A DNA stretch of 64,000 bases from an uncultured Ignavibacteriaceae bacterium (GTDB taxonomy: Bacteria > Bacteroidota > Ignavibacteria > Ignavibacteriales > Ignavibacteriaceae): positions 33,122 to 97,121 of the forward strand of contig CAVORE010000008.1 in NCBI GenBank assembly GCA_963698525.1. Direction: 5' to 3'. A model generated the notes under the pieces. It saw only the letters and a program-made list of their open reading frames with translations. It made no database searches and was not told the origin of the DNA. The position numbers and the translations under genes were made by a program. Below, one piece after another: positions 1 through 64,000 of this stretch. Each line of letters begins with the position of its first letter. The first letter of the stretch is position 1.

Positions 1-445
1 CCCAGACTCTTGTTTTAGCAGCTTCCGTAGCTATCTGGAATCTATGTCTTGTGTCCATTAACTCTTTATAAATTTTATTTTTATAAAGAGCCATCTCAAC
101 TACTCTTGTAAATTCTTTTAATTCAATAGGCTTTATTAAATATCCGAAAGGTTCAGTTTTTTTTGCCCTTTGGAATGATTCATCATCTGAAAGTGAGGTG
201 AGAAAAATAACCGGGATCTGATAATTTTTCCTGATATAGTCTGCAGTTTCAACCCCATCCATAGAACCCATAATTTTTATATCCATCAGGATAATATCAG
301 GATTTAGAGCCGGAACTTTTTCAATAGCTTCTTCTCCTGATGTAACAGCGTCAACAATTTTATAACCTGCCCCTTTTAGCTGTTTCTCGATATACTTCGA
401 AACTATTTGCTCGTCTTCTACCAGTAATATTTTTATTGTTTCCAT
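1..445 (-). CDS. Response regulator, CheY-like receiver domain (N-terminal part; gene runs off the left edge)
   Basis: Reverse translation from ATG at 445-443 reads METIKILLVEDEQIVSKYIEKQLKGAGYKIVDAVTSGEEAIEKVPALNPDIILMDIKIMGSMDGVETADYIRKNYQIPVIFLTSLSDDESFQRAKKTEPFGYLIKPIELKEF... This has the acidic pair, the phospho-acceptor Asp in ILMDI, and the conserved T/S and K-P. The frame stays open to position 1. It is absent from the ORF track because there is no stop in the window. Confidence 0.8.
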   Translation of the reverse strand, partial: METIKILLVEDEQIVSKYIEKQLKGAGYKIVDAVTSGEEAIEKVPALNPDIILMDIKIMGSMDGVETADYIRKNYQIPVIFLTSLSDDESFQRAKKTEPFGYLIKPIELKEFTRVVEMALYKNKIYKELMDTRHRFQIATEAAKTRVW

Positions 446-530
446 TCCCCACATCTTAGATTTATTTTACAGACACAATTTAACTATTTAAAAATATAAT
501 TTTGGATCAGGTGAACTTATTTCGTTAAAA

Positions 531-1469
531 TTACCTGAACAGTGATATAGATGAATATTTTTTCGTCTCTGATAAACCTCTCAATCCTTGCAATCCACCG
601 GTATGGATGGCGATTATCCGGATTCCATTACTAAAAAACCCTTTGGATGAAAGGTCATAAATCCCATACAGCATCTTACCGGTATAAATTGGTTCTATTG
701 GAATTTTTGTAAGGTTAATAAATTTATTTACGAATTCAATGAGCGTGGAATCCAATTTTGCGTAACCTCCAAAATGGTAATCCAGATTTACATCCCAATT
801 ATTAAATGAATCGCTGCTGTTATTTTTTAATAAAGATCTAATCTCCTCTTTTAGAAAAGAAGCACCTTTTAACACCGCAAAGCCCAGCGCATTTTTTCTC
901 CCGTGCAATCCGGAAATTAAACCGGCTAAAGTTCCCCCGGTTCCGCAAGGGCAGCAAACGTAGTCGAAATCAATATCAATTTTATTGATGATTTCACTGC
1001 AACCCTTAACAGCAAAATCATTAGTGCCGCCTTCCGGAACAAGGTAAAATTCCCCGAATAATTTTTTAAGCTGAATAATGATTTCCGGAGAATATTTTTT
1101 TCTATATGATGTCCGATTTAGGTAATAAAGCTTCATCCCTTTCTCGGTTGCAAAAGAAAGGGTTGGATTTAATGGTAAATGTTTTTCACCCCTGATAATT
1201 CCGATTGTCTTGAAGTTGAAAATATTTCCGGCAGAAGCCACCGCATAAATATGATTGGAATAAGCGCCGCCAAAAGTAAGTATCGTGTTTTTACCCTGTC
1301 TGACTGCTTCCTGAAGATTGTATTTCAATTTATGCCATTTATTGCCTGACATAAATGGATGATTAAGGTCTTCTCTTTTAATGAATAAAGAAATTTTCCT
1401 TTCCTTTAAAAAAGGATCATTTACTTCTTCAACAGGAGTGTTTTCGTTTATGATTAGTGTATCTTCCAA
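531..1469 (-). CDS. PLP-dependent enzyme, ACC deaminase / D-cysteine desulfhydrase family
   Basis: 312-aa ORF. SGNKWHKLKYNL resembles the PLP-lysine motif of this fold-type II family. It also has GGAYSNH and a CPCGTGGT glycine-rich loop. Confidence 0.65.
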   Translation of the reverse strand: MEDTLIINENTPVEEVNDPFLKERKISLFIKREDLNHPFMSGNKWHKLKYNLQEAVRQGKNTILTFGGAYSNHIYAVASAGNIFNFKTIGIIRGEKHLPLNPTLSFATEKGMKLYYLNRTSYRKKYSPEIIIQLKKLFGEFYLVPEGGTNDFAVKGCSEIINKIDIDFDYVCCPCGTGGTLAGLISGLHGRKNALGFAVLKGASFLKEEIRSLLKNNSSDSFNNWDVNLDYHFGGYAKLDSTLIEFVNKFINLTKIPIEPIYTGKMLYGIYDLSSKGFFSNGIRIIAIHTGGLQGLRGLSETKKYSSISLFR

Positions 1470-1553
1470 ACTACAATGTATCTTTTATTCAACGACTAAA
1501 TTTATTTAATTATTTTTGTTATAGTAATATTTTTTAAGAACAGATAATGCGGT

Positions 1554-3131
1554 ATGAATAATAAAGAGTTTGAAGCGTTAAAAAAAGAGATTTCAGCCGA
1601 TGCGACACTCCTGCTTTCCCCGGATAAAATTATTGAACAGATAAAAATTTTTGAAAGGGGAATTACCTTTTTAAAACTTGTGAAACCTTGCATAATCGGT
1701 GATGGCGTAAAAGTAATTCCGCAAGCTGATCAAAAAGATTACATAAAGATTTTTATGTCGGCATTGGATGAAGGCAGGGTGATTAAATTTGTCCCGGCTT
1801 CAGGAGCTGCTACAAGAATGTTTAAGAAGCAATTGGCTGTGCTGACAAAGTTTGAAAATGTTAAGCTTGATGGAATAAAAGATTTATCTGAAAATGGAGA
1901 TGATGATTGCAAGGCAGCTTTGGAATTCTATAATAACATTCAACGCTTTGCATTCTACGATGCATTAAAAAGAATTGTTAAGGAATCTGGAAAAGAAATT
2001 GATGAACTTATTTCAAACGGAAACATTTCAGAAATAATTCGTTTGGTTACTGACGAAACCGGATTGAATTATGCAAATCTTCCAAAGGGTTGTATTCTTT
2101 TTCATTCTTATTCTGAAGGATCCAGAACGGCATTTGAAGAACAACTTGTCGAGGCGATTAATTATTCTGCTGGCAAAGATAAAATTGTGAATTTACACTT
2201 TACAATTTCGCCCGAGCACGAATCAGAAATAAAAATGTTATTCAGTTCTCTATGTGAAAAACACCGCAGTAAAGGCTGGAAGTTTAATGTTGGCTTTTCT
2301 TTTCAAAGTCCATCTACAGATACTATTTCAGTTACAATAGATAATAAGCCTTTCAAAGATGAAAATGGAAAAATTGTTTTCAGACCCGGAGGACACGGTG
2401 CTTTACTCAAGAATCTGAATGATCTCAAAGCCGATATTATAACAGTTAAAAATATTGATAACATTGTTCCAGATTATTTAAGTGACGAGACTTACAAATA
2501 CAAAAAAATTCTTGGCGGTTATCTTATTTCATTGCAGCAGCAAGTTTTTAACTTCCTCAGAATTCTTGAAAAGAAAAAAGTTGATGACAAATCAATTATT
2601 CAAACTATAAACTTTATAAAAGATGAGTTTGATACTGATTTAACTATTAATCTGAAAGAAAAATCAGCAAAGGAAAAGCAGAGGCATCTTTTTGATTATC
2701 TCAATCGTCCGATCCGAGTATGCGGAATGGTAAAAAGAGAAGATCATCCCGGCGGAAGTCCTTTTTGGGTAGAAAGTAAAAATGGCGAACTGACAAAGCA
2801 AATAGTTGAAACTGATCAGGTGGATGTTTCAGATCCGGCTCAATATAAAATTTTTAACAAAGGAACTCATTTTAACCCGGTTGATCTTGTTTGTGGTGTA
2901 AAGGATTTCAAAGGAGATCATATTAATCTTGAAAAATTCTCTAATCCTGAAACAGGATTGATCACACAAAAATCTAAGGATGGTAAAGAGTTGAAAGCTC
3001 TTGAGCTGCCTGGTTTGTGGAATGGAGGAATGTATTTCTGGTTAACGGTTTTTGTGGAGGTTCCAAAAATTACTTTTAATCCGGTTAAGGAAGTGAACGA
3101 TTTGTTAAAGCCGGAACATCAGCCATTATAG
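1554..3131 (+). CDS. DUF4301-like protein with UDP-sugar-pyrophosphorylase-like motifs
   Basis: 525-aa ORF. PASGAATRMFK and FRPGGHGAL resemble the nucleotide-binding loops of UDPGP-type nucleotidyltransferases. The size is typical of the Bacteroidota DUF4301 family. The family name is from memory and not verified. Confidence 0.4.
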   Translation: MNNKEFEALKKEISADATLLLSPDKIIEQIKIFERGITFLKLVKPCIIGDGVKVIPQADQKDYIKIFMSALDEGRVIKFVPASGAATRMFKKQLAVLTKFENVKLDGIKDLSENGDDDCKAALEFYNNIQRFAFYDALKRIVKESGKEIDELISNGNISEIIRLVTDETGLNYANLPKGCILFHSYSEGSRTAFEEQLVEAINYSAGKDKIVNLHFTISPEHESEIKMLFSSLCEKHRSKGWKFNVGFSFQSPSTDTISVTIDNKPFKDENGKIVFRPGGHGALLKNLNDLKADIITVKNIDNIVPDYLSDETYKYKKILGGYLISLQQQVFNFLRILEKKKVDDKSIIQTINFIKDEFDTDLTINLKEKSAKEKQRHLFDYLNRPIRVCGMVKREDHPGGSPFWVESKNGELTKQIVETDQVDVSDPAQYKIFNKGTHFNPVDLVCGVKDFKGDHINLEKFSNPETGLITQKSKDGKELKALELPGLWNGGMYFWLTVFVEVPKITFNPVKEVNDLLKPEHQPL

Positions 3132-3144
3132 CGATAATAAAGTG

Positions 3145-3173
3145 GATCACCCCACGTGGCAAATGGGGTGATC
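3145..3173. terminator. GC-rich hairpin between convergent genes
   Basis: gatcacccca (3145-3154) pairs perfectly with tggggtgatc (3164-3173) around a 9-nt loop. It lies between the stop of 1554-3131 (+) and the stop of 3191-3496 (-). A U-rich tract is seen only on the minus-strand reading. Confidence 0.55.
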
Positions 3174-3190
3174 GCACAGGAGGGCGTTAT

Positions 3191-3496
3191 CTAGTTAGCT
3201 AAACTTTTCGGCGGATTGTGAACAATTTTTCTTATTGTATCAAATTGAAGGTAAGGATATTCTTCCCTGATTGAATCAATTGCGTCTCCGGTTCTAAGTT
3301 TTTGTGCACGCAATGATTTGAATTTTTTCCTTATGATGTAATCTCTCACGGCTCTATCGTTTATTAATCCCTTTGATAGAAGCAGATCATAAATTTCATC
3401 ACTGATTAAATCCGATATTGGATTGCTCAGCTCTTTTTTTGTGATTGTAGTTTCCATTTGCGCACCCTTTTTGGTTATTGAATTATCCAGGCACAA
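3191..3496 (-). CDS. Small hypothetical protein (start more likely at the internal METTITKK, about 3457)
   Basis: 101-aa ORF with no motif I recognise. It sits downstream of the two-component pair on the same strand. Confidence 0.35.
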   Translation of the reverse strand: MCLDNSITKKGAQMETTITKKELSNPISDLISDEIYDLLLSKGLINDRAVRDYIIRKKFKSLRAQKLRTGDAIDSIREEYPYLQFDTIRKIVHNPPKSLAN

Positions 3497-3650
3497 ATTG
3501 AGATTTTTAGATTCAGTTAAATGAGTGTTCTTAATCTCTGGGTTTAAACTAGCAGAATAGCTTCAGAAATCAATTACATGATTATGTAATTATTTTGTTA
3601 TTTGGTGAGAAGATCATTTCGACACTACATATCTATGTAGGTGCCTGGTA

Positions 3651-4289
3651 CTAAATGATTTTTTTTCGGATGGCTTTTGCCACTGCTTCAGACTGCGTGT
3701 GGACATGAAGCTTTTTGTAAATGTTTTTAATATGATGACGAACTGTATCAACACTTATAAATAGTTGATCGGCTATTTGCTGGTAGTTATTTCCGCCGGC
3801 GAGAAGATTTATTACTTCCTTTTCTCTCGCACTTAATTCAAACTCCTGTTTGTCGTCTTTAAGATCATTTGATTCTTTGAATGCTGTAATTACCTGTCTT
3901 GCAATCTGACTGCTCATCGGCGAACCGCCTTCATTAACTTCCTTAATTGCTTCCAGAAGTTTGGATGGCGGAGTTTTTTTCACGAGATAACCACAAGCTC
4001 CGGCGCAAAGCGCATCAAAAACTTTTTCGCTATCCTCATAAATTGTGAGCATAAGAATATCAGTATCCGGTTTTATTTTTTTAGCCTCTTTTACTCCTTC
4101 AATTCCATTCATTCCGGGCAACGCAATATCCATCAATACAACATTAACATCGAGTGACGAAAGTTTTGCAAGAAAACTTTCGCAATCTCTGAACAAGCCT
4201 ATACTTTGATATCCGGCTGTCCCATTAATCAGAGCTGCTAAACCCTCTCTGATCGTATCATTATCTTCAACTATGGCTACATTAATCAT
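3651..4289 (-). CDS. NarL/LuxR-family response regulator (REC + HTH)
   Basis: INVAIVEDND...VVLMDIALPGMNG...K receiver domain. The C-terminal region LSAREKEVINLLAGGNNYQQIADQLFISVDTVRHHIKNIYKKL is a LuxR-type HTH. Confidence 0.9.
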   Translation of the reverse strand: MINVAIVEDNDTIREGLAALINGTAGYQSIGLFRDCESFLAKLSSLDVNVVLMDIALPGMNGIEGVKEAKKIKPDTDILMLTIYEDSEKVFDALCAGACGYLVKKTPPSKLLEAIKEVNEGGSPMSSQIARQVITAFKESNDLKDDKQEFELSAREKEVINLLAGGNNYQQIADQLFISVDTVRHHIKNIYKKLHVHTQSEAVAKAIRKKII

Positions 4290-4305
4290 TTTTAGTTTAA
4301 CAAAA

Positions 4306-7300
4306 TTATTTTAGAAGTGATTTTAACCTGTTCAATCTGCCGAGCTTTCCTGAAAAAATTACTGTAGTGCTTTTACCGATTTCGGTTTTCCAGCTCAGCT
4401 TTCCTTTTATTTTATTTGCCCGGTTCTCCATATTCCTGATTCCATTACCAAACTTAACTTTATTTAAATCAAATCCTGCACCGTCATCTTTAAGAATAAT
4501 TTCGATTATATCATTTTTATAAAAAGCTTCAAGTACTAATTTCTTACATCCACTGTGTTTTATTGCATTATTGATTGCCTCTTTGAACATCAGAAGAAGA
4601 TTCTGTTTATATTCCATCGGAAGTTTTATGTCATCACTTTTTTCAATATTATTAACCTGGAATGAAATTCCAATCGAACTGAAGAATTCATTATATGAAT
4701 CTTTCAGTTTTACGATAAGATCATGAAGTGAATCTCTTTGTGGATTTACAACCCAAACTATATCACTCATTGAATCAACCAACTGCCGTGCGGTTTCACT
4801 GATTTTTTGCAGATCCTTTTTGGCAACCGTACTTGAATGAGCATCGCTTCTCTCAGCAACTTCACTAAGAATTGAAATTTCAGTTAAGCCCGAGCCAATG
4901 TTATCGTGCAGGTCGGAAGCAATTTTTAGTTTCAACTTTTCAATTTCAAGCTGGCTCTTCACCCTGCTGGTTCCAATGTAGTAAATGAAAAAGACAACTG
5001 TCAATACAACCAGTGTAACGAACCACCAGGTTTCCCAAAACGGCGGATTGATAATTATTTTTATTGAAGCCGGATTCTCATTCCATATTCCATCTTCGTT
5101 AGTTCCTTTAACTAAAAATGTAAATTCTCCTGATGGGAGATTTGTATACGTTGCAGTTCTGCCGGTACCATCCGTTGATATCCAGGTTTCCTGAAAGCCC
5201 TGAAGAATGTAGCTGTATTTGTTTTGCTTTGGAATGGAAAAGTCGAGTGCGGAGAATTCTATCGAAACAAAATTCTGATCGTGGGATAAAATTAATTCTT
5301 CCGGTTCTCCTTTAATTCTCACATCCATTACTTTTATGTCGCTAATTACAATTGAAGGAACAAATTGATTAATAGCAACACTATCAGGATGAAAGTAGTT
5401 AAATCCATTTATGCCGCCGAAATACATCATACCATCTGCATCCTTGAAGTACGCTCCTCCGCTGAATTCCAGACTTTGAACTCCATCTTCAATTCCAAAT
5501 TGAGTAAATCTTTCTGTAGCCGTATCAAAAAGAAAAATTCCATCATCAGTACTCAGCCATAAATTTGAGTTACTATCTTCAAGTATTCCATATACGACTG
5601 CACTACTCAAGCCCTGAGCCATCGAAAAATTTTGAAATGAATTTGTTGAGGTGTTTAGTTTATTCAATCCCCCTCCTGAAGTTCCTACCCAGGAAGTATT
5701 ATCCGACGATATTAACAGAGAAAGAATCTTATCATTCAACGCTGCCCGGGAATTTTCAGAATCGGAAAAAGCTGCACTAAACTTTCCGGTATTTTCATCA
5801 AACTTGTTCAGACCTCCGCCATACGTTCCAACCAAAAATTTTTTATTTTCAACTTTTAAAATTGTGTAAACACGATCATCCGAAAGTGAAGAAGGATCAG
5901 ATGGATTATGACTGTATGCTTTAAATTGGGGTACTCCGGAAGTATTCTCTGAAAATGAAAGCTCATTTAACCCACCTCCAAACGTTGCAACCCAAATTTT
6001 ATTTTCGGATTCTATAAAAATATCGAGCACCTGGTTAGCCGAAAGTGAGTTGCTATCTTCCGGTACATTTTTAAATAAATCTATCTTACCGGTGATGCTA
6101 TTAATTCTGTTTAACCCTCCGCTGTAAGTCCCGATCCAGATATTTCCGAATTTATCTTCAGCTATTGATCTGATATGGTTATCACTGATTTCAAATTTTT
6201 TGCTGCCAGATTTTTTATAAATCTGTCGCTGCTTTGTTTTGAAGTTTAGAACATTTAAACCACCTCTGTATGTTCCGACCCAAAGATTTTCTTTACTATC
6301 CTTGAATAAAGACCAGACTACATCATCGTTGAGCTTTAGACTACCGGTTGATTTGCTATTGATAATACCAAATTTCAATTTAAATTTTTGAATTTTTGTA
6401 ACGCCTTCACCAAGATGTGAGCCGGCCCATAATATTCCGGATCTGTCAACAAAAAGTGAAAGTATTTCGACATCAGGAAAAACATTTTGCGGCGAAGAGA
6501 TTTTACTGAAATTTATAAAACTATCATCGCTGATATTGAATCTGTCAATTCCACCGCCGAATGTTCCAACCCATAAATATCCATCCGGATTCTGCTGAAT
6601 AGCCATCACCGTGTTATTTGAAAGATTACTATTCTTTTGATTATAACTAATGAACTTAGCTTCGTCTGGAGGGAGTTTATTATTGAATGAATCAAGTTTA
6701 TTCAGTCCGCCGTAGAAAGTACCGATCCAGATGTTTTGGTCTTTATCTTCAAAAAGAGTAATTGTTTTATTGTCACTAAGTGAGTTTTTATTTTTTTTAT
6801 CTGATGTATAATGGAGAAAACTTGCTGGTTTTGAATTTTCCTGGTGACGTTCAGCAGATTCATCCTGATTCAACTTGTTTAACCCGCCTCCAAAAGTTGC
6901 AATCCATATATCACTATTTGTGTTTAATAAAATATCAAGTATTCTATTTGAACTTAAGCTTGTTGGATTATCCTTATCGTATGAAATATGTTTGCCTGTT
7001 TTATTTTTCCGGTCGAATTTTACTATACCGTTTCCCCAGGTTCCTATCCATAAAAATCCTTCGTTGTCTTCAGTTATTGATGTAATTGTATTTATCTGAT
7101 TACGCGAGAAAGCAAGAGGGTATTCATAAAAATTTGTGTCGGGATTTTTTGTCGATGAGAAAAAATCGCTCGCAAAATATCTTTTGAAATCTTCGGTCTT
7201 CCTGTCAAAACAATTAAAATATCCATTTACAGTTCCCACCCAGATAAATCCTTCACTATCTTCGTAAAGTGCTGAGATAAAATTATCGGAGATTGAAGTA

Positions 7301-7551
7301 TTGTCAGATGGGTTATTTACGTAAACTCTGAACTGATAGCCATCATAGCGGTTAAGTCCATCAATTGTTCCAAGCCACAAATAACCCTGCTGATCTTGTA
7401 ACATCGCAAAAATAGTACTTTGTGAAAGCCCGTCTGCATCAGTAAATTGTTTGAAGATATATTCTTCAGTCTGAGGAAATGAAGAGATGGAAAGGAATAA
7501 AAACAGTATTACTTTTATAATGTTCATAGAATTAGAAGAAGTATCATCCAT
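4306..7551 (-). CDS. Hybrid-architecture sensor histidine kinase: signal peptide, two-component-regulator beta-propeller repeats + Y_Y_Y region, TM, HisKA_3/HATPase
   Basis: 1081 aa. It has many repeats of the type W(I/V)GT.GGGLN..., a TM segment WWFVTLVVLTVVFFIYY, then SDLHDNIGSGLTEI (H-box of the NarX/DesK type) and an ATPase region with NNAIKHSG...DDGAGF...GNGIRNM. It ends 17 nt upstream of its cognate regulator. Confidence 0.9.
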   Translation of the reverse strand: MDDTSSNSMNIIKVILFLFLSISSFPQTEEYIFKQFTDADGLSQSTIFAMLQDQQGYLWLGTIDGLNRYDGYQFRVYVNNPSDNTSISDNFISALYEDSEGFIWVGTVNGYFNCFDRKTEDFKRYFASDFFSSTKNPDTNFYEYPLAFSRNQINTITSITEDNEGFLWIGTWGNGIVKFDRKNKTGKHISYDKDNPTSLSSNRILDILLNTNSDIWIATFGGGLNKLNQDESAERHQENSKPASFLHYTSDKKNKNSLSDNKTITLFEDKDQNIWIGTFYGGLNKLDSFNNKLPPDEAKFISYNQKNSNLSNNTVMAIQQNPDGYLWVGTFGGGIDRFNISDDSFINFSKISSPQNVFPDVEILSLFVDRSGILWAGSHLGEGVTKIQKFKLKFGIINSKSTGSLKLNDDVVWSLFKDSKENLWVGTYRGGLNVLNFKTKQRQIYKKSGSKKFEISDNHIRSIAEDKFGNIWIGTYSGGLNRINSITGKIDLFKNVPEDSNSLSANQVLDIFIESENKIWVATFGGGLNELSFSENTSGVPQFKAYSHNPSDPSSLSDDRVYTILKVENKKFLVGTYGGGLNKFDENTGKFSAAFSDSENSRAALNDKILSLLISSDNTSWVGTSGGGLNKLNTSTNSFQNFSMAQGLSSAVVYGILEDSNSNLWLSTDDGIFLFDTATERFTQFGIEDGVQSLEFSGGAYFKDADGMMYFGGINGFNYFHPDSVAINQFVPSIVISDIKVMDVRIKGEPEELILSHDQNFVSIEFSALDFSIPKQNKYSYILQGFQETWISTDGTGRTATYTNLPSGEFTFLVKGTNEDGIWNENPASIKIIINPPFWETWWFVTLVVLTVVFFIYYIGTSRVKSQLEIEKLKLKIASDLHDNIGSGLTEISILSEVAERSDAHSSTVAKKDLQKISETARQLVDSMSDIVWVVNPQRDSLHDLIVKLKDSYNEFFSSIGISFQVNNIEKSDDIKLPMEYKQNLLLMFKEAINNAIKHSGCKKLVLEAFYKNDIIEIILKDDGAGFDLNKVKFGNGIRNMENRANKIKGKLSWKTEIGKSTTVIFSGKLGRLNRLKSLLK

Positions 7552-7832
7552 ATTTCTCTTAGGCGAAATATAGTAAATTGAATCATCATTTTAATTATAA
7601 CTTAGCTACGTATAGTTTGGGTTTCAATGAACTTTCATTTTGTACAACTTAGTGACTTAGCGTCTTTGTGGCTTAATTTCTTACTTATTTGTTTGCTACG
7701 AAACTGCCTGCCGGCAAGGCAGGGTCACAAAGAAATCATCAAATGCGTAAGGTTAATTATAATAAAAAATTGCTCATGTAGCTTTACACATTAAATTAAT
7801 TGATTGCAACATTATTTTTTTAACAAAAACGT

Positions 7833-8879
7833 ATGAGAAAAAAACTATCAGTCGAAACTATCAGACGTTTTTCTTCTGAAAAGTTTCATAAAATTTATTC
7901 TTTACCAATTGTAATTCTAATGCCTCACAGCAGATGTAATTGCCGTTGCGTGATGTGTGATATCTGGAAAGGGAATAATAATGTAAAGCAACTCGAAGAA
8001 AGCGATATTGAAAAATTATTAGTCTCAATGCACAGGTTGAACACAAAAATTATTGTTATGTCTGGTGGTGAAGCTCTTATGCATCCTAATTTCTTTAGGC
8101 TGTGCGAAATAATTAAAGCACAAAAAATTAAAATTACTCTACTATCTACCGGTTTGCTTTTGAAGAAATACGCTTCCGAGATTTTTTCAAAGACTGATGA
8201 AGTTATAGTTTCATTGGATGGTTCAAAAGAAGTGCACGATAAAATTAGGAACATTCCAAACGCTTTTGATAAATTGAAAGAAGGAGTGCAGGAGTTAAAA
8301 AAAATAAATCAGAAATTTAAAGTAACGGCACGCTGCGTAATTCAAAAAGAAAATTTTGAAGACTTTCCAAACATAGTTGATGCTGCAAAAGAAATAGGAC
8401 TTGATCAAATCAGTTTTCTAACTGCTGATGTTACAACCGATGCGTTTAACCGACCCGAATTATGGGATGATCAAAAAGTTGGTGAAGTTAAATTATCCCG
8501 AGATGAATTACCAAAGTTTAAAGAGATCATTGAATCACTAATAACTACGTACGCGAATGATTTCAAAACAAATTTCATTGCTGAATCACCCGATAAAATA
8601 AGACGATTTTACCATTACTATGCGGCGTATTATAGTGAGAGCAAATTTCCGAAGATGAAGTGTAATGCCCCGTGGGTTTCGGTTGTAATAGAAGCGGATG
8701 GAAGTGTGCGTCCTTGTTTCTTTCATCACGTAATTGGTGATATCAGGGAAAATTCTCTGGCTGAAATTATAAATTCAGAAAAATCAATATCATTCAGAAA
8801 AAATCTTGATGTTGCTACTAATTCAATCTGCGAGAAGTGTGTCTGTTATCTTAATCTTTCTCCGTTCGCAAAGTTATAA
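7833..8879 (+). CDS. Radical SAM enzyme with SPASM/twitch-type C-terminal Cys motif
   Basis: HSRCNCRCVMCDIW contains CxxxCxxC. The C-terminal CNAPWVSVVIEADGSVRPC (GxxxxC) plus CEKCVC match an auxiliary-cluster domain. Confidence 0.8.
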   Translation: MRKKLSVETIRRFSSEKFHKIYSLPIVILMPHSRCNCRCVMCDIWKGNNNVKQLEESDIEKLLVSMHRLNTKIIVMSGGEALMHPNFFRLCEIIKAQKIKITLLSTGLLLKKYASEIFSKTDEVIVSLDGSKEVHDKIRNIPNAFDKLKEGVQELKKINQKFKVTARCVIQKENFEDFPNIVDAAKEIGLDQISFLTADVTTDAFNRPELWDDQKVGEVKLSRDELPKFKEIIESLITTYANDFKTNFIAESPDKIRRFYHYYAAYYSESKFPKMKCNAPWVSVVIEADGSVRPCFFHHVIGDIRENSLAEIINSEKSISFRKNLDVATNSICEKCVCYLNLSPFAKL

Positions 8880-8916
8880 CGGCAGTACTCTTCTTCTAAA
8901 CCCGTACTACCTGGTA

Positions 8917-9600
8917 CTATTCGCTGTTGCTTTTAATGCTAAATATAAAATGATTTTCTCCCCACGTTTTTTTATGAATCACTTCTTCCATCCTAAAATT
9001 AAATTCTTCGGCAATTGAATTTATCATTTCCAGATCAGCTTCATCTGATAGCACCATAATTACATTTGTGTTCTCGTAAATATTTGTTCTAAGCTGATCA
9101 AACAATTTTCTGAAATACTGAAAATCATCTCCTCCATACCAGGCAAATTCTTTTTCACTCGCTGGAGTTCTTTTGTAGTAAGGCGGGTTGATAATTATAT
9201 AGTCATATCGCCTTTGTGGTATATCATCAAAAAGATCTGAGTGAACTACTTCAACATTTGCATTCGTCATCTTTACATTTTTCTCGATATTATAAACTGC
9301 AGTAAGACTTATATCGGATGCAGTAACATATCCACCTTTATTTGCCGTAATAATTGAAATCAATCCTGTACCAGCACCAAGTTCGAGAACATATTTTTTC
9401 TGAAATTCTAAATTCTCAATATAACCGAGCAGAAGTTTTGTGCTGAAGAAAAAACCCGGATGAAAAACTCCCGGAAATACTGTGACAGTTGCCCCTTTGT
9501 AACTGTAGCTTCTTTCTTTTGACAAATACTTTTCTGATGCGGGATATAGAATTCTGAAGGCAATACTTTTTAATAAACTTTTCTTTTTTTGAGGTTTCAT
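8917..9600 (-). CDS. Class I SAM-dependent methyltransferase, NPPY (HemK/RsmC-like small-domain) type
   Basis: VLELGAGTGLISI (motif I) and IIINPPYY (motif IV). Its start overlaps the stop of the upstream radical SAM ORF by 4 nt. Confidence 0.8.
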   Translation of the reverse strand: MKPQKKKSLLKSIAFRILYPASEKYLSKERSYSYKGATVTVFPGVFHPGFFFSTKLLLGYIENLEFQKKYVLELGAGTGLISIITANKGGYVTASDISLTAVYNIEKNVKMTNANVEVVHSDLFDDIPQRRYDYIIINPPYYKRTPASEKEFAWYGGDDFQYFRKLFDQLRTNIYENTNVIMVLSDEADLEMINSIAEEFNFRMEEVIHKKTWGENHFIFSIKSNSE

Positions 9601-10859
9601 TCAGTGTAAAATCCTTCCACTTCCGGTCTTCTATAATTCAGCCAGAATTTTTGAAGAGCCTTAAGCTCATACGGGAAATTATAAAAGTTGGTTTTATATC
9701 TTACTGAAGAAATAATTTTCATAACCTTTTTTTGGAAAGAAGTCAACTTGAAATCCGAAACAGTTGGGTATTGAGCATTGATAACTGTTTCAAAATTTAA
9801 AATCTTATTAACCATTTCCGCTGTAAGCCATGGAGTTAACGGATTTTTCCTCAAATCAAAATTTGCCCATTCAGGATTAAGCCAGTCTTCAAGCTTTTCA
9901 GGAAATCTGAATCCTGTTTTGACCACTTCGTTGTAAAGCTCAGATCCTTCTGTCGGTACAGGGCTATAAACATAAATAATTATTTCTGTATCAGGATTTA
10001 TTTCTTTTATCTGTTTTATGAATTGAATATCCTCATCAATCTGCTGCATAACTTTTTCAGGAGTTTCTGCAGGAAGTCCAAGTACAAAAGAATATTCTGG
10101 TATGATATCAAACTTTTTCATCCTGGCAGCAAATTTTTTTATTTGTTCACCGGTTTGAGTTCCGCCTTTATCCATTTGTTTGAGTATTGCATCGTTGCCG
10201 GTTTCTGCACCAAAGAAAATCATTCTGCATCCTGCTTCTCTCATTAAAGCAAGAGAGTCATCGCTGTATTTATGTATCGTATCAATCCTGCCTTCGCCCC
10301 ACCAAATAATATTTTCATTCTTTATCAGATTAGAAAACTCAACTGTTCTTTTCTCTGAGACAAAAAAATTGTTATCGTGGAATTCAACTGCATCTGCTCC
10401 AAATTTATCTTTCAGATATTTGATGTCTTTATAAATAAGCGAAGCTGATTTTCCTTTCCATCTTGCTTCATAGATCGGAACAACAGCACAGAAGGAACAT
10501 GTAAACGGACATCCGACACTTGAATGATAAGCTGCAGTTTTTGTTCCAAGAAAAGTTTTTCCAAGGTAGTGTTTCATCGGATACAAATTATTCAGCTTGT
10601 CGTAAGGAAGCGCAGGCAGAGTATCCTGATCAATTAAATCTGCTTTCGGAGTTTTTATGAATTCATTATTCTTTTTATAAATCAAATTCCTAACGGAAGA
10701 AGTGTCGTGATTATTTTCTAATGCAGCAAGAAGTTGTGGAAAGGCTTCATCACCCGGTCCGTTAATAACGTAATCAACAAATCCAGAGTTGAGGGCTACT
10801 TTATATTGATTGGCTGGAAAGTATCCACCCCAGATATTTATCACATCCGGGAAATTCAT
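9597..10859 (-). CDS. B12-binding radical SAM enzyme, radical SAM core (3' part of an apparently split gene)
   Basis: SSVGCPFTCSFCAV is CxxxCxxC. The N-terminal WGGYFP...INGPGDEAF is the tail of a cobalamin-binding Rossmann domain. It is paralogous to 14285-15697 and 16494-17966. Confidence 0.8.
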   Translation of the reverse strand: MNFPDVINIWGGYFPANQYKVALNSGFVDYVINGPGDEAFPQLLAALENNHDTSSVRNLIYKKNNEFIKTPKADLIDQDTLPALPYDKLNNLYPMKHYLGKTFLGTKTAAYHSSVGCPFTCSFCAVVPIYEARWKGKSASLIYKDIKYLKDKFGADAVEFHDNNFFVSEKRTVEFSNLIKNENIIWWGEGRIDTIHKYSDDSLALMREAGCRMIFFGAETGNDAILKQMDKGGTQTGEQIKKFAARMKKFDIIPEYSFVLGLPAETPEKVMQQIDEDIQFIKQIKEINPDTEIIIYVYSPVPTEGSELYNEVVKTGFRFPEKLEDWLNPEWANFDLRKNPLTPWLTAEMVNKILNFETVINAQYPTVSDFKLTSFQKKVMKIISSVRYKTNFYNFPYELKALQKFWLNYRRPEVEGFYTE

Positions 10860-11110
10860 TCCTTATTTTTTTGGTGATAAGGAATTGCCTGCTTTGGTTG
10901 CAAGCCCGGCATAACCGTGCAGCCAAAATATTTGTATTCACCTGTAACAAGGTAATTGGATATCGTCTTCCAGGGATCTTTCTCAAGATTTCCATCTACA
11001 AATATATAATCATACTTGCCCTCAATGGATGCACCAACCTGCAAAATTGAATTTGGAATTCTGTATTTTGAGTTGGCACTTCGTGGATTGAATAATATTA
11101 CTTTGTTCAT
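10856..11110 (-). CDS. B12-binding domain N-terminal fragment (84 aa), 5' part of the same split gene
   Basis: MNKVILFNPRSANSKYRIPNSILQVGASIEG...YKYFGCTVMPG aligns with the N-termini of the intact paralogs (MKLILTHGYF...PPLGILYISAFL and KKILFTHSYF...PPLGTIYAAAVM). Its TGA overlaps the next ATG (ATGA). Confidence 0.6.
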   Translation of the reverse strand: MNKVILFNPRSANSKYRIPNSILQVGASIEGKYDYIFVDGNLEKDPWKTISNYLVTGEYKYFGCTVMPGLQPKQAIPYHQKNKE

Positions 11111-11213
11111 TAAATAAGAATTTTTTTAACAGCTAAATTAAATAGGAAAAATTTTACTTTTATTTTAAAACCATAATGAGATTTATTCAAATTAAGAACC
11201 ATCAGCAATTGCA

Positions 11214-12350
11214 ATGAAAGTTACATTCGTAAATTACTACTATGACAAAGATATACCAATTGATAATTATTTAATTAAATATCCAACTATTCATGGGTGG
11301 TGCAAAGCTTTAATGCATTTGGGAACTCAGGTGGATGTTTATCATCGCTTCAGCAAGGATGGTGTTATTCAGAAAGACGGGGTCAATTATTTTTTAATTA
11401 AAGACGATAAAAAGTTTAACCTGAATTGGAATGAGAATCCAAAATCATTTCATGAAAAGATTTCAAATGGGAATAATGAAATAATTCATATCAATAGTTT
11501 TCGTTACGCTTATCAGGCATCGTTACTCAAACAGAAAATTCCTTCAGCAAAAATTATAATCCAGCATCACGCAGAAAAACCCGGACATATAATAAAGCGT
11601 TTTCTTCTTCGGAAATTTTCTTCTTCAGTAGATGGATTTATTTTTTCTTCAAAAGAGATTTATGAAGATTGGCTTGCTAAAAAAATAATCCCGAATGGAA
11701 AATATTTTGCCGAGATAATGGAAGGCTCTTCAGATTTTACTTATAAAAATCGTGATGAAGCAAGATTGATAACCGGCATATCAGGAAAACCTATACTTTT
11801 ATGGGTTGGCAGATTAAATGAGAACAAAGACCCAATTACTGTGTTGGCAGGATTTACAAAACTGCTAAATGATTTTCCGGAAGCGCGACTTTATATGGTG
11901 TTTTCCGATGATCAACTAAAGCAACAAGTTCTGTCAGTCATTGAACAAAATTCAATTTTAAAAAAATCCGTAACGCTTCCCGGATTTATTAATCACAAAG
12001 AAATTGATAGTTATTACAATAGTGCCGATTACTTTGTCTTGGGCAGCCACTATGAAGGTTCAGGCTTTAGTTTGGTGGAAGCAATGTCGTGCGGTGTTGT
12101 TCCGATTGTTACCGATATTCCATCGTTCAGAATGATAACGAACAAAGGACAAATTGGTGGATTGTGGAAATGCGGAGATGCTGATTCATTTTATAATATT
12201 GCAAAAAAAAATATTATCAAGCCTTTAGAAGTTGAATCGAAAAAATGTGTGGATTACTTTTCTGATAACCTGAGCTTCCCGGCTATCGCAAAAAAAGCTA
12301 AAATGTTTTATGAGAGTTTAGTTAATAACTCATCTAACGCAGTGAAGTAA
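11214..12350 (+). CDS. Glycosyltransferase, GT4 (GT-B, retaining) family
   Basis: C-terminal EGSGFSLVEAMSCGVVPIVTDIPS is an E(x7)E-type GT1/GT4 signature. 378 aa. Confidence 0.85.
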   Translation: MKVTFVNYYYDKDIPIDNYLIKYPTIHGWCKALMHLGTQVDVYHRFSKDGVIQKDGVNYFLIKDDKKFNLNWNENPKSFHEKISNGNNEIIHINSFRYAYQASLLKQKIPSAKIIIQHHAEKPGHIIKRFLLRKFSSSVDGFIFSSKEIYEDWLAKKIIPNGKYFAEIMEGSSDFTYKNRDEARLITGISGKPILLWVGRLNENKDPITVLAGFTKLLNDFPEARLYMVFSDDQLKQQVLSVIEQNSILKKSVTLPGFINHKEIDSYYNSADYFVLGSHYEGSGFSLVEAMSCGVVPIVTDIPSFRMITNKGQIGGLWKCGDADSFYNIAKKNIIKPLEVESKKCVDYFSDNLSFPAIAKKAKMFYESLVNNSSNAVK

Positions 12351-12480
12351 CTAGTACAGAGATGCCATCTTTATATTTTATTAAATTTCAAACAAATTTA
12401 ACATTAACAATTCAATTCAAGTTCCGACTTAATTATTGAAAAGATGGCATCTCTTGGTTTTGCGTAAGGTGAATTAATAA

Positions 12481-13551
12481 TTAGTTGGATGAAATTCCGT
12501 AGAATGAAGCATATCTTTCAACTGTTTCCGGTAGTGGAAATAAATTAACAGGTTCAAAGTTCAAATTTTCACTCAATAGTTTTTTAGTGATTCTGATAAA
12601 ATCATTTTCATCTCTGGCAATAAACCATTTAGGATGTTCCTGAGCATAGCCCACATTGAATGAAACTAAGTTCATTCCGTTTGCAAGTGCTTCTGCAAAA
12701 ACAAATCCTGAACCCTCAAACTTTGATGGGTGAATTAATATCTTACTTCTTTGCATCAGCTTAAAAATTTCTTTACGATCAATTAAGCCGGTGAATTCGA
12801 GATTATTTGCTATTCCATAAGCTTCTGCCATTTCTTTTAATTTAGTTGATTGAGGACCTGTTCCGACAAGCTTGCATCTCAAATCAGGTTTCTTCTTCAC
12901 AATTTCTGCTATTGTTTTTATAAAGAGTGAATAATTTTTTAAAGGAATTAGCGAACCAATTCCTAATAAATCAACATCCCTTTCATGAGAGTTTATTTGT
13001 TGGTCATCAATTCCCCAATGAATAATTTCGTCAACCGCTCTGTTTGTTAAATTCAAAAAGTTCTGTGCTTGATTTTCTGATAAAGCTATGATTTTGATCT
13101 TTTTACTTTCTGAAAGTTTTAAATATCTGTTATTCGCTTTAACATCCTGTCCCATCAGTGTGCAAATATGCTGACAGCCAAATCTTTTAGATAAAATGTT
13201 ACCGATCATCGCACATTCACCCAGCCAAAGTGAGTGAACCACATCAACCGGATTTGTTTTGTGAATTTTTTTTGCTTCTCGAATGGCTTTTAACCAAACG
13301 AAAGGCTTTTTGAACTTCAAATTATTTCCACCAAGTGGATTAATGGTAATCCCTTTCCAGTTGTAAGTCTCATGTTGATAGGGATATTGAAATGAGATGA
13401 CTGAAATATTTATCAGAGGAAATTCTGATCTAAATTTACTTAAAAATTCCTGTAACGGAGGAATACAATTAAAATCATTTTCGTCTTTAGGAAAGCCCGG
13501 CACTAAATAAAGTATATGAGTTGCTGCATTCATTTTTTTATTTTTATCCAT
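12481..13551 (-). CDS. Glycosyltransferase, GT4 family
   Basis: HPSKFEGSGFVFAEALANGMNLVS signature. It is the last gene of the minus-strand operon that starts at 18892. Confidence 0.8.
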   Translation of the reverse strand: MDKNKKMNAATHILYLVPGFPKDENDFNCIPPLQEFLSKFRSEFPLINISVISFQYPYQHETYNWKGITINPLGGNNLKFKKPFVWLKAIREAKKIHKTNPVDVVHSLWLGECAMIGNILSKRFGCQHICTLMGQDVKANNRYLKLSESKKIKIIALSENQAQNFLNLTNRAVDEIIHWGIDDQQINSHERDVDLLGIGSLIPLKNYSLFIKTIAEIVKKKPDLRCKLVGTGPQSTKLKEMAEAYGIANNLEFTGLIDRKEIFKLMQRSKILIHPSKFEGSGFVFAEALANGMNLVSFNVGYAQEHPKWFIARDENDFIRITKKLLSENLNFEPVNLFPLPETVERYASFYGISSN

Positions 13552-14321
13552 GGAAAAGGGGAGTCCTTGATAGAGAACAATCTTTTCAATCTTCCGGTAA
13601 TTGAATGCGGAGCGTAAAGAATATTATAATTATAACCAGTCAGTACATCCCAGGAATGATGGTGATAATTTTCTGCCATTTCCCTAAAACTCATTGATGA
13701 ATAATATTCCTTTGTTCGTTGTCTGGCATTAACTACTTCCGCCGGGGTGTAAACAGGAGAATCAATAATATGAACCTCACCATTTTCTTTCAATAACTCC
13801 AGGCACCGATCCACAAGAGTTTTTAAATCAGTAAAGTACTGGATAGCAGCATTGATTATTATTACATCAAAAAAAACATTAGGGAATTCCGATTTAAATA
13901 TGTCTGCATAAATGAATTTCAGATTATCAGAGTTAAAAACTCTTTGCGCTTGTGTTAATTCGGTCAGGTTTATATCAACACAATAAAAATTGTGAGTAAA
14001 TGATCTTGAAAGCTGTCCGCAAAACCATCCGTTGCCGCATCCAAGATCGAGAATATTAAGTTTCAGTTCTTTTGATTGGAGATATTTTCTGAATCGTTGA
14101 AAAGATTTAGCTCTTAAATTCCATTCCTTTTTATGTGGATTGGATACAGAAGCAAAAGGCAGGTTTAGTAATTCCTCATCAGAATAAATTCTTTTTTCCT
14201 TCTCTCTCACTTTCAAATAAATAGATTCAAATTCATTATTTATTTTGGTGAGAATATAAACACCATTGCGATTGTCGGCAGAGTTTAATTTGAAGTCATC
14301 CATTTCGATTTTCGTATCCAC
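13530..14321 (-). CDS. Class I SAM-dependent methyltransferase
   Basis: ILDLGCGNGWFCGQL (motif I) and FDVIIINAAIQY (motif II/III region). It overlaps both neighbouring genes. Confidence 0.85.
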   Translation of the reverse strand: MDTKIEMDDFKLNSADNRNGVYILTKINNEFESIYLKVREKEKRIYSDEELLNLPFASVSNPHKKEWNLRAKSFQRFRKYLQSKELKLNILDLGCGNGWFCGQLSRSFTHNFYCVDINLTELTQAQRVFNSDNLKFIYADIFKSEFPNVFFDVIIINAAIQYFTDLKTLVDRCLELLKENGEVHIIDSPVYTPAEVVNARQRTKEYYSSMSFREMAENYHHHSWDVLTGYNYNILYAPHSITGRLKRLFSIKDSPFPWIKIKK

Positions 14322-15697
14322 AACATTCCAGCTTTAGCGGCATATGATTTTAATTTTAACTTTAATACTTCTGCACCGTTAGACCCATTATTTTTTTTCT
14401 GATGTAGCCTAACTTCATTAACTACACGACGGACTGCAAAGTCATAGTATTTCTTCGGGTAAGTTCTTACAAAGTCTCTATCCCTGTCAGTTTGTTTTTC
14501 CCAATCGAATACGTTGACCTGGTTGGATTCAATTTCCCCGAAAAATTCCGTACCCTTAATCGGGTAAGCTACTGTAATTGTAAAATGATCAGGGTTGGAT
14601 TTTTTCAGGTGGCTGATTGTTTCTTCAATATCTCTTTCTGTTTCACCGGGATATCCAAGCATAATAAAAGTGCCGGCTTCAATTCCATATTTTCTGGAAA
14701 GCTGAATCATCTCACGAACTTGCTCAACTTTTACTCTCCTGTCCATCGCATCTATTATTCTTTGTGAACCACTTTCTGCACCAATCCAAACTCTGAAGCA
14801 CCCCGATTCTTTAATTGTTTTTATAACATCTTCGTTCAATCTGTCAGCACGAGTTATGCACTCATATTTTATTTTCAGATTACTCTTTTTCAGTTCTTCA
14901 TTGAAACCCGATAACCATTTATGACTTATTGTAAAAACATCATCAACAAACCAGATGGTGTCCGGATTGTAATTTGCTTTTATATGTTTTACTTCCTCGA
15001 CAACTTTTTGAGGTGATCTTCTCCTGTAAGTTAAACCATATACCGCCCGGCTGCACCATCGGCAAGTGTAAGGGCAGCCTCTCATAGTGCTGACAGAAAT
15101 TGCATTCTGGCCATGACGTTTTTTCCAGGCATCCTGATATTTACTTATATTTATTCCTTCCCGGTTTGGAACCGGCAATGTGTTAATATCCGAAATTAAT
15201 TTTCTTTCTGGATTGAAAACTATTTTACCGCCGTCATCCTTAAATCCAATACCATTTATTTCTTCGAAAAGAATTTTAGAATTCTTCTGAAGACTGCGTA
15301 CTAATTCAAGTGTAGTTTCCTCACCCTCACCGATTACTATGAAGTCGGCACCATGTTCAAGTAAGTCAGTTGCGTTGTAACGTACTTCCGGCCCGCCAAG
15401 AATAATTTTGGCATTCTTGATTGAGTCAGTAGATTTAATGAACCTAATGATCTCAAGAACATTTAGCTTTGTCACGAGATTAACATATATAGCAACGCAG
15501 TCCGGCTTTTCTTCAATTAAATATTTTTTCAATTCATCTTTGGAAGAAAAAGTCGTGTCAAATATTTTATTTTCAATTCCATTTTCTTTTAAGAAAGCAG
15601 AGATATAGAGGATACCTAATGGAGGGTAGGGTTTCATAATCCTTTGCTCGGCAGGATCATCGTTCAGAAAATAACCGTGTGTAAGAATTAGTTTCAT
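14285..15697 (-). CDS. B12-binding radical SAM enzyme
   Basis: The N-terminal Rossmann-type B12-binding region ends in ILGGPEV...FIVIGEGEETTLELV. MRGCPYTCRWCS is CxxxCxxC. 470 aa. Confidence 0.85.
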   Translation of the reverse strand: MKLILTHGYFLNDDPAEQRIMKPYPPLGILYISAFLKENGIENKIFDTTFSSKDELKKYLIEEKPDCVAIYVNLVTKLNVLEIIRFIKSTDSIKNAKIILGGPEVRYNATDLLEHGADFIVIGEGEETTLELVRSLQKNSKILFEEINGIGFKDDGGKIVFNPERKLISDINTLPVPNREGINISKYQDAWKKRHGQNAISVSTMRGCPYTCRWCSRAVYGLTYRRRSPQKVVEEVKHIKANYNPDTIWFVDDVFTISHKWLSGFNEELKKSNLKIKYECITRADRLNEDVIKTIKESGCFRVWIGAESGSQRIIDAMDRRVKVEQVREMIQLSRKYGIEAGTFIMLGYPGETERDIEETISHLKKSNPDHFTITVAYPIKGTEFFGEIESNQVNVFDWEKQTDRDRDFVRTYPKKYYDFAVRRVVNEVRLHQKKNNGSNGAEVLKLKLKSYAAKAGMLWIRKSKWMTSN

Positions 15698-16494
15698 GAC
15701 TTCACCTGGAATTGAATCAGGTAATGATCGGATGAGCCGGAAAAAAAACTGAATCCATAAATTGCTTGTTCTAATTTTTTCAGAGCGTTAAATATCTTAT
15801 TTCTGGAAGAAAAAAAGTTATCCAGATATGATGGTGGAATGAAAAATCCTACAGGTTTGACTGATATTAATTTAAAGTTTTGCGCAAAAATCTTTTTTAC
15901 TTTTAATGGTGAATGATAGTAAATATTTACATCTGAACCATTGAGTTTTACGGCTATAGCTTTTTCAGAAAACCTTCTGAAAGCTTTTTTGAAATTCAGT
16001 TTCAAAAGGAAATAGAATGTTTCCCAAAAACAAAAAGTTGGCATTATCACCATTATTATCTGCCCATTTGGGTTGAGTAACTTTGTTATTTCTGTAGACA
16101 GCTTTTCCATTTCCTTAAATGATATACAATTCAACCCGCCAAAGTTTGAAAAAATCAAATCGAATTTTTCATTGAATACTGTGTAATCAATTTTGCTTAT
16201 ATCGAGCTTCATAGTTTTAATGAGCGAATCCAGACCTGCATCACTAATTTTTTTTTGTGCAATTGCCAGCATATTTTCTGAAATATCAGTAGCTAAAACA
16301 TGATGCCCTCGCTTACCAAACCACACCGCATCTTCACCTGTTCCACAATTCAATTCAAGCACATTCAATTTTTCTCCCGATGATATAGATCTTTCAAGGT
16401 AATTCCAGACTATGTTTCTTTGAGCTTTACCAATGAAGCTATTCGTAAATGATGCATCATAATCATTTGCAATTGTATCGAAAGCCTGCTGCAT
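15694..16494 (-). CDS. Class I SAM-dependent methyltransferase (type 11/12-like)
   Basis: VLELNCGTGEDAVWF (motif I) and FDLIFSNFGGLN. It has a 1-nt overlap upstream and a 4-nt overlap downstream. Confidence 0.85.
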   Translation of the reverse strand: MQQAFDTIANDYDASFTNSFIGKAQRNIVWNYLERSISSGEKLNVLELNCGTGEDAVWFGKRGHHVLATDISENMLAIAQKKISDAGLDSLIKTMKLDISKIDYTVFNEKFDLIFSNFGGLNCISFKEMEKLSTEITKLLNPNGQIIMVIMPTFCFWETFYFLLKLNFKKAFRRFSEKAIAVKLNGSDVNIYYHSPLKVKKIFAQNFKLISVKPVGFFIPPSYLDNFFSSRNKIFNALKKLEQAIYGFSFFSGSSDHYLIQFQVKS

Positions 16495-17966
16495 CAGCTT
16501 ACTTTTTCTAATCTCTTAAGCTGGAAGGCATCAAGAAGAGTCATCGGGGAATAATAAACTAAAGCCGCGGCAGAGCGGAGTTTTTTTCTGTTAACGTTGA
16601 AAGGATTAAGAATCAGATTTTTCAGATTTAAAAAACTTTGCTTGCGTCTGTAAACTTTATGAACATACCTGTGAAGTTTTTTATAGTATGAAGGAGAGAA
16701 AGTGCCTTTGTACATAAGAGCAAGTTCATCTGAATCCGTCCAGTTAGTTTTCACTTTCAATTGCTCTTTTACTTTGTCGTAAAATTTTGTTCCCGGTAGG
16801 GGATAGGAAACAGAAATACCAATTTCTTCAGGCATCAGATCAAGAACCATGTTAATTGTCTGTTCAATGTCATTCTTTTCTTCACCGAGATAACCAAATT
16901 GCAAAAAGAAAGCCGGTCGGATTCCATTTTTTTTCAGAAGTCTTGTCGCTTCATAAATTTGTTCAACTGTTGTTCCTTTATCCATCGAATCAAGAATTTT
17001 TTGAGAGCCGGATTCTGCACCAACCCAGACTGTTTCTGCTCCTGACTGAGCAAGTGCTGTAATTGTATCCTCCTGCAAAAGCAAATCAACTCTTGACTGA
17101 ATTTTGTATTTGAATTTCAGATCTTTTGATTTTACAATATCTCTGAATTCCTGAACCCAGCCGGGTTTCAAACCAAAAATATCATCGCACATCCAGAAAT
17201 GATTCACGTCAAAGTTCTTCATTAAGTATGCAATTTCTTCAGCTACTTTTTTTGGGGAACGAGAATTATACCTGTTGCCGTAAATCGGTTTTGCGCACCA
17301 GTTACATTTGAATGGACATCCGCGGGTCGTCGCAATGTTAAGTGAAAAATACCCGTAATTTTCAATCCATATTTTTTTATAAGATGGAACATCAATCAAA
17401 TCCCATGCAGGCATCGGGAAGGTGTCGAGTTCTTTAACTATTTGTCTTGCTGCAGTTCGGATAATTTTTTCGTTTTCCTTATATGCAAGTCCATCAATGT
17501 TATTAAATATCGTTTCACCTTTATCTAAAGAAGTAACAAGTTCTTTAAGAGTTACTTCACCTTCACCAATAACTACAAAGTCAACACCGTGGTCAAGATA
17601 CTTTTCAAAATGATCTGCAGCGTCCGAGCTTGAAGCGATTACTCTCAAACCATTATTTTTGGCAATCTCAGCCATTCTGAAAGCTGCTTCACGCATGTTA
17701 GTCAGACACATTTTCGTCAGGTAATTAAATCCGTCATCATAAATCACGAGATAATCAGGCTTTTCATTTTTAATAACGGGAATTATTTTTTCGGGGGAAT
17801 CAAGTAGTGCAGTATCAAACAGTGAAATATTGTAACCGGCTTCGCGCATAACTGCGGCAGCATAAATTGTCCCAAGCGGCGGGTAAGGTTGTTTGGTGTT
17901 CCATTGCTTGGTATCGAACCTGTAGAAATATGAGTGTGTGAAAAGAATTTTTTTCATTTGGGTCAA
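16494..17966 (-). CDS. B12-binding radical SAM enzyme
   Basis: FVVIGEGEVTLKELV marks the end of the B12-binding domain. TTRGCPFKCNWCAKP is CxxxCxxC. 490 aa and a clear paralog of 14285-15697. Confidence 0.85.
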   Translation of the reverse strand: MTQMKKILFTHSYFYRFDTKQWNTKQPYPPLGTIYAAAVMREAGYNISLFDTALLDSPEKIIPVIKNEKPDYLVIYDDGFNYLTKMCLTNMREAAFRMAEIAKNNGLRVIASSSDAADHFEKYLDHGVDFVVIGEGEVTLKELVTSLDKGETIFNNIDGLAYKENEKIIRTAARQIVKELDTFPMPAWDLIDVPSYKKIWIENYGYFSLNIATTRGCPFKCNWCAKPIYGNRYNSRSPKKVAEEIAYLMKNFDVNHFWMCDDIFGLKPGWVQEFRDIVKSKDLKFKYKIQSRVDLLLQEDTITALAQSGAETVWVGAESGSQKILDSMDKGTTVEQIYEATRLLKKNGIRPAFFLQFGYLGEEKNDIEQTINMVLDLMPEEIGISVSYPLPGTKFYDKVKEQLKVKTNWTDSDELALMYKGTFSPSYYKKLHRYVHKVYRRKQSFLNLKNLILNPFNVNRKKLRSAAALVYYSPMTLLDAFQLKRLEKVS

Positions 17967-18892
17967 AGCGAAATTCTAAGCTTCTGCTCCAGTGATTTTA
18001 TTTTGTTGTCATACTCCTCTAAAACTTTCTTCTGAAAAAATTTTGGATGATGCTTGGATTCTTTCTTTGATGACTTAAATGCAATCTTGAATTCATCCGG
18101 ATTATAATTTTTATACTTTCTTTTATTATACTTTTCAAACAGTGCCATCGCAAAGTCATCTATTTTATCACCAAGACTTTTGCTCAGGATCTTTTCTAAA
18201 GATGATTTAAGCCATCCATTTTTTTTCTCGATTATTTCCTTTGTTCCTCTTTTAGGAAAATTAGGATAAAATTCTTTGGCCCAGCTATTTTTTTCGTAGA
18301 ACTGCTCATAAAAGTCTTTTCCGAATGTAGGCAGAAGCGTTACCGTTTCAGTTGCTGTAAATATATTTTTTTCGTGAATTTCAAGATTTTCTGAATCAAC
18401 AAAATAATTAATGCAAAATATCTTTTTTGAGTTGAATAAAACTATCTTTTTAAACACCATCAACATTAATTTTGAAAACCAAACCCTGTTTGGATGAGTA
18501 ATAATAAAGTAATCGATATCAGAATCTTCTTCCATGAAACCTTTTGAGATTGAACCCGAAAGCAAAATACCCCGAATGAATGGAAATCCTGATATAAAAC
18601 CAGAGACTCGTCTGGCAGTTTTCAATCTCTTCTCTGCTAGGTCATTACCAGTTTTTCTGCGATTGATGTAGTTATCGTTATTCTTAAGCAGGAAGAATTC
18701 GTCTTTCTGATAAACAAATTGATGTGCAGATAAATTTTTTAAAACACTTTTTACTTCATCGAGGCTGGTATGGTTATCTCCCAGATTATAATAAATTTCA
18801 TCAGCAGTTAATGGATAGGAAAAAATATCATAGTAAGCGAGAGTACGCAAAATACTTCGCCTCAAACGTGTTAATTGATGGTCGTTATCCAA
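17963..18892 (-). CDS. Nucleotidyltransferase-domain protein (Pol-beta superfamily) with N-terminal winged-helix-like region
   Basis: GILLSGSISKGFMEEDSDIDYFIIT matches the GS...DxD nucleotidyltransferase signature. It is the first gene of the operon. Confidence 0.6.
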   Translation of the reverse strand: MDNDHQLTRLRRSILRTLAYYDIFSYPLTADEIYYNLGDNHTSLDEVKSVLKNLSAHQFVYQKDEFFLLKNNDNYINRRKTGNDLAEKRLKTARRVSGFISGFPFIRGILLSGSISKGFMEEDSDIDYFIITHPNRVWFSKLMLMVFKKIVLFNSKKIFCINYFVDSENLEIHEKNIFTATETVTLLPTFGKDFYEQFYEKNSWAKEFYPNFPKRGTKEIIEKKNGWLKSSLEKILSKSLGDKIDDFAMALFEKYNKRKYKNYNPDEFKIAFKSSKKESKHHPKFFQKKVLEEYDNKIKSLEQKLRISL

Positions 18893-19038
18893 ATTATTCT
18901 TAAATCTTTGTTTATTAAAGAGGTTCTCCTAATTCTGCCTTCAAGTTAAGAAAATTATAGTATAGTTCTCAAGTCCTCTCACGGGGTTATTAATTTTAAT
19001 TGAGTGAATTTTGACAAGTATTTACTATTTTAATTTTT

Positions 19039-20856
19039 ATGAGAAATAAGAATTATTTGCCACCGAAAAAGAAATACGGCGGATTAAGTATTTTGTACGG
19101 AATTACCTTCCTTTCTCCATTAACATATTCGATGATTGTGTATGAAATGGATGTAGTTCAAAGGATGGTCTTCTTTTGTCTTTCACTTATTTTATTCCTG
19201 GTATTTATTCTCAAACTAAAAACTGATGATTCAATCCGGCTTCATAAGTATTTGACTGTTTTGATTATTCTGTTTCCTTTTACTTTTCTTACAGCCTTCG
19301 TGAACGACAGCGAGTCGCTGCTGCTTTTAAAATTTAGTGATATAATCATTCCGCTTTCAATTATCCTGCAATCTTCAATAGTGTTTTTCATTCTTGGTGA
19401 AGAAAAATTTTTTAGAGTAGTTTCCTACGCTGTGGTGATACTATCAACCGTTTTCAGTTTAATTGGTATATTAGAAATTCTTGAGATAAATATACTTTCA
19501 CTACCGACTGTCGTTCCACCAGGTTCTGTGCTGGGGCACAGAGGTTTTGCTGCTGAGTATCTGTTGTCTGCAATACCATTCATTTTAATTGCAAATGAAT
19601 ACATCAAAAAAGATAAAAAGTATCTGTTAATAGTTTCGGCGATGATTAATATTTCATTTTTGCTTTTTACCCGCAGTCGTGCCGGACTAATAATCTTAAT
19701 TTTTTCTGTCTTAATCTATATTGCTTTCATTTTTATTAACAGAAAGAAGGGAAGGAGATTAAAAACGTTGATTCCGGTTTTGGCAGTGGTAATTAGTTCT
19801 TTCTTCATTTCCTTAATTCCGGTTAAAATTGGTGAGAGACCAGACTTTACATCTACGGCAGATACTTTTTTTGACGAAAATTTTAAAAGTAATATGCTTC
19901 GCCTGAATTTTCTGGATGCTACTTTACAAATGATTAAAGAAGATCCAGTCATGGGTAAAGGATTGTTTAAGTGGAGTGGGTACTATCCTAAATATCATGG
20001 CGAATATTTTAACGACAAAAATTTGTTCTATGTTCATAACGTACATGCTCATAATGATTTTCTTGAAATATTTGCTGAGAGCGGTTTAGCATCTGCATTA
20101 ATTTTTGCGCTGATCTATTTTACAATTGCTTTCATACTTTTTAAAAGAAGCTGGAAAAATGAAAAATACTTTCCGTTGTTTTTAACTATTCTTATTACTG
20201 CCGGATTTTCTTTTTCTTCTTTCCCTAATCATAAATTTGCATCATATTTTCTTGCGGCAGTGGTGAGTGGAACGGCTTTGGTTTCTTCTGCTGAATATGG
20301 GAATAAGAGCATTACAATAAAATTTGATAATCTTAAATGGGTTCTGCTCGTTCTGATATTTCTTGGAGGGATTGTTTCTTACATTAAGCTCAAATCAGAA
20401 ATAAGCTACGGACAAGCAATTTACCTGAAGGAAAATAGGCAATACCCATTAATGCTTCAGAAGTTGGAAGAAATATCAAATATTTTTTATCCGCTGGATT
20501 CATCAAAACAACCTGTTGATTATTATCGGGGTATAGCAAATTCCTATTTGGGAAGAAATGCAGAAGCGTTGAATAATACTCTCTCTGCCCGGCAATTAGC
20601 ACCATTTAATCCAATTGTTTGGCGAAATATAGCTGGTGCATACCGGTCATTGGGAAATATTAATAGTGCTGTTGAACAATATGAAAATCTCAGGCATCAA
20701 TTCCCAAATTACATAAATGCTCAACTTAATCTTCTCGACATATACATTGAATTGGGACATACTGAACAAGCTAAACTTCTCTACTCAGAAATTTCAGGCA
20801 AATCTCCTGACAATCCACGCCTTCAAGAATACAAAAATAAATTTCCGACCGACTAA
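19039..20856 (+). CDS. O-antigen ligase/polymerase-like (Wzy_C) membrane protein with C-terminal TPR repeats
   Basis: About 10 or more hydrophobic segments. HNVHAHNDFLEIFAESGL resembles the Wzy_C/O-antigen-ligase loop. The C-terminal 150 aa carry TPR-like repeats (YYRGIANSYLGRNAEAL..., WRNIAGAYRSLGNINSAVEQY...). Confidence 0.75.
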   Translation: MRNKNYLPPKKKYGGLSILYGITFLSPLTYSMIVYEMDVVQRMVFFCLSLILFLVFILKLKTDDSIRLHKYLTVLIILFPFTFLTAFVNDSESLLLLKFSDIIIPLSIILQSSIVFFILGEEKFFRVVSYAVVILSTVFSLIGILEILEINILSLPTVVPPGSVLGHRGFAAEYLLSAIPFILIANEYIKKDKKYLLIVSAMINISFLLFTRSRAGLIILIFSVLIYIAFIFINRKKGRRLKTLIPVLAVVISSFFISLIPVKIGERPDFTSTADTFFDENFKSNMLRLNFLDATLQMIKEDPVMGKGLFKWSGYYPKYHGEYFNDKNLFYVHNVHAHNDFLEIFAESGLASALIFALIYFTIAFILFKRSWKNEKYFPLFLTILITAGFSFSSFPNHKFASYFLAAVVSGTALVSSAEYGNKSITIKFDNLKWVLLVLIFLGGIVSYIKLKSEISYGQAIYLKENRQYPLMLQKLEEISNIFYPLDSSKQPVDYYRGIANSYLGRNAEALNNTLSARQLAPFNPIVWRNIAGAYRSLGNINSAVEQYENLRHQFPNYINAQLNLLDIYIELGHTEQAKLLYSEISGKSPDNPRLQEYKNKFPTD

Positions 20857-21007
20857 AGCTCAAAAATCCCTAATTATTTCAAAGTAGGTGAGCTTTTTCA
20901 CAGGTAATAGCTTGGGGTGAGTTTTCATTTTCTTATTTTTGGGTTAGAAATTATTCGCTTTCCCGCAAATCGGGAGTCTTTTCTCAAATGCAAATAAAGA
21001 GGGAATT

Positions 21008-22630
21008 ATGGAAAAACTTCTTCTCCTCGGTGCCGAAGCAATTGCTCAGGGCGCGATAGACGGGGGAATGTCTGGTATTTATGCTTATCCCGGTACACCT
21101 TCTACAGAAATAACTGAATATGTTCAACATAATAAAACGGCAATAGAGAGAAATATTCATCGGCAGTGGTCGGCTAATGAGAAGACTGCAATGGAAGCAG
21201 CTCTTGGAATGAGCTACGCTGGAAAACGTGCAATGGTTTGTATGAAGCACGTAGGATTAAATGTTGCTGCCGATGCGTTTATCAACTCTGCAATTACCGG
21301 TGTTAACGGCGGATTGGTTATCACAGTTGCAGATGATCCATCTATGCATTCATCTCAGAATGAACAGGACTCACGCTTCTTCGGAAAGTTTGCGATGATT
21401 CCAATCCTTGAACCTGCAAACCAGCAGGAAGCTTATGATATGGCTTATGAAGGTTTTGAGCTGTCTGAAAAATTCAAAATTCCTGTGTTGATAAGAATTA
21501 CAACCAGACTTTCTCATTCTCGCTCAGGAGTTGAAAGAAGGGAAATCAAAAAGGAAAATAATCTTACTTACCCCGAAGATCCTATTCAATTTGTTCTTCT
21601 TCCATCAAATGCAAGAAAGAGATACAAAGGATTGCTATCCATTCAATCTCTGATTGAGCAGGAATCGGAGCACTCAGTTTATAATACCTATTTTCCCGGA
21701 AGGGATAAATCACTCGGCATAATTGTTTGTGGAATTGCATTTAATTATTTGAAAGAAAATTATCAGAACAAAGGTTGTCCTCATCCAGTTCTTCAGATTA
21801 ATCAATATCCACTTCCTTTTACAAAAGTAGAAAAAATAGTTAATGAATGTGAAAAAGTTCTTGTTCTGGAAGATGGTTATCCATTTGTTGAAGAGCAGTT
21901 AAGAGGCTTCCTGAATATTAACGCAAATATTATTGGACGACTGAATGGCACAATTCCTCGTGACGGCGAATTGAATCCTGATATTGTTGCTAAAGCATTG
22001 GGCAAAGAAGTTAAACAAGGATTACCGGTTCCAAAAGTTGTTGCTAACCGTCCGCCTGAACTTTGTTCCGGTTGCAGTCACCGTGACATTTACAACGCAC
22101 TTAATGAAACGATGAAAGAATTCGGTAAGCAAAAAGTTTTTTCTGATATTGGTTGTTATACACTTGGTGCATTGCCTCCCTGGAATTCAATTAATTCTTG
22201 TGTTGATATGGGTGCATCAATCACCATGGCAAAAGGTGCTGCTGATGCAGGTGTTCGTCCTTCAATCGCAGTTATTGGTGATTCAACTTTCACACATAGC
22301 GGAATGACCGCGCTTCTTGATTGTGTATATGAGAATACTCCTGTTACAGTTATCATTTCGGATAATGCAACTACCGCAATGACAGGCGGACAGGCATCTC
22401 ACGCAACAGGAAGACTTGAAGAAATTTGCATCGGTCTAGGTGTTAAATCGGAACACGTTAAAGTTCTTACTCCTCTTCCTAAATATCATGAAGAGATGGT
22501 AAAATCCTTACGAGAAGAATTTCTTTATGAGGGAGTATCTGTAATTATTCCGAGAAGAGAGTGTATTGTGCAGGCAGTTGCGAAGAATAAGAAAGAAGGA
22601 AAATTGAAAAAAGAGGAGATTGAATCGTGA
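21008..22630 (+). CDS. iorA: Indolepyruvate:ferredoxin oxidoreductase, alpha (TPP-binding) subunit
   Basis: LLGAEAIAQGAIDGG..YAYPGTPSTEI at the N-terminus and the VIGDSTFTHSGMTALL TPP-binding motif. It is translationally coupled to the beta subunit with a 4-nt overlap. Confidence 0.8.
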   Translation: MEKLLLLGAEAIAQGAIDGGMSGIYAYPGTPSTEITEYVQHNKTAIERNIHRQWSANEKTAMEAALGMSYAGKRAMVCMKHVGLNVAADAFINSAITGVNGGLVITVADDPSMHSSQNEQDSRFFGKFAMIPILEPANQQEAYDMAYEGFELSEKFKIPVLIRITTRLSHSRSGVERREIKKENNLTYPEDPIQFVLLPSNARKRYKGLLSIQSLIEQESEHSVYNTYFPGRDKSLGIIVCGIAFNYLKENYQNKGCPHPVLQINQYPLPFTKVEKIVNECEKVLVLEDGYPFVEEQLRGFLNINANIIGRLNGTIPRDGELNPDIVAKALGKEVKQGLPVPKVVANRPPELCSGCSHRDIYNALNETMKEFGKQKVFSDIGCYTLGALPPWNSINSCVDMGASITMAKGAADAGVRPSIAVIGDSTFTHSGMTALLDCVYENTPVTVIISDNATTAMTGGQASHATGRLEEICIGLGVKSEHVKVLTPLPKYHEEMVKSLREEFLYEGVSVIIPRRECIVQAVAKNKKEGKLKKEEIES

Positions 22631-23232
22631 AATCAGATATAATCTTAGCAGGTGTCGGAGGTCAGGGAATACTTTCTATTGCTGCAACAATAGGAATGGC
22701 AGCCCTTGAAAATCATCTTCATTTAAAACAGGCAGAAGTTCACGGGATGAGTCAGCGTGGTGGAGCCGTTCAATCTCATTTAAGAATTTCCCCGAACGAA
22801 ATTTCAAGCGACTTAATTCCACTCGGTAGAGCCGATTTAATTATTTCCGTTGAGCCGATGGAGTCACTTCGTTACCTACCATGGCTTTCTGAAAATGGCT
22901 GGCTGGTTACAAATACAACTCCTTTTGTCAACATACCTGATTATCCAGATATGAAAGAGCTGCTTGCAGAAATAGAAAAACTTCCTCATCATATTGCTAT
23001 AAATGCAGATGAAATTGCCCGGCAGGTAAAGTCGCTCCGCTCATCAAATATAGTAATGCTGGGTGCTGCTTCACCTTTTCTGGACATTCCTTATGAAAGT
23101 CTTGAAATTGGAATAAAAAAAATCTTTGGAAGAAAAGGGGAGAAGATCGTTCAGTTAAATTTGGATGCGTTAAAAGCTGGTCGTGCATTTGCCTTAGAGC
23201 ATACACCGGTGGATTTAAGTAATGGTAAATAG
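22627..23232 (+). CDS. iorB: Indolepyruvate:ferredoxin oxidoreductase, beta subunit
   Basis: DIILAGVGGQGILSIA is the pyruvate/ketoisovalerate oxidoreductase gamma-type domain. 201 aa, directly after iorA. Confidence 0.8.
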   Translation: MKSDIILAGVGGQGILSIAATIGMAALENHLHLKQAEVHGMSQRGGAVQSHLRISPNEISSDLIPLGRADLIISVEPMESLRYLPWLSENGWLVTNTTPFVNIPDYPDMKELLAEIEKLPHHIAINADEIARQVKSLRSSNIVMLGAASPFLDIPYESLEIGIKKIFGRKGEKIVQLNLDALKAGRAFALEHTPVDLSNGK

Positions 23233-23728
23233 AATATTGAACTTAACACCTAGCTGTCTCAAGATGGATCAAAATAAATTACGAGTTTCTTTCTATGAGA
23301 ACTAAAAGCTTTTTTTAATCATAAGAGAAACTTTTGTGATTGTAAATAATTATTTTTCCACAGTTGAATATCCCATTGCTTTTAGAGCACTATAAAGCCA
23401 TCTAGAGATATTTAATACCCGATCCTTCAAATTTTCCAATATATCCACATCCATTTTTTTGCAGAATATTAGTTTCTAAGATTATCATAAAAAGTGAATT
23501 GTCGGCATAAAAGTTGATTTTCAACAAACGATTTCAAGAGAGGATAGCTTTTAGGGAACCGGATTGTAAGTACAAAAATGACGAAATAGAGATCTGGTAA
23601 ATAATATATAATGCTCATTATTGAACTTATTTATTACATAATAATCTCGCTATATTCTGGATAGTTACAGAGTTTCTTATAATCCGTTAATATTGAGCCA
23701 GGATTTTTTTAATTAAAAGGGCAATCTA

Positions 23729-25261
23729 GTGTCTAAAAAATTTACTTGTTTTGTAGTTGGTGAAGATTCACTTCTTATTAAATGCTGTGAAACTCTCCTG
23801 GATAAGTCGCACGATATATTTGGAATAATCTCATCAAGTCAATCAATAAAAAAATGGGCATCAGAAAATAACATAAAAGTTTATGAGTTAGACGCAAACC
23901 TTATTAGTGTATTATCTTCAAAACCTTTCGATTACCTTTTCAGTATTACAAATTTGTCTATCCTAAAAGATGAAGTTATTAATTCTCCTCGTAAAGCGGC
24001 AATAAACTTTCACGACGGACCGTTACCAAAATATGCAGGAATCAACGCAACATCCTGGGCATTGATGAATCGGGAAAAGAAATATGCAATTACGTGGCAT
24101 GAAATAACCAGTGAAATTGATAAGGGCGATATTTTAAAGCAGGTTCATTTGGTTATTGATGATGGAGAAATTGCACTTTCACTGAATGCAAAATGTTTTG
24201 AAGCAGGAGCTTCTGCTTTTGAAGAATTAGTTGAGGAACTAGCTAATGGAACTGTCCAGAGAATTAAACAGGATTTTTCAAAAAGATCATATTTCGGCAA
24301 ATTTAAAAGACCTGATTCTGCTGCAATTATTGATTGGAACAGTGATGCTGAAAGTATTTTGTCATTTGTTCATGCACTAAATTTTGGCAGGTATAGAAAT
24401 CCTCTTGGACTGCCGAAAATAAAAATTGGTGAAAAGTATTTTCTTATTCCGGAACTTGAAATTACTAATCCAAAATCAAAAGAGGCACCTGGAACAATTA
24501 CGGCAGCCAATGAAAAATACTTTGAGGTTTCAACAAAGACTAATTCTGTAAGATTTAGTAAAGTTCTTTCAATTGATGGTTTAGCAATTTCATTGGTGAA
24601 CCTGATCGAGCAATTTTCATTAAAATCAGGAACAAGATTAAATCAGGTTGACGGCGGATCCTCTAAAAGCATAACGGAATTCAATTCAGTTATTGCGAAT
24701 AAAGAAAATTATTGGATTAGAGAGCTAACAAATCTTGAAGCGATTAATTTTAATTATACAAAGCGAAATTCGAAAAGTGATCATTTAGCTGATCCAGCCG
24801 AAGAATATTTAAAGATTTCTAAAAAAGCTTTTAGCACATTTAAGATTGATGAGAACCAACTTCCAACACTTATCCTTTCTCTTTTTTCAATCTTCATTGG
24901 TCGCCACAGCGGAAAGAATAATTTTACTCTTGGATATTCTAATTCAGAATTACTGGAGAATCAGAAAAAGTTCGGAAACCTATTTGCAGAGATTGTTCCC
25001 GCTAATATTTATTTTAATCCTGAAGAGAGCCTTAATGATGCTGTAATTAAGTTAATTGAGGGATTTAATAAAATTGATAAGAATAAAACATTCATAAAAG
25101 ATGTTTTCCCACGTCATCCGGAATTATTACACTTTGTAAATGAAGGCGGAGAACCTGTTTATCCAGTTGCTGCTGTGATCATTAAAGATCAATCTGATTT
25201 TAAGCCTCAGCCAAGCAACGTATTGACTTTTGTCATTTCCTCAGATTGTAGTACCGATTAA
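23729..25261 (+). CDS. NRPS starter fragment: formyltransferase (F) domain + C-terminal lobe of a condensation-like domain (frame-broken from the next ORF)
   Basis: GTG start. INFHDGPLPKYAGINA (Fmt Asn/His motif), HEITSEIDKGDIL (catalytic Asp region) and an Fmt C-terminal subdomain (IDWNSDAESILSFVHAL). From about residue 320, ENYWIRELTNLEAINFNYTKR... is typical of the second half of C domains. There is no HHxxxDG. Confidence 0.75.
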   Translation: MSKKFTCFVVGEDSLLIKCCETLLDKSHDIFGIISSSQSIKKWASENNIKVYELDANLISVLSSKPFDYLFSITNLSILKDEVINSPRKAAINFHDGPLPKYAGINATSWALMNREKKYAITWHEITSEIDKGDILKQVHLVIDDGEIALSLNAKCFEAGASAFEELVEELANGTVQRIKQDFSKRSYFGKFKRPDSAAIIDWNSDAESILSFVHALNFGRYRNPLGLPKIKIGEKYFLIPELEITNPKSKEAPGTITAANEKYFEVSTKTNSVRFSKVLSIDGLAISLVNLIEQFSLKSGTRLNQVDGGSSKSITEFNSVIANKENYWIRELTNLEAINFNYTKRNSKSDHLADPAEEYLKISKKAFSTFKIDENQLPTLILSLFSIFIGRHSGKNNFTLGYSNSELLENQKKFGNLFAEIVPANIYFNPEESLNDAVIKLIEGFNKIDKNKTFIKDVFPRHPELLHFVNEGGEPVYPVAAVIIKDQSDFKPQPSNVLTFVISSDCSTD

Positions 25262-28200
25262 GTTTGTTTACAACTCTGCTTCAATAAGTGTTGATGATAT
25301 GAAGTTGTTAAAAGAACAGTTTACAGCTTTTATTGAGGGAACCTCTGTTCTTAAAGAATCACCCATAACCGAAATTGCTATTATCTCTTCGGAAGAAAAA
25401 AGAAAATTATTAGAAGAATGGAATAAAACGAACACGACATATTCGATTGATAAATGCATTCATCAGCTTTTTGAAGAACAGGTTGTTAAAACTCCTTCGG
25501 CTATTGCTGTCTTCTGCAAAGGTGAATCACTTACTTATGATGAACTTAACAAAAAATCAAATCAGCTCGCAAAGAAATTGAAGAAATCAGGCGTCGGTGC
25601 AGAAACGCTCATTGGCATTAGTTTGCATAGATCAGTTGATATGATGATAGCTATTCTCGGAGTGTTAAAAGCCGGCGGAGCGTATGTCCCTCTTGATCCT
25701 GAATTCCCTAAAGACAGAATTTTATATATGGTTCAGGATTCAAAATGTTCCGTAATCATTACGGAACAAAAATTAAAGAAAGAATTTGACTCTGTTAAAG
25801 CAAAGCTCATTTCAATTGATAATGATTGGAAAGAAATTTCAAAAGAATCAGGTGACAATTCTAAAAGTAGTGTTACGTCAAATAATCTATCATATGTAAT
25901 TTATACATCAGGCTCAACCGGAAAGCCAAAAGGTGTAATGGTTCAACATAGGAATGTAGTTAACTTTTTTGCCGGAATGGATAAGCACATCAAATTCGAT
26001 CCTCCTGGTGTATGGCTTGCAGTTACCAGTTTATCCTTCGATATCTCGGTACTGGAATTACTATGGACGTTGTGCCGTGGATTCAAAGTCGTTATATATG
26101 CTGAAGAAGATTGGAAATCAGAACAACTAAAATCAACAATACTAAAGAATCAGCAGAGAATTGACTTCAGCTTGTTTTATTTTTCAAGTTACGCGAGTGA
26201 AAATCCGAATGAGAAATACCGGTTATTAGTTGAAGGAGCAAAATTCGCAGACCAAAACAGGTTTACTGCAGTCTGGACTCCTGAAAGACATTTTCATGAC
26301 TTTGGTGGATTGTATCCGAATCCAGCAGTAACAAGCGCTGCCCTGGCAACGATAACGAAACATTTGAGAATTATGAGCGGTAGTTGTGTATCCCCCTTGC
26401 ATCATCCTCTAAGAATTGCCGAGGACTGGTCAATAGTTGATAACCTATCAAATGGAAGAGTAGGAATTTCTTTTGCAGCAGGATGGCAACCTATAGATTT
26501 TACTTTGATGCCTCAAAATTACGAGAGGCGCAAGGATATAATGTTTGAGCAGATTGAAATTATTAAGAAATTATGGAGAGGTGAAGCCGTTGAGTTCGAT
26601 TCACCGATTGGTAAAAAGGTAGGAATAAAAACATTACCGAGGCCGATTCAGAAAGAACTTCCTGTATGGATAACAGCAGCTAATAATCCAGAAACATTTC
26701 AGATGGCAGGTGAAAAGGGATTTTATTTGTTAACTCACCTTCTCGGGCAATCAATCGAGGAGCTTGAAGATAAGATTGCAATTTATCGCAAAGCATGGAA
26801 ATCAAACGGACATCCTGGAAATGGTTACATTTCTCTTATGCTTCATACATTTGTGGGAGAAAATCTTGAAGAAGTAAAGGAAACGGTTCGTGAACCCATG
26901 AAACATTATCTTAACAGCGCTGTAAACCTGGTAAAGCTTGCATCGTGGTATTTTCCCACCTATAATAAACTTAACGATAGTTTTAATGAAGCTGCAGAAC
27001 ACCTTACTAAAGAGGATATGGACGCGATCCTAAATCATTCATTTGAAAGATACTTTGAAACCAGTGCCTTGCTTGGAACTCCTGAAACTTGCCTGGAAAC
27101 AGTAGAAAAACTAAAGAAAGTTGGCGTCGATGAAGCCGCATGCCTTATTGACTTTGGTGTTGAATCTGAAAAAGTGCTTTCGCATTTGCAGTATCTCAAT
27201 GCAGTTAAAACGCTGGCAAATTTAGGAGTCCGTGAACAAGCTGCCGTGGATGAAGATGAAAATTATTCCATTACTGAATTAATTAATCAACAGAAAGTTA
27301 CTCACTTACAATGTACTCCTTCGATGGCTAAAATTTTAATGCTTGAAGTTGAGTCTAAAAGAGCACTAAAGAATATTAAATGCTTAATGATTGGCGGAGA
27401 GGCTTTCCCGGTTAATCTGGCACAAGAATTAAAAGAAACCGTCAGCGGTAAAATATTGAATATGTATGGACCAACAGAAACTACAGTCTGGTCTTCAATT
27501 CATAAAATTGATGAACTAAACGATTCAATACCTATTGGCAAACCGATTGCTAATACTGAAATTTTTATATTAGATAATTACCATCAGTTAGTACCTATCG
27601 GAGTTCCGGGAGAGTTGTGTATAGGAGGAGATGGGGTTGTTAGGGGATATTTTGAAAGACCCGAACTGACAAAGGAAAAATTCATAACATTCTCATTAAA
27701 CGGCACACAAATCCAGAAACGGATTTACAAAACAGGTGATCTTGCCTGCTACAGAAAAGATGGAACAATAGAATTTCTTGGACGACTTGATCATCAGGTC
27801 AAAATTCGTGGCTACAGAATTGAATTAGGAGAGATTGAAACAGCACTCGGGAAACACTCACAAATTAGGGAAGCAGTTGTAGTTGTACGGGAAGATAAAC
27901 CGGGAGAGAAAAGATTAGTTGCTTACCTGGTCGGATCTTCTGGCGTAAATCCTTCTACAATAAATCTTAGGAATTTTCTGAAAGAATCGCTCCCGGAGTA
28001 TATGATCCCTTCACTTTTTTCTTTCGTGGAAGAATTTCCGCTAACTCCAAATGGTAAAGTAGATAGGAATGCCTTGCCTGAACCTGAATCTGAGAGACCG
28101 GCGCTGGACAAAGCATTTGAAACACCGCAAACCCCTACTGAAGTAACACTTGCTAATTTATGGAGTCAGGTTCTTGGTATTGAAGGAATTGGGCTTCACG

Positions 28201-28412
28201 ATAACTTCTTTGATTTGGGTGGTCATTCATTATCAGCGGTTCAGATAACTGTAAAAATTCATCAGTCATACAACATAGATTTATCTTTGCAAACATTCTT
28301 TCAGTCCTCTACTCTTAAAGAACTTGCAAATGCAATTGATGAAAAATTACTTGAGCAGGCTTCCGGTGAGCATTTAGAACAACTTTTACGTGAAGTTGAA
28401 AATTCAAAATAA
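25230..28412 (+). CDS. NRPS A-T didomain; A domain (Gly-like code) interrupted by a luciferase-like monooxygenase
   Basis: LSYVIYTSGSTGKPKGV (A3), SLSFDISVLELLW (A4), then a 355-aa LLM insert, then HLQCTPSMA (A5), NMYGPTETTVWSS, YKTGDL, GRLDHQVKIRGYRIELGEIE (A8), LPEYMIP (A9), PNGKVDR (A10) and FFDLGGHSLSAVQ (carrier Ser codon 28227-28229). Confidence 0.85.
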   Translation: MSFPQIVVPIKFVYNSASISVDDMKLLKEQFTAFIEGTSVLKESPITEIAIISSEEKRKLLEEWNKTNTTYSIDKCIHQLFEEQVVKTPSAIAVFCKGESLTYDELNKKSNQLAKKLKKSGVGAETLIGISLHRSVDMMIAILGVLKAGGAYVPLDPEFPKDRILYMVQDSKCSVIITEQKLKKEFDSVKAKLISIDNDWKEISKESGDNSKSSVTSNNLSYVIYTSGSTGKPKGVMVQHRNVVNFFAGMDKHIKFDPPGVWLAVTSLSFDISVLELLWTLCRGFKVVIYAEEDWKSEQLKSTILKNQQRIDFSLFYFSSYASENPNEKYRLLVEGAKFADQNRFTAVWTPERHFHDFGGLYPNPAVTSAALATITKHLRIMSGSCVSPLHHPLRIAEDWSIVDNLSNGRVGISFAAGWQPIDFTLMPQNYERRKDIMFEQIEIIKKLWRGEAVEFDSPIGKKVGIKTLPRPIQKELPVWITAANNPETFQMAGEKGFYLLTHLLGQSIEELEDKIAIYRKAWKSNGHPGNGYISLMLHTFVGENLEEVKETVREPMKHYLNSAVNLVKLASWYFPTYNKLNDSFNEAAEHLTKEDMDAILNHSFERYFETSALLGTPETCLETVEKLKKVGVDEAACLIDFGVESEKVLSHLQYLNAVKTLANLGVREQAAVDEDENYSITELINQQKVTHLQCTPSMAKILMLEVESKRALKNIKCLMIGGEAFPVNLAQELKETVSGKILNMYGPTETTVWSSIHKIDELNDSIPIGKPIANTEIFILDNYHQLVPIGVPGELCIGGDGVVRGYFERPELTKEKFITFSLNGTQIQKRIYKTGDLACYRKDGTIEFLGRLDHQVKIRGYRIELGEIETALGKHSQIREAVVVVREDKPGEKRLVAYLVGSSGVNPSTINLRNFLKESLPEYMIPSLFSFVEEFPLTPNGKVDRNALPEPESERPALDKAFETPQTPTEVTLANLWSQVLGIEGIGLHDNFFDLGGHSLSAVQITVKIHQSYNIDLSLQTFFQSSTLKELANAIDEKLLEQASGEHLEQLLREVENSK
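26160..27230 (+). other. Luciferase-like (FMN/F420-type) monooxygenase domain inserted between A4 and A5 (approximate bounds)
   Basis: IDFSLFYFSSYASENPNEKYRLLVEGAKFADQNRFTAVWTPERHFHDFGGLYPNPAVTSAALA...GRVGISFAAGWQP... This is a TIM-barrel LLM signature of the natural-product LLM type. Confidence 0.75.
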
Positions 28413-28463
28413 AAATATTATCTGAAAAGATAATGAAATCAATAACTAATTATTAGGTGTAAA

Positions 28464-29414
28464 ATGAGGGATGAATTAAAGAGTTTCACTTATCTGGAAG
28501 AAATATCTTCAACACTAAAAAACATTTCCTTTCCAACAAGATTTGCAGTAGAAGTAACCGCCGAGTGCAATCTTAAATGTGCCATGTGTCATCATCCGAA
28601 TATGGTAAGACCGAAAGGGAGAATGCCATTTGAACTCTGGAAAAAATGTGCTGACGAGATTGCAGAAATTTCTCCTTCTACACAGTGCTGGTTCTCTTTT
28701 TGCGGAGAACCTCTTCTTGAACCGGAACATTTGATAAAAATGATTAAGTACGGAAAGTCAGTCGGGCTTAAATCACTTAATATCAACACTAATGGAATGT
28801 TATTAACTCCCGAATGGGCCGAACCAATTATAGATTCGGGTGTGGACCTTGTTGTAATTGGCATTGATGGATTTTCTGCAGAAGTGTTTGAGAAAATAAG
28901 GATCGAAGCTAAAAGAGATGTTGTTTATTCTAATGTTGAGTATTTTCTTGAAGTGAAGAAAAAGCGCGGTTTCGGACCCGAGGTCCAGGTTCAGTTTATA
29001 GAGATGGAAGAAAACAAACATGAGCTTGACACATTTAAAAAATATTGGCTGCAGCGAAGTGCAACTATTAAAGCAAGAAGGATGTTAAGCTGGGGAGGAA
29101 AATTTGATACGCAGTTATGTGTACCTGAAGATAATCGTATTCCATGTCCATGGTCATGCACAATGATGCACGTATTCTGGGATGGAAGGGTGCCCCGTTG
29201 TCCCGGTGATACAGAAGGGGATGAAGGTGCAGGTAATGCATGGGATGAACCGTTATTTAAGCTTTGGGGAAAACTGAGTCCTTATCGGGATCTGCATTTG
29301 GAGCATCGGTTTGATGAACTTCCTGACCGTTGCCAAAATTGTACCGACTGGATGACAGGTTCTGCTGAAAGGATAAAACCGTCAGAGACTAGTGAACTAA
29401 ATGGTGGTATTTGA
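28464..29414 (+). CDS. Radical SAM enzyme with truncated SPASM/twitch-type domain
   Basis: EVTAECNLKCAMCHH is CxxxCxxC. The C-terminal region has CPWSCTMMHVFWDGRVPRC (GxxxxC) and CQNC. 316 aa, embedded between NRPS genes. Confidence 0.8.
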   Translation: MRDELKSFTYLEEISSTLKNISFPTRFAVEVTAECNLKCAMCHHPNMVRPKGRMPFELWKKCADEIAEISPSTQCWFSFCGEPLLEPEHLIKMIKYGKSVGLKSLNINTNGMLLTPEWAEPIIDSGVDLVVIGIDGFSAEVFEKIRIEAKRDVVYSNVEYFLEVKKKRGFGPEVQVQFIEMEENKHELDTFKKYWLQRSATIKARRMLSWGGKFDTQLCVPEDNRIPCPWSCTMMHVFWDGRVPRCPGDTEGDEGAGNAWDEPLFKLWGKLSPYRDLHLEHRFDELPDRCQNCTDWMTGSAERIKPSETSELNGGI

Positions 29415-29430
29415 GAAAAGGAGTAAAAAA

Positions 29431-30471
29431 ATGAAATCAATATTATATCTATGTGGTGCAGGTAATGCTGAAGGTGTTCGTCTTGCATTAAGAGTTAATG
29501 AGAAAGAACACCGTTGGGAAAAAATAGTAATTCTTGATGATGATATAAATAAGATTGGCAAGAATATACTTGGGGTGGAAATAGTTGGTCCATTTGATCA
29601 TTTAACTCAGGTTGATAAAACTAATGAACAAGTAGTTAACTTAGTTGCCAGAACAACCACTAAAAGATATAATGCTGCTGAAAAAATTAAAAAGTACGGA
29701 TTACCATTTATATCTTTGATTGACCCTAATGTTGATACCTGGGGTGTTGAATACAGTGGCGATGTAACTATTTATCAGAACGTTACTTTTTCTGCTGGTG
29801 CATTCATAGACGAAGGTTCAGTTGTTTTTACAGGTGCAGTTGTTGGTCACGGTTGTAAAGTTGGTAAATGTTGTGTTATAGCTCCGGGTGCCGTTCTCAA
29901 TGCTCGTGTCGAACTTGAAGATGGAGTTTACATGGGAACAAATGCATCAATTCTTCCTGATCTTAAAGTTGGTGCTTGGGCAACTATCGGAATTAATTCA
30001 GCTATCGTACAAAATGTACCCGAAGGTGCAACTGCAATGGGAGTTCCTGCAGAATTAGTTATGTTACCGAACAGTTCTCCGTTTCCTGGTTTACCGGTAC
30101 GAAAGGAAAATATAGATCAAAAAGTAATAATGCCAAAAGCTACTGCGAAGAGACCAAAGTTAAATACAATATTCAAAGAACCGAAGACTGAAATTGACAT
30201 AGCCATCACAGAAATATTCTCGCAAGTGCTTAAATTAGATAAAATTGGTATTGATGATAACTTTTTTGATATAGGGGGTCATTCACTCTCAGCAGTTCAG
30301 ATTGCATTTCAACTTAAGAAAAAATTCAATATAAATGTTCCTCTTCAAACATTTTTCGATTTTCCGACGATTGCCGGATTATCCAATAAGATTGAAACTG
30401 AATTAATCAGTAGTGCTGATGGCGCTGATCTTGAAAAATTATTGAATGAAATAGAGAATAAATCTCACTGA
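29431..30471 (+). CDS. NeuD/PglD-like left-handed beta-helix acyltransferase fused to a C-terminal carrier (T) domain
   Basis: The ATG at 29431 follows AAGGAG (29418-29423); the alternative ATG at 29401 overlaps the upstream gene. The N-terminal LCGAGNAEGV...ILDDD...G..I.G is the NeuD-type Rossmann-like lobe. Hexapeptide repeats run through GAFIDEGSVVFTGAVVGHGCKVGKCCVIAPGAVLNARVELEDGVYMGTNASI. The C-terminal FFDIGGHSLSAVQIAFQL is the phosphopantetheine site. Confidence 0.75.
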   Translation: MKSILYLCGAGNAEGVRLALRVNEKEHRWEKIVILDDDINKIGKNILGVEIVGPFDHLTQVDKTNEQVVNLVARTTTKRYNAAEKIKKYGLPFISLIDPNVDTWGVEYSGDVTIYQNVTFSAGAFIDEGSVVFTGAVVGHGCKVGKCCVIAPGAVLNARVELEDGVYMGTNASILPDLKVGAWATIGINSAIVQNVPEGATAMGVPAELVMLPNSSPFPGLPVRKENIDQKVIMPKATAKRPKLNTIFKEPKTEIDIAITEIFSQVLKLDKIGIDDNFFDIGGHSLSAVQIAFQLKKKFNINVPLQTFFDFPTIAGLSNKIETELISSADGADLEKLLNEIENKSH

Positions 30472-30580
30472 AATCGAACAGCATCGGTGATATTCACGTT
30501 GTTGGAGCATATCTAATCATTAAATTTAAATTATGTTTGAATTCAAGTATATTATTAAAACTCATAGAAATGAATAAAGA

Positions 30581-33500
30581 ATGGATATAAAAGAACGTCT
30601 TAAAAATCTTACGCCGGAACAACGGTCGGTATTGTTAAAAAAACTAAGTGAAGACAGAGCCGGTCAGGAATCACCCAAAAGCATGTTTCCTGAAGTAATT
30701 ATGAACACCGAAGAACGTTATGAGACTTTTCCATTGAACAATCTTCAGCAAGCATATTTAATTGGACGTTCCAACGCATTTGAGATGGGAAATATTCCTT
30801 CTGCTGCTTATGTAGAGCTTGAATGTAAAAATCTTGATCTTGATAGATTCAAAGCTGCATGGATGAAACTGATCAACAGACACGAAATTCTTCGCTCCAT
30901 AGTTAATGAAGACTATACACAACAGATACTTAAAGAATCTCCTGAATTCAAAATTCAAATTAATGATTTAAGATCTGAAGACGGTGAGTTGTTAGAAACC
31001 GAATTGAAATCTATAAAGAAAAGAATGCTGCATACGGTTAAGAGTGCCGGAACCTGGCCATTGTTCGAAGTTCAGGTTTCAAAAATAAAAGATGGAATTG
31101 ATCATGTCCATTTTAAACTCGACTTACTAAACTTTGATGCTGGAAGCATAGCAATACTTTTTAACGAGTTAAAAGAATTTTATTTAGATGCAAACAAAAA
31201 TCTTCCCGGATTAGAACTTTCATACAGAGATTATCTGATTGCCGAGAAAAAATTCGAGGAAACAGAATTCTTCACACGTTCAAAAGAATACTGGATGAAC
31301 CGTCTTGCAACTATTCCTCCGGCACCACAATTACCGCTTCGAATAAGTTCGAAGGAAGTTGAAAAGCCTTATTTCATCAGAAGAATAAAAACTATTAATT
31401 CTGATAACTGGTTTAAGTTGAAAGCGAAAGCTGCCCGTGAAGGTTTGACCCCAACAGTTTTGCTGTTAACTGCGTACGCCGAAATTCTTGGTTTGTGGAG
31501 CACCTCGTTAAGGTTCTCAATTAACATTCCTTTGTTCAATCGTTTTCCTCTTCATCCGGATGTAAATAAAATAATCGGAGATTTTTCTACTGTAGAAATT
31601 CTTGAGGTTGATAGAACGGAGAAAGAGTCATTTATAGATCGGGCGAAAAAAATTCACAAACAATTAATTGCTGATCTTGACAGTCGTTACTTTGATGGTG
31701 TTGCAGTTTTCAGAGAGTTAGCCAAAATAAATGAAGACGATTTCAGAAAAGGGGTTCCGGTAATTTTCACTAGTTTAATCGATCATAGTTTTACTGAAAA
31801 CATCAGCCAGATTGGTAGAATTGTTGACAGTGTAAACCAGACCGCACATGTCTGGCTCGATCTTCATGTTGATGAGGTTGATGGTAATTTGGTTGTCAAA
31901 TTTGATGCTGTTGAAGAGCTCTTCGAAGAATCGGTTCTTGATGATATGTTAACAACTTATATTGACCTGCTCTCAAAACTAGCAACTAATGAACAAACCT
32001 GGGAGAATAATAATTTAGCGTTGTTTCCTGCTAACCAATATGAGAAAAGACTAAAAGTAAACGATACCAATAAACCTGTACCGCAGGAACTTCTTCACTC
32101 CCTGTTTTCCAAAAAGGCAAAAGAGCAACCTGATCATCTGGCTGTAATCTCTTCAGAAAAAAGATTATCATTTAAAGAACTGGATGAGCTATCAAATCGG
32201 ATTGGAAATCATTTAAGAAAACTTGGAGCAAAGCCAGATAAACTTATTGCAATTATTATGGACAAAGGCTGGGAACAGGTTCCGGCAGTTTATGGAATTT
32301 TAAAAGCGGGTTCTGCCTATCTCCCGATCGATCCTGATTTCCCTGGCGACAGGATAAATCATTTGTTAATTGATGGTCAAGTTGAAATTATCCTAACTCA
32401 ATCCTGGATAAAAGACAGATTAGCTATTTCCGGAAACATTAATTGCTTTTCAATTGATAACGGAGATTTCGATGAAGCGGATTCAAAGGAACCCGCACCA
32501 ATACAGAAACCTGATAATCTGGCTTACGTTCTCTACACTTCAGGTTCAACCGGAAACCCAAAGGGTGTAATGATTGAACACCGCAGTGTTGTGAACCGGA
32601 TGCTTGATGTTAATGAGAGATACGGAGTAACAGAAACCGACAAAGCAATTGCACTTACAGCTCTTCAACATGATCTTTCTGTTTACGATTTATTTGGAAT
32701 GTTGATTGCTGGAGGCACAATTGTAATTCCAGAGAACGACAAACGACTTGACCCGGCTCATTGGGCAAAAATAATGAACGGAAATAAAGTAACTTTTTGG
32801 AATTCTGTTCCTGCATATCTTGAAATGTTGATTGACTATCTTGAAAACCAAAAAGACAAGAGCATAGTGCCGAATTCATTTAGAATGACTGTGCTTTCAG
32901 GTGACTGGATTCCAGTTTCAATTCCTGATCGCCTGCGAACTTTGATTCCAAAAATTCAAATTATTGGATCGGGTGGACCGACTGAAACAACAATCTGGGA
33001 TATTTACAACTTCATCGGTGAAGTCGATCCAAACTGGAAGAGTATTCCTTACGGTAAGCCACTAACAAACGCTTCTTATTATGTAATGAAAGATAATCTT
33101 GAAGAATGTCCTGAATTTGTTATTGGCGAATTATGTATTGGTGGAGCGGGACTTGCGAGAGGATTCTGGAAAGATGCGGAAAGGACAAATGATAAATTTA
33201 TTTTACATCCTTCAACTGGTGAAAGATTATATAAGAGCGGCGACCTCGGTTATTTCCGACCTGACGGAATGATACAAATTGCGGGAAGGAAAGATTTTCA
33301 GGTTAAGATCCGCGGATTAAGAGTTGAACTTGGTGAAATCGAATCAGCTTTGGAAAAACATCCGGATGTTAAAGATGCAGTTGTAACCACTATTGGTGAA
33401 TCCCAAACTAACAAACGGCTCGTAGGTTATATTGTAACTTCTAAAGAATTTAATGATGCAGTAGTTCAAACTGCCAGCAAACCGAAACAAGAGACTTTGT

Positions 33501-34912
33501 CCAATGACCAATCCGTAAGAGATGGTTCTCTTCTCTCTGAAGTTCAAAAGATGGAATTAAAACTTCAGCATCTTGAGATTAGACAGAACGATGATGATAA
33601 ACAGAAGATTGAACTGATAAAGCCCCCGACCAATAACCGGTTCAAAGAAAAATATCTTTCCAGACAGACTTACCGTACATTTCTTAACGGAAAAGAAAAA
33701 ATTTCATTTAAAAAGTTTAGTGAGTTTCTAAATTGTCTTGCTCAATTAAATTCCGACGAGCTTCCTTTTCCTAAATACAGATATCCCTCCGCAGGAAGCT
33801 TGTATCCCGTTCAAGTTTATCTTTATATAAAATCCGGGAAAATTGAAGGTGTTGATGGCGGGGCATATTACTATAATCCAAAAGATCACCGTTTGGTTTT
33901 GTTATCTTCTAACCCCAGGATATTGAAGAATATTCATACTGTAAACAATTACGAAACATTTGAAGATTCCGCTTTCTCAATCTTCCTTGTTGCACAACTG
34001 AAAGCTATTGCTCCTGTTTATGGCACAAAGACAATATCTAAAAGAACCAAGAAATCAGCATTTAAAACTTTGCTTTCCGGTCTTCACACAATGATAGTAG
34101 GCATGAAACAGCAGCAAAGTTCGGCGGATGTTTCAAGAGATTTCTGTGTTATTGAAGCCGGTTACATGGGTCAACTACTAATGACATCGGCTCAGGAAAA
34201 TCAGGTTGGTCTTTGCCCGGTTGGCGGAGTAGATTTTGATAAAATAAGAGAATACTTTGATTTGGAAGCAACACACTTATACATTCATGGATTTATGGGT
34301 GGCGCAATTTCTATTGGACAAACTAAATCTTTTTCATTAGTTGCAGATTTGCCATCTGCATCCGCACAGAAGAATACTAAGCAAGCATTTATTGAAGAAG
34401 TTAAAAATTATCTTCAGGATTCTATTCCTGATTACATGGTTCCTGCAAACTTTGTGATATTAGATGTGCTTCCGTTAACACCAAACGGTAAAGTTGATAG
34501 AAAAGCTCTTCCAATTCCAGAGGATGAAAATAGTTCGGTTTCGATCCAAATGCCTGAAGGAGAAATGAGTCCTTCTACTGAAAAAATTTCAAAGATTGTG
34601 CAAAGTATTTTGAAGATGGAAAGTATAAACCCTTTGGTTAATTTATTTAACGTGGGCGCTACTTCTATACAGATTATTATGATCACAAATCAACTAGAAA
34701 GTAAGCTTGGATTCAGACCGCGAATAGATGAGATTTATGCTGATCCAACTATCTCTGCCATTGCAAAAAAATACGATAAATTTGCGGGAATAGCATCGAA
34801 GAGTGGCAGCTCAAATGGAAAGAGCATCGAAGAGGATAAAACACTTGAATTACTGAAGAAAGTGAAATCACTTTCACAGGAAGATGTAAAATCAAAATTA
34901 AAGCAGATTTAA
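30581..34912 (+). CDS. NRPS module Cy-A(Cys-like)-[Ox]-T (thiazoline/thiazole-forming)
   Basis: FPLNNLQQAYLIGR and DLLNFDAGS (DxxxxDxxS, codons from 31121) identify a heterocyclisation domain. The A domain has LAYVLYTSGSTGNPKGV, HDLSVYDLFG, WNSVPA, LSGDWIP, GGPTETTIW and GRKDFQVKIRGLRVELGEIE. The Ox insert follows, then IPDYMVP...PNGKVDR. The carrier site is FNVGATSIQ (Ser codon 34664-34666). Confidence 0.85.
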   Translation: MDIKERLKNLTPEQRSVLLKKLSEDRAGQESPKSMFPEVIMNTEERYETFPLNNLQQAYLIGRSNAFEMGNIPSAAYVELECKNLDLDRFKAAWMKLINRHEILRSIVNEDYTQQILKESPEFKIQINDLRSEDGELLETELKSIKKRMLHTVKSAGTWPLFEVQVSKIKDGIDHVHFKLDLLNFDAGSIAILFNELKEFYLDANKNLPGLELSYRDYLIAEKKFEETEFFTRSKEYWMNRLATIPPAPQLPLRISSKEVEKPYFIRRIKTINSDNWFKLKAKAAREGLTPTVLLLTAYAEILGLWSTSLRFSINIPLFNRFPLHPDVNKIIGDFSTVEILEVDRTEKESFIDRAKKIHKQLIADLDSRYFDGVAVFRELAKINEDDFRKGVPVIFTSLIDHSFTENISQIGRIVDSVNQTAHVWLDLHVDEVDGNLVVKFDAVEELFEESVLDDMLTTYIDLLSKLATNEQTWENNNLALFPANQYEKRLKVNDTNKPVPQELLHSLFSKKAKEQPDHLAVISSEKRLSFKELDELSNRIGNHLRKLGAKPDKLIAIIMDKGWEQVPAVYGILKAGSAYLPIDPDFPGDRINHLLIDGQVEIILTQSWIKDRLAISGNINCFSIDNGDFDEADSKEPAPIQKPDNLAYVLYTSGSTGNPKGVMIEHRSVVNRMLDVNERYGVTETDKAIALTALQHDLSVYDLFGMLIAGGTIVIPENDKRLDPAHWAKIMNGNKVTFWNSVPAYLEMLIDYLENQKDKSIVPNSFRMTVLSGDWIPVSIPDRLRTLIPKIQIIGSGGPTETTIWDIYNFIGEVDPNWKSIPYGKPLTNASYYVMKDNLEECPEFVIGELCIGGAGLARGFWKDAERTNDKFILHPSTGERLYKSGDLGYFRPDGMIQIAGRKDFQVKIRGLRVELGEIESALEKHPDVKDAVVTTIGESQTNKRLVGYIVTSKEFNDAVVQTASKPKQETLSNDQSVRDGSLLSEVQKMELKLQHLEIRQNDDDKQKIELIKPPTNNRFKEKYLSRQTYRTFLNGKEKISFKKFSEFLNCLAQLNSDELPFPKYRYPSAGSLYPVQVYLYIKSGKIEGVDGGAYYYNPKDHRLVLLSSNPRILKNIHTVNNYETFEDSAFSIFLVAQLKAIAPVYGTKTISKRTKKSAFKTLLSGLHTMIVGMKQQQSSADVSRDFCVIEAGYMGQLLMTSAQENQVGLCPVGGVDFDKIREYFDLEATHLYIHGFMGGAISIGQTKSFSLVADLPSASAQKNTKQAFIEEVKNYLQDSIPDYMVPANFVILDVLPLTPNGKVDRKALPIPEDENSSVSIQMPEGEMSPSTEKISKIVQSILKMESINPLVNLFNVGATSIQIIMITNQLESKLGFRPRIDEIYADPTISAIAKKYDKFAGIASKSGSSNGKSIEEDKTLELLKKVKSLSQEDVKSKLKQI
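33640..34330 (+). other. FMN-dependent oxidase (nitroreductase/SagB-like Ox) domain inserted between A8 and A9 (approximate bounds)
   Basis: LSRQTYRTF...PKYRYPSAGSLYPVQVYLYI...GAYYYNPKDHRLVLL...EAGYMGQLLM...GLCPVGG matches the Ox domains of thiazole-forming NRPS modules. Confidence 0.7.
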
Positions 34913-34924
34913 GTAACTGATTAG

Positions 34925-37900
34925 ATGAACTTATCTTATGATGAAATAGCCAGGCTTACATCTGAACAACGTGCTCTATTAGAAAAGCTGATGAAAGAAG
35001 AGGGGCTGGATGTTTCAAAGTTACCAATACCACTCCGGCAAAAAGAATCAAAAATCCCTCTAACTCCAACTCAAAAAAGATTCTGGTTTCTTGAAAAAAT
35101 TCATCCCGGGACCTCAACATATAATATTCCAATTTTCTTCAAGATAAAAGGCAAGATTTCCATTGAGATTCTTGAAAAAAGTTTCAAGCAGCTTGTCCAA
35201 AGACATAGTTTATTAAGAACTAAATTTATTGAAATTGATAGTGAACCATACCAGGAAATTTTACAGCATGATAATTTCAGAATAAATGTGAGCGAGCTTA
35301 ATAAGAACGAACTCTCCGACAAAGATCCCGATGTTCAGAAAGTTCTGACTAACGAATTACAAAAACCTTTTGACTTTATTAATGATTTTTTGTTGAGAAT
35401 TCTTCTTATAAAATGCAATAAGAACGAATTTATCTTATCAATCGTAACGCATCATCTTTATGCTGATGGTTGGTCCATTCGTATTTTATTAAAAGAATTA
35501 GATGAGATTTACAACTCATTCAATGAAAAGAAAAATGCCTCCCTGAAAGAGCTCACAATTGATTTTCCGGATTATGCCTGCTGGCTCGATGATCATCTGG
35601 ATGACAGCAGCTTAGAGGAACAATTAAAATTCTGGAAAGAAAAACTTAACGGCGCATCATTAATCTTAGATTTACCAACGGATTTTAACCGTCCTGCTGT
35701 AGAAAAATATAATGGTGCTGCATATCATTTTGAAATTGACACTACCAGGGCTGGGATGATTTCTGCTTTGACAAAGAAGTTGAAAGTGACAAAGTTTGTA
35801 TTAATAATGAGCTTTTTCCAGGGGTTACTACATAAATATTCTAATCAGAATGATATAATTGTGGCAACTGCCATTTCCAACAGGAGTAGATCGGAAGTTG
35901 AAGATATCATAGGTAACTTTTCAAACAATTTGTTAATACGTACAGATTTTTCCGAAGATCCTAATTTAGAAAAAATATCTGCTCACGTTCATCAATCTTT
36001 CCTTGAAGCACTGCAAAACAAGGATCTTCCGTTTGAAAAGCTCGTTGAACAAATTAATGTTGGCCGTGACTTAAGCCGGAATGCACTTTTTCAGTTTATG
36101 ATACTTCTACACCAGGGAAGGCACGATGAGTTAATAAACTTTTCCGGAACAGAAATCTGTGAACTCGAGCCGGTTATCACCACTTCAAAATTCGATATGT
36201 TGCTTGAGATATATGATGGGAAGGATTCTTTAAGAGGTATACTTGAATACAATTCTGATTTGTTCAAATCAACAACCATTGAGCTAATGGTAAAACATTT
36301 TTTCCGTTTGATTGAAATTTGGTCTGAGCATACAAATCTTCCATTTTCAGAGATTGATATTCTAACTGATGATGAAAAAAATCTTTTAGCTGAGATTAAT
36401 AATACTGACGCTATTTATCCCAAAAAATTACGACTTCATGATCTTTTTGAAATGCAGGCCGAGAAAACCCCGGATAAAATAGCTGTTGAGTTTGAAGGAA
36501 AATTTTTAACTTATTCTGATCTTAATAGCAAAGCAAATAAGGTAGCTAATTATTTACGAAAGCTTGGAATTGAAGAAAGCCAATTTGTAGGCATTTGTGT
36601 CGATCGCTCAATCGAGATGCTGATTGGAATTATAGGAATTCTAAAAGCCGGATGCGCTTATATTCCTTTAGATTCGGGTTTTCCATCGAACAGGTTAAAC
36701 TATATGCTTGAAGATGCCAAAGTAAAGATACTGCTTACTTCAAATAAACTAAAAGATATCTTCCATAAAGTCGATTTAAAATGTGTGTTACTAGATGATG
36801 ATTGGAAACTTCTTGAAAAAGAAAATGAAGAGAATTTAATTTCAAAAATATCTTCAGAAGATCTTGCATATGTAATTTACACTTCAGGTTCAACGGGAAA
36901 TCCTAAAGGCGTGCAGATAAAGCATAAATCCGTTGTTAACTTTTTACTTTCTATGCAGATGGAACCCGGAATAACTTCTGAAGATGTTCTTCTTTCCGTC
37001 ACAACAATTTCCTTCGATATTTCTGTGCTGGAAATGTTTTTACCCATTATTTCCGGTGCCAAGCTGGTTATTGCTGGAAAAGCTGTTACATGGGATGGTA
37101 AACAATTACTAAAATTACTGCATGATACAAATGCTAACGTAATGCAGGCAACACCATCAACCTGGCGGCTGATGATTGAATCAGGCTGGAGATCGACCCT
37201 TAACTTAAAAATGCTGTGCGGTGGTGAGGCACTTTCAATTGAACTGGCCAACCAAATGCTTGATAGAGGTGGTTCACTCTGGAATATGTATGGTCCAACC
37301 GAAACAACAATCTGGTCTTCTGTTAAAAAAATAGAGCCCAGAAGTGAGTCCGTTTTAATCGGGCCACCAATTGCGAATACGCAATTTTATATTCTTGATA
37401 ATGATTTGAAACCTGTTCCATTCGGTATACCCGGTGAACTTTTTATTGGTGGTGACGGACTTGCAAAAGGATATCTGTACAGGCCTGAATTAACTAATGA
37501 AAAATTTATATCAAATCCTTTCACAAACTCGGATTCGAAATTATACAGAACAGGGGATTTGACCAGATTCAGGAATAATGGCGACATTGAATTTCTTGGA
37601 CGTTTAGATTATCAGGTAAAGATAAGAGGTTTCAGAATTGAGCTTGGTGAAATTGAAAATGTGCTTTCAGAACATCCTGAGATAAAAAATGTAGCTGTGA
37701 ATGCCTGGTCTGATGTAAGTGGAGATAAAAAATTAGTTGCTTATTACACTTCTATAAATGGAACTTCCATTGAAGTAACCAACTTAAGATCTTATTTAAC
37801 AAATAAGCTGCCCGATTATATGGTCCCATCTTTCTTTGTGAAGATGGGTGAATTACCAGTTACTCCAAACAAGAAAATAGATCGAAAAGCTTTACCGGCA

Positions 37901-40900
37901 CCTGATATTTCGGAAGTCTCGGCAAAGGAAGAATACGCTCCACCACGTGATGATCTTGATAAAGAACTTGTTTCCATTTGGCAGAAGATACTTGGAATAA
38001 AAGTAATAGGAATTAATGATAATTTTTTTGATCTGGGTGGTCATTCACTTCTGGTGGTCCAGTTATTTGCTCAAATAGAGAAGAAGATCGGTGCTAATCT
38101 GCCGCTTGCAATTTTATTTCAAGCGCCAACAATTGCTCAATTAGCTGACAGAATAAAAAATAAAAATTGGGAGAATAAACCGAGAACTAATATCCCAATA
38201 GAAAAGATTGATAGACCAAAATATCTTCCGCTTTCGTTTCCACAACAAAGACTTTGGTTCCTGGAGAAATATGAGGCAAATACTCCAGTGTATAATATTC
38301 CGATGGCATATAGAATTTATGGAGAATTTGATATCGATGCATTCGGAAAAGCCATGAATGAAATAATCAGGCGGCACGAAATATTAAGAACAAGTTTTAA
38401 AATAAATAAAGGTACACCATATCAAGATATTTTGAGTAAGTTGAAATTGAGTATACCTTTAATTGATCTTTCCGGGCTTCCATCACAGGATAGAGAAGCT
38501 GTCTTGTCAAAGCAATTACATTCTAAAGCCGGAAATACTTTTAATATAAGCGAAGGACCTCTTCTAAGCTGCGATGTTTTTAAGCTAGGACAACTTGAAT
38601 ATGTAGTTCTATTTGTGATACATCATTTAATTTTCGATGGTTGGTCCACAAACGTATTATTAAAAGAACTGAATCAACAATATTTATTTCATCATCAAGG
38701 CGGCACAGAATCTTCAAAAGAGCTACCGATTCAATATGCTGATTTTTCATTATGGCAGCATCAGTGGATAAACGAAGATTTTCTCAAACAGCAATTATAT
38801 TATTGGAAAAATCAATTAAAAGGAGAATTACCATCTCTTGAACTTCCCACCGATTTTCCCAGACCAGCGGTTCAGAAATACAACGGTAAAATAGAGTTAT
38901 TTAAAATTGATTTAGAATTGGCAGAAATGTTAACAGCACTAGGTCGCAAGGAAAATTCAACTCTATTTATGGTTTTATTAACTGCTTTGTACGTCTTGGT
39001 CTATCGTTATTCGGGGCAGAAAGATATTTGCGTCGGTACTGTTGTAGCCAATAGAATTAGACCGGAACTTGATGATTTGATGGGAGTATTTGTAAATAAT
39101 TTGGTTATGCGAGCCAATTTTTCAAGTAACCAAAGTTTTAGGGAATTACTCAGAACAGTTCGTCAAATTTGTTTAGAAGCATATGAGAATCAGGATTTAC
39201 CGTTTGAAAAATTGGTTGAAGAATTACAACCCAAACGAGACATCAGTCGCACACCGCTTTTTCAATTACTGTTTTCCTATCAGGAAATTAACGAAAATAA
39301 ATCACTACCAAATGGTATAAAACTAGAACAAGTTCCTGTTCACTCAGGTGTTGCGCGAACTGATTTAAGTCTTTGGATTGATAAGAATGATTACGAGATA
39401 AATGGTGCGTTGGAATATTGCACCCACTTGTTTCAGGCCGAAACGATTAATCGCTTTGTCGGGAATTACAAATACCTGCTAAAGAAAATTTGTGAAAACG
39501 CTGATCAAAAAGTTTCTGAGATAACAATTTTAAACGGAGAGGAAAAAAATAAAGTTCTCTATGAATGGAATAATACGAAAGCATTCTCTCCTACAAACAC
39601 AACACTAATTCAACTTTTTGAAGAACAAGTAAAATCCTCAGGTAATAAAGTAGTTGTGGAATCAGAGGGTGAAAAGCTGAGTTATATTCAGCTTAATGAG
39701 CGGGTTAACCAAACTGCAAATTATTTATTAAGCATTGGAGTCAAAGAAGAAGATTATGTTGGAATCTGCTTAGATAGATCGGTTGAGATGCTTATTTCAA
39801 TGCTGGCTGTTTTGAAATGTGGTGCAGCATATTTACCGATGGATCCAATATTTCCGCCTGAAAGATTAGATTATATGTTAGATGATGCTAAGGTAAAGGT
39901 GATAATAACCAATAGTAAGTTAATCAACATTTTCAGTGGATTTAAAGGTAAGAGTGTCTTTATCGATGAGGAGTTTGAAAAAATAAAACGTTGTGACAAT
40001 ATAAATCCTGATATAAAAATCAATCCGGATAATCTTGCCTATGTAATATACACATCAGGTTCAACAGGAAATCCAAAAGGCGTGCAGATAAAACATAGTT
40101 CGGTTGTAAACTTTTTGCTTGCTATGAAGACAAAGCCCGGAATTAATCCTGAAGATGTACTTGTTTCGGTTACGACAATATCATTTGATATTTCTGTACT
40201 TGAACTGTTTCTTCCAATTATTACAGGGGCAAAGCTGATAATTGCCAGTAAGGCGATTACTTTAGATGGTAAACTTTTGCTGAAGTTGCTTGAAGAAAAA
40301 AATGCAACAATAATGCAGGCCACACCATCGACCTGGAAGATGATGATTGAATCAGGCTGGAAAAGAACACCGGGCTTAAAAATCCTTTGTGGAGGGGAAG
40401 CACTGCCTCTGGATCTTGCTAAGCAGATGTTAGCCAGAGGTGAAAGTTTGTGGAATATGTATGGTCCCACAGAAACGACAGTATGGTCTGCAGTTAGGAA
40501 AATTTCAGCAGATGATGAAGCGGTTTTTATCGGTTCACCAATAGACAACACACAATTCTATATACTGGATGAAGAATTTAACCCAGTACCGATCGGAGTG
40601 CCCGGCGAGCTATTTATAGGAGGAGAAGGGCTTGCGAAAGGATATCTAAACCGCCCTGAATTAACTAATGATAAATTTATTAGCAATCCTTTTGACAGAT
40701 CAGGTTTAAAGCTTTACAGGACAGGCGATCTTACCAGATTTAGATCAAACGGAGATATTGAATTTCTTGGACGGTTAGATCTTCAGGTAAAAATACGGGG
40801 GTTCAGGATTGAACTTGGTGAAATTGAAAATGTGCTTTCAGAACATCCGCAGATAAAAGATGTAGCAGTTAATTCTTGGGCTGACGCAAGCGGAGATAAA

Positions 40901-41356
40901 AAATTAGTTGCTTATTACATTTCACCGGATGGAGAATCAATTAATGTTTCCGAGTTTAGAACATTTTTAACTAAAAAGTTGCCGGAATATATGATCCCTT
41001 CTTTCTACATAAGACTGGAAAAATTTCCACTAACCCCTAATGCCAAAATTGACAGGAAAGCATTACCTGCACCTGACATTTCGGAGGTATCAAGCGAGAA
41101 GCCATATGTTCCACCACGTGATGAACTTGAAATGAAGCTATCTGAAATATGGCGTTCAGTTCTAAAACTTAAAACTGTTGGGATTAACGATAATTTTTTT
41201 GAGCTTGGTGGGCACTCACTACTGGTTGTTCAGCTATTTAGCCAAGTTGAAGAGCTATTTAAGGTAGAACTGTCTATAGCGTTGATTTTTGAATGTCCTA
41301 CAATAAAAGAGCTTGCGTTAAAAATTAGGGAAACCATTGAGATTAAAATCTCATAA
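34925..41356 (+). CDS. Bimodular NRPS C-A-T-C-A-T, both A domains Gly-like, ending in a bare T domain
   Basis: HHLYADGWS (35450-35476) and HHLIFDGWS (38621-38647). There are two copies of AYVIYTSGSTGNPKGVQIKH, TTISFDISVLE, MQATPSTW, LCGGEAL, NMYGPTETT(I/V)WS and GRLD.QVKIRGFRIELGEIE. Carrier sites are FFDLGGHSLLVVQ (Ser 38045-38047) and FFELGGHSLLVVQ (Ser 41216-41218). The stop comes 46 codons after the last carrier Ser. Confidence 0.9.
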   Translation: MNLSYDEIARLTSEQRALLEKLMKEEGLDVSKLPIPLRQKESKIPLTPTQKRFWFLEKIHPGTSTYNIPIFFKIKGKISIEILEKSFKQLVQRHSLLRTKFIEIDSEPYQEILQHDNFRINVSELNKNELSDKDPDVQKVLTNELQKPFDFINDFLLRILLIKCNKNEFILSIVTHHLYADGWSIRILLKELDEIYNSFNEKKNASLKELTIDFPDYACWLDDHLDDSSLEEQLKFWKEKLNGASLILDLPTDFNRPAVEKYNGAAYHFEIDTTRAGMISALTKKLKVTKFVLIMSFFQGLLHKYSNQNDIIVATAISNRSRSEVEDIIGNFSNNLLIRTDFSEDPNLEKISAHVHQSFLEALQNKDLPFEKLVEQINVGRDLSRNALFQFMILLHQGRHDELINFSGTEICELEPVITTSKFDMLLEIYDGKDSLRGILEYNSDLFKSTTIELMVKHFFRLIEIWSEHTNLPFSEIDILTDDEKNLLAEINNTDAIYPKKLRLHDLFEMQAEKTPDKIAVEFEGKFLTYSDLNSKANKVANYLRKLGIEESQFVGICVDRSIEMLIGIIGILKAGCAYIPLDSGFPSNRLNYMLEDAKVKILLTSNKLKDIFHKVDLKCVLLDDDWKLLEKENEENLISKISSEDLAYVIYTSGSTGNPKGVQIKHKSVVNFLLSMQMEPGITSEDVLLSVTTISFDISVLEMFLPIISGAKLVIAGKAVTWDGKQLLKLLHDTNANVMQATPSTWRLMIESGWRSTLNLKMLCGGEALSIELANQMLDRGGSLWNMYGPTETTIWSSVKKIEPRSESVLIGPPIANTQFYILDNDLKPVPFGIPGELFIGGDGLAKGYLYRPELTNEKFISNPFTNSDSKLYRTGDLTRFRNNGDIEFLGRLDYQVKIRGFRIELGEIENVLSEHPEIKNVAVNAWSDVSGDKKLVAYYTSINGTSIEVTNLRSYLTNKLPDYMVPSFFVKMGELPVTPNKKIDRKALPAPDISEVSAKEEYAPPRDDLDKELVSIWQKILGIKVIGINDNFFDLGGHSLLVVQLFAQIEKKIGANLPLAILFQAPTIAQLADRIKNKNWENKPRTNIPIEKIDRPKYLPLSFPQQRLWFLEKYEANTPVYNIPMAYRIYGEFDIDAFGKAMNEIIRRHEILRTSFKINKGTPYQDILSKLKLSIPLIDLSGLPSQDREAVLSKQLHSKAGNTFNISEGPLLSCDVFKLGQLEYVVLFVIHHLIFDGWSTNVLLKELNQQYLFHHQGGTESSKELPIQYADFSLWQHQWINEDFLKQQLYYWKNQLKGELPSLELPTDFPRPAVQKYNGKIELFKIDLELAEMLTALGRKENSTLFMVLLTALYVLVYRYSGQKDICVGTVVANRIRPELDDLMGVFVNNLVMRANFSSNQSFRELLRTVRQICLEAYENQDLPFEKLVEELQPKRDISRTPLFQLLFSYQEINENKSLPNGIKLEQVPVHSGVARTDLSLWIDKNDYEINGALEYCTHLFQAETINRFVGNYKYLLKKICENADQKVSEITILNGEEKNKVLYEWNNTKAFSPTNTTLIQLFEEQVKSSGNKVVVESEGEKLSYIQLNERVNQTANYLLSIGVKEEDYVGICLDRSVEMLISMLAVLKCGAAYLPMDPIFPPERLDYMLDDAKVKVIITNSKLINIFSGFKGKSVFIDEEFEKIKRCDNINPDIKINPDNLAYVIYTSGSTGNPKGVQIKHSSVVNFLLAMKTKPGINPEDVLVSVTTISFDISVLELFLPIITGAKLIIASKAITLDGKLLLKLLEEKNATIMQATPSTWKMMIESGWKRTPGLKILCGGEALPLDLAKQMLARGESLWNMYGPTETTVWSAVRKISADDEAVFIGSPIDNTQFYILDEEFNPVPIGVPGELFIGGEGLAKGYLNRPELTNDKFISNPFDRSGLKLYRTGDLTRFRSNGDIEFLGRLDLQVKIRGFRIELGEIENVLSEHPQIKDVAVNSWADASGDKKLVAYYISPDGESINVSEFRTFLTKKLPEYMIPSFYIRLEKFPLTPNAKIDRKALPAPDISEVSSEKPYVPPRDELEMKLSEIWRSVLKLKTVGINDNFFELGGHSLLVVQLFSQVEELFKVELSIALIFECPTIKELALKIRETIEIKIS

Positions 41357-41404
41357 CCAATACTGCGTAATACCAATACTGCGTAATACCAATACTGCGT
41401 AATT
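41357..41404. repeat. Three tandem copies of a 16-bp unit (ccaatactgcgtaata) starting at the first base after the NRPS stop codon
   Basis: Copies at 41357-41372, 41373-41388 and 41389-41404. Copies 1 and 2 are identical; copy 3 differs only at its last base. Confidence 0.95.
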
Positions 41405-41571
41405 CTTTAATATCCTGAACTGTGAGAACTCTAGTGATCTTCTTGTATTTTTAAAATTAGATTATTTGAATTTAATTGTATAATAGAATGACAAGATATT
41501 ATCATTTAACATTCACTGACAGATAGTGAGTATGAAAATATTATTTTTTGAAAAACCGGGCTTACAAATAA

Positions 41572-42963
41572 TTATCTTCCTACAATCGCTTCAACTTCTT
41601 CAACAGTTTTAGGAATTGGTTTTGAACCCAACACTCTGTATCCATCTTCAGTTACTAAAACATCATCCTCGATTCTTATTCCACCGAAGTCTGTGAAATT
41701 TTCTAACATATCATAGTTGATAAATTCTGAAAAACGATTTTGTGTCTTCCACATATCAATCAACTCAGGAATAAAATAAATTCCAGGTTCAATGGTAAAA
41801 ATAAATCCAGGTTGAAGTGTTTTTGCCAATCTTAAATACTTTAAACCGAAATCATCACTTCGCTGTACACTTTCATCATAACCAACATGGTCCTCACCAA
41901 GTCCTTCCATATCGTGGACATCCAAGCCGAGCATGTGTCCTAAACCATGCGGGAAGAATAACGTATGTGCACCTGCGTTTACAGCCTCATCAGCATTACC
42001 GAACATTATACCCAGTTCAATTAATCCTGAAGCGATATCTTTAGCAGCTCCAAAATGAAGTTCTCTGTTTGTGATACCGGGTTTTACAGCATTGATGGCA
42101 TTCATTTCTGCTTTTAAAACTATCTGATATATGTCTTTTTGTTTATCGGAGAATTTTCCACCAACGGGAATCGTTCTTGTTATATCACTTGCATAATGCA
42201 GCTTACTTTCCGCACCGGAATCATTTACAAGCAAATCACCCGCTTTCATTTTATTATCGTAATAAGGGTTGTGAAGAGTCTGCCCATTAATTGAAACGAT
42301 TGGTCTGAACGAAAGTCCATAACCCAGAGAAAGGGCAATTCCTTCAATCATACCTGCAATTTTTTTCTCATCAGTCTCTGGCTTTACCATCTTCATAGCT
42401 GCAATATGCATTTTGGCAGCAATGTCAACAGCTTCGTCAATTTCAGATATTTCTTCGACTGATTTAATCGATCTTTGTGCCACCACGGCTTTGATAAGTT
42501 TTTCAGAAGTATAATCGTTTACATTCAAAGGATTCAATCCACTTATCGAGGAAAGTTTCATTATGTTTTCAATTCTGTACTGAGGAAGAAAATAAATCCT
42601 TCTGCCTTTTTTTATTGCGCTAATTATCTGTTCGTGTAATTTATCAGTCGTGGTTGCCCGCTTCACTCCTACATTTTCGGCAAAGTCATTAACGCTTGGT
42701 TGCCGACCATTCCAAACTACATCATCTATCGTCATATCGTTACCAAAGAGCGTTTCAAGATTATTATCAATATCGATTGTTGCAGCGAGCCCTGGTCTGT
42801 CAATTCCAAAGTAATATAGAAAAGTACTATCCTGCCGGAAATTATAGGTATTTGCTTTGTAGTTAGCAGGGCTGTCCTCATTGCCAAGAAATAAAAGTAA
42901 TCCTGAATCAAATTTTTCTTTTAATAATCTTCTGCGGTTAGTATAAGCGATTGTATCAAACAT
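41572..42963 (-). CDS. pepP: Xaa-Pro aminopeptidase / M24B family metallopeptidase
   Basis: 463 aa. Pita-bread-fold metal ligand motifs are present: YASDITRT, HGLGHMLGLDVHD, FTIEPGIY and GGIRIEDD. Confidence 0.85.
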   Translation of the reverse strand: MFDTIAYTNRRRLLKEKFDSGLLLFLGNEDSPANYKANTYNFRQDSTFLYYFGIDRPGLAATIDIDNNLETLFGNDMTIDDVVWNGRQPSVNDFAENVGVKRATTTDKLHEQIISAIKKGRRIYFLPQYRIENIMKLSSISGLNPLNVNDYTSEKLIKAVVAQRSIKSVEEISEIDEAVDIAAKMHIAAMKMVKPETDEKKIAGMIEGIALSLGYGLSFRPIVSINGQTLHNPYYDNKMKAGDLLVNDSGAESKLHYASDITRTIPVGGKFSDKQKDIYQIVLKAEMNAINAVKPGITNRELHFGAAKDIASGLIELGIMFGNADEAVNAGAHTLFFPHGLGHMLGLDVHDMEGLGEDHVGYDESVQRSDDFGLKYLRLAKTLQPGFIFTIEPGIYFIPELIDMWKTQNRFSEFINYDMLENFTDFGGIRIEDDVLVTEDGYRVLGSKPIPKTVEEVEAIVGR

Positions 42964-43220
42964 TGAATCTCCTGTTCAAAAGTTAGTAGGTGTATTTATA
43001 TTAAGTGGCAGTTTTTATCCAGTAACTAAATTAAACATTTTGTGTATCTAAATGTAGCAATTACCTGCCGATAAATCTCAATAAAGAATAATATCCATTT
43101 TCGGGCCAAAATCAATATTTTCTTCAACTCATTTTGGTAAAAAAATTCGCATAAGATTTGTGTATGAATTAATTTAATACAGTAACTAGGTAAAATTTTA
43201 TTAATTAATAGGTCCCAACT

Positions 43221-44582
43221 GTGAAAAAATTATACACTTACTCAAAACTTTCCGATAATTTCACATTTTTTATTTCATTGTTACTATTGTTTACACTTTC
43301 GGATACTTTTTCACAATATAAGTCAGAAGTTCACCATGCATTCCACAATACATTTGTAATAAGTATAGAAGGCGGATTAACCCTTCCACAGACAGATTAT
43401 CAAACGAATAAAACAGGATATGCTACAAGAATTGCGGGAGAATATTACTTTAAGACAAACTCGATACATCTATTCGGGTTGAAATTAAAGGTAGGCTACG
43501 ATCAGCTGCAGGGCGAAGATAGCCGTGGCAATGTTTCAACGCAGGATGGAATGAGAAATATACCACCAAAATTTACGACGGGGATATTCACAGGCGGGTT
43601 ATCAGCCACATACAGCCTATCAATAGGAGAAGTATTCTTCCCATACGTATCAGGAGGAATAACAAACTTATGGTTTGATCCCAAAGACGATCAGAATAAT
43701 GCATTAGAATACAATGCATCTAACAAATATGAAAAAAGTACAATAGCCTATAGTGTAGAAGTTGGTGTAAGGTATTTAGTGAGCGATAAAGTAAGTATAA
43801 ATCTATCAGTAAATCCTTACATCCCCCAAAGTGATTACCTGGATGACATAGCAGCGGCATATTCGAAAGATGCATATACGACAGTAATGATGGGCATCAC
43901 ATACTCACCGTTTTTCGATAATGATCCAGACAAAGATGGAATAAAAGGATCAGCAGACATATGTCCAGAGGAAGCAGAAGATTATGACGGCTATGAGGAT
44001 GAGGACGGCTGCCCGGAGAAGGATAATGATGGAGATGGGATAGAGGATAACAAGGATAAATGTCCGAATGAAGCGGAGGATAAAGATGGCTATGAGGATG
44101 AGGATGGCTGCCCGGAATTAGATAATGATGGAGATGGTATACCGGATGCAGCGGATAAATGTCCGAATGAAGCCGAAGATAAGGATGGAATAAGTGACGA
44201 GGATGGCTGTCCGGAATATGAAGAAGAAAGTGGCGTACAGAATTATATGCTGATGGGAGATGAGGTATTTGAGATGAACTCAGCGATGATAAAGATAGAA
44301 GGGAAGAAGAAATTAGATGAACTGATAAACGAGCTGGAGAAATATCCAGAAGGGAAGTGGCGGATAGAGGGACATATGGATTCGAATGGAAACAAGAGAT
44401 ATTTGAGGAACCTGTCGTTGGAACGAGCGAAGTCAGTGTTAGAATATTTGAGTTACTTTGGAGGAATGAAGAGAGGGAACTTCCAGGTATTTGGGATGGG
44501 AGATAACTATCCGGTAGGGGATAACAACACAGAAGAAGGCAGAAGACAGAACCGAAGAATTGAGATTATTGCTGAGGAGTAA
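43221..44582 (+). CDS. OmpA-family outer-membrane protein: N-terminal beta-barrel-like region, thrombospondin type 3 Ca-binding repeats, one OmpA_C domain
   Basis: GTG start and a signal-like N-terminus. It has CP.EAEDxDGYEDEDGCPExDNDGDGIxD repeats. The C-terminal W.IEGHMDSNGN...NL.LS..RA.SV..YL...GMGDNYPVGDNNTEEGRRQNRRIEI is the OmpA/MotB peptidoglycan-binding motif. Confidence 0.85.
   Translation: MKKLYTYSKLSDNFTFFISLLLLFTLSDTFSQYKSEVHHAFHNTFVISIEGGLTLPQTDYQTNKTGYATRIAGEYYFKTNSIHLFGLKLKVGYDQLQGEDSRGNVSTQDGMRNIPPKFTTGIFTGGLSATYSLSIGEVFFPYVSGGITNLWFDPKDDQNNALEYNASNKYEKSTIAYSVEVGVRYLVSDKVSINLSVNPYIPQSDYLDDIAAAYSKDAYTTVMMGITYSPFFDNDPDKDGIKGSADICPEEAEDYDGYEDEDGCPEKDNDGDGIEDNKDKCPNEAEDKDGYEDEDGCPELDNDGDGIPDAADKCPNEAEDKDGISDEDGCPEYEEESGVQNYMLMGDEVFEMNSAMIKIEGKKKLDELINELEKYPEGKWRIEGHMDSNGNKRYLRNLSLERAKSVLEYLSYFGGMKRGNFQVFGMGDNYPVGDNNTEEGRRQNRRIEIIAEE
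43329..44553 (+). repeat. Left copy of a 1225-bp near-identical direct repeat (partner 47705-48929)
   Basis: Base-by-base comparison at a constant offset of 4376 nt. I found a single mismatch (a at 43654 versus g at 48030, synonymous GGA/GGG). Identity begins at gttcaccatgcattcc and ends at agacagaacc. Confidence 0.9.
43962..44222 (+). repeat. About 2.6 tandem copies of a 99-bp (33-codon) thrombospondin-type-3 repeat unit; the same array recurs at 48338-48598
   Basis: Units start at 43962, 44061 and 44160 (tgtcc(a/g)(g/a)a(g/t)gaagc...). They encode CP(E/N)EAED(Y/K)DG(Y/I)(E/S)DEDGCPE.DNDGDGI.D..DK. Confidence 0.85.
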
Positions 44583-44597
44583 TTATATACGAATAAT

Positions 44598-44626
44598 AAA
44601 AAACCTGATTTAAAGTCAGGTTTTTT
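44598..44626. terminator. Bidirectional rho-independent terminator
   Basis: aaaaaacctga (44598-44608) pairs with tcaggtttttt (44616-44626) around a 7-nt loop. The A-run and T-run give a U-tract on either strand. It lies between the convergent stops at 44582 (+) and 44631 (-). Confidence 0.8.
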
Positions 44627-44630
44627 TATT

Positions 44631-45101
44631 CTATTTTAATTTCTTGATGATCTTTGCTGGAACACCGGCAACGATCGTGTTTGCCGGGACATCCTTTGTA
44701 ACGACTGCACCGGCACCAACAATGGCATTTTCACCTACCGTAACTCCGCACATAATTGTTGATGAAGAACCGATTGAAGCCCCCTTCTTTATAAAAGTCT
44801 CGATAACTTTCCAGTCTGAGTCTATTTGCATTGAACCATCTTCGTTCGTTGCTCTTGGGTTCTTATCATTAATGAATGTAACGTTATGACCAACAAAAAC
44901 ATTATCCTCAATGTGCACACCTTCGCAAATAAATGTGTGAGATGATATTTTACAGTTCTTGCCAATGAAAGCATTCTTCTGAATTTCAACAAATGTTCCC
45001 ACTTTTGTTCCGTCGTCAATTGAACAGCCGTAAAGATTCACAAAGTCGTAAATCTTTACGTCCTTCCCAAGTTTAACGTTATTGATAATTTGCTTGCTCA
45101 T
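44631..45101 (-). CDS. Hexapeptide-repeat N-acetyltransferase (WbpD/WlbB-like)
   Basis: 156 aa, nearly all left-handed beta-helix repeats ([30 protein letters not shown]...[17 protein letters not shown]). It follows an oxidoreductase and an aminotransferase in the same operon. Confidence 0.75.
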
Positions 45102-45197
45102 ATAATTTTTTGATTGTTTAATTAAAATTATTTGAATTGTTCAAAGGAAAAGAAAGTTTTTTGACAAACGTGGTTTATTTATCAAAGCCTTTAATCA

Positions 45198-46211
45198 TCA
45201 AGCAGAAATTTTATCCAGCTCAACAATCTGTCCCATGTTTGCAAGAGAAATATCCGCTGCTTCGAGCAGCTTAATTACACTGAGGCCGTCTTTTCCGCTG
45301 GTTAAAGGTTGTCTGTTTTCAGTTATTGCCGATATGAATTCTTGAGTTCCAAGTGCAAGAGCTTCCGTTTGATTTACTTTTGGTGAAAACATATCTCCGA
45401 TTCTGTATTGAACCAGTGCCTCATGAATACTCTCGGTTGATTTGAATTCAACCCCGCTGTCATAAACTTTTATCTTCTCAAAATTTTCCATATCATCATA
45501 TACAAGCATTTTCTTATCTCCACCAACTATAATTCTCCTGATCTTTACAGGTGATACCCAATTAACATGAAAATGAGCGAAGCAATTATCTTCAAAGTAA
45601 ATGCATATATGAGCCAGATTTTCTTTCCCCTTAAAATTTGCGATACCATTTGCAACAAGGGCTTTTGCATTGTGATTACTAAGCAGGTAACTCATGACTG
45701 AAAGGTCATGCGGAGCCAGATCCCAGATAACGTTTACATCTCTTTGAAAGAGGCCCAGATTAATTCTTTCTGAATCAAAGTATATGATATTTCCCAACTC
45801 ATTTTTATTAATGAGTTCCTTAATTTTAATTACTGCCCCGTTGTAAATGAAAGTGTGATCCACAAATATTTTAAGATTTTTCCGATCAGCAATCTCTATC
45901 AATTCTTTGGCTTCCGAGGAGGTAGAAGTAAAAGGTTTTTCTACCCAAATGTGTTTGCCTGCTTCAAGAGATTTTTTTGCCAATTCATAGTGCGTATCAA
46001 CAGGAGTAGAAATAACTATAATATCCAGGTCCCCATCTATCAAACTTACACAGTCCTTAGAGAGTTCAGCAGCCGGTAACTTTTCTTTGATGATCTGAAG
46101 CCTGTTTTCTCTTATATCACATGCAACAACTTTTTTCACATCTTTATGAACGAGAAAATTTCTTACCAAGTTTGGACCCCAATATCCGAGACCAATTACT
46201 CCAACTTTCAT
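45198..46211 (-). CDS. Gfo/Idh/MocA-family NAD-dependent sugar oxidoreductase (WbpB/WlbA-like)
   Basis: MKVGVIGLGYWGPNLVRNF is a Rossmann N-terminus, with EKP in HIWVEKPF. 337 aa, with a 4-nt overlap with the upstream aminotransferase. Confidence 0.8.
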   Translation of the reverse strand: MKVGVIGLGYWGPNLVRNFLVHKDVKKVVACDIRENRLQIIKEKLPAAELSKDCVSLIDGDLDIIVISTPVDTHYELAKKSLEAGKHIWVEKPFTSTSSEAKELIEIADRKNLKIFVDHTFIYNGAVIKIKELINKNELGNIIYFDSERINLGLFQRDVNVIWDLAPHDLSVMSYLLSNHNAKALVANGIANFKGKENLAHICIYFEDNCFAHFHVNWVSPVKIRRIIVGGDKKMLVYDDMENFEKIKVYDSGVEFKSTESIHEALVQYRIGDMFSPKVNQTEALALGTQEFISAITENRQPLTSGKDGLSVIKLLEAADISLANMGQIVELDKISA

Positions 46212-47350
46212 TTTAATGTCCTAAAAAATTTAATAATTGTACTGGCAACGTATTCAATCTGTTCCTCACTTAATTCAGGAAACATTGGTAGCGATAATCC
46301 ACTTTCGGCTAGCTTTTCTGTTTCTGGAAAATCACAGTGTTTGTGCCCGAGGTGTCTGAAGCAATCCTGTAAGTGAAGAGGAACAGGGTAATGCAATCCT
46401 GTGGAAATATTTTGTTCTTGAAGATAAGCCTGCAGTTTATCTCTTGTCTCTTGATTTTTTTGATCGCTTCCGACATTTACTCTTATCACATAAAGATGAT
46501 AAACATGTTTGTGGTGAAGCAATTCAACCGGTAGTACAATTTGTTCGATATTCCCGAGTAGCTCTCGATATTTTTCAGCAACTCTTCTTCTTTGGTTAGT
46601 CCATTTCTCAATATGTTTTAACTTTACATTAAGTACGGCACCTTGAATTCCTTCCATCCTGTAATTATGACCAAAAGATTCATGATAATATTTTTTTGAT
46701 TGGCCATGTTCACGCAGCTTTTTAATCTTTTGGAAAATATCCGCACTATTTGTGACGACTGCACCAGCTTCACCATAGGCTCCAAGATTCTTTCCAGGAT
46801 AAAAACTGAATGAAGTAACTTCAGAAAAACCTCCAACTTTTTTTCCTTTGTATTCAGATAAATGTGCTTGTGCTGCATCCTCCACAAGATGAATATCTTT
46901 TTTCTCAGAAATTTTTTTTAATTCATCCATATCGGCTGACTGACCATAAAGATGAACTGCTACAATTGCTTTAGTCTTTTTGGTGATAGATTTTTCTACC
47001 TTTTCAGGATCGATGTTATAACTTTTACTGTGACAATCAACGAAAACAGGAGTAGCGCCGCAAAGCGTTGCGCCCCAGGCTGTAGCAATAAAAGTATTTG
47101 CAGGAATGATAACTTCATCACCAGGTCCTATTCCCAGGCTCCATAATGCAAGGTGATTTCCATCTGTACCCGAGCTTGTGCCGAGACAAAAATTTACATC
47201 TTGAATTTTGGCAAATTCCTTTTCAAACTCTGCTACAGCAGGTCCTAAAACAAATGCGGTGCTATCCAACACCTTCTGAATAGCAGTATCAATCTCGGGT
47301 TTGATTGATTTGTATTGTAATTTTAAATCAAGAAATGGAACTTGCATCAT
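46208..47350 (-). CDS. DegT/DnrJ/EryC1/StrS-family PLP sugar aminotransferase (WbpE/WlbC-like)
   Basis: 380 aa. Motifs: GDEVIIPANTFIAT, VHLYGQ.ADM and SFSFYPGKNLGAYGEAGAVVTN (PLP-lysine region). Confidence 0.85.
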   Translation of the reverse strand: MMQVPFLDLKLQYKSIKPEIDTAIQKVLDSTAFVLGPAVAEFEKEFAKIQDVNFCLGTSSGTDGNHLALWSLGIGPGDEVIIPANTFIATAWGATLCGATPVFVDCHSKSYNIDPEKVEKSITKKTKAIVAVHLYGQSADMDELKKISEKKDIHLVEDAAQAHLSEYKGKKVGGFSEVTSFSFYPGKNLGAYGEAGAVVTNSADIFQKIKKLREHGQSKKYYHESFGHNYRMEGIQGAVLNVKLKHIEKWTNQRRRVAEKYRELLGNIEQIVLPVELLHHKHVYHLYVIRVNVGSDQKNQETRDKLQAYLQEQNISTGLHYPVPLHLQDCFRHLGHKHCDFPETEKLAESGLSLPMFPELSEEQIEYVASTIIKFFRTLK

Positions 47351-47596
47351 ATTTCTCTTTTTAGATTAATTGTTTTTATAATTGCCAGGATAGAATAAAT
47401 TTAATACGTCGATTTAATTTCATAAGAAAGCGATTTTATACGTTGATAAATGAAAATGCATATAAATATCATTATTTTACTTGTAAAGTTAACTATTTGT
47501 GTGGTATAATTAAATTATCATTTATAAAGATTTCAATTTGAGTTTCATTATATGATTTCTAAAAGTTTATTAATAAAATAAAAAACTAAATTTTAT

Positions 47597-49342
47597 ATGC
47601 AGTATTCTATTAAAGCATCGCTTAACCTTAACCAACCGTTGAAGGTAATGGTAATTTTTGTATTATTTTTTATTACAAATATTTATTCGCAGATACCTCA
47701 ATCTGTTCACCATGCATTCCACAATACATTTGTAATAAGTATAGAAGGCGGATTAACCCTTCCACAGACAGATTATCAAACGAATAAAACAGGATATGCT
47801 ACAAGAATTGCGGGAGAATATTACTTTAAGACAAACTCGATACATCTATTCGGGTTGAAATTAAAGGTAGGCTACGATCAGCTGCAGGGCGAAGATAGCC
47901 GTGGCAATGTTTCAACGCAGGATGGAATGAGAAATATACCACCAAAATTTACGACGGGGATATTCACAGGCGGGTTATCAGCCACATACAGCCTATCAAT
48001 AGGAGAAGTATTCTTCCCATACGTATCAGGGGGAATAACAAACTTATGGTTTGATCCCAAAGACGATCAGAATAATGCATTAGAATACAATGCATCTAAC
48101 AAATATGAAAAAAGTACAATAGCCTATAGTGTAGAAGTTGGTGTAAGGTATTTAGTGAGCGATAAAGTAAGTATAAATCTATCAGTAAATCCTTACATCC
48201 CCCAAAGTGATTACCTGGATGACATAGCAGCGGCATATTCGAAAGATGCATATACGACAGTAATGATGGGCATCACATACTCACCGTTTTTCGATAATGA
48301 TCCAGACAAAGATGGAATAAAAGGATCAGCAGACATATGTCCAGAGGAAGCAGAAGATTATGACGGCTATGAGGATGAGGACGGCTGCCCGGAGAAGGAT
48401 AATGATGGAGATGGGATAGAGGATAACAAGGATAAATGTCCGAATGAAGCGGAGGATAAAGATGGCTATGAGGATGAGGATGGCTGCCCGGAATTAGATA
48501 ATGATGGAGATGGTATACCGGATGCAGCGGATAAATGTCCGAATGAAGCCGAAGATAAGGATGGAATAAGTGACGAGGATGGCTGTCCGGAATATGAAGA
48601 AGAAAGTGGCGTACAGAATTATATGCTGATGGGAGATGAGGTATTTGAGATGAACTCAGCGATGATAAAGATAGAAGGGAAGAAGAAATTAGATGAACTG
48701 ATAAACGAGCTGGAGAAATATCCAGAAGGGAAGTGGCGGATAGAGGGACATATGGATTCGAATGGAAACAAGAGATATTTGAGGAACCTGTCGTTGGAAC
48801 GAGCGAAGTCAGTGTTAGAATATTTGAGTTACTTTGGAGGAATGAAGAGAGGGAACTTCCAGGTATTTGGGATGGGAGATAACTATCCGGTAGGGGATAA
48901 CAACACAGAAGAAGGCAGAAGACAGAACCAACGAATTGAAATTATTCCTGAAGCAACGAATACTACGGTTGATAACACTCTCACAACGCAAGAAGAATTT
49001 AATCAGTTTATTTTGCGGGGTGATGATTCCTTTGAGCAAAATTCAGCTACATTAATGGATCTAGCGAAAATACTGTTAAGTGAAATAGCTGAGTATATAA
49101 AAAATGAACCGGATAGTAACTGGGGGATCGAAGGGTACACAGATAATCGAGGCTCGGCATCCGAACAGAAAAGAATAACATTAGATAGAGCATACGCCGT
49201 ATATGATTATCTGATTTCCGAAGGTGTTCCGGAAGACAAATTAACCGTATCTGGGCTCGGTAGTTCTAATCCAATTGCAAATAATGACACTGAAAAAGGT
49301 AGAAGTGCTAATAGAAGAGTATTAATAATCAGAGAGGATTAA
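47597..49342 (+). CDS. OmpA-family outer-membrane protein, paralog of 43221-44582, with TSP3 repeats and two tandem OmpA_C domains
   Basis: Residues about 37-444 are identical to the paralog because of the DNA repeat. It has a unique signal region. The extra C-terminal OmpA domain reads WGIEGYTDNRGSASEQKRITLDRAYAVYDYL...GLGSSNPIANNDTEKGRSANRRVLI. Confidence 0.85.
   Translation: MQYSIKASLNLNQPLKVMVIFVLFFITNIYSQIPQSVHHAFHNTFVISIEGGLTLPQTDYQTNKTGYATRIAGEYYFKTNSIHLFGLKLKVGYDQLQGEDSRGNVSTQDGMRNIPPKFTTGIFTGGLSATYSLSIGEVFFPYVSGGITNLWFDPKDDQNNALEYNASNKYEKSTIAYSVEVGVRYLVSDKVSINLSVNPYIPQSDYLDDIAAAYSKDAYTTVMMGITYSPFFDNDPDKDGIKGSADICPEEAEDYDGYEDEDGCPEKDNDGDGIEDNKDKCPNEAEDKDGYEDEDGCPELDNDGDGIPDAADKCPNEAEDKDGISDEDGCPEYEEESGVQNYMLMGDEVFEMNSAMIKIEGKKKLDELINELEKYPEGKWRIEGHMDSNGNKRYLRNLSLERAKSVLEYLSYFGGMKRGNFQVFGMGDNYPVGDNNTEEGRRQNQRIEIIPEATNTTVDNTLTTQEEFNQFILRGDDSFEQNSATLMDLAKILLSEIAEYIKNEPDSNWGIEGYTDNRGSASEQKRITLDRAYAVYDYLISEGVPEDKLTVSGLGSSNPIANNDTEKGRSANRRVLIIRED
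47705..48929 (+). repeat. Right copy of the 1225-bp direct repeat
   Basis: See 43329-44553. Confidence 0.9.
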
Positions 49343-49482
49343 AACTGGATTCCTCAAAAAATCAAATAATTATATAGTCAATTTTATTAATTTCTCAATT
49401 TGACAGCTTGTATTTAAGAATTGATTATCAGTTGATAATTATCCAAACAAACTGTCCACACGTCAAGTAAGGGTAATCACTC

Positions 49483-50676
49483 ATGAGTCAAAAAACTAAT
49501 AATTTTTTCACACCACTGAATATATTAATAATTATAACTTTTGTCGGGCTTTCCATCTATATCTATCGTGGATTCTATTTTATTGATTCCACAGTTTACT
49601 ATTTACACTCGTGGACCGCTATTTTATTAAAAGTAATTAAATTAATTTTTCCGGTCTTTGTCATCATTTTGATCATTTTATATCGTTCAGTTTACCTAAA
49701 GAAAATACAATTAAGTTCTGTCATCATTCTATTTTTTACCCTCTTCTTTTTCCTATTATTGGTTTACCCATTTGCGGATTATTTTTACAGGAAGTCCGTG
49801 ACAGCAAATATCGGAGAATTTCATTCTTACCTGCAAATAAATCCTCCATCAATTAATAATTTTGACTCAACAAAGTTTAACATTTTTTGTCTTGGTGGTT
49901 CTACTACTGAATTTAGGGATGAATCAGGTAGAGATTGGCCAGGTTTAGTTCAACAAAAAATCAATGAAGAACAGGTATTTAAAGATGTGAGAGTATTTAA
50001 TTTAGGAAAACAATGGTACACAACACAGCATATTCTTATTTATTATACATTAGAGCTGAAGCATTATAAACCGGATGCAATAATTGTTATGGAAAGCATC
50101 AATGATCTGCTGCACAATGCTGATTTTTCGTGGCTCAGTGCTGGTGAATTTCGAGATGATTACGGCAACTTTCTTGGGCCTTTGACAAGGTTAATTAAAT
50201 ATGGAAGTTTTGCAGAATTCTTCGTACATACGATTGACGGCTTGTGGTATCAGGAAAAACCAGTTGAAATAGACACGAAGGAATTTCCGGGTTTAAAAGC
50301 TTTTGAAAGAAATCTGAAAACTTTAATCTCGCTGGCAAAAGAAGATGAGACAAAAATTATCCTAATTACTCAGCCAAACATTTATAAAGATTCTATGAGT
50401 TTACAAGAAATAGGTTCGCTAGAGATGCTTAATGGCGAAGCAATAGGTAACGGGAAAAGGTGGACGTTTAATACAGCCTTGAAGGGATTCAAACTTTACA
50501 GAGATAAAATGAAGGAGATTGCTTTGATAAACGATGTTGTTTACCTGATAGACCTGGAAAATATTGTTCCTAAAAATTTAGAATATTTTTATGATGATGT
50601 ACACTTTAAATCAAAAACATACGATTTGATTTCATCATTCATTTCAGAAGAATTGAAAAAAGTATTAAAAAAATAA
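49483..50676 (+). CDS. Membrane-anchored SGNH/GDSL-like hydrolase-fold protein (possible polysaccharide O-acyl esterase/transferase)
   Basis: The N-terminal 100 aa have 3 hydrophobic segments. FCLGGSTTE is a block-I-like motif with a Ser nucleophile, and DDVHF is a block-V DxxH. Confidence 0.45.
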   Translation: MSQKTNNFFTPLNILIIITFVGLSIYIYRGFYFIDSTVYYLHSWTAILLKVIKLIFPVFVIILIILYRSVYLKKIQLSSVIILFFTLFFFLLLVYPFADYFYRKSVTANIGEFHSYLQINPPSINNFDSTKFNIFCLGGSTTEFRDESGRDWPGLVQQKINEEQVFKDVRVFNLGKQWYTTQHILIYYTLELKHYKPDAIIVMESINDLLHNADFSWLSAGEFRDDYGNFLGPLTRLIKYGSFAEFFVHTIDGLWYQEKPVEIDTKEFPGLKAFERNLKTLISLAKEDETKIILITQPNIYKDSMSLQEIGSLEMLNGEAIGNGKRWTFNTALKGFKLYRDKMKEIALINDVVYLIDLENIVPKNLEYFYDDVHFKSKTYDLISSFISEELKKVLKK

Positions 50677-50979
50677 TGAAAAAGTTAATTCAAATTTTAT
50701 TTGGTAATATCTTTGGGATGTCATACAATGTTTTTTTCGAGAGTGAACATAGAAGGGAATTTCGTACGAGATAAAAACTAACAATTTCAGATAATGAAGG
50801 ATTTAAGGTTTGGTTGGAAGTTAAAATATCAATAAAACAACTGGTTTAGGGTTATTTGAACTTAGAAAATATTATGCCTCTTAAAATAAAATAATACACC
50901 GTTGATAAATATAAATATTGAAATGATTTATGAATTGAAATACATCCTGCAAATCAAGAATGTGTCTTAAATAATTTGA

Positions 50980-53067
50980 TTAAGCACTTCTTTTCTTGTT
51001 TATCAGAATATTATTTACTGCTCGCATAAAATATTTTACATCCGTTTTAAGTGGATTTTTTTCATATGAATCCAGATATTTTTTCTCTGACAACTCAATC
51101 TCTTCAATTGAATTAGGCAGATCGGCGTAAAATGGTGGGACCAATCCGGGCTTAAAGTTTTTTCTTCTATCCTGGTGTTCTTTTGAATATAAACTCAGGT
51201 ATTGGTTACTGATTGGACGAACACCTACAAATTTTAAATCCCTTTTTACCCAATTAATTAGCATCGGAAGTTCATCAATCCAAAGTTTTCTAAACAACCT
51301 GCCCCAGGCTGGAACTCTGAAATCATCTCTAAACTTTCCCCCAGCTTCCAGTTTGTTATGATTATAAACGAAATCCTGAATGAACTCAGAGTAGGGGTAC
51401 ATGGTCCTTAGCTTATACACATATATTGGCTTTCCATCCTTACCAACTCTCTTCATTTTGAAAATAGGACTGTAGAAAAACTTTTTATCAGGTTTATAAC
51501 CCCCACTTTTTGCTGCAGCAAAATAAACCACATCATCAACAACCACTAAATCCAGAATTTTGAATCCGCAGTAAACCAATCTACCTAAGCCTTCAGCCAG
51601 TGAAAGAGCACGGTCTTTTTCCTTACTAAATGTAAAATATATTTCTCTGGTAACAGGAAGTTTAGGCATTACTCTTTTCCACATGAAATCAAAGAAATAG
51701 AAAATGTTTGCAGTATAAAAGGAGTATTTTTTTAAGTACCTACGGTAACGGTAATGGTGTGGGAGTAAAGCTCCAACAAACACGCCATTGTCTAATATTA
51801 TGTTTCTGACATTTAACAAATAATCATTAAGCTTAACCTGATCGTTAAGAACATGTAAATTAACGACTAACTGATAAGAATTGATTTTTTGTTCGGTAAT
51901 TTCTTGTGGTTGATCAGAGTTTAGTATTATCGTTTTGCGGGAATCGAATGATTTTAGATCGAGTATAGTATCTAATATTGAAAAAACATTTCCATATCGT
52001 TTTAAGAAATCAAATTCAATCTTATGTGATTCAATCGATGTTTCGGCTTCATTGGTGAGAAAGCTGTGTCTTCCATTCCCGTTTCTTCCGTTTGATCGGC
52101 TACCGGCATCATTCATTTCATAAGCTTTCAAAAAGACAACAGTAGACTCATCACTTTTATTTCTAATCTTATGAGCAAATAATAAAATTGACAGGAGAGA
52201 TGAAATTAAAGAATATCCTGCCAAAGCTTTTAAGAAATTAACTGAACTGGAAAATTCTAACTGTAAAAAAATCATTGATAGCAATGTCAGAGCTATAATT
52301 CTAAAATAGAATTTAACTTGTAATTCAAGAGCATTCATCCTGCTGGTTGAGATTTCGGCAGGTATAAATTTATGTGTCACAGCAGCTGAGATACCCCAAC
52401 TAAGATAAATTAGAACCAGTAATACAAACTCTTTTTCTTTATAACTAATCGGAGTAATATTTTGGAATATTTCAAAGTAGCAGAACAGTGTTAGAATAAA
52501 GCCATCAAATAGTAGGTATCCACCAAGTAACTTGAATTGTTTTATATAACTTCCCTTATTTGGTCTGCTATGATTAAATAAAATAAAGTAAAATAATTCA
52601 ACTACTAATCCGATGAAAACAGCACTTAGGATGTAAACTCTAGATACATAACTAGTCTCTAATACCAAAAATGATGGTATTAAAAAACATAAAGTAATAA
52701 AAAGTGATAAATAAAGAGTCTTTAATGTTTTTTCTGACTTGTCTTGTCTTTTAATCTTAAACTTTCCAGAAAGCGATGCAGATAACAAAACTGATAGTAA
52801 GAAAAGAGCCGAATAGCTAAAATAATCCTCACCGAATTGAAAAGTTTTCTGAGCTAATAAATAGAATAATGAAAAAGAGAGTAAGTAAATTAAAAAATTT
52901 AATAAAATGATAAAGTGCTTACCATTTTGCAAGTTATCATCTATCTCCCGTTCAACTTTAATTGTAGATTTGTTCCTTCTTAAACTAACAAAGTTAGACT
53001 TTATGTCCAGCTGTTCCTGCAATTTATATACGCCCTCGATTATTAAATGTATGAAGTATAGCACCAA
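50980..53067 (-). CDS. Polytopic membrane protein with C-terminal bacterial sugar (phospho)transferase domain (WbaP/PglC-superfamily core)
   Basis: The C-terminal region KMKRVGKDGKPIYVYKLRTM...FRVPAWGRLFRKLWIDELPMLINWVKRDLKFVGVRPIS matches the KFRTM...DELPQL...VGPRP signature. The N-terminal 300 aa are highly hydrophobic. Confidence 0.7.
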   Translation of the reverse strand: MVLYFIHLIIEGVYKLQEQLDIKSNFVSLRRNKSTIKVEREIDDNLQNGKHFIILLNFLIYLLSFSLFYLLAQKTFQFGEDYFSYSALFLLSVLLSASLSGKFKIKRQDKSEKTLKTLYLSLFITLCFLIPSFLVLETSYVSRVYILSAVFIGLVVELFYFILFNHSRPNKGSYIKQFKLLGGYLLFDGFILTLFCYFEIFQNITPISYKEKEFVLLVLIYLSWGISAAVTHKFIPAEISTSRMNALELQVKFYFRIIALTLLSMIFLQLEFSSSVNFLKALAGYSLISSLLSILLFAHKIRNKSDESTVVFLKAYEMNDAGSRSNGRNGNGRHSFLTNEAETSIESHKIEFDFLKRYGNVFSILDTILDLKSFDSRKTIILNSDQPQEITEQKINSYQLVVNLHVLNDQVKLNDYLLNVRNIILDNGVFVGALLPHHYRYRRYLKKYSFYTANIFYFFDFMWKRVMPKLPVTREIYFTFSKEKDRALSLAEGLGRLVYCGFKILDLVVVDDVVYFAAAKSGGYKPDKKFFYSPIFKMKRVGKDGKPIYVYKLRTMYPYSEFIQDFVYNHNKLEAGGKFRDDFRVPAWGRLFRKLWIDELPMLINWVKRDLKFVGVRPISNQYLSLYSKEHQDRRKNFKPGLVPPFYADLPNSIEEIELSEKKYLDSYEKNPLKTDVKYFMRAVNNILINKKRSA

Positions 53068-53380
53068 TTGATAGCCAGATTTGTACCGTAAAGCTATGTC
53101 CCGATATCTCTGAAAAATACAGTTTTTAATAATTTATTCATCTCAAATTGGGTCTCTGTTACAAAACAATACAAGCCTATTTCTTAATTATTTAATCCAA
53201 AAAGAAGCTAACTCGTAATGATCTTTTACGACTAAACGTGATCAAATTCTTGAAAAAGATTGATGAGTTGAATGGCTTGAAAACGGGAATTTTAGAATTA
53301 AAATATTTTATGGTCCGTGGACTCTTATTTCTTTTTTCTTTTATTGATTTAGTCGGGTTTGGAATCTGTCATAAAAGATT

Positions 53381-54490
53381 TTAAGTAAATTCTTTGATCA
53401 AAATTTCAACAATTCTTTCAGATGATTTTCCATCCCACAAATCGGGTATTTTCCCAATCTTTATCTTACCACTAATAATTGAATCTGCTAATTTTTCAGC
53501 ACTTGCGAAATCATCCCCAACAAGTTGATTTGTGCCGACATCAACTGTTATAGGTCTTTCAGTTGTTTTTCTTAGGGTGATGCATTGAATTCCAAGAAAA
53601 GTACTTTCTTCTTGAATTCCACCACTATCAGTTAGTATCAGACTTGCATTCCGCATTATCCAAATAAAATCAAGATACCCTATCGGATCAGTGATGATGA
53701 GATTAGAACTTAATTTAGAATTCAGTTTAAATTTTTCTAAATTTTTACTTGTACGGGGATGAACTGGAAAAATAATCTGTGTTTTTTCTGCCAATCTGTT
53801 GAGTAATGAAATCAATTCTTCCAGTCTATCCTCATTATCAACGTTGCTGGGACGGTGCATGGTAACGAGGATATATTTATTCTTAATCAGTTTGTAAAAT
53901 TCCAATATTTTTGATTTTTCTGCTTTCGATAGAAAATAAACCAAGCTATCTATCATTACATGCCCGACAAAATGTATTTTTTTCTCATCTACTCCTTCCC
54001 GTTTTAAATTTACTAACCCACTCTGTTCGGTAACAAAAAGGTAATCCGAAATAGAGTCGGTAAGAATTCTATTTATCTCCTCAGGCATGCTTCGATCAAA
54101 GCTTCGGAGCCCAGCTTCGACATGAGCAACCTTTATTCCTAATTTAACAGCTGTTAAGCTGCAGGCTATAGTAGAATTTACATCGCCCACTACAATCACA
54201 AGGTCAGGTTTTACTTCCAGCAAAACTTTCTCAAACTCCATCATAATTCTTGCTGTCTGCTCAGTATGGGAACCACTTCCGATACCCAAATAAAAATCGG
54301 GTTTTGGTAATTCCAATTCTTCAAAAAATATTTTGCTCATTCTTTCGTCATAATGTTGACCGGTATGACAAATTAAATGCTCGATTTCGACATTTAATAC
54401 TTTACGCTTAATATTTATTGCGCGATAAATCGGTGCTATTTTCATAAAATTTGGTCTGGCACCAACTACTGAGACAATTTTCATTTTCAA
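53381..54490 (-). CDS. wecB: UDP-N-acetylglucosamine 2-epimerase (non-hydrolysing)
   Basis: VVGARPNFMKIAPI, HVEAGLRSFDRSMPEEINR and DSGGIQEE. 369 aa. Confidence 0.9.
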   Translation of the reverse strand: MKMKIVSVVGARPNFMKIAPIYRAINIKRKVLNVEIEHLICHTGQHYDERMSKIFFEELELPKPDFYLGIGSGSHTEQTARIMMEFEKVLLEVKPDLVIVVGDVNSTIACSLTAVKLGIKVAHVEAGLRSFDRSMPEEINRILTDSISDYLFVTEQSGLVNLKREGVDEKKIHFVGHVMIDSLVYFLSKAEKSKILEFYKLIKNKYILVTMHRPSNVDNEDRLEELISLLNRLAEKTQIIFPVHPRTSKNLEKFKLNSKLSSNLIITDPIGYLDFIWIMRNASLILTDSGGIQEESTFLGIQCITLRKTTERPITVDVGTNQLVGDDFASAEKLADSIISGKIKIGKIPDLWDGKSSERIVEILIKEFT

Positions 54491-54553
54491 TTTCTACTCA
54501 TTTCTTTTGACTTAATAATTTAAATAGATTCATCTTCGAAGATAACTTACGAA

Positions 54554-55492
54554 TCATTTTTTTTTCTTGTAAATAGTGTGACCCTTTTTTGCTGCTTCGA
54601 TCAGTGTTTCAGTTACTACATTTGCTTGCGTTAGAAAAAAAGGAATTCCCTGATATTTCCATTCTAATACTTTGGCTTTTTTTAATATTTTTTTAAAAGA
54701 TCTCTTGTCAAAATGATATTCCGGACTCTTAATTCGTAAATTATAAACGAAAGTATTTCCCATCTCATCAACACAAGTAACAGGAAGAATCTCCGAATAT
54801 AAAGAAAGTGGAAATTCACTTTTCATAATATCTTCAGTAGAGTGAATCTGGGTAAGCGCGAATTTACGGGCACCTATACCTAAAATCATTGTTCGACACT
54901 TTAGCATTTCCTCGAATGGTGTTCCTTCTCCAAAAGTTGTCTCTGCATTATGGTGATTGCAGGTCAATTTATCTGCCAGGGGACCCAATGAACATATGCT
55001 ATGGGTAGGATGAATGCTTCTTTTAACTTTCGCAGTTCGCCTGAACATTTCTGAAAACATCCCCATTTCAGAAACAGTTTTGCGAACGTCAAATACATTT
55101 ATTCCACTTTTATAATGTTCTTTAGCCTGATAACTTGATCCGAGAAAAAAGGTTGGCATCGCAAGTGTGATATTTTTCTGTTCACAAAACGAAATTATCA
55201 AAGATAGTAATTTACCAGGCTGGCCGGTATACATTGGAATCATATCATTGAATGAGCTATGAATCATCAGCACATCAAACTTCCCATCAAATTTTTGTAA
55301 TATATTATTGAAAATCTCTTCGTCATTGGCCGTACCATGAAGTAACCTGAAAATCCATTTATTTCTAATTTTAAATTTAAATATTGAAGCATAAATAGTA
55401 TTTCCGGACTCTAGTGTTAAGAGTATACTAAACACTTTCCTTACAATATTATTAAAGAAACTTTTCATTAATTTTACTAAACATTGATTCAA
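54554..55492 (-). CDS. AAC(3)/Antibiotic_NAT-family N-acetyltransferase fold protein
   Basis: MIHSSFNDM..., LAMPTF, SIHPTHSICSLGP and LTQIHSTED resemble the conserved blocks of aminoglycoside 3-N-acetyltransferase-fold enzymes. It lies in a polysaccharide locus. Confidence 0.55.
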   Translation of the reverse strand: MNQCLVKLMKSFFNNIVRKVFSILLTLESGNTIYASIFKFKIRNKWIFRLLHGTANDEEIFNNILQKFDGKFDVLMIHSSFNDMIPMYTGQPGKLLSLIISFCEQKNITLAMPTFFLGSSYQAKEHYKSGINVFDVRKTVSEMGMFSEMFRRTAKVKRSIHPTHSICSLGPLADKLTCNHHNAETTFGEGTPFEEMLKCRTMILGIGARKFALTQIHSTEDIMKSEFPLSLYSEILPVTCVDEMGNTFVYNLRIKSPEYHFDKRSFKKILKKAKVLEWKYQGIPFFLTQANVVTETLIEAAKKGHTIYKKKK

Positions 55493-56612
55493 ATGGAGGT
55501 TTAATTTGAATTAAATTACAATTCATTGAATGATTACTAAATATGATAAATTTAAAAATATTGAAAGGTATTATAATAATATAATTCCGGAATTCATTGG
55601 AAAGAGCTTTCTCAAATGGATATTAAAAATGAGATGCTAATTTTTTAGTTAATGTATCACCTAAATTGGAAGTGTTAAAAATTGCTGATCTAAGAACAAA
55701 TAACTAATTCAAATTCAGAAACTATTTCGATAAAGTAAATAATTCTATTTTTCACACTGTCTTTACTATTGTAATAATTAGCTAAATTTATTTTCGTTTA
55801 CTGTCATCAAGTATTAATCGTATCTCTTGTTTTTTTATCATCTCGTTCAAACATTTAACTAATCGAAACCCTCCAGATTAAGAAATCTAAATATTCGGCA
55901 GATTGTTTTGTCTCTGTTCAAACGGATGAATCGATTATAAATTGAACAGCTTTCCTGGTAAGTTAATTCAGAAACTTTTGACTTTTTATTCATCAGGAAT
56001 ACATTTATTTTATTATTCCAAGAAATAGAATACTAAATTTTCGGGTTATACCCTCAACTTACTTCTCGTTTTTTTAATCCCTTGTTTGACGTATTCATTT
56101 CTCATAGTCAAGAAAGGGCCTGTAAATGTTACCAGAATTACGATCTTACTTAGTTATCCCTTTAAATATTTATTAAAAGTAATGATTCTGTAAGGTACAA
56201 AATTTGCGGTTGCTGTAAGAAAATATTTTATTGGAGACAGATGAGATGACAAAATTTTTCTCATTAAAAGCATGCCAAATATCGCTTACCTTAAATCGCT
56301 CCTGGCATCTAATATATTTATTTTCAATTATGACTTATCTGGTCACATATGTTTTCTTGCACCTCCAGCAGGGAACGGTTTATATGCCCACTATAGTCAT
56401 AACATTATTTCCTTCTTTACAAGCGTTTATGTTTTAATTAGGAGCTATTTAAACAAAGAAAAGGAAGGAAGTAGATAGTAATTTTAGATTTAAATTTTTT
56501 GGTTCAAGGGTTAAGTAAATCTAATATTTTACGATAAAGTGTAGTTGGTTGATCAGAAAATATTCATTCAATTTTTCAAATTCTGGTGGTTAACATTTAG
56601 GGAGATGAACAT

Positions 56613-58771
56613 ATGAAAGCATTTATAATCAGCATACTTTTATTTTTCACTGCTAATGCACAAAACATCTGGTATGTGAACAGGGATGCAAGTGGAAATG
56701 AACAAATGGGGCAATCCTGGAATAATCTTGGGTTCTAAGTTGGTGGCCAATATCAACTGGGGCAATATATCAGCCGTGGTGATTCTATTTATATCTCGGT
56801 GGAAGTAGTGATCGACTTATTTAGAGCACTTACGATAGACCAACTCCCAATTATACATTTCGCTTCGGCAACGCCAGTAGTTATTAAGTTCAGCCTGGCA
56901 ATGTGGACATAATGGGAAATAGTTTTTATAGCTACCAAGTTCAAATAGCCAGCATCATCTTTTGCGAATTAGAGGAATTTCAAATCTTAAAATACGGGAA
57001 TTACTTTTATGGATTTGAGAACTCACCTACTGATCTTAATGGATGATTTAATTGGTGATGCAAGTGATCCTGGTGATACTTACGGAAAGGGTGCATTTTG
57101 ATAATGTTCATATAATTGGGAATGGTACTACCAGGATTTTTAATTTTGAGGGTTCAAAAATAACTTTATCAAACTTCAAAATTGAACATACTGTAAATAA
57201 TGACCCAGACTGATTGTGACCCTTAATTGGAACAGTATGGTAGAGGGGGAATACCATTATTGAAAATAATACATTCATCAGAGGAATCACAAATATAGGT
57301 ACAGATGCTCATAGAGATATGATTACAGCTTGCTCATTTTGGTGAAGGAACTTCAGGGGACATCATCGTAAAGATACCAATGTATATAATTTTCAAGATG
57401 GTAATGGCAAGTAGTTGGAATGCATTACTTTATTGCTTCTGTTCCATACGTAATGCAAGTTTTGTATGTTTATAATAATATACTATTAGTAATACTACGA
57501 GGAAACTTGGGTAGATTCTATTTATGGGTAATAGTGAATCAGGTTCAAGGCGGAAAATCACCTGGACATTCAAAATACAGTTTTACACCTGATGATAGTA
57601 GTGGTACTTCAAGATCGTTTAGAAGTGCGGCAAATCAACATTACTAACGGCTTACAATCACGATACTTTATGGTAAGAATAATTTAGTTGTTATAGATGC
57701 CCCAGATAGACTTGTTTCTAAGCTGGTGCCCAGATGGTTTTCTTTAAGGAATATAAGGGAGATAGATTATAATGGATATGTATGAAATGGTGGACTGTCA
57801 AACCCGTTTATGGAATTGGGAATGGATTGGCAACTATAATTATGCTACTTGGCAGACGCTTTCAGGGGCACGACGCTAATACCACGACAGGGAATTCTAC
57901 TAGCATGTTATCTTTTAGCAATAAATATGGAACTAAAGCTTCGAAGACTATTATACTACAATCGGCAGGAATTTAGGAGTAAATATCGCAGAGGAAGATC
58001 TGATCTTTTAGCAAAGTTTCCTATTTACTTTCTACAGATATTCTTAGGTAATCCAAGACCTCAAACAGGGCCTGGGATATAGGAGCATTAGAATAGACAG
58101 GAGGCCAGACAAATATTATAAAGGTAAGAGGTAAAGTATATCTGCAAGGACCTTTCAATTCAAATTCAATGTCAACTACACTTGAACCAAAGTTCGCTTT
58201 TCCCGAATTTCAACCATATAATCAACCTCCCTGGAACTATAATGGAAATGAAAGTTTTAGTCTGGTCCAACTCAACAATGGTTGATTGGGTATTAGTCGA
58301 ATTAAGAAATGCTTCAAATCCTCTCAGGTAGTTGCTCGACGAGCAGCAGTACTAAAAAATGATGGACTTCTATCTAGAGACCAAATGGAAGTGAAGGAAT
58401 CCTTTTTAAAATGTCAATCCCGGCTCTTATTATATAGCAATTTATCACAGGAATCATCTTGCAATAATGTCAGCATCACCAGTAGTTCTCTCATTAACTC
58501 CAGCATTTATATGATTTTACAACTGCAATGAATAAGGCATATGGACAAAATCCAATGGTTGAATTAGGTACCTGGCAAATATGGTATGTTTGCAACCGAT
58601 GGAAATGCTGATGGAGTTGTTAATAATGCTGATAGAGATAATGTATGGCTTATGCAGAATGGCAATATGGGATATCTGAATGGTGATTTTAATATGAATA
58701 GTGGTGTTACTATTCACGATGTTAATCAGCTTTGGAATATAAATAACGGAAAAACATCGCAGGTACCTTAG
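56613..58771 (+). pseudogene. Heavily decayed gene for a large secreted protein (signal peptide, beta-helix-like N-terminus, conserved C-terminal region with dockerin/EF-hand-like D.N.DG.VN repeats)
   Basis: ATG 56613 gives MKAFIISILLFFTANAQNIWYVNRDASGNEQMGQSWNNLGF then a stop. Recognisable protein-like text continues in alternating frames (...IIKVRGKVYLQGPFNSNSMSTTLEPKF.FPEFQPYNQPPWNYNGNESF...VVARRAAVLKNDGLL...GMFATDGNADGVVNNADRDNVWLMQNGNMGYLNGDFNMNSGVTIHDVNQLWNINNGKTSQVP stop at 58771). No ORF longer than 96 aa exists in over 2 kb. Confidence 0.65.
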
Positions 58772-58964
58772 TATATAAAAATAAAGTAATGAGTAATAAA
58801 TAAGCAAATAACTTATTTTTTAAATATTCAATAAATTAAGGAGTCATAATTACTGGTAGGATTTAAGCTATGCTTTATTAATTTCGGCTAATTCAACTAC
58901 AAGCCGAAATATTTTTAACAAGAGTTCAGTTAAACCCGGAATATGATGCAAACTCTTTTACGTA

Positions 58965-59813
58965 ATGGAGAGAAATATGAAGCTTTTTAGTTCCCTTCTG
59001 GGAGTGATGTTATTTTGGTATGCCTGTTCTGCAGAAGCAGCAACTATCAATGGCAGATTTGTAATTACCAATTCAAATGCTTTGACGACTTCAGTACTTC
59101 TTCAAATTAACACTGATTCAGGTGTTGATGATCTTGGTGGAGCAACTATTGTTTTTAGCTTTAATACTTCAGCTATCTCCATAAATGAGAATCCTGTTCA
59201 GGATATTGATTACACTTTCCACAATTTTAGCGGTAACAATTATTCTTCAGCAACTGTAACCAGACCGATGACGAATACAATCTGGGTAAACATAGATCTT
59301 CCATTCCTCAATAGTAACAACGGAACCGTTATATCAGGAAGTCCTGAATGGACAGATGTTGTTACAATTCATTTTATTACAGTAGATGCCAATGCATCTC
59401 AGGATTTATCCTGGCTAACAAATAGTCTGTTCTGGGGAATTTATGATGCAGACAATTCTACTTTATCGGGAACAGGAGTGTTTGAAGATTTTCCAACCTC
59501 TGTCGACCCAGGTTCAGACTTTCCTTCGCAATTTATATTGGAGCAAAACTATCCAAATCCTTTTAATCCAAGCACAAAGATTAGATATACAGTGCCATCT
59601 AATACTGCGAGTGGAACGAGTCAGTCTCAGTTAGTCATTCTTAAAGTTTATGACGTTCTAGGAAATGAAATTGCAACTTTGGTTGACGAAGAGAAAGGAC
59701 CCGGAAATTATGAGGTTGAATTCTCTTCTGATAACCTGGCATCGGGAATTTATATTTATAGTTTGCACAGTCCAGGGTTTTCTGAAAATAAAAAAATGGT
59801 AATTTTACGCTGA
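58965..59813 (+). CDS. Secreted protein with T9SS (Por) C-terminal sorting domain; intact member of a local 3-copy family
   Basis: Signal peptide MKLFSSLLGVMLFWYACSAEA. The C-terminal EQNYPNPFNPSTKIRYTVP...LKVYDVLGNEIATLVDEEKGPGNYEVEF...LASGIYIYSL...KKMVILR is a type A T9SS CTD. Confidence 0.85.
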   Translation: MERNMKLFSSLLGVMLFWYACSAEAATINGRFVITNSNALTTSVLLQINTDSGVDDLGGATIVFSFNTSAISINENPVQDIDYTFHNFSGNNYSSATVTRPMTNTIWVNIDLPFLNSNNGTVISGSPEWTDVVTIHFITVDANASQDLSWLTNSLFWGIYDADNSTLSGTGVFEDFPTSVDPGSDFPSQFILEQNYPNPFNPSTKIRYTVPSNTASGTSQSQLVILKVYDVLGNEIATLVDEEKGPGNYEVEFSSDNLASGIYIYSLHSPGFSENKKMVILR

Positions 59814-60505
59814 GATAATTTCCTAAGCGTTCAGACATTTCAAAATTTATCCCACTTTAACAAATCCATTCAAGAAAATTTAAATAGTTACTTTCCTTGA
59901 ATCAAAGAAGATGGCTTTATTATAATGATAAAGTTAACAAAAAGTAAATTATGAAAATGATCAAAAAAAAGAGTCTCCATCTTCAACTAAAACTGAATTT
60001 ATGGCTTCGCTTCAATTTAGTATTCTATTTATTGGAACCTTTGACTTAAACTTACATTTTAATATAATAAAACCGTGTAATAATTATTAATCTGGAAATT
60101 ATTAAGTTACGTTTTGCAAAAGTATTTGCTACAAACACAATTTAATTAAACCAGATAAACTAGTGCGGAGAAAAATAGGTTTGTTTAAATGGCATTTCTA
60201 TCTAACATATTGCATAACGTGAGTTATTTATTTGATTTCACTACATAGAATTCCAATTCATTTATCTGATAGTTAATCAAGGTTTTAATTATATATCATT
60301 GGGTTAACATTCATGGAGGTCTAAAAAATTATGATTTTCAACAGAAATACTATTTATAAAGCCTTTTTCCTCTTTGTGTTTCTCTTACTTTGTAGTGTGG
60401 TTATTTGGCTAAATTTTAACTCTGATCAGATATTGATTTGGACGAAAAAAAGTGGTATGAATCTTAAAAATCCGCAGACAATAATCCCCATGTATTTTCA
60501 ATGCT

Positions 60506-61081
60506 ATGTCCACGTATCGTTTATTTGTTTTTAGTATTTTTCCTGTTTTATATATACTCTCTATTATTATTTATCGATTTTACACTGAACAATTTAAAAA
60601 CCATATTACTAAGCTTCAAAGGTTTATTGTTATTATTATTTTGTTTATATCTTTTCTCTACGGAATTACAACAAACTATAAATATGCAAAAATAGGATAC
60701 AATGACGGTGTTCAATTTGATCTCGACGGTTTTAAAGGAAGGCTATTCACTGGCATTGAAAATGATAATTCTCAAAAACTTTTTTATAACACAGTAAAAA
60801 ACAAAATTAATTCCGATGATATTATTTTTACACCCTCTCCTTTTCTTACAAATTTCTACTTATCAAATCAAGTATATGATCTGAATCAAATATTCAATTC
60901 CGAAATAAAAGGGGATAAATATTACGTGATTATTAGCAGAGAATACTATCCTAATGAAATTTCCAAAGGCTATAGTGAATTAAGAAATTTAGTTGTTAGT
61001 ATTAGAGATACATTGATCATTGGAAATTTTCATTTATTAGAAATTGATAAAGAGCAATTTCAAATTGAAAATCCCAAGTAA
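60506..61081 (+). CDS. Hypothetical membrane protein; possibly the 3' remnant of a larger membrane-protein gene (the overlapping ORF 60331-60534 may be its frameshifted 5' part)
   Basis: Two hydrophobic segments followed by a soluble 120-aa tail. No motif recognised. Confidence 0.3.
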   Translation: MSTYRLFVFSIFPVLYILSIIIYRFYTEQFKNHITKLQRFIVIIILFISFLYGITTNYKYAKIGYNDGVQFDLDGFKGRLFTGIENDNSQKLFYNTVKNKINSDDIIFTPSPFLTNFYLSNQVYDLNQIFNSEIKGDKYYVIISREYYPNEISKGYSELRNLVVSIRDTLIIGNFHLLEIDKEQFQIENPK

Positions 61082-61084
61082 AAC

Positions 61085-61802
61085 TTCAACTCTATATAGA
61101 TGCAGCTACTAATGATCTTGGCGGAGCAACTATTGTTTTTAGTTTTAATACATCAGCTATAAACTCCACAAGAGAATCCTGTTAGTGATATTGATTACAC
61201 ATTCCATAATTTTAGCGGTAACAATTATTCTTTAGCAACTATAACCAGACCGATGACGAATACAATCTGGGTAAACATAGATCTTCCATTCGTCAATAGT
61301 AACAACGGAACCGTTATATCTGGAAGTCCTGAATGGACAGATGTTGTAACAATTCATTTTACTACTGTAGATGCGAATGCATCTCAAGATTTATCCTGGC
61401 TAACAGCATAGTCTGTTCTGGGGAATTTATGATGCAGACAATTCTACTTTATCGGGAACAGGTGTGTTTGAAGATTTTCCGACTTCTGTCGAACCGGGTT
61501 TAGATTTTCCTTCGCAATTTATATTAGAGCAGAATTATCCAAATCCATTTAATCCCAGCACAAAGATTAGATATACAATCCCGTATACGGATGCAAATAG
61601 CACTGCTCCAGTCAAACTAAAGGTTTACGATATGCTTGGTAATGAATTAGCAATATTGGTTGACGAAGATAAAGAACCTGGTATTTATGAAGTAGAATTT
61701 TCTGCCATTAATGGAGTATCAAACTTAGCATCGGGTATTTACATCTACAGAATTGAGAGTGCAGGTTTTGTTGATACAAAGAAAATGGTATTACTTAAAT
61801 AG
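61085..61802 (+). pseudogene. 5'-truncated, frameshifted paralog of 58965-59813 (T9SS cargo)
   Basis: DNA from about 61086 aligns with 59100-59813 (NDLGGATIVFSFNTSAI...TRPMTNTIWVNIDLPF.NSNNGTVISGSPEWTDVVTIHF). There is no signal peptide or start codon. In-frame stops and frame changes occur near 61170-61190 and 61410. Only the last 112 codons (61464-61802, CTD) are open. Confidence 0.75.
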
Positions 61803-62511
61803 TATCATATGATACTAACCATTAATAACAATTAAATTCATTTTTAAGAATTATTTTTTGCCATTCGGAGTTGACACCTGCTTTAATAATTAAGAAGAAT
61901 ATTTGTTTAAAAAATAACCTATTCTTTCTTATCCAAGCGTGTATTCCTTTCCCAGATAATTATACCTCAATCTCATTTAAGCTGAATTAATTTTTTTAAT
62001 TTTGGAATGTAAGGTGAATTCCAAAGTTAAAGGATTACAAACAACACCATACCACGATACTCTACGTTTTCAGAATAATATCCTTAATGCTGGTGCTCAT
62101 ATCCGTGAGATATTTGCTGCACTAAAAAGTCATTCAATTGCAAGTCACTTAAAATTAAAAAGTAATTGTATCCTATTGGCAAGAATAAAGTGTTAATCCA
62201 GTCTTAAAATTAATCTGACGGTCAGTTTCGTCGTCCGTCATTTACTACCAAACTACTTACTACTTTTTTGATTCAAATTCGTTGTAGAATACAATGGTAT
62301 TCAAGTTGAATAGTTAGGCAAACAGCGATAAGAATGGTTGGCTAAAAAGATAAACTCTGGATGAAGTTTAGAACACAGAACCACTTATATACTGCTTTGA
62401 CACATCAGAGCTAAGGAATGGCTGGTTTGAATTCGGCTTTGATAGATACGATGCCGAATGACTTAAATAGAGTTCGGGTAAATACCGAATGTAACTTAAA
62501 CTCTTTCAGAA

Positions 62512-63634
62512 ATGGAGAGAATTATGAGGCCAATTAACTTCTGGATATTAAGCATAATATTTGGCTATGCAACCTTTTCTTTTCCCACGGATGTAAATGG
62601 ACGATTCACTGTAGCGAATATTACAGGTTCAAAGATTTCCGTTTTACTTCAATTAAATACAAATACCGGGGCGGATGATCTTGGCGGTGCAACTGTGGTT
62701 TTTAGTTTTGATACAACGGCTGTTTCTATTATTGAGTATCCGGTAAAGAATGCAGACTATTTTTTTCACAACTTTTCCGAGGGAAATTATTCATCCGCAA
62801 CAATAACAAGACCTATGAGAGATAAAATCTGGGTAAATATTGATCTGCCTTTCAACAACAATAATAATGGAACAGTTGTATCAGCAAACCCAGGATGGTC
62901 TGATGTTGTAACAATTCATTTTGATATTGTTGATCCTAATGGAACAGCAACTCTATCCTGGCAAACGGCAAGCCCATTCTGGGGAATTTATGATGCAAAC
63001 AACACTACTCTCTGGCAGACAGATGAATTTGAAGATCTTTTCAGTCCGCTCCCGGTTGAGCTTATTTCATTTTCTGCAACTTTCCTTTCAAATCAAAATG
63101 TATTATTGGAATGGAAAACCGCTTCTTCATTAAATAACCTTGGTTTCGAAATTCAAAAATCATATACTATTACAGAAGAGTGGATAAGCATTGGGTTTGT
63201 TGAAAATCAAGGAGATCCAAACTCATTAACCGAATATAGTTTTACTGATGTAACATTGCATAATTTTCCTATTGTGAGGTACCGGTTAAAGTCAATTGAT
63301 CACGATGGATCCTTCGAATATTCTGAAGTAATTGAAATTAATACATTGCCAATGAGCTATGAACTTTCTCAGAATTATCCTAATCCCTTTAATCCAAGCA
63401 CAAAAATAAAATTCACAATCCCATTTGTAGAATCAGCTCTAAGAATGAGCGTTTAGTGAATTGAAAGTTTATGATATGCTGGGTAATGAAGTTACAACAT
63501 TAGTTGACGAAGAGAAGGAGCCTGGAATTTATGAGGTTGAATTTTCTAAACCTGAGTTGACTTCTGGAATATATATTTACCGGTTACAAGCGTCTGAGTT
63601 TACTGAAACGAAGAAGATGGTTTTACTTCGTTAA
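62512..63634 (+). pseudogene. Third paralog (with an extra middle domain) whose T9SS C-terminal domain is split by a frameshift
   Basis: The ORF stops at 63456 just after QNYPNPFNPSTKIKFTIP. The rest of the CTD (KVYDMLGNEVTTLVDEEKEPGIYEVEFSKPELTSGIYIYRLQASEFTETKKMVLLR, stop 63632-63634) continues in another frame. The total span of 1123 nt is not a multiple of 3. Confidence 0.7.
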
Positions 63635-63655
63635 TTATTTGAACTGATATATTGG

Positions 63656-64000
63656 TTATATTAAAATTACACTATTCAGAATACTATTATATATCAAAAC
63701 TAAAGTACTTTCTTGTAGACAGTATCCGGAACAATTCCAACCTTGTTGCCCCAGGATATTGGTTGTCTTCAATGCTTTAACCAGTGAATAGTAGGAGTTG
63801 TAATCTTTAAATAATTTTGGTGCATCGTTCATTATTTTATCAAATTCTTCGTAAGATAAATCAAGTTTTTTTAAACAGTAATCGAGGGACTCAAGACCTC
63901 CCGTATATGGGTCTTTGTTTATTACCTCAAGTGCTTCTGCTCTCGTTAACTGACCATTCCTGACTTTAGCTGAGTAATGAAGTTTTCGCTTATCAATATT
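63656..64000 (-). CDS. C-terminal 114 codons of a gene entering from the right edge; possibly an N-acetyl sugar amidotransferase (WbuX-like)
   Basis: The reverse frame is open from 64000 to the stop at 63658-63656: NIDKRKLHYSAKVRNGQLTRAEALEVINKDPYTGGLESLDYCLKKLDLSYEEFDKIMNDAPKLFKDYNSYYSLVKALK... The family assignment is from memory of similar C-termini and is weak. Confidence 0.35.
   Translation of the reverse strand, partial: NIDKRKLHYSAKVRNGQLTRAEALEVINKDPYTGGLESLDYCLKKLDLSYEEFDKIMNDAPKLFKDYNSYYSLVKALKTTNILGQQGWNCSGYCLQESTLVLIYNSILNSVILI

Follow-up and report, generated by a model that had tools for sequence, protein, structure and literature searches.

The two ompA-type genes that bracket an aminosugar operon in the analysed stretch of DNA (64,000 nucleotides, here called the window) very probably owe the near-identity of their cores to a recent gene conversion, in which the core of the upstream gene, ompA-A, would have been copied over the core of the downstream gene, ompA-B, across the whole shared sequence. 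To judge from the sequence comparisons, this event belongs to a recurrent concerted evolution of the gene pair. The observations that bear on it are the identity of the cores, the orthologous synteny in related genomes, mosaic identity patterns in those relatives, a conflict among the trees of different gene segments, and the transfer direction.

Results

The locus is delimited by an aminopeptidase gene on the left and a lipase gene on the right, and its features are collected in Table 1. Both ompA products belong to the OmpA family with a TSP3 linker. P0001, with one OmpA domain, exceeds the Pfam gathering scores for OMP_b-brl (34.9 against 28.7 bits), TSP_3 (37.4 against 25) and OmpA (59.3 against 27.2). 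P0002, with two OmpA stretches, does so with 34.5, 36.7 and 130 bits, the last value coming from both stretches. The second OmpA_C domain of ompA-B carries the B-type motif 'IEGYTDN', while at its N-terminus ompA-A agrees with two A-type proteins, P0009 and P0010, and with the gene of the related locus L001. Membership of either protein in the TraB family (NF033763) was ruled out, since the scores of 95-134 bits lie far below the cutoff of 700. Nothing specific on TSP3-OmpA proteins of Ignavibacteria came up in a literature search, and a look-up of contigs encoding the exact ompA-B protein returned no record.

Table 1. Features of the ompA/aminosugar locus in the window.
Feature	Position	Strand	Description
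pepP, Xaa-Pro aminopeptidase	41572..42963	-	Pfam Peptidase_M24 and AMP_N; conserved left anchor of the locus
ompA-A (ompA-1)	43221..44582	+	453 aa; signal peptide 'VKKLYTYS..', beta-barrel, TSP3 repeats, one OmpA_C domain
Repeat copy 1	43329..44553	+	1225 bp; begins at the first codons of the mature part and ends with OmpA_C domain 1
TSP3 repeat units	43956..44188	+	99-nt period, units ~80% alike; mirrored at 48332-48564
Diverged homologous 3' flank of copy 1	44554..44577	+	19/24 identical to 48930-48953
Terminator-like hairpin	44598..44626	both	between the convergent ompA-A and acetyltransferase genes
Hexapeptide-repeat sugar N-acetyltransferase (WbpD/WlbB/QdtC-like)	44631..45101	-	156 aa; Pfam Hexapep
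GFO/IDH/MocA nucleotide-sugar 3-dehydrogenase-like protein	45198..46211	-	337 aa; Pfam GFO_IDH_MocA
DegT-family sugar aminotransferase	46208..47350	-	380 aa; Pfam DegT_DnrJ_EryC1, 403 bits
Divergent intergenic region, aminotransferase/ompA-B	47351..47596		predicted promoter-like site at 47481-47510
ompA-B (ompA-2)	47597..49342	+	581 aa; B-type signal peptide '..ITNIYSQIPQS', putatively converted core, linker, second OmpA_C domain
Repeat copy 2	47705..48929	+	1225 bp
GDSL-family lipase/acylhydrolase	49483..50676	+	Pfam; conserved right neighbour of ompA-B

As assembled, the two repeat copies agree at 1224 of 1225 nucleotides at a constant offset of 4376 nt. The sole mismatch, A at 43655 versus G at 48031, falls on the third base of the Gly145 codon (GGA/GGG) and is synonymous. 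There is no third copy within the 64-kb window. The original prediction had described just this offset and single synonymous difference, as well as the unrelated signal-peptide regions and the one versus two OmpA_C domains, which gene calls and Pfam domains bear out. Its view that identity is confined to the core holds for near-identity but not for homology, which runs on past 44553 at 19/24 up to 44577/48953 and then vanishes. A match of 19/24 was reached by none of 20,000 random pairs of 24-mers from the window. Directly 3' of the tract 5 of 24 positions differ compared to 1 of 1225 inside it (Fisher p=1e-8). On the 5' side, identity is ~48% over the 48 nt next to the tract, and the signal-peptide-coding regions as a whole are 35% identical. 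A discrete tract with sharp borders and diverged homologous sequence alongside is the pattern expected of gene conversion.

Comparison with related genomes, which had been suggested along with the prediction, recovered the same locus order with A and B paralogs diverged to varying degrees. The order pepP, ompA-A, acetyltransferase, dehydrogenase, aminotransferase, ompA-B recurs in at least four other Ignavibacteriaceae assemblies. It is complete in L009 (131-kb contig), L023 (49-kb contig) and L024, and partial in L025 and L026. The pepP gene lies directly upstream of the A-type ompA in L001, L005, L007-L010, L023 and L024, the GDSL-family gene is the right neighbour in L001 and L009 too, and blocks of the spacer between aminotransferase and ompA-B are conserved with the equivalent spacer in L009. 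The two-gene arrangement is thus old and orthologous in other genomes, and it predates the window lineage, because L009, L023 and L024 show it with diverged paralogs. The copies can be told apart by their signal-peptide and tail types and by their flanking synteny, which places the duplication before this lineage.

The degree of similarity within the pair differs from genome to genome. In L009 the A and B genes are 55-75% identical at the nucleotide level, flat throughout, and in L024 they reach ~85% in the 5' half. L010 shows three short tracts at 95-100% on a background of 60-70%, and L023 a single 540-nt tract at 96-100%. The exact runs within these tracts, 197 nt in L023 and 124 nt in L010, would be expected by chance with probabilities of about 1e-11 and 6e-9. 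Among the fetched loci, the best nucleotide match of the window core is the A-type gene of L005 (77.6%), with B-type genes at 69% or less. Hence, the paralogs within the window (99.9%) are closer to each other than orthologs between genomes are, be it L005 or a relative ~95% identical found in the public run X2. Since the X2 core differs from the window core at 41 of 864 positions, the conversion would be much younger than the split from this relative.

In L001, L008 and L011 a single ompA gene occupies the site; its N-terminus is of A type, it encodes two OmpA_C domains, and the sugar operon is missing. The tails of these single genes form a separate 'IEGYMDN' clade. Relatives differ strongly in what follows ompA: the operon may be there or missing, and the glycosyl-phosphotransferases are not the same ones. 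The locus lies at the border of a polysaccharide gene cluster that is highly variable.

Trees of the separate gene segments disagree with each other, as is expected after gene conversion. The ompA-B barrel falls among A-type proteins, in a well-supported clade (SH-aLRT 98) that includes P0010 and P0011, and a tree constrained to place it with the B-type barrels is rejected (AU p=0.0003, delta lnL 67). The tail with the second domain groups with B-type tails, here with weak support (77/92). Signal peptide and tail of the window ompA-B are of B type, as in the B genes of L009 and L010. The direction from A to B is read from protein trees of ~200 columns with limited sampling.

The three genes between the copies are co-oriented on the minus strand with small gaps or overlaps, and the aminotransferase gene at its 3' end runs 4 nt into the start of the dehydrogenase gene; together the three enzyme classes make up a pathway-type set. 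In comparison with solved structures, the acetyltransferase is closest to WxcM-like proteins (8.5e-30) and WlbB (3mqg, 5.9e-24), the aminotransferase to QdtB (2.2e-105) and WbpE (3e-74), and the dehydrogenase to 7bvj (4.9e-14) and 3q2k (1.1e-8). All NCBIfam equivalog scores of the operon enzymes fall under their cutoffs; for the UDP-GlcNAc 3-dehydrogenase family the score is 165 bits at a cutoff of 450. The earlier designation as a WbpB/E/D-like operon is right in kind (3-dehydrogenase, 3-aminotransferase, N-acetyltransferase), but the enzymes come no nearer to WbpB/E/D than to QdtB, WxcM-like or GnnA-like relatives, so that a specific orthology to WbpB/E/D would be tentative.

The public read data consisted of Logan contigs from four metagenomes at ~2-6x depth. 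Runs X1, X3 and X4 contain fragments of the locus at 100% identity, and runs X6 and X7 contain no matching sequence. The scan of metagenome contigs yielded short contigs only, and no Logan contig spans a repeat boundary in an informative way. Depth in X2 is 5.85 for the core contig compared to 3.4-4.1 for the flanks, a hint at a collapsed two-copy core that is too weak to use.

Discussion

Two old ompA paralogs on the same strand, the A-type next to pepP and the B-type with two OmpA_C domains, bracket a conserved three-gene aminosugar operon in Ignavibacteriaceae. We propose that a very recent, non-reciprocal homologous recombination within the chromosome copied the core of A over that of B. 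With ompA-A as the putative donor and ompA-B as the recipient, the tract would comprise the barrel, the TSP3 repeats and the first OmpA_C domain, essentially all the sequence that the genes share. Its 5' limit may be set by signal-peptide sequences too diverged for pairing, and its 3' limit by the end of the A gene. Both genes would now encode one mature core from two promoters, with or without an extra C-terminal peptidoglycan-binding domain. In related genomes, independent conversions with different tracts and at different times have very probably occurred, so that the pair evolves in concert. The machinery is presumably RecA-type homologous recombination, and homogenisation would be either neutral or beneficial. 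The synteny, the mosaic identity in relatives, the tree disagreement and the AU test strongly support recent gene conversion, one of the two origins that the original prediction had offered.

An extension of this reading would give the ompA core an active role: bordering a hypervariable glycan locus, it would be a portable block of homology that is kept in place, a built-in generator of surface-glycan or phage-receptor diversity. We consider this unlikely. If true, the 1.2-kb repeats around the aminosugar operon would be kept homogenised and populations would continually yield operon-less and operon-amplified variants; the core would also be the left-hand crossover site at which glycan cassettes and the ompA 3' end are swapped between Ignavibacteriaceae strains.

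Somewhat less likely still is that the repeats constitute a recombinational switch, in which a crossover deletes the operon as a pop-out circle or amplifies it, leaves a chimeric ompA and causes heritable variation of the surface glycan, with homogenisation maintained to keep the switch active. Homologous recombination acts well on direct repeats of this length and identity (1.2 kb, 99.9%), and a crossover between them might in principle remove the sugar operon or multiply it. The strong variability downstream of ompA, both in the operon and in the glycosyl-phosphotransferases, and the operon-less single-gene forms (L001, L008) would fit such a role. However, a deletion is irreversible, so a true on/off switch would not result, and at least five lineages have kept the pair with its operon through repeated conversion, pointing to selection against deletions. 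Among the ~120 best-scoring homologues listed, no chimera joins an A-type signal peptide to a B-type 'IEGYTDN' tail; the proteins with an A-type N-terminus in this set are one-domain forms or carry the 'IEGYMDN' tail. The public contigs showed no recombinant junction, but with a core of 1225 bp short contigs cannot reach from the 5' flank of A across to the 3' flank of B.

It is very unlikely that assembly or polishing made the second core copy or its near-perfect identity, be it by traversing the repeat twice, by threading a 4.4-kb circle or a strain variant into the chromosome, or by homogenising paralogs through multi-mapping reads. Admittedly, an exact repeat of 1.2 kb is hard to resolve by short reads, and the public runs are shallow contigs of other samples. 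The two-copy structure and the near-perfect identity are those of the assembly, and polishing by short multi-mapped reads, if used, could have made copies with a true difference of a few percent look more alike. On the other hand, the unique 3151-bp segment has core sequence at either end, which requires two cores on a linear molecule, and the single nucleotide difference shows that the assembler kept the copies apart. The partial conversion tracts in L010 and L023 show a biological process. The architecture is also shared by independent contigs (L009, L023, L024), of which some are long, and this makes an artefact unlikely.

A recent segmental duplication or Campbell-type insertion, the other origin originally offered, by which a 4376-bp unit holding ompA core, short tail, sugar operon and a new 5' end entered a single ancestral ompA and created the direct repeat, is extremely unlikely: the single-ompA sites without operon (L001, L008, L011) resemble an empty site at first sight, but they carry the different 'IEGYMDN' tail clade, old and diverged paralogs already occupy the two-gene arrangement in L009, L023 and L024, the signal peptide and tail of the window ompA-B are of the separate B type, and a fresh duplicate would be uniformly identical, which the flank at 44554-44577 is not. 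The candidate empty site in L001 was dropped in view of the two-gene order in those three genomes. We likewise rejected the one-gene, two-domain forms as recent products of an A-by-B deletion, since their tails form a clade of their own; an ancient fusion is possible.

With gene conversion as the preferred explanation, the locus offers a graded natural series in uncultured, free-living Ignavibacteriaceae, from no conversion through old partial tracts and recent patches to a fresh full-length tract, and tract lengths and boundaries can thus be read directly. The 3' end of ompA moves together with the cassette that follows it, a linkage that may help to explain cassette exchange. For annotation and binning it is a warning that near-identical 1.2-kb repeats will break short-read assemblies here and that ompA-based trees will mislead. 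The case adds a clean new instance of a known phenomenon, solid but ordinary, and leaves the basic understanding unchanged.

WbpB/WbpE/WbpD of Pseudomonas and WlbA/WlbC/WlbB of Bordetella catalyse steps to UDP-2,3-diacetamido-2,3-dideoxy sugars. These systems, as well as GnnA/GnnB and QdtB/QdtC, resemble the window operon in uniting a GFO/IDH/MocA 3-dehydrogenase, a DegT 3-aminotransferase and a left-handed beta-helix N-acetyltransferase. Unlike in the Wbp and Wlb systems, the nearest solved relatives are QdtB for the aminotransferase and a WxcM-like protein for the acetyltransferase, and the dehydrogenase matches 3q2k, which we take to be WlbA, at 1e-8 only. The ompA products share with barrel-TSP3-OmpA_C proteins of the FCB group and with Myxococcus TraB the succession of calcium-binding thrombospondin type-3 repeats and a peptidoglycan-binding OmpA_C domain; in contrast to these, ompA-B has a second OmpA_C domain.

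Host-associated pathogens provide well-documented cases of gene conversion between outer-membrane protein paralogs. In Helicobacter pylori, babA and babB undergo short-term concerted evolution by this process (PMC3960876, PMC4552749), and for bacterial outer-membrane protein paralogs such short-term concerted evolution has been stated in general terms (PMC6053082). Common to both cases are the non-reciprocal transfer between paralogous outer-membrane protein genes within one chromosome, its recurrence across lineages, and chimeric genes with an identical middle but locus-specific ends and genomic context. Unlike babA and babB, the window paralogs share one strand at a distance of 4.4 kb and have a sugar-biosynthesis operon between them. 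The organism is a free-living environmental bacterium with no host-immunity context, the tract extends beyond surface-exposed parts to the periplasmic TSP3 and OmpA_C domains, and no switching of expression is implied. Long-lasting concerted evolution in prokaryotes is known from tufA/tufB and others (PMC6053082). There, too, an old duplication is marked by distinct flanks, and recurrent conversion keeps the copies closer within than between genomes. The ompA pair departs from this example in that its genes differ in domain number and its conversion is patchy and lineage-specific. As some genomes (L009) show none, homogenisation of the ompA genes would not be continuously maintained.

Two ompA genes share a near-identical core

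The two ompA genes of the locus, ompA-1 and ompA-2, have in the assembled sequence a common tract in which 1224 of 1225 positions are identical and matching bases always lie 4376 nt apart, as seen by repeat search, base-by-base comparison and self-BLAST. The sole mismatch (43655 A, 48031 G) falls on the third base of Gly145 (GGA/GGG) and is therefore synonymous. Neither the repeat search nor self-BLAST found a third copy in the 64-kb window. The original prediction had described this repeat with its single synonymous difference and a three-gene minus-strand set between the copies (44631-47350), and both descriptions hold; gene calls and domain assignments also agree with the distinct signal peptides and the one versus two OmpA domains that it gave to the genes. 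Proteins built from barrel, TSP3 and OmpA_C parts are known from the FCB group; these two are no members of the TraB family, for which they score 95-134 bits where the cutoff is 700. Beyond the 3' end of the tract the genes remain alike at 19/24 positions, after which homology is lost where the A gene stops, so that 5/24 positions differ here compared to 1/1225 within the tract (Fisher p=1e-8). Inside the core lie 99-nt TSP3 repeat units with about 80% DNA identity to one another, which offer slippage or recombination another, shorter target and put assembly at risk.

Features of the ompA locus and of its downstream region (window coordinates)
Feature	Position	Strand	Description
ompA-1	43221-44582	+	453 aa; OMP_b-brl barrel, TSP_3 repeats, one OmpA domain; A-type N-terminus and short tail
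Repeat copy in ompA-1	43329-44553		1225 bp
99-nt TSP3 units, ompA-1	43956-44188
Terminator-like hairpin (predicted)	44598-44626	both	separates convergent ompA-1 and acetyltransferase genes
Hexapeptide acetyltransferase	44631-45101	-	between ompA-1 and ompA-2
GFO/IDH/MocA dehydrogenase	45198-46211	-	between ompA-1 and ompA-2
DegT aminotransferase	46208-47350	-	between ompA-1 and ompA-2
Promoter-like site (predicted)	47481-47510		in 246-nt divergent spacer 5' of ompA-2
ompA-2	47597-49342	+	581 aa; OMP_b-brl, TSP_3, OmpA, linker, second OmpA domain; B-type signal peptide and second domain
Repeat copy in ompA-2	47705-48929		1225 bp
99-nt TSP3 units, ompA-2	48332-48564
Antibiotic_NAT ORF	54554-55492	-	312 aa, beside wecB-like epimerase
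T9SS-cargo paralogs	58965-63456		Por_Secre_tail domain
T9SS-cargo repeat	59115-59801, 61099-61790		700 nt, 83% identity
Weaker third copy	near 62634-63039

The gene pair is old and the locus variable

The genomes closest to the window are uncultured Ignavibacteriaceae. A homologue search followed by inspection of 34 sequences distinguished two old gene types. A-type proteins start with MK[KI]LY, and their gene directly follows the aminopeptidase gene pepP wherever context was seen; B-type proteins have another signal peptide, which ends with N[IV]YPQ, and two OmpA_C domains with IEGYTDN in the second. Gene-context look-ups showed that the locus varies among relatives. The complete order pepP, A gene, acetyltransferase, dehydrogenase, aminotransferase, B gene is present in L009 (131-kb contig), L023 (49-kb contig) and L024, and in part in L025 and L026. 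Both ompA genes are present in L010, but with no operon between them. In L005, L007, L014, L015, L017 and L018 the acetyltransferase comes next after the A gene, then the dehydrogenase if the contig is long enough, and no B gene was found on these contigs. In L001 and L008 the operon is absent, and the single ompA is a two-domain gene whose N-terminus is A-type. The spacer 5' of the B gene has conserved blocks common to the window and L009. The recurrence of gene order and spacer blocks shows that the two-gene arrangement is orthologous and predates the window lineage.

Several genes of these relatives (ompA-A, aminotransferase, ompA-B, wecB, pepP) are split into two adjacent ORFs (L023 2966-4329, 6434-7568, 8001-9750; L001 16139-17240; L010 5848-7240), which looks like assembly frameshift error, possibly from long reads, and not like true pseudogenes.

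The enzymes between the copies had been called WbpB/E/D-like. Judged by homology, all three belong to classes that build 3-acetamido-3-deoxy nucleotide sugars; the label holds for the kind of enzyme, not for a particular product. All NCBIfam equivalog scores lie under their cutoffs. QdtB is the nearest relative of the aminotransferase (2.2e-105), with WbpE also close (3e-74); for the acetyltransferase the nearest are a WxcM-like enzyme and WlbB (5.9e-24). The dehydrogenase resembles generic GFO enzymes; chain 7bvj (presumably GnnA) matches at 4.9e-14 and chain 3q2k, presumably WlbA, only at 1.1e-8.

Downstream of the pepP-adjacent ompA, comparison of L005, L007, L008, L001, L009 and L010 with window 43-55 kb reveals a highly variable polysaccharide locus, in which initiating Bac_transf genes (479-695 aa), epimerases, a GDSL or aldo-keto reductase gene and T9SS cargo genes differ by genome. 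When the downstream cassette differs, so does the 3' end of ompA, with one or two OmpA_C domains, as though ompA served to anchor crossovers in cassette exchange. The ORF of the aminoglycoside 3-N-acetyltransferase family in this locus (Antibiotic_NAT, 98.5 bits) may have an amino sugar, not a drug, as the substrate that it acetylates. The T9SS-cargo paralogs form a small family, whose middle copy, with an ORF of only 112 aa, is perhaps a pseudogene.

The B core was probably overwritten by the A gene

We consider a recent A-to-B gene conversion within the old ompA pair very probably the best explanation of the repeat. In the barrel-segment tree B-type barrels form their own clade, and both window copies fall in a well-supported clade (SH-aLRT 98) together with P0010 and P0011, which are A-type. 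Forcing the window B barrel into the B group, defined by signal peptide and tail and not by the barrel, was rejected (AU p=0.0003, delta lnL 67). The second-domain tail of the window gene groups with the L009 and L010 B-gene tails at weak support (77/92), and the best nucleotide match of the core among the fetched loci is A-type (L005, 77.6%; B-type genes ≤69%). Together these results point to the A gene as donor and the B gene as recipient. On this evidence the B core has been replaced non-reciprocally by A sequence. The replaced stretch is essentially all sequence common to both genes, limited 5' by signal-peptide sequences that are too diverged and 3' by the end of the A gene. The core of a relative in metagenome run X2 differs from that of the window at 41/864 positions, which dates the conversion to long after their split.

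Within-genome nucleotide identity between A and B genes differs largely from genome to genome. It is flat at 55-75% in L009 (54.5% at protein level), about 85% in the 5' half and 65% in the 3' half in L024, and 99.9% across all 1225 nt in the window. L010 has three tracts of 95-100% on a background of 60-70%, and L023 one 540-nt tract of 96-100% that stops where OmpA_C domain 1 does. From the overall identity of each pair, the chance of an exact run is put at about 1e-11 for the 197 nt seen in L023 and about 6e-9 for the 124 nt seen in L010. Such mosaic patterns, read from sequence, are the signature of repeated, independent gene conversion. The comparison with relatives proposed as a check recovered the two-gene order with diverged paralogs (L009, L024) and partial tracts (L010, L023); the identity series, the AU test and the excess of differences 3' of the tract support the predicted recent conversion.

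Two further genes of the family look mosaic. P0007 of L011, compared with the L010 A gene and P0015/P0016, has a barrel near-identical to that of the one-domain A-type genes in its clade and a second OmpA_C domain that groups with tails of a distant clade, which suggests a 3' end exchanged between lineages. The other is P0010 (L005 8792-10159), which among full-length A-type proteins is closest to the window gene; its OmpA_C domain diverges strongly, with an end branch of 0.8 in the domain tree.

An assembly artefact as source of the two-copy structure is unlikely, although polishing could have slightly inflated core identity, because the unique 3151-bp segment has core sequence on either side, independent contigs, some of them long, show the same gene order, and partial tracts in other genomes mark the process as biological. 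Near-identical 1.2-kb direct repeats can recombine and delete or amplify the intervening DNA, and the repeats might be a regularly used switch of the operon. Three observations argue against this: no chimera of A signal peptide and B tail occurs among the ~120 best-scoring homologues listed, deletion would be irreversible, and five or more lineages have kept pair and operon although conversion has recurred. The segmental duplication also offered in the original prediction should have left uniform identity, but the arrangement is older than the lineage and divergence changes sharply at the tract end, which fits conversion between older copies.

The conversion presumably ran through ordinary homologous recombination of the RecA type, resolved without crossover, between the two paralogs, which lie 4.4 kb apart on one strand. 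As a result both genes, with separate promoters, code for a mature protein with one and the same barrel, TSP3 linker and first anchor domain; only the extra C-terminal OmpA_C domain sets the two apart. The textbook case of such conversion is babA/babB of Helicobacter pylori (PMC3960876, PMC4552749). The window pair follows the same principle; unlike babA/babB, it is found in a free-living lineage, where same-strand paralogs bracket a sugar operon.
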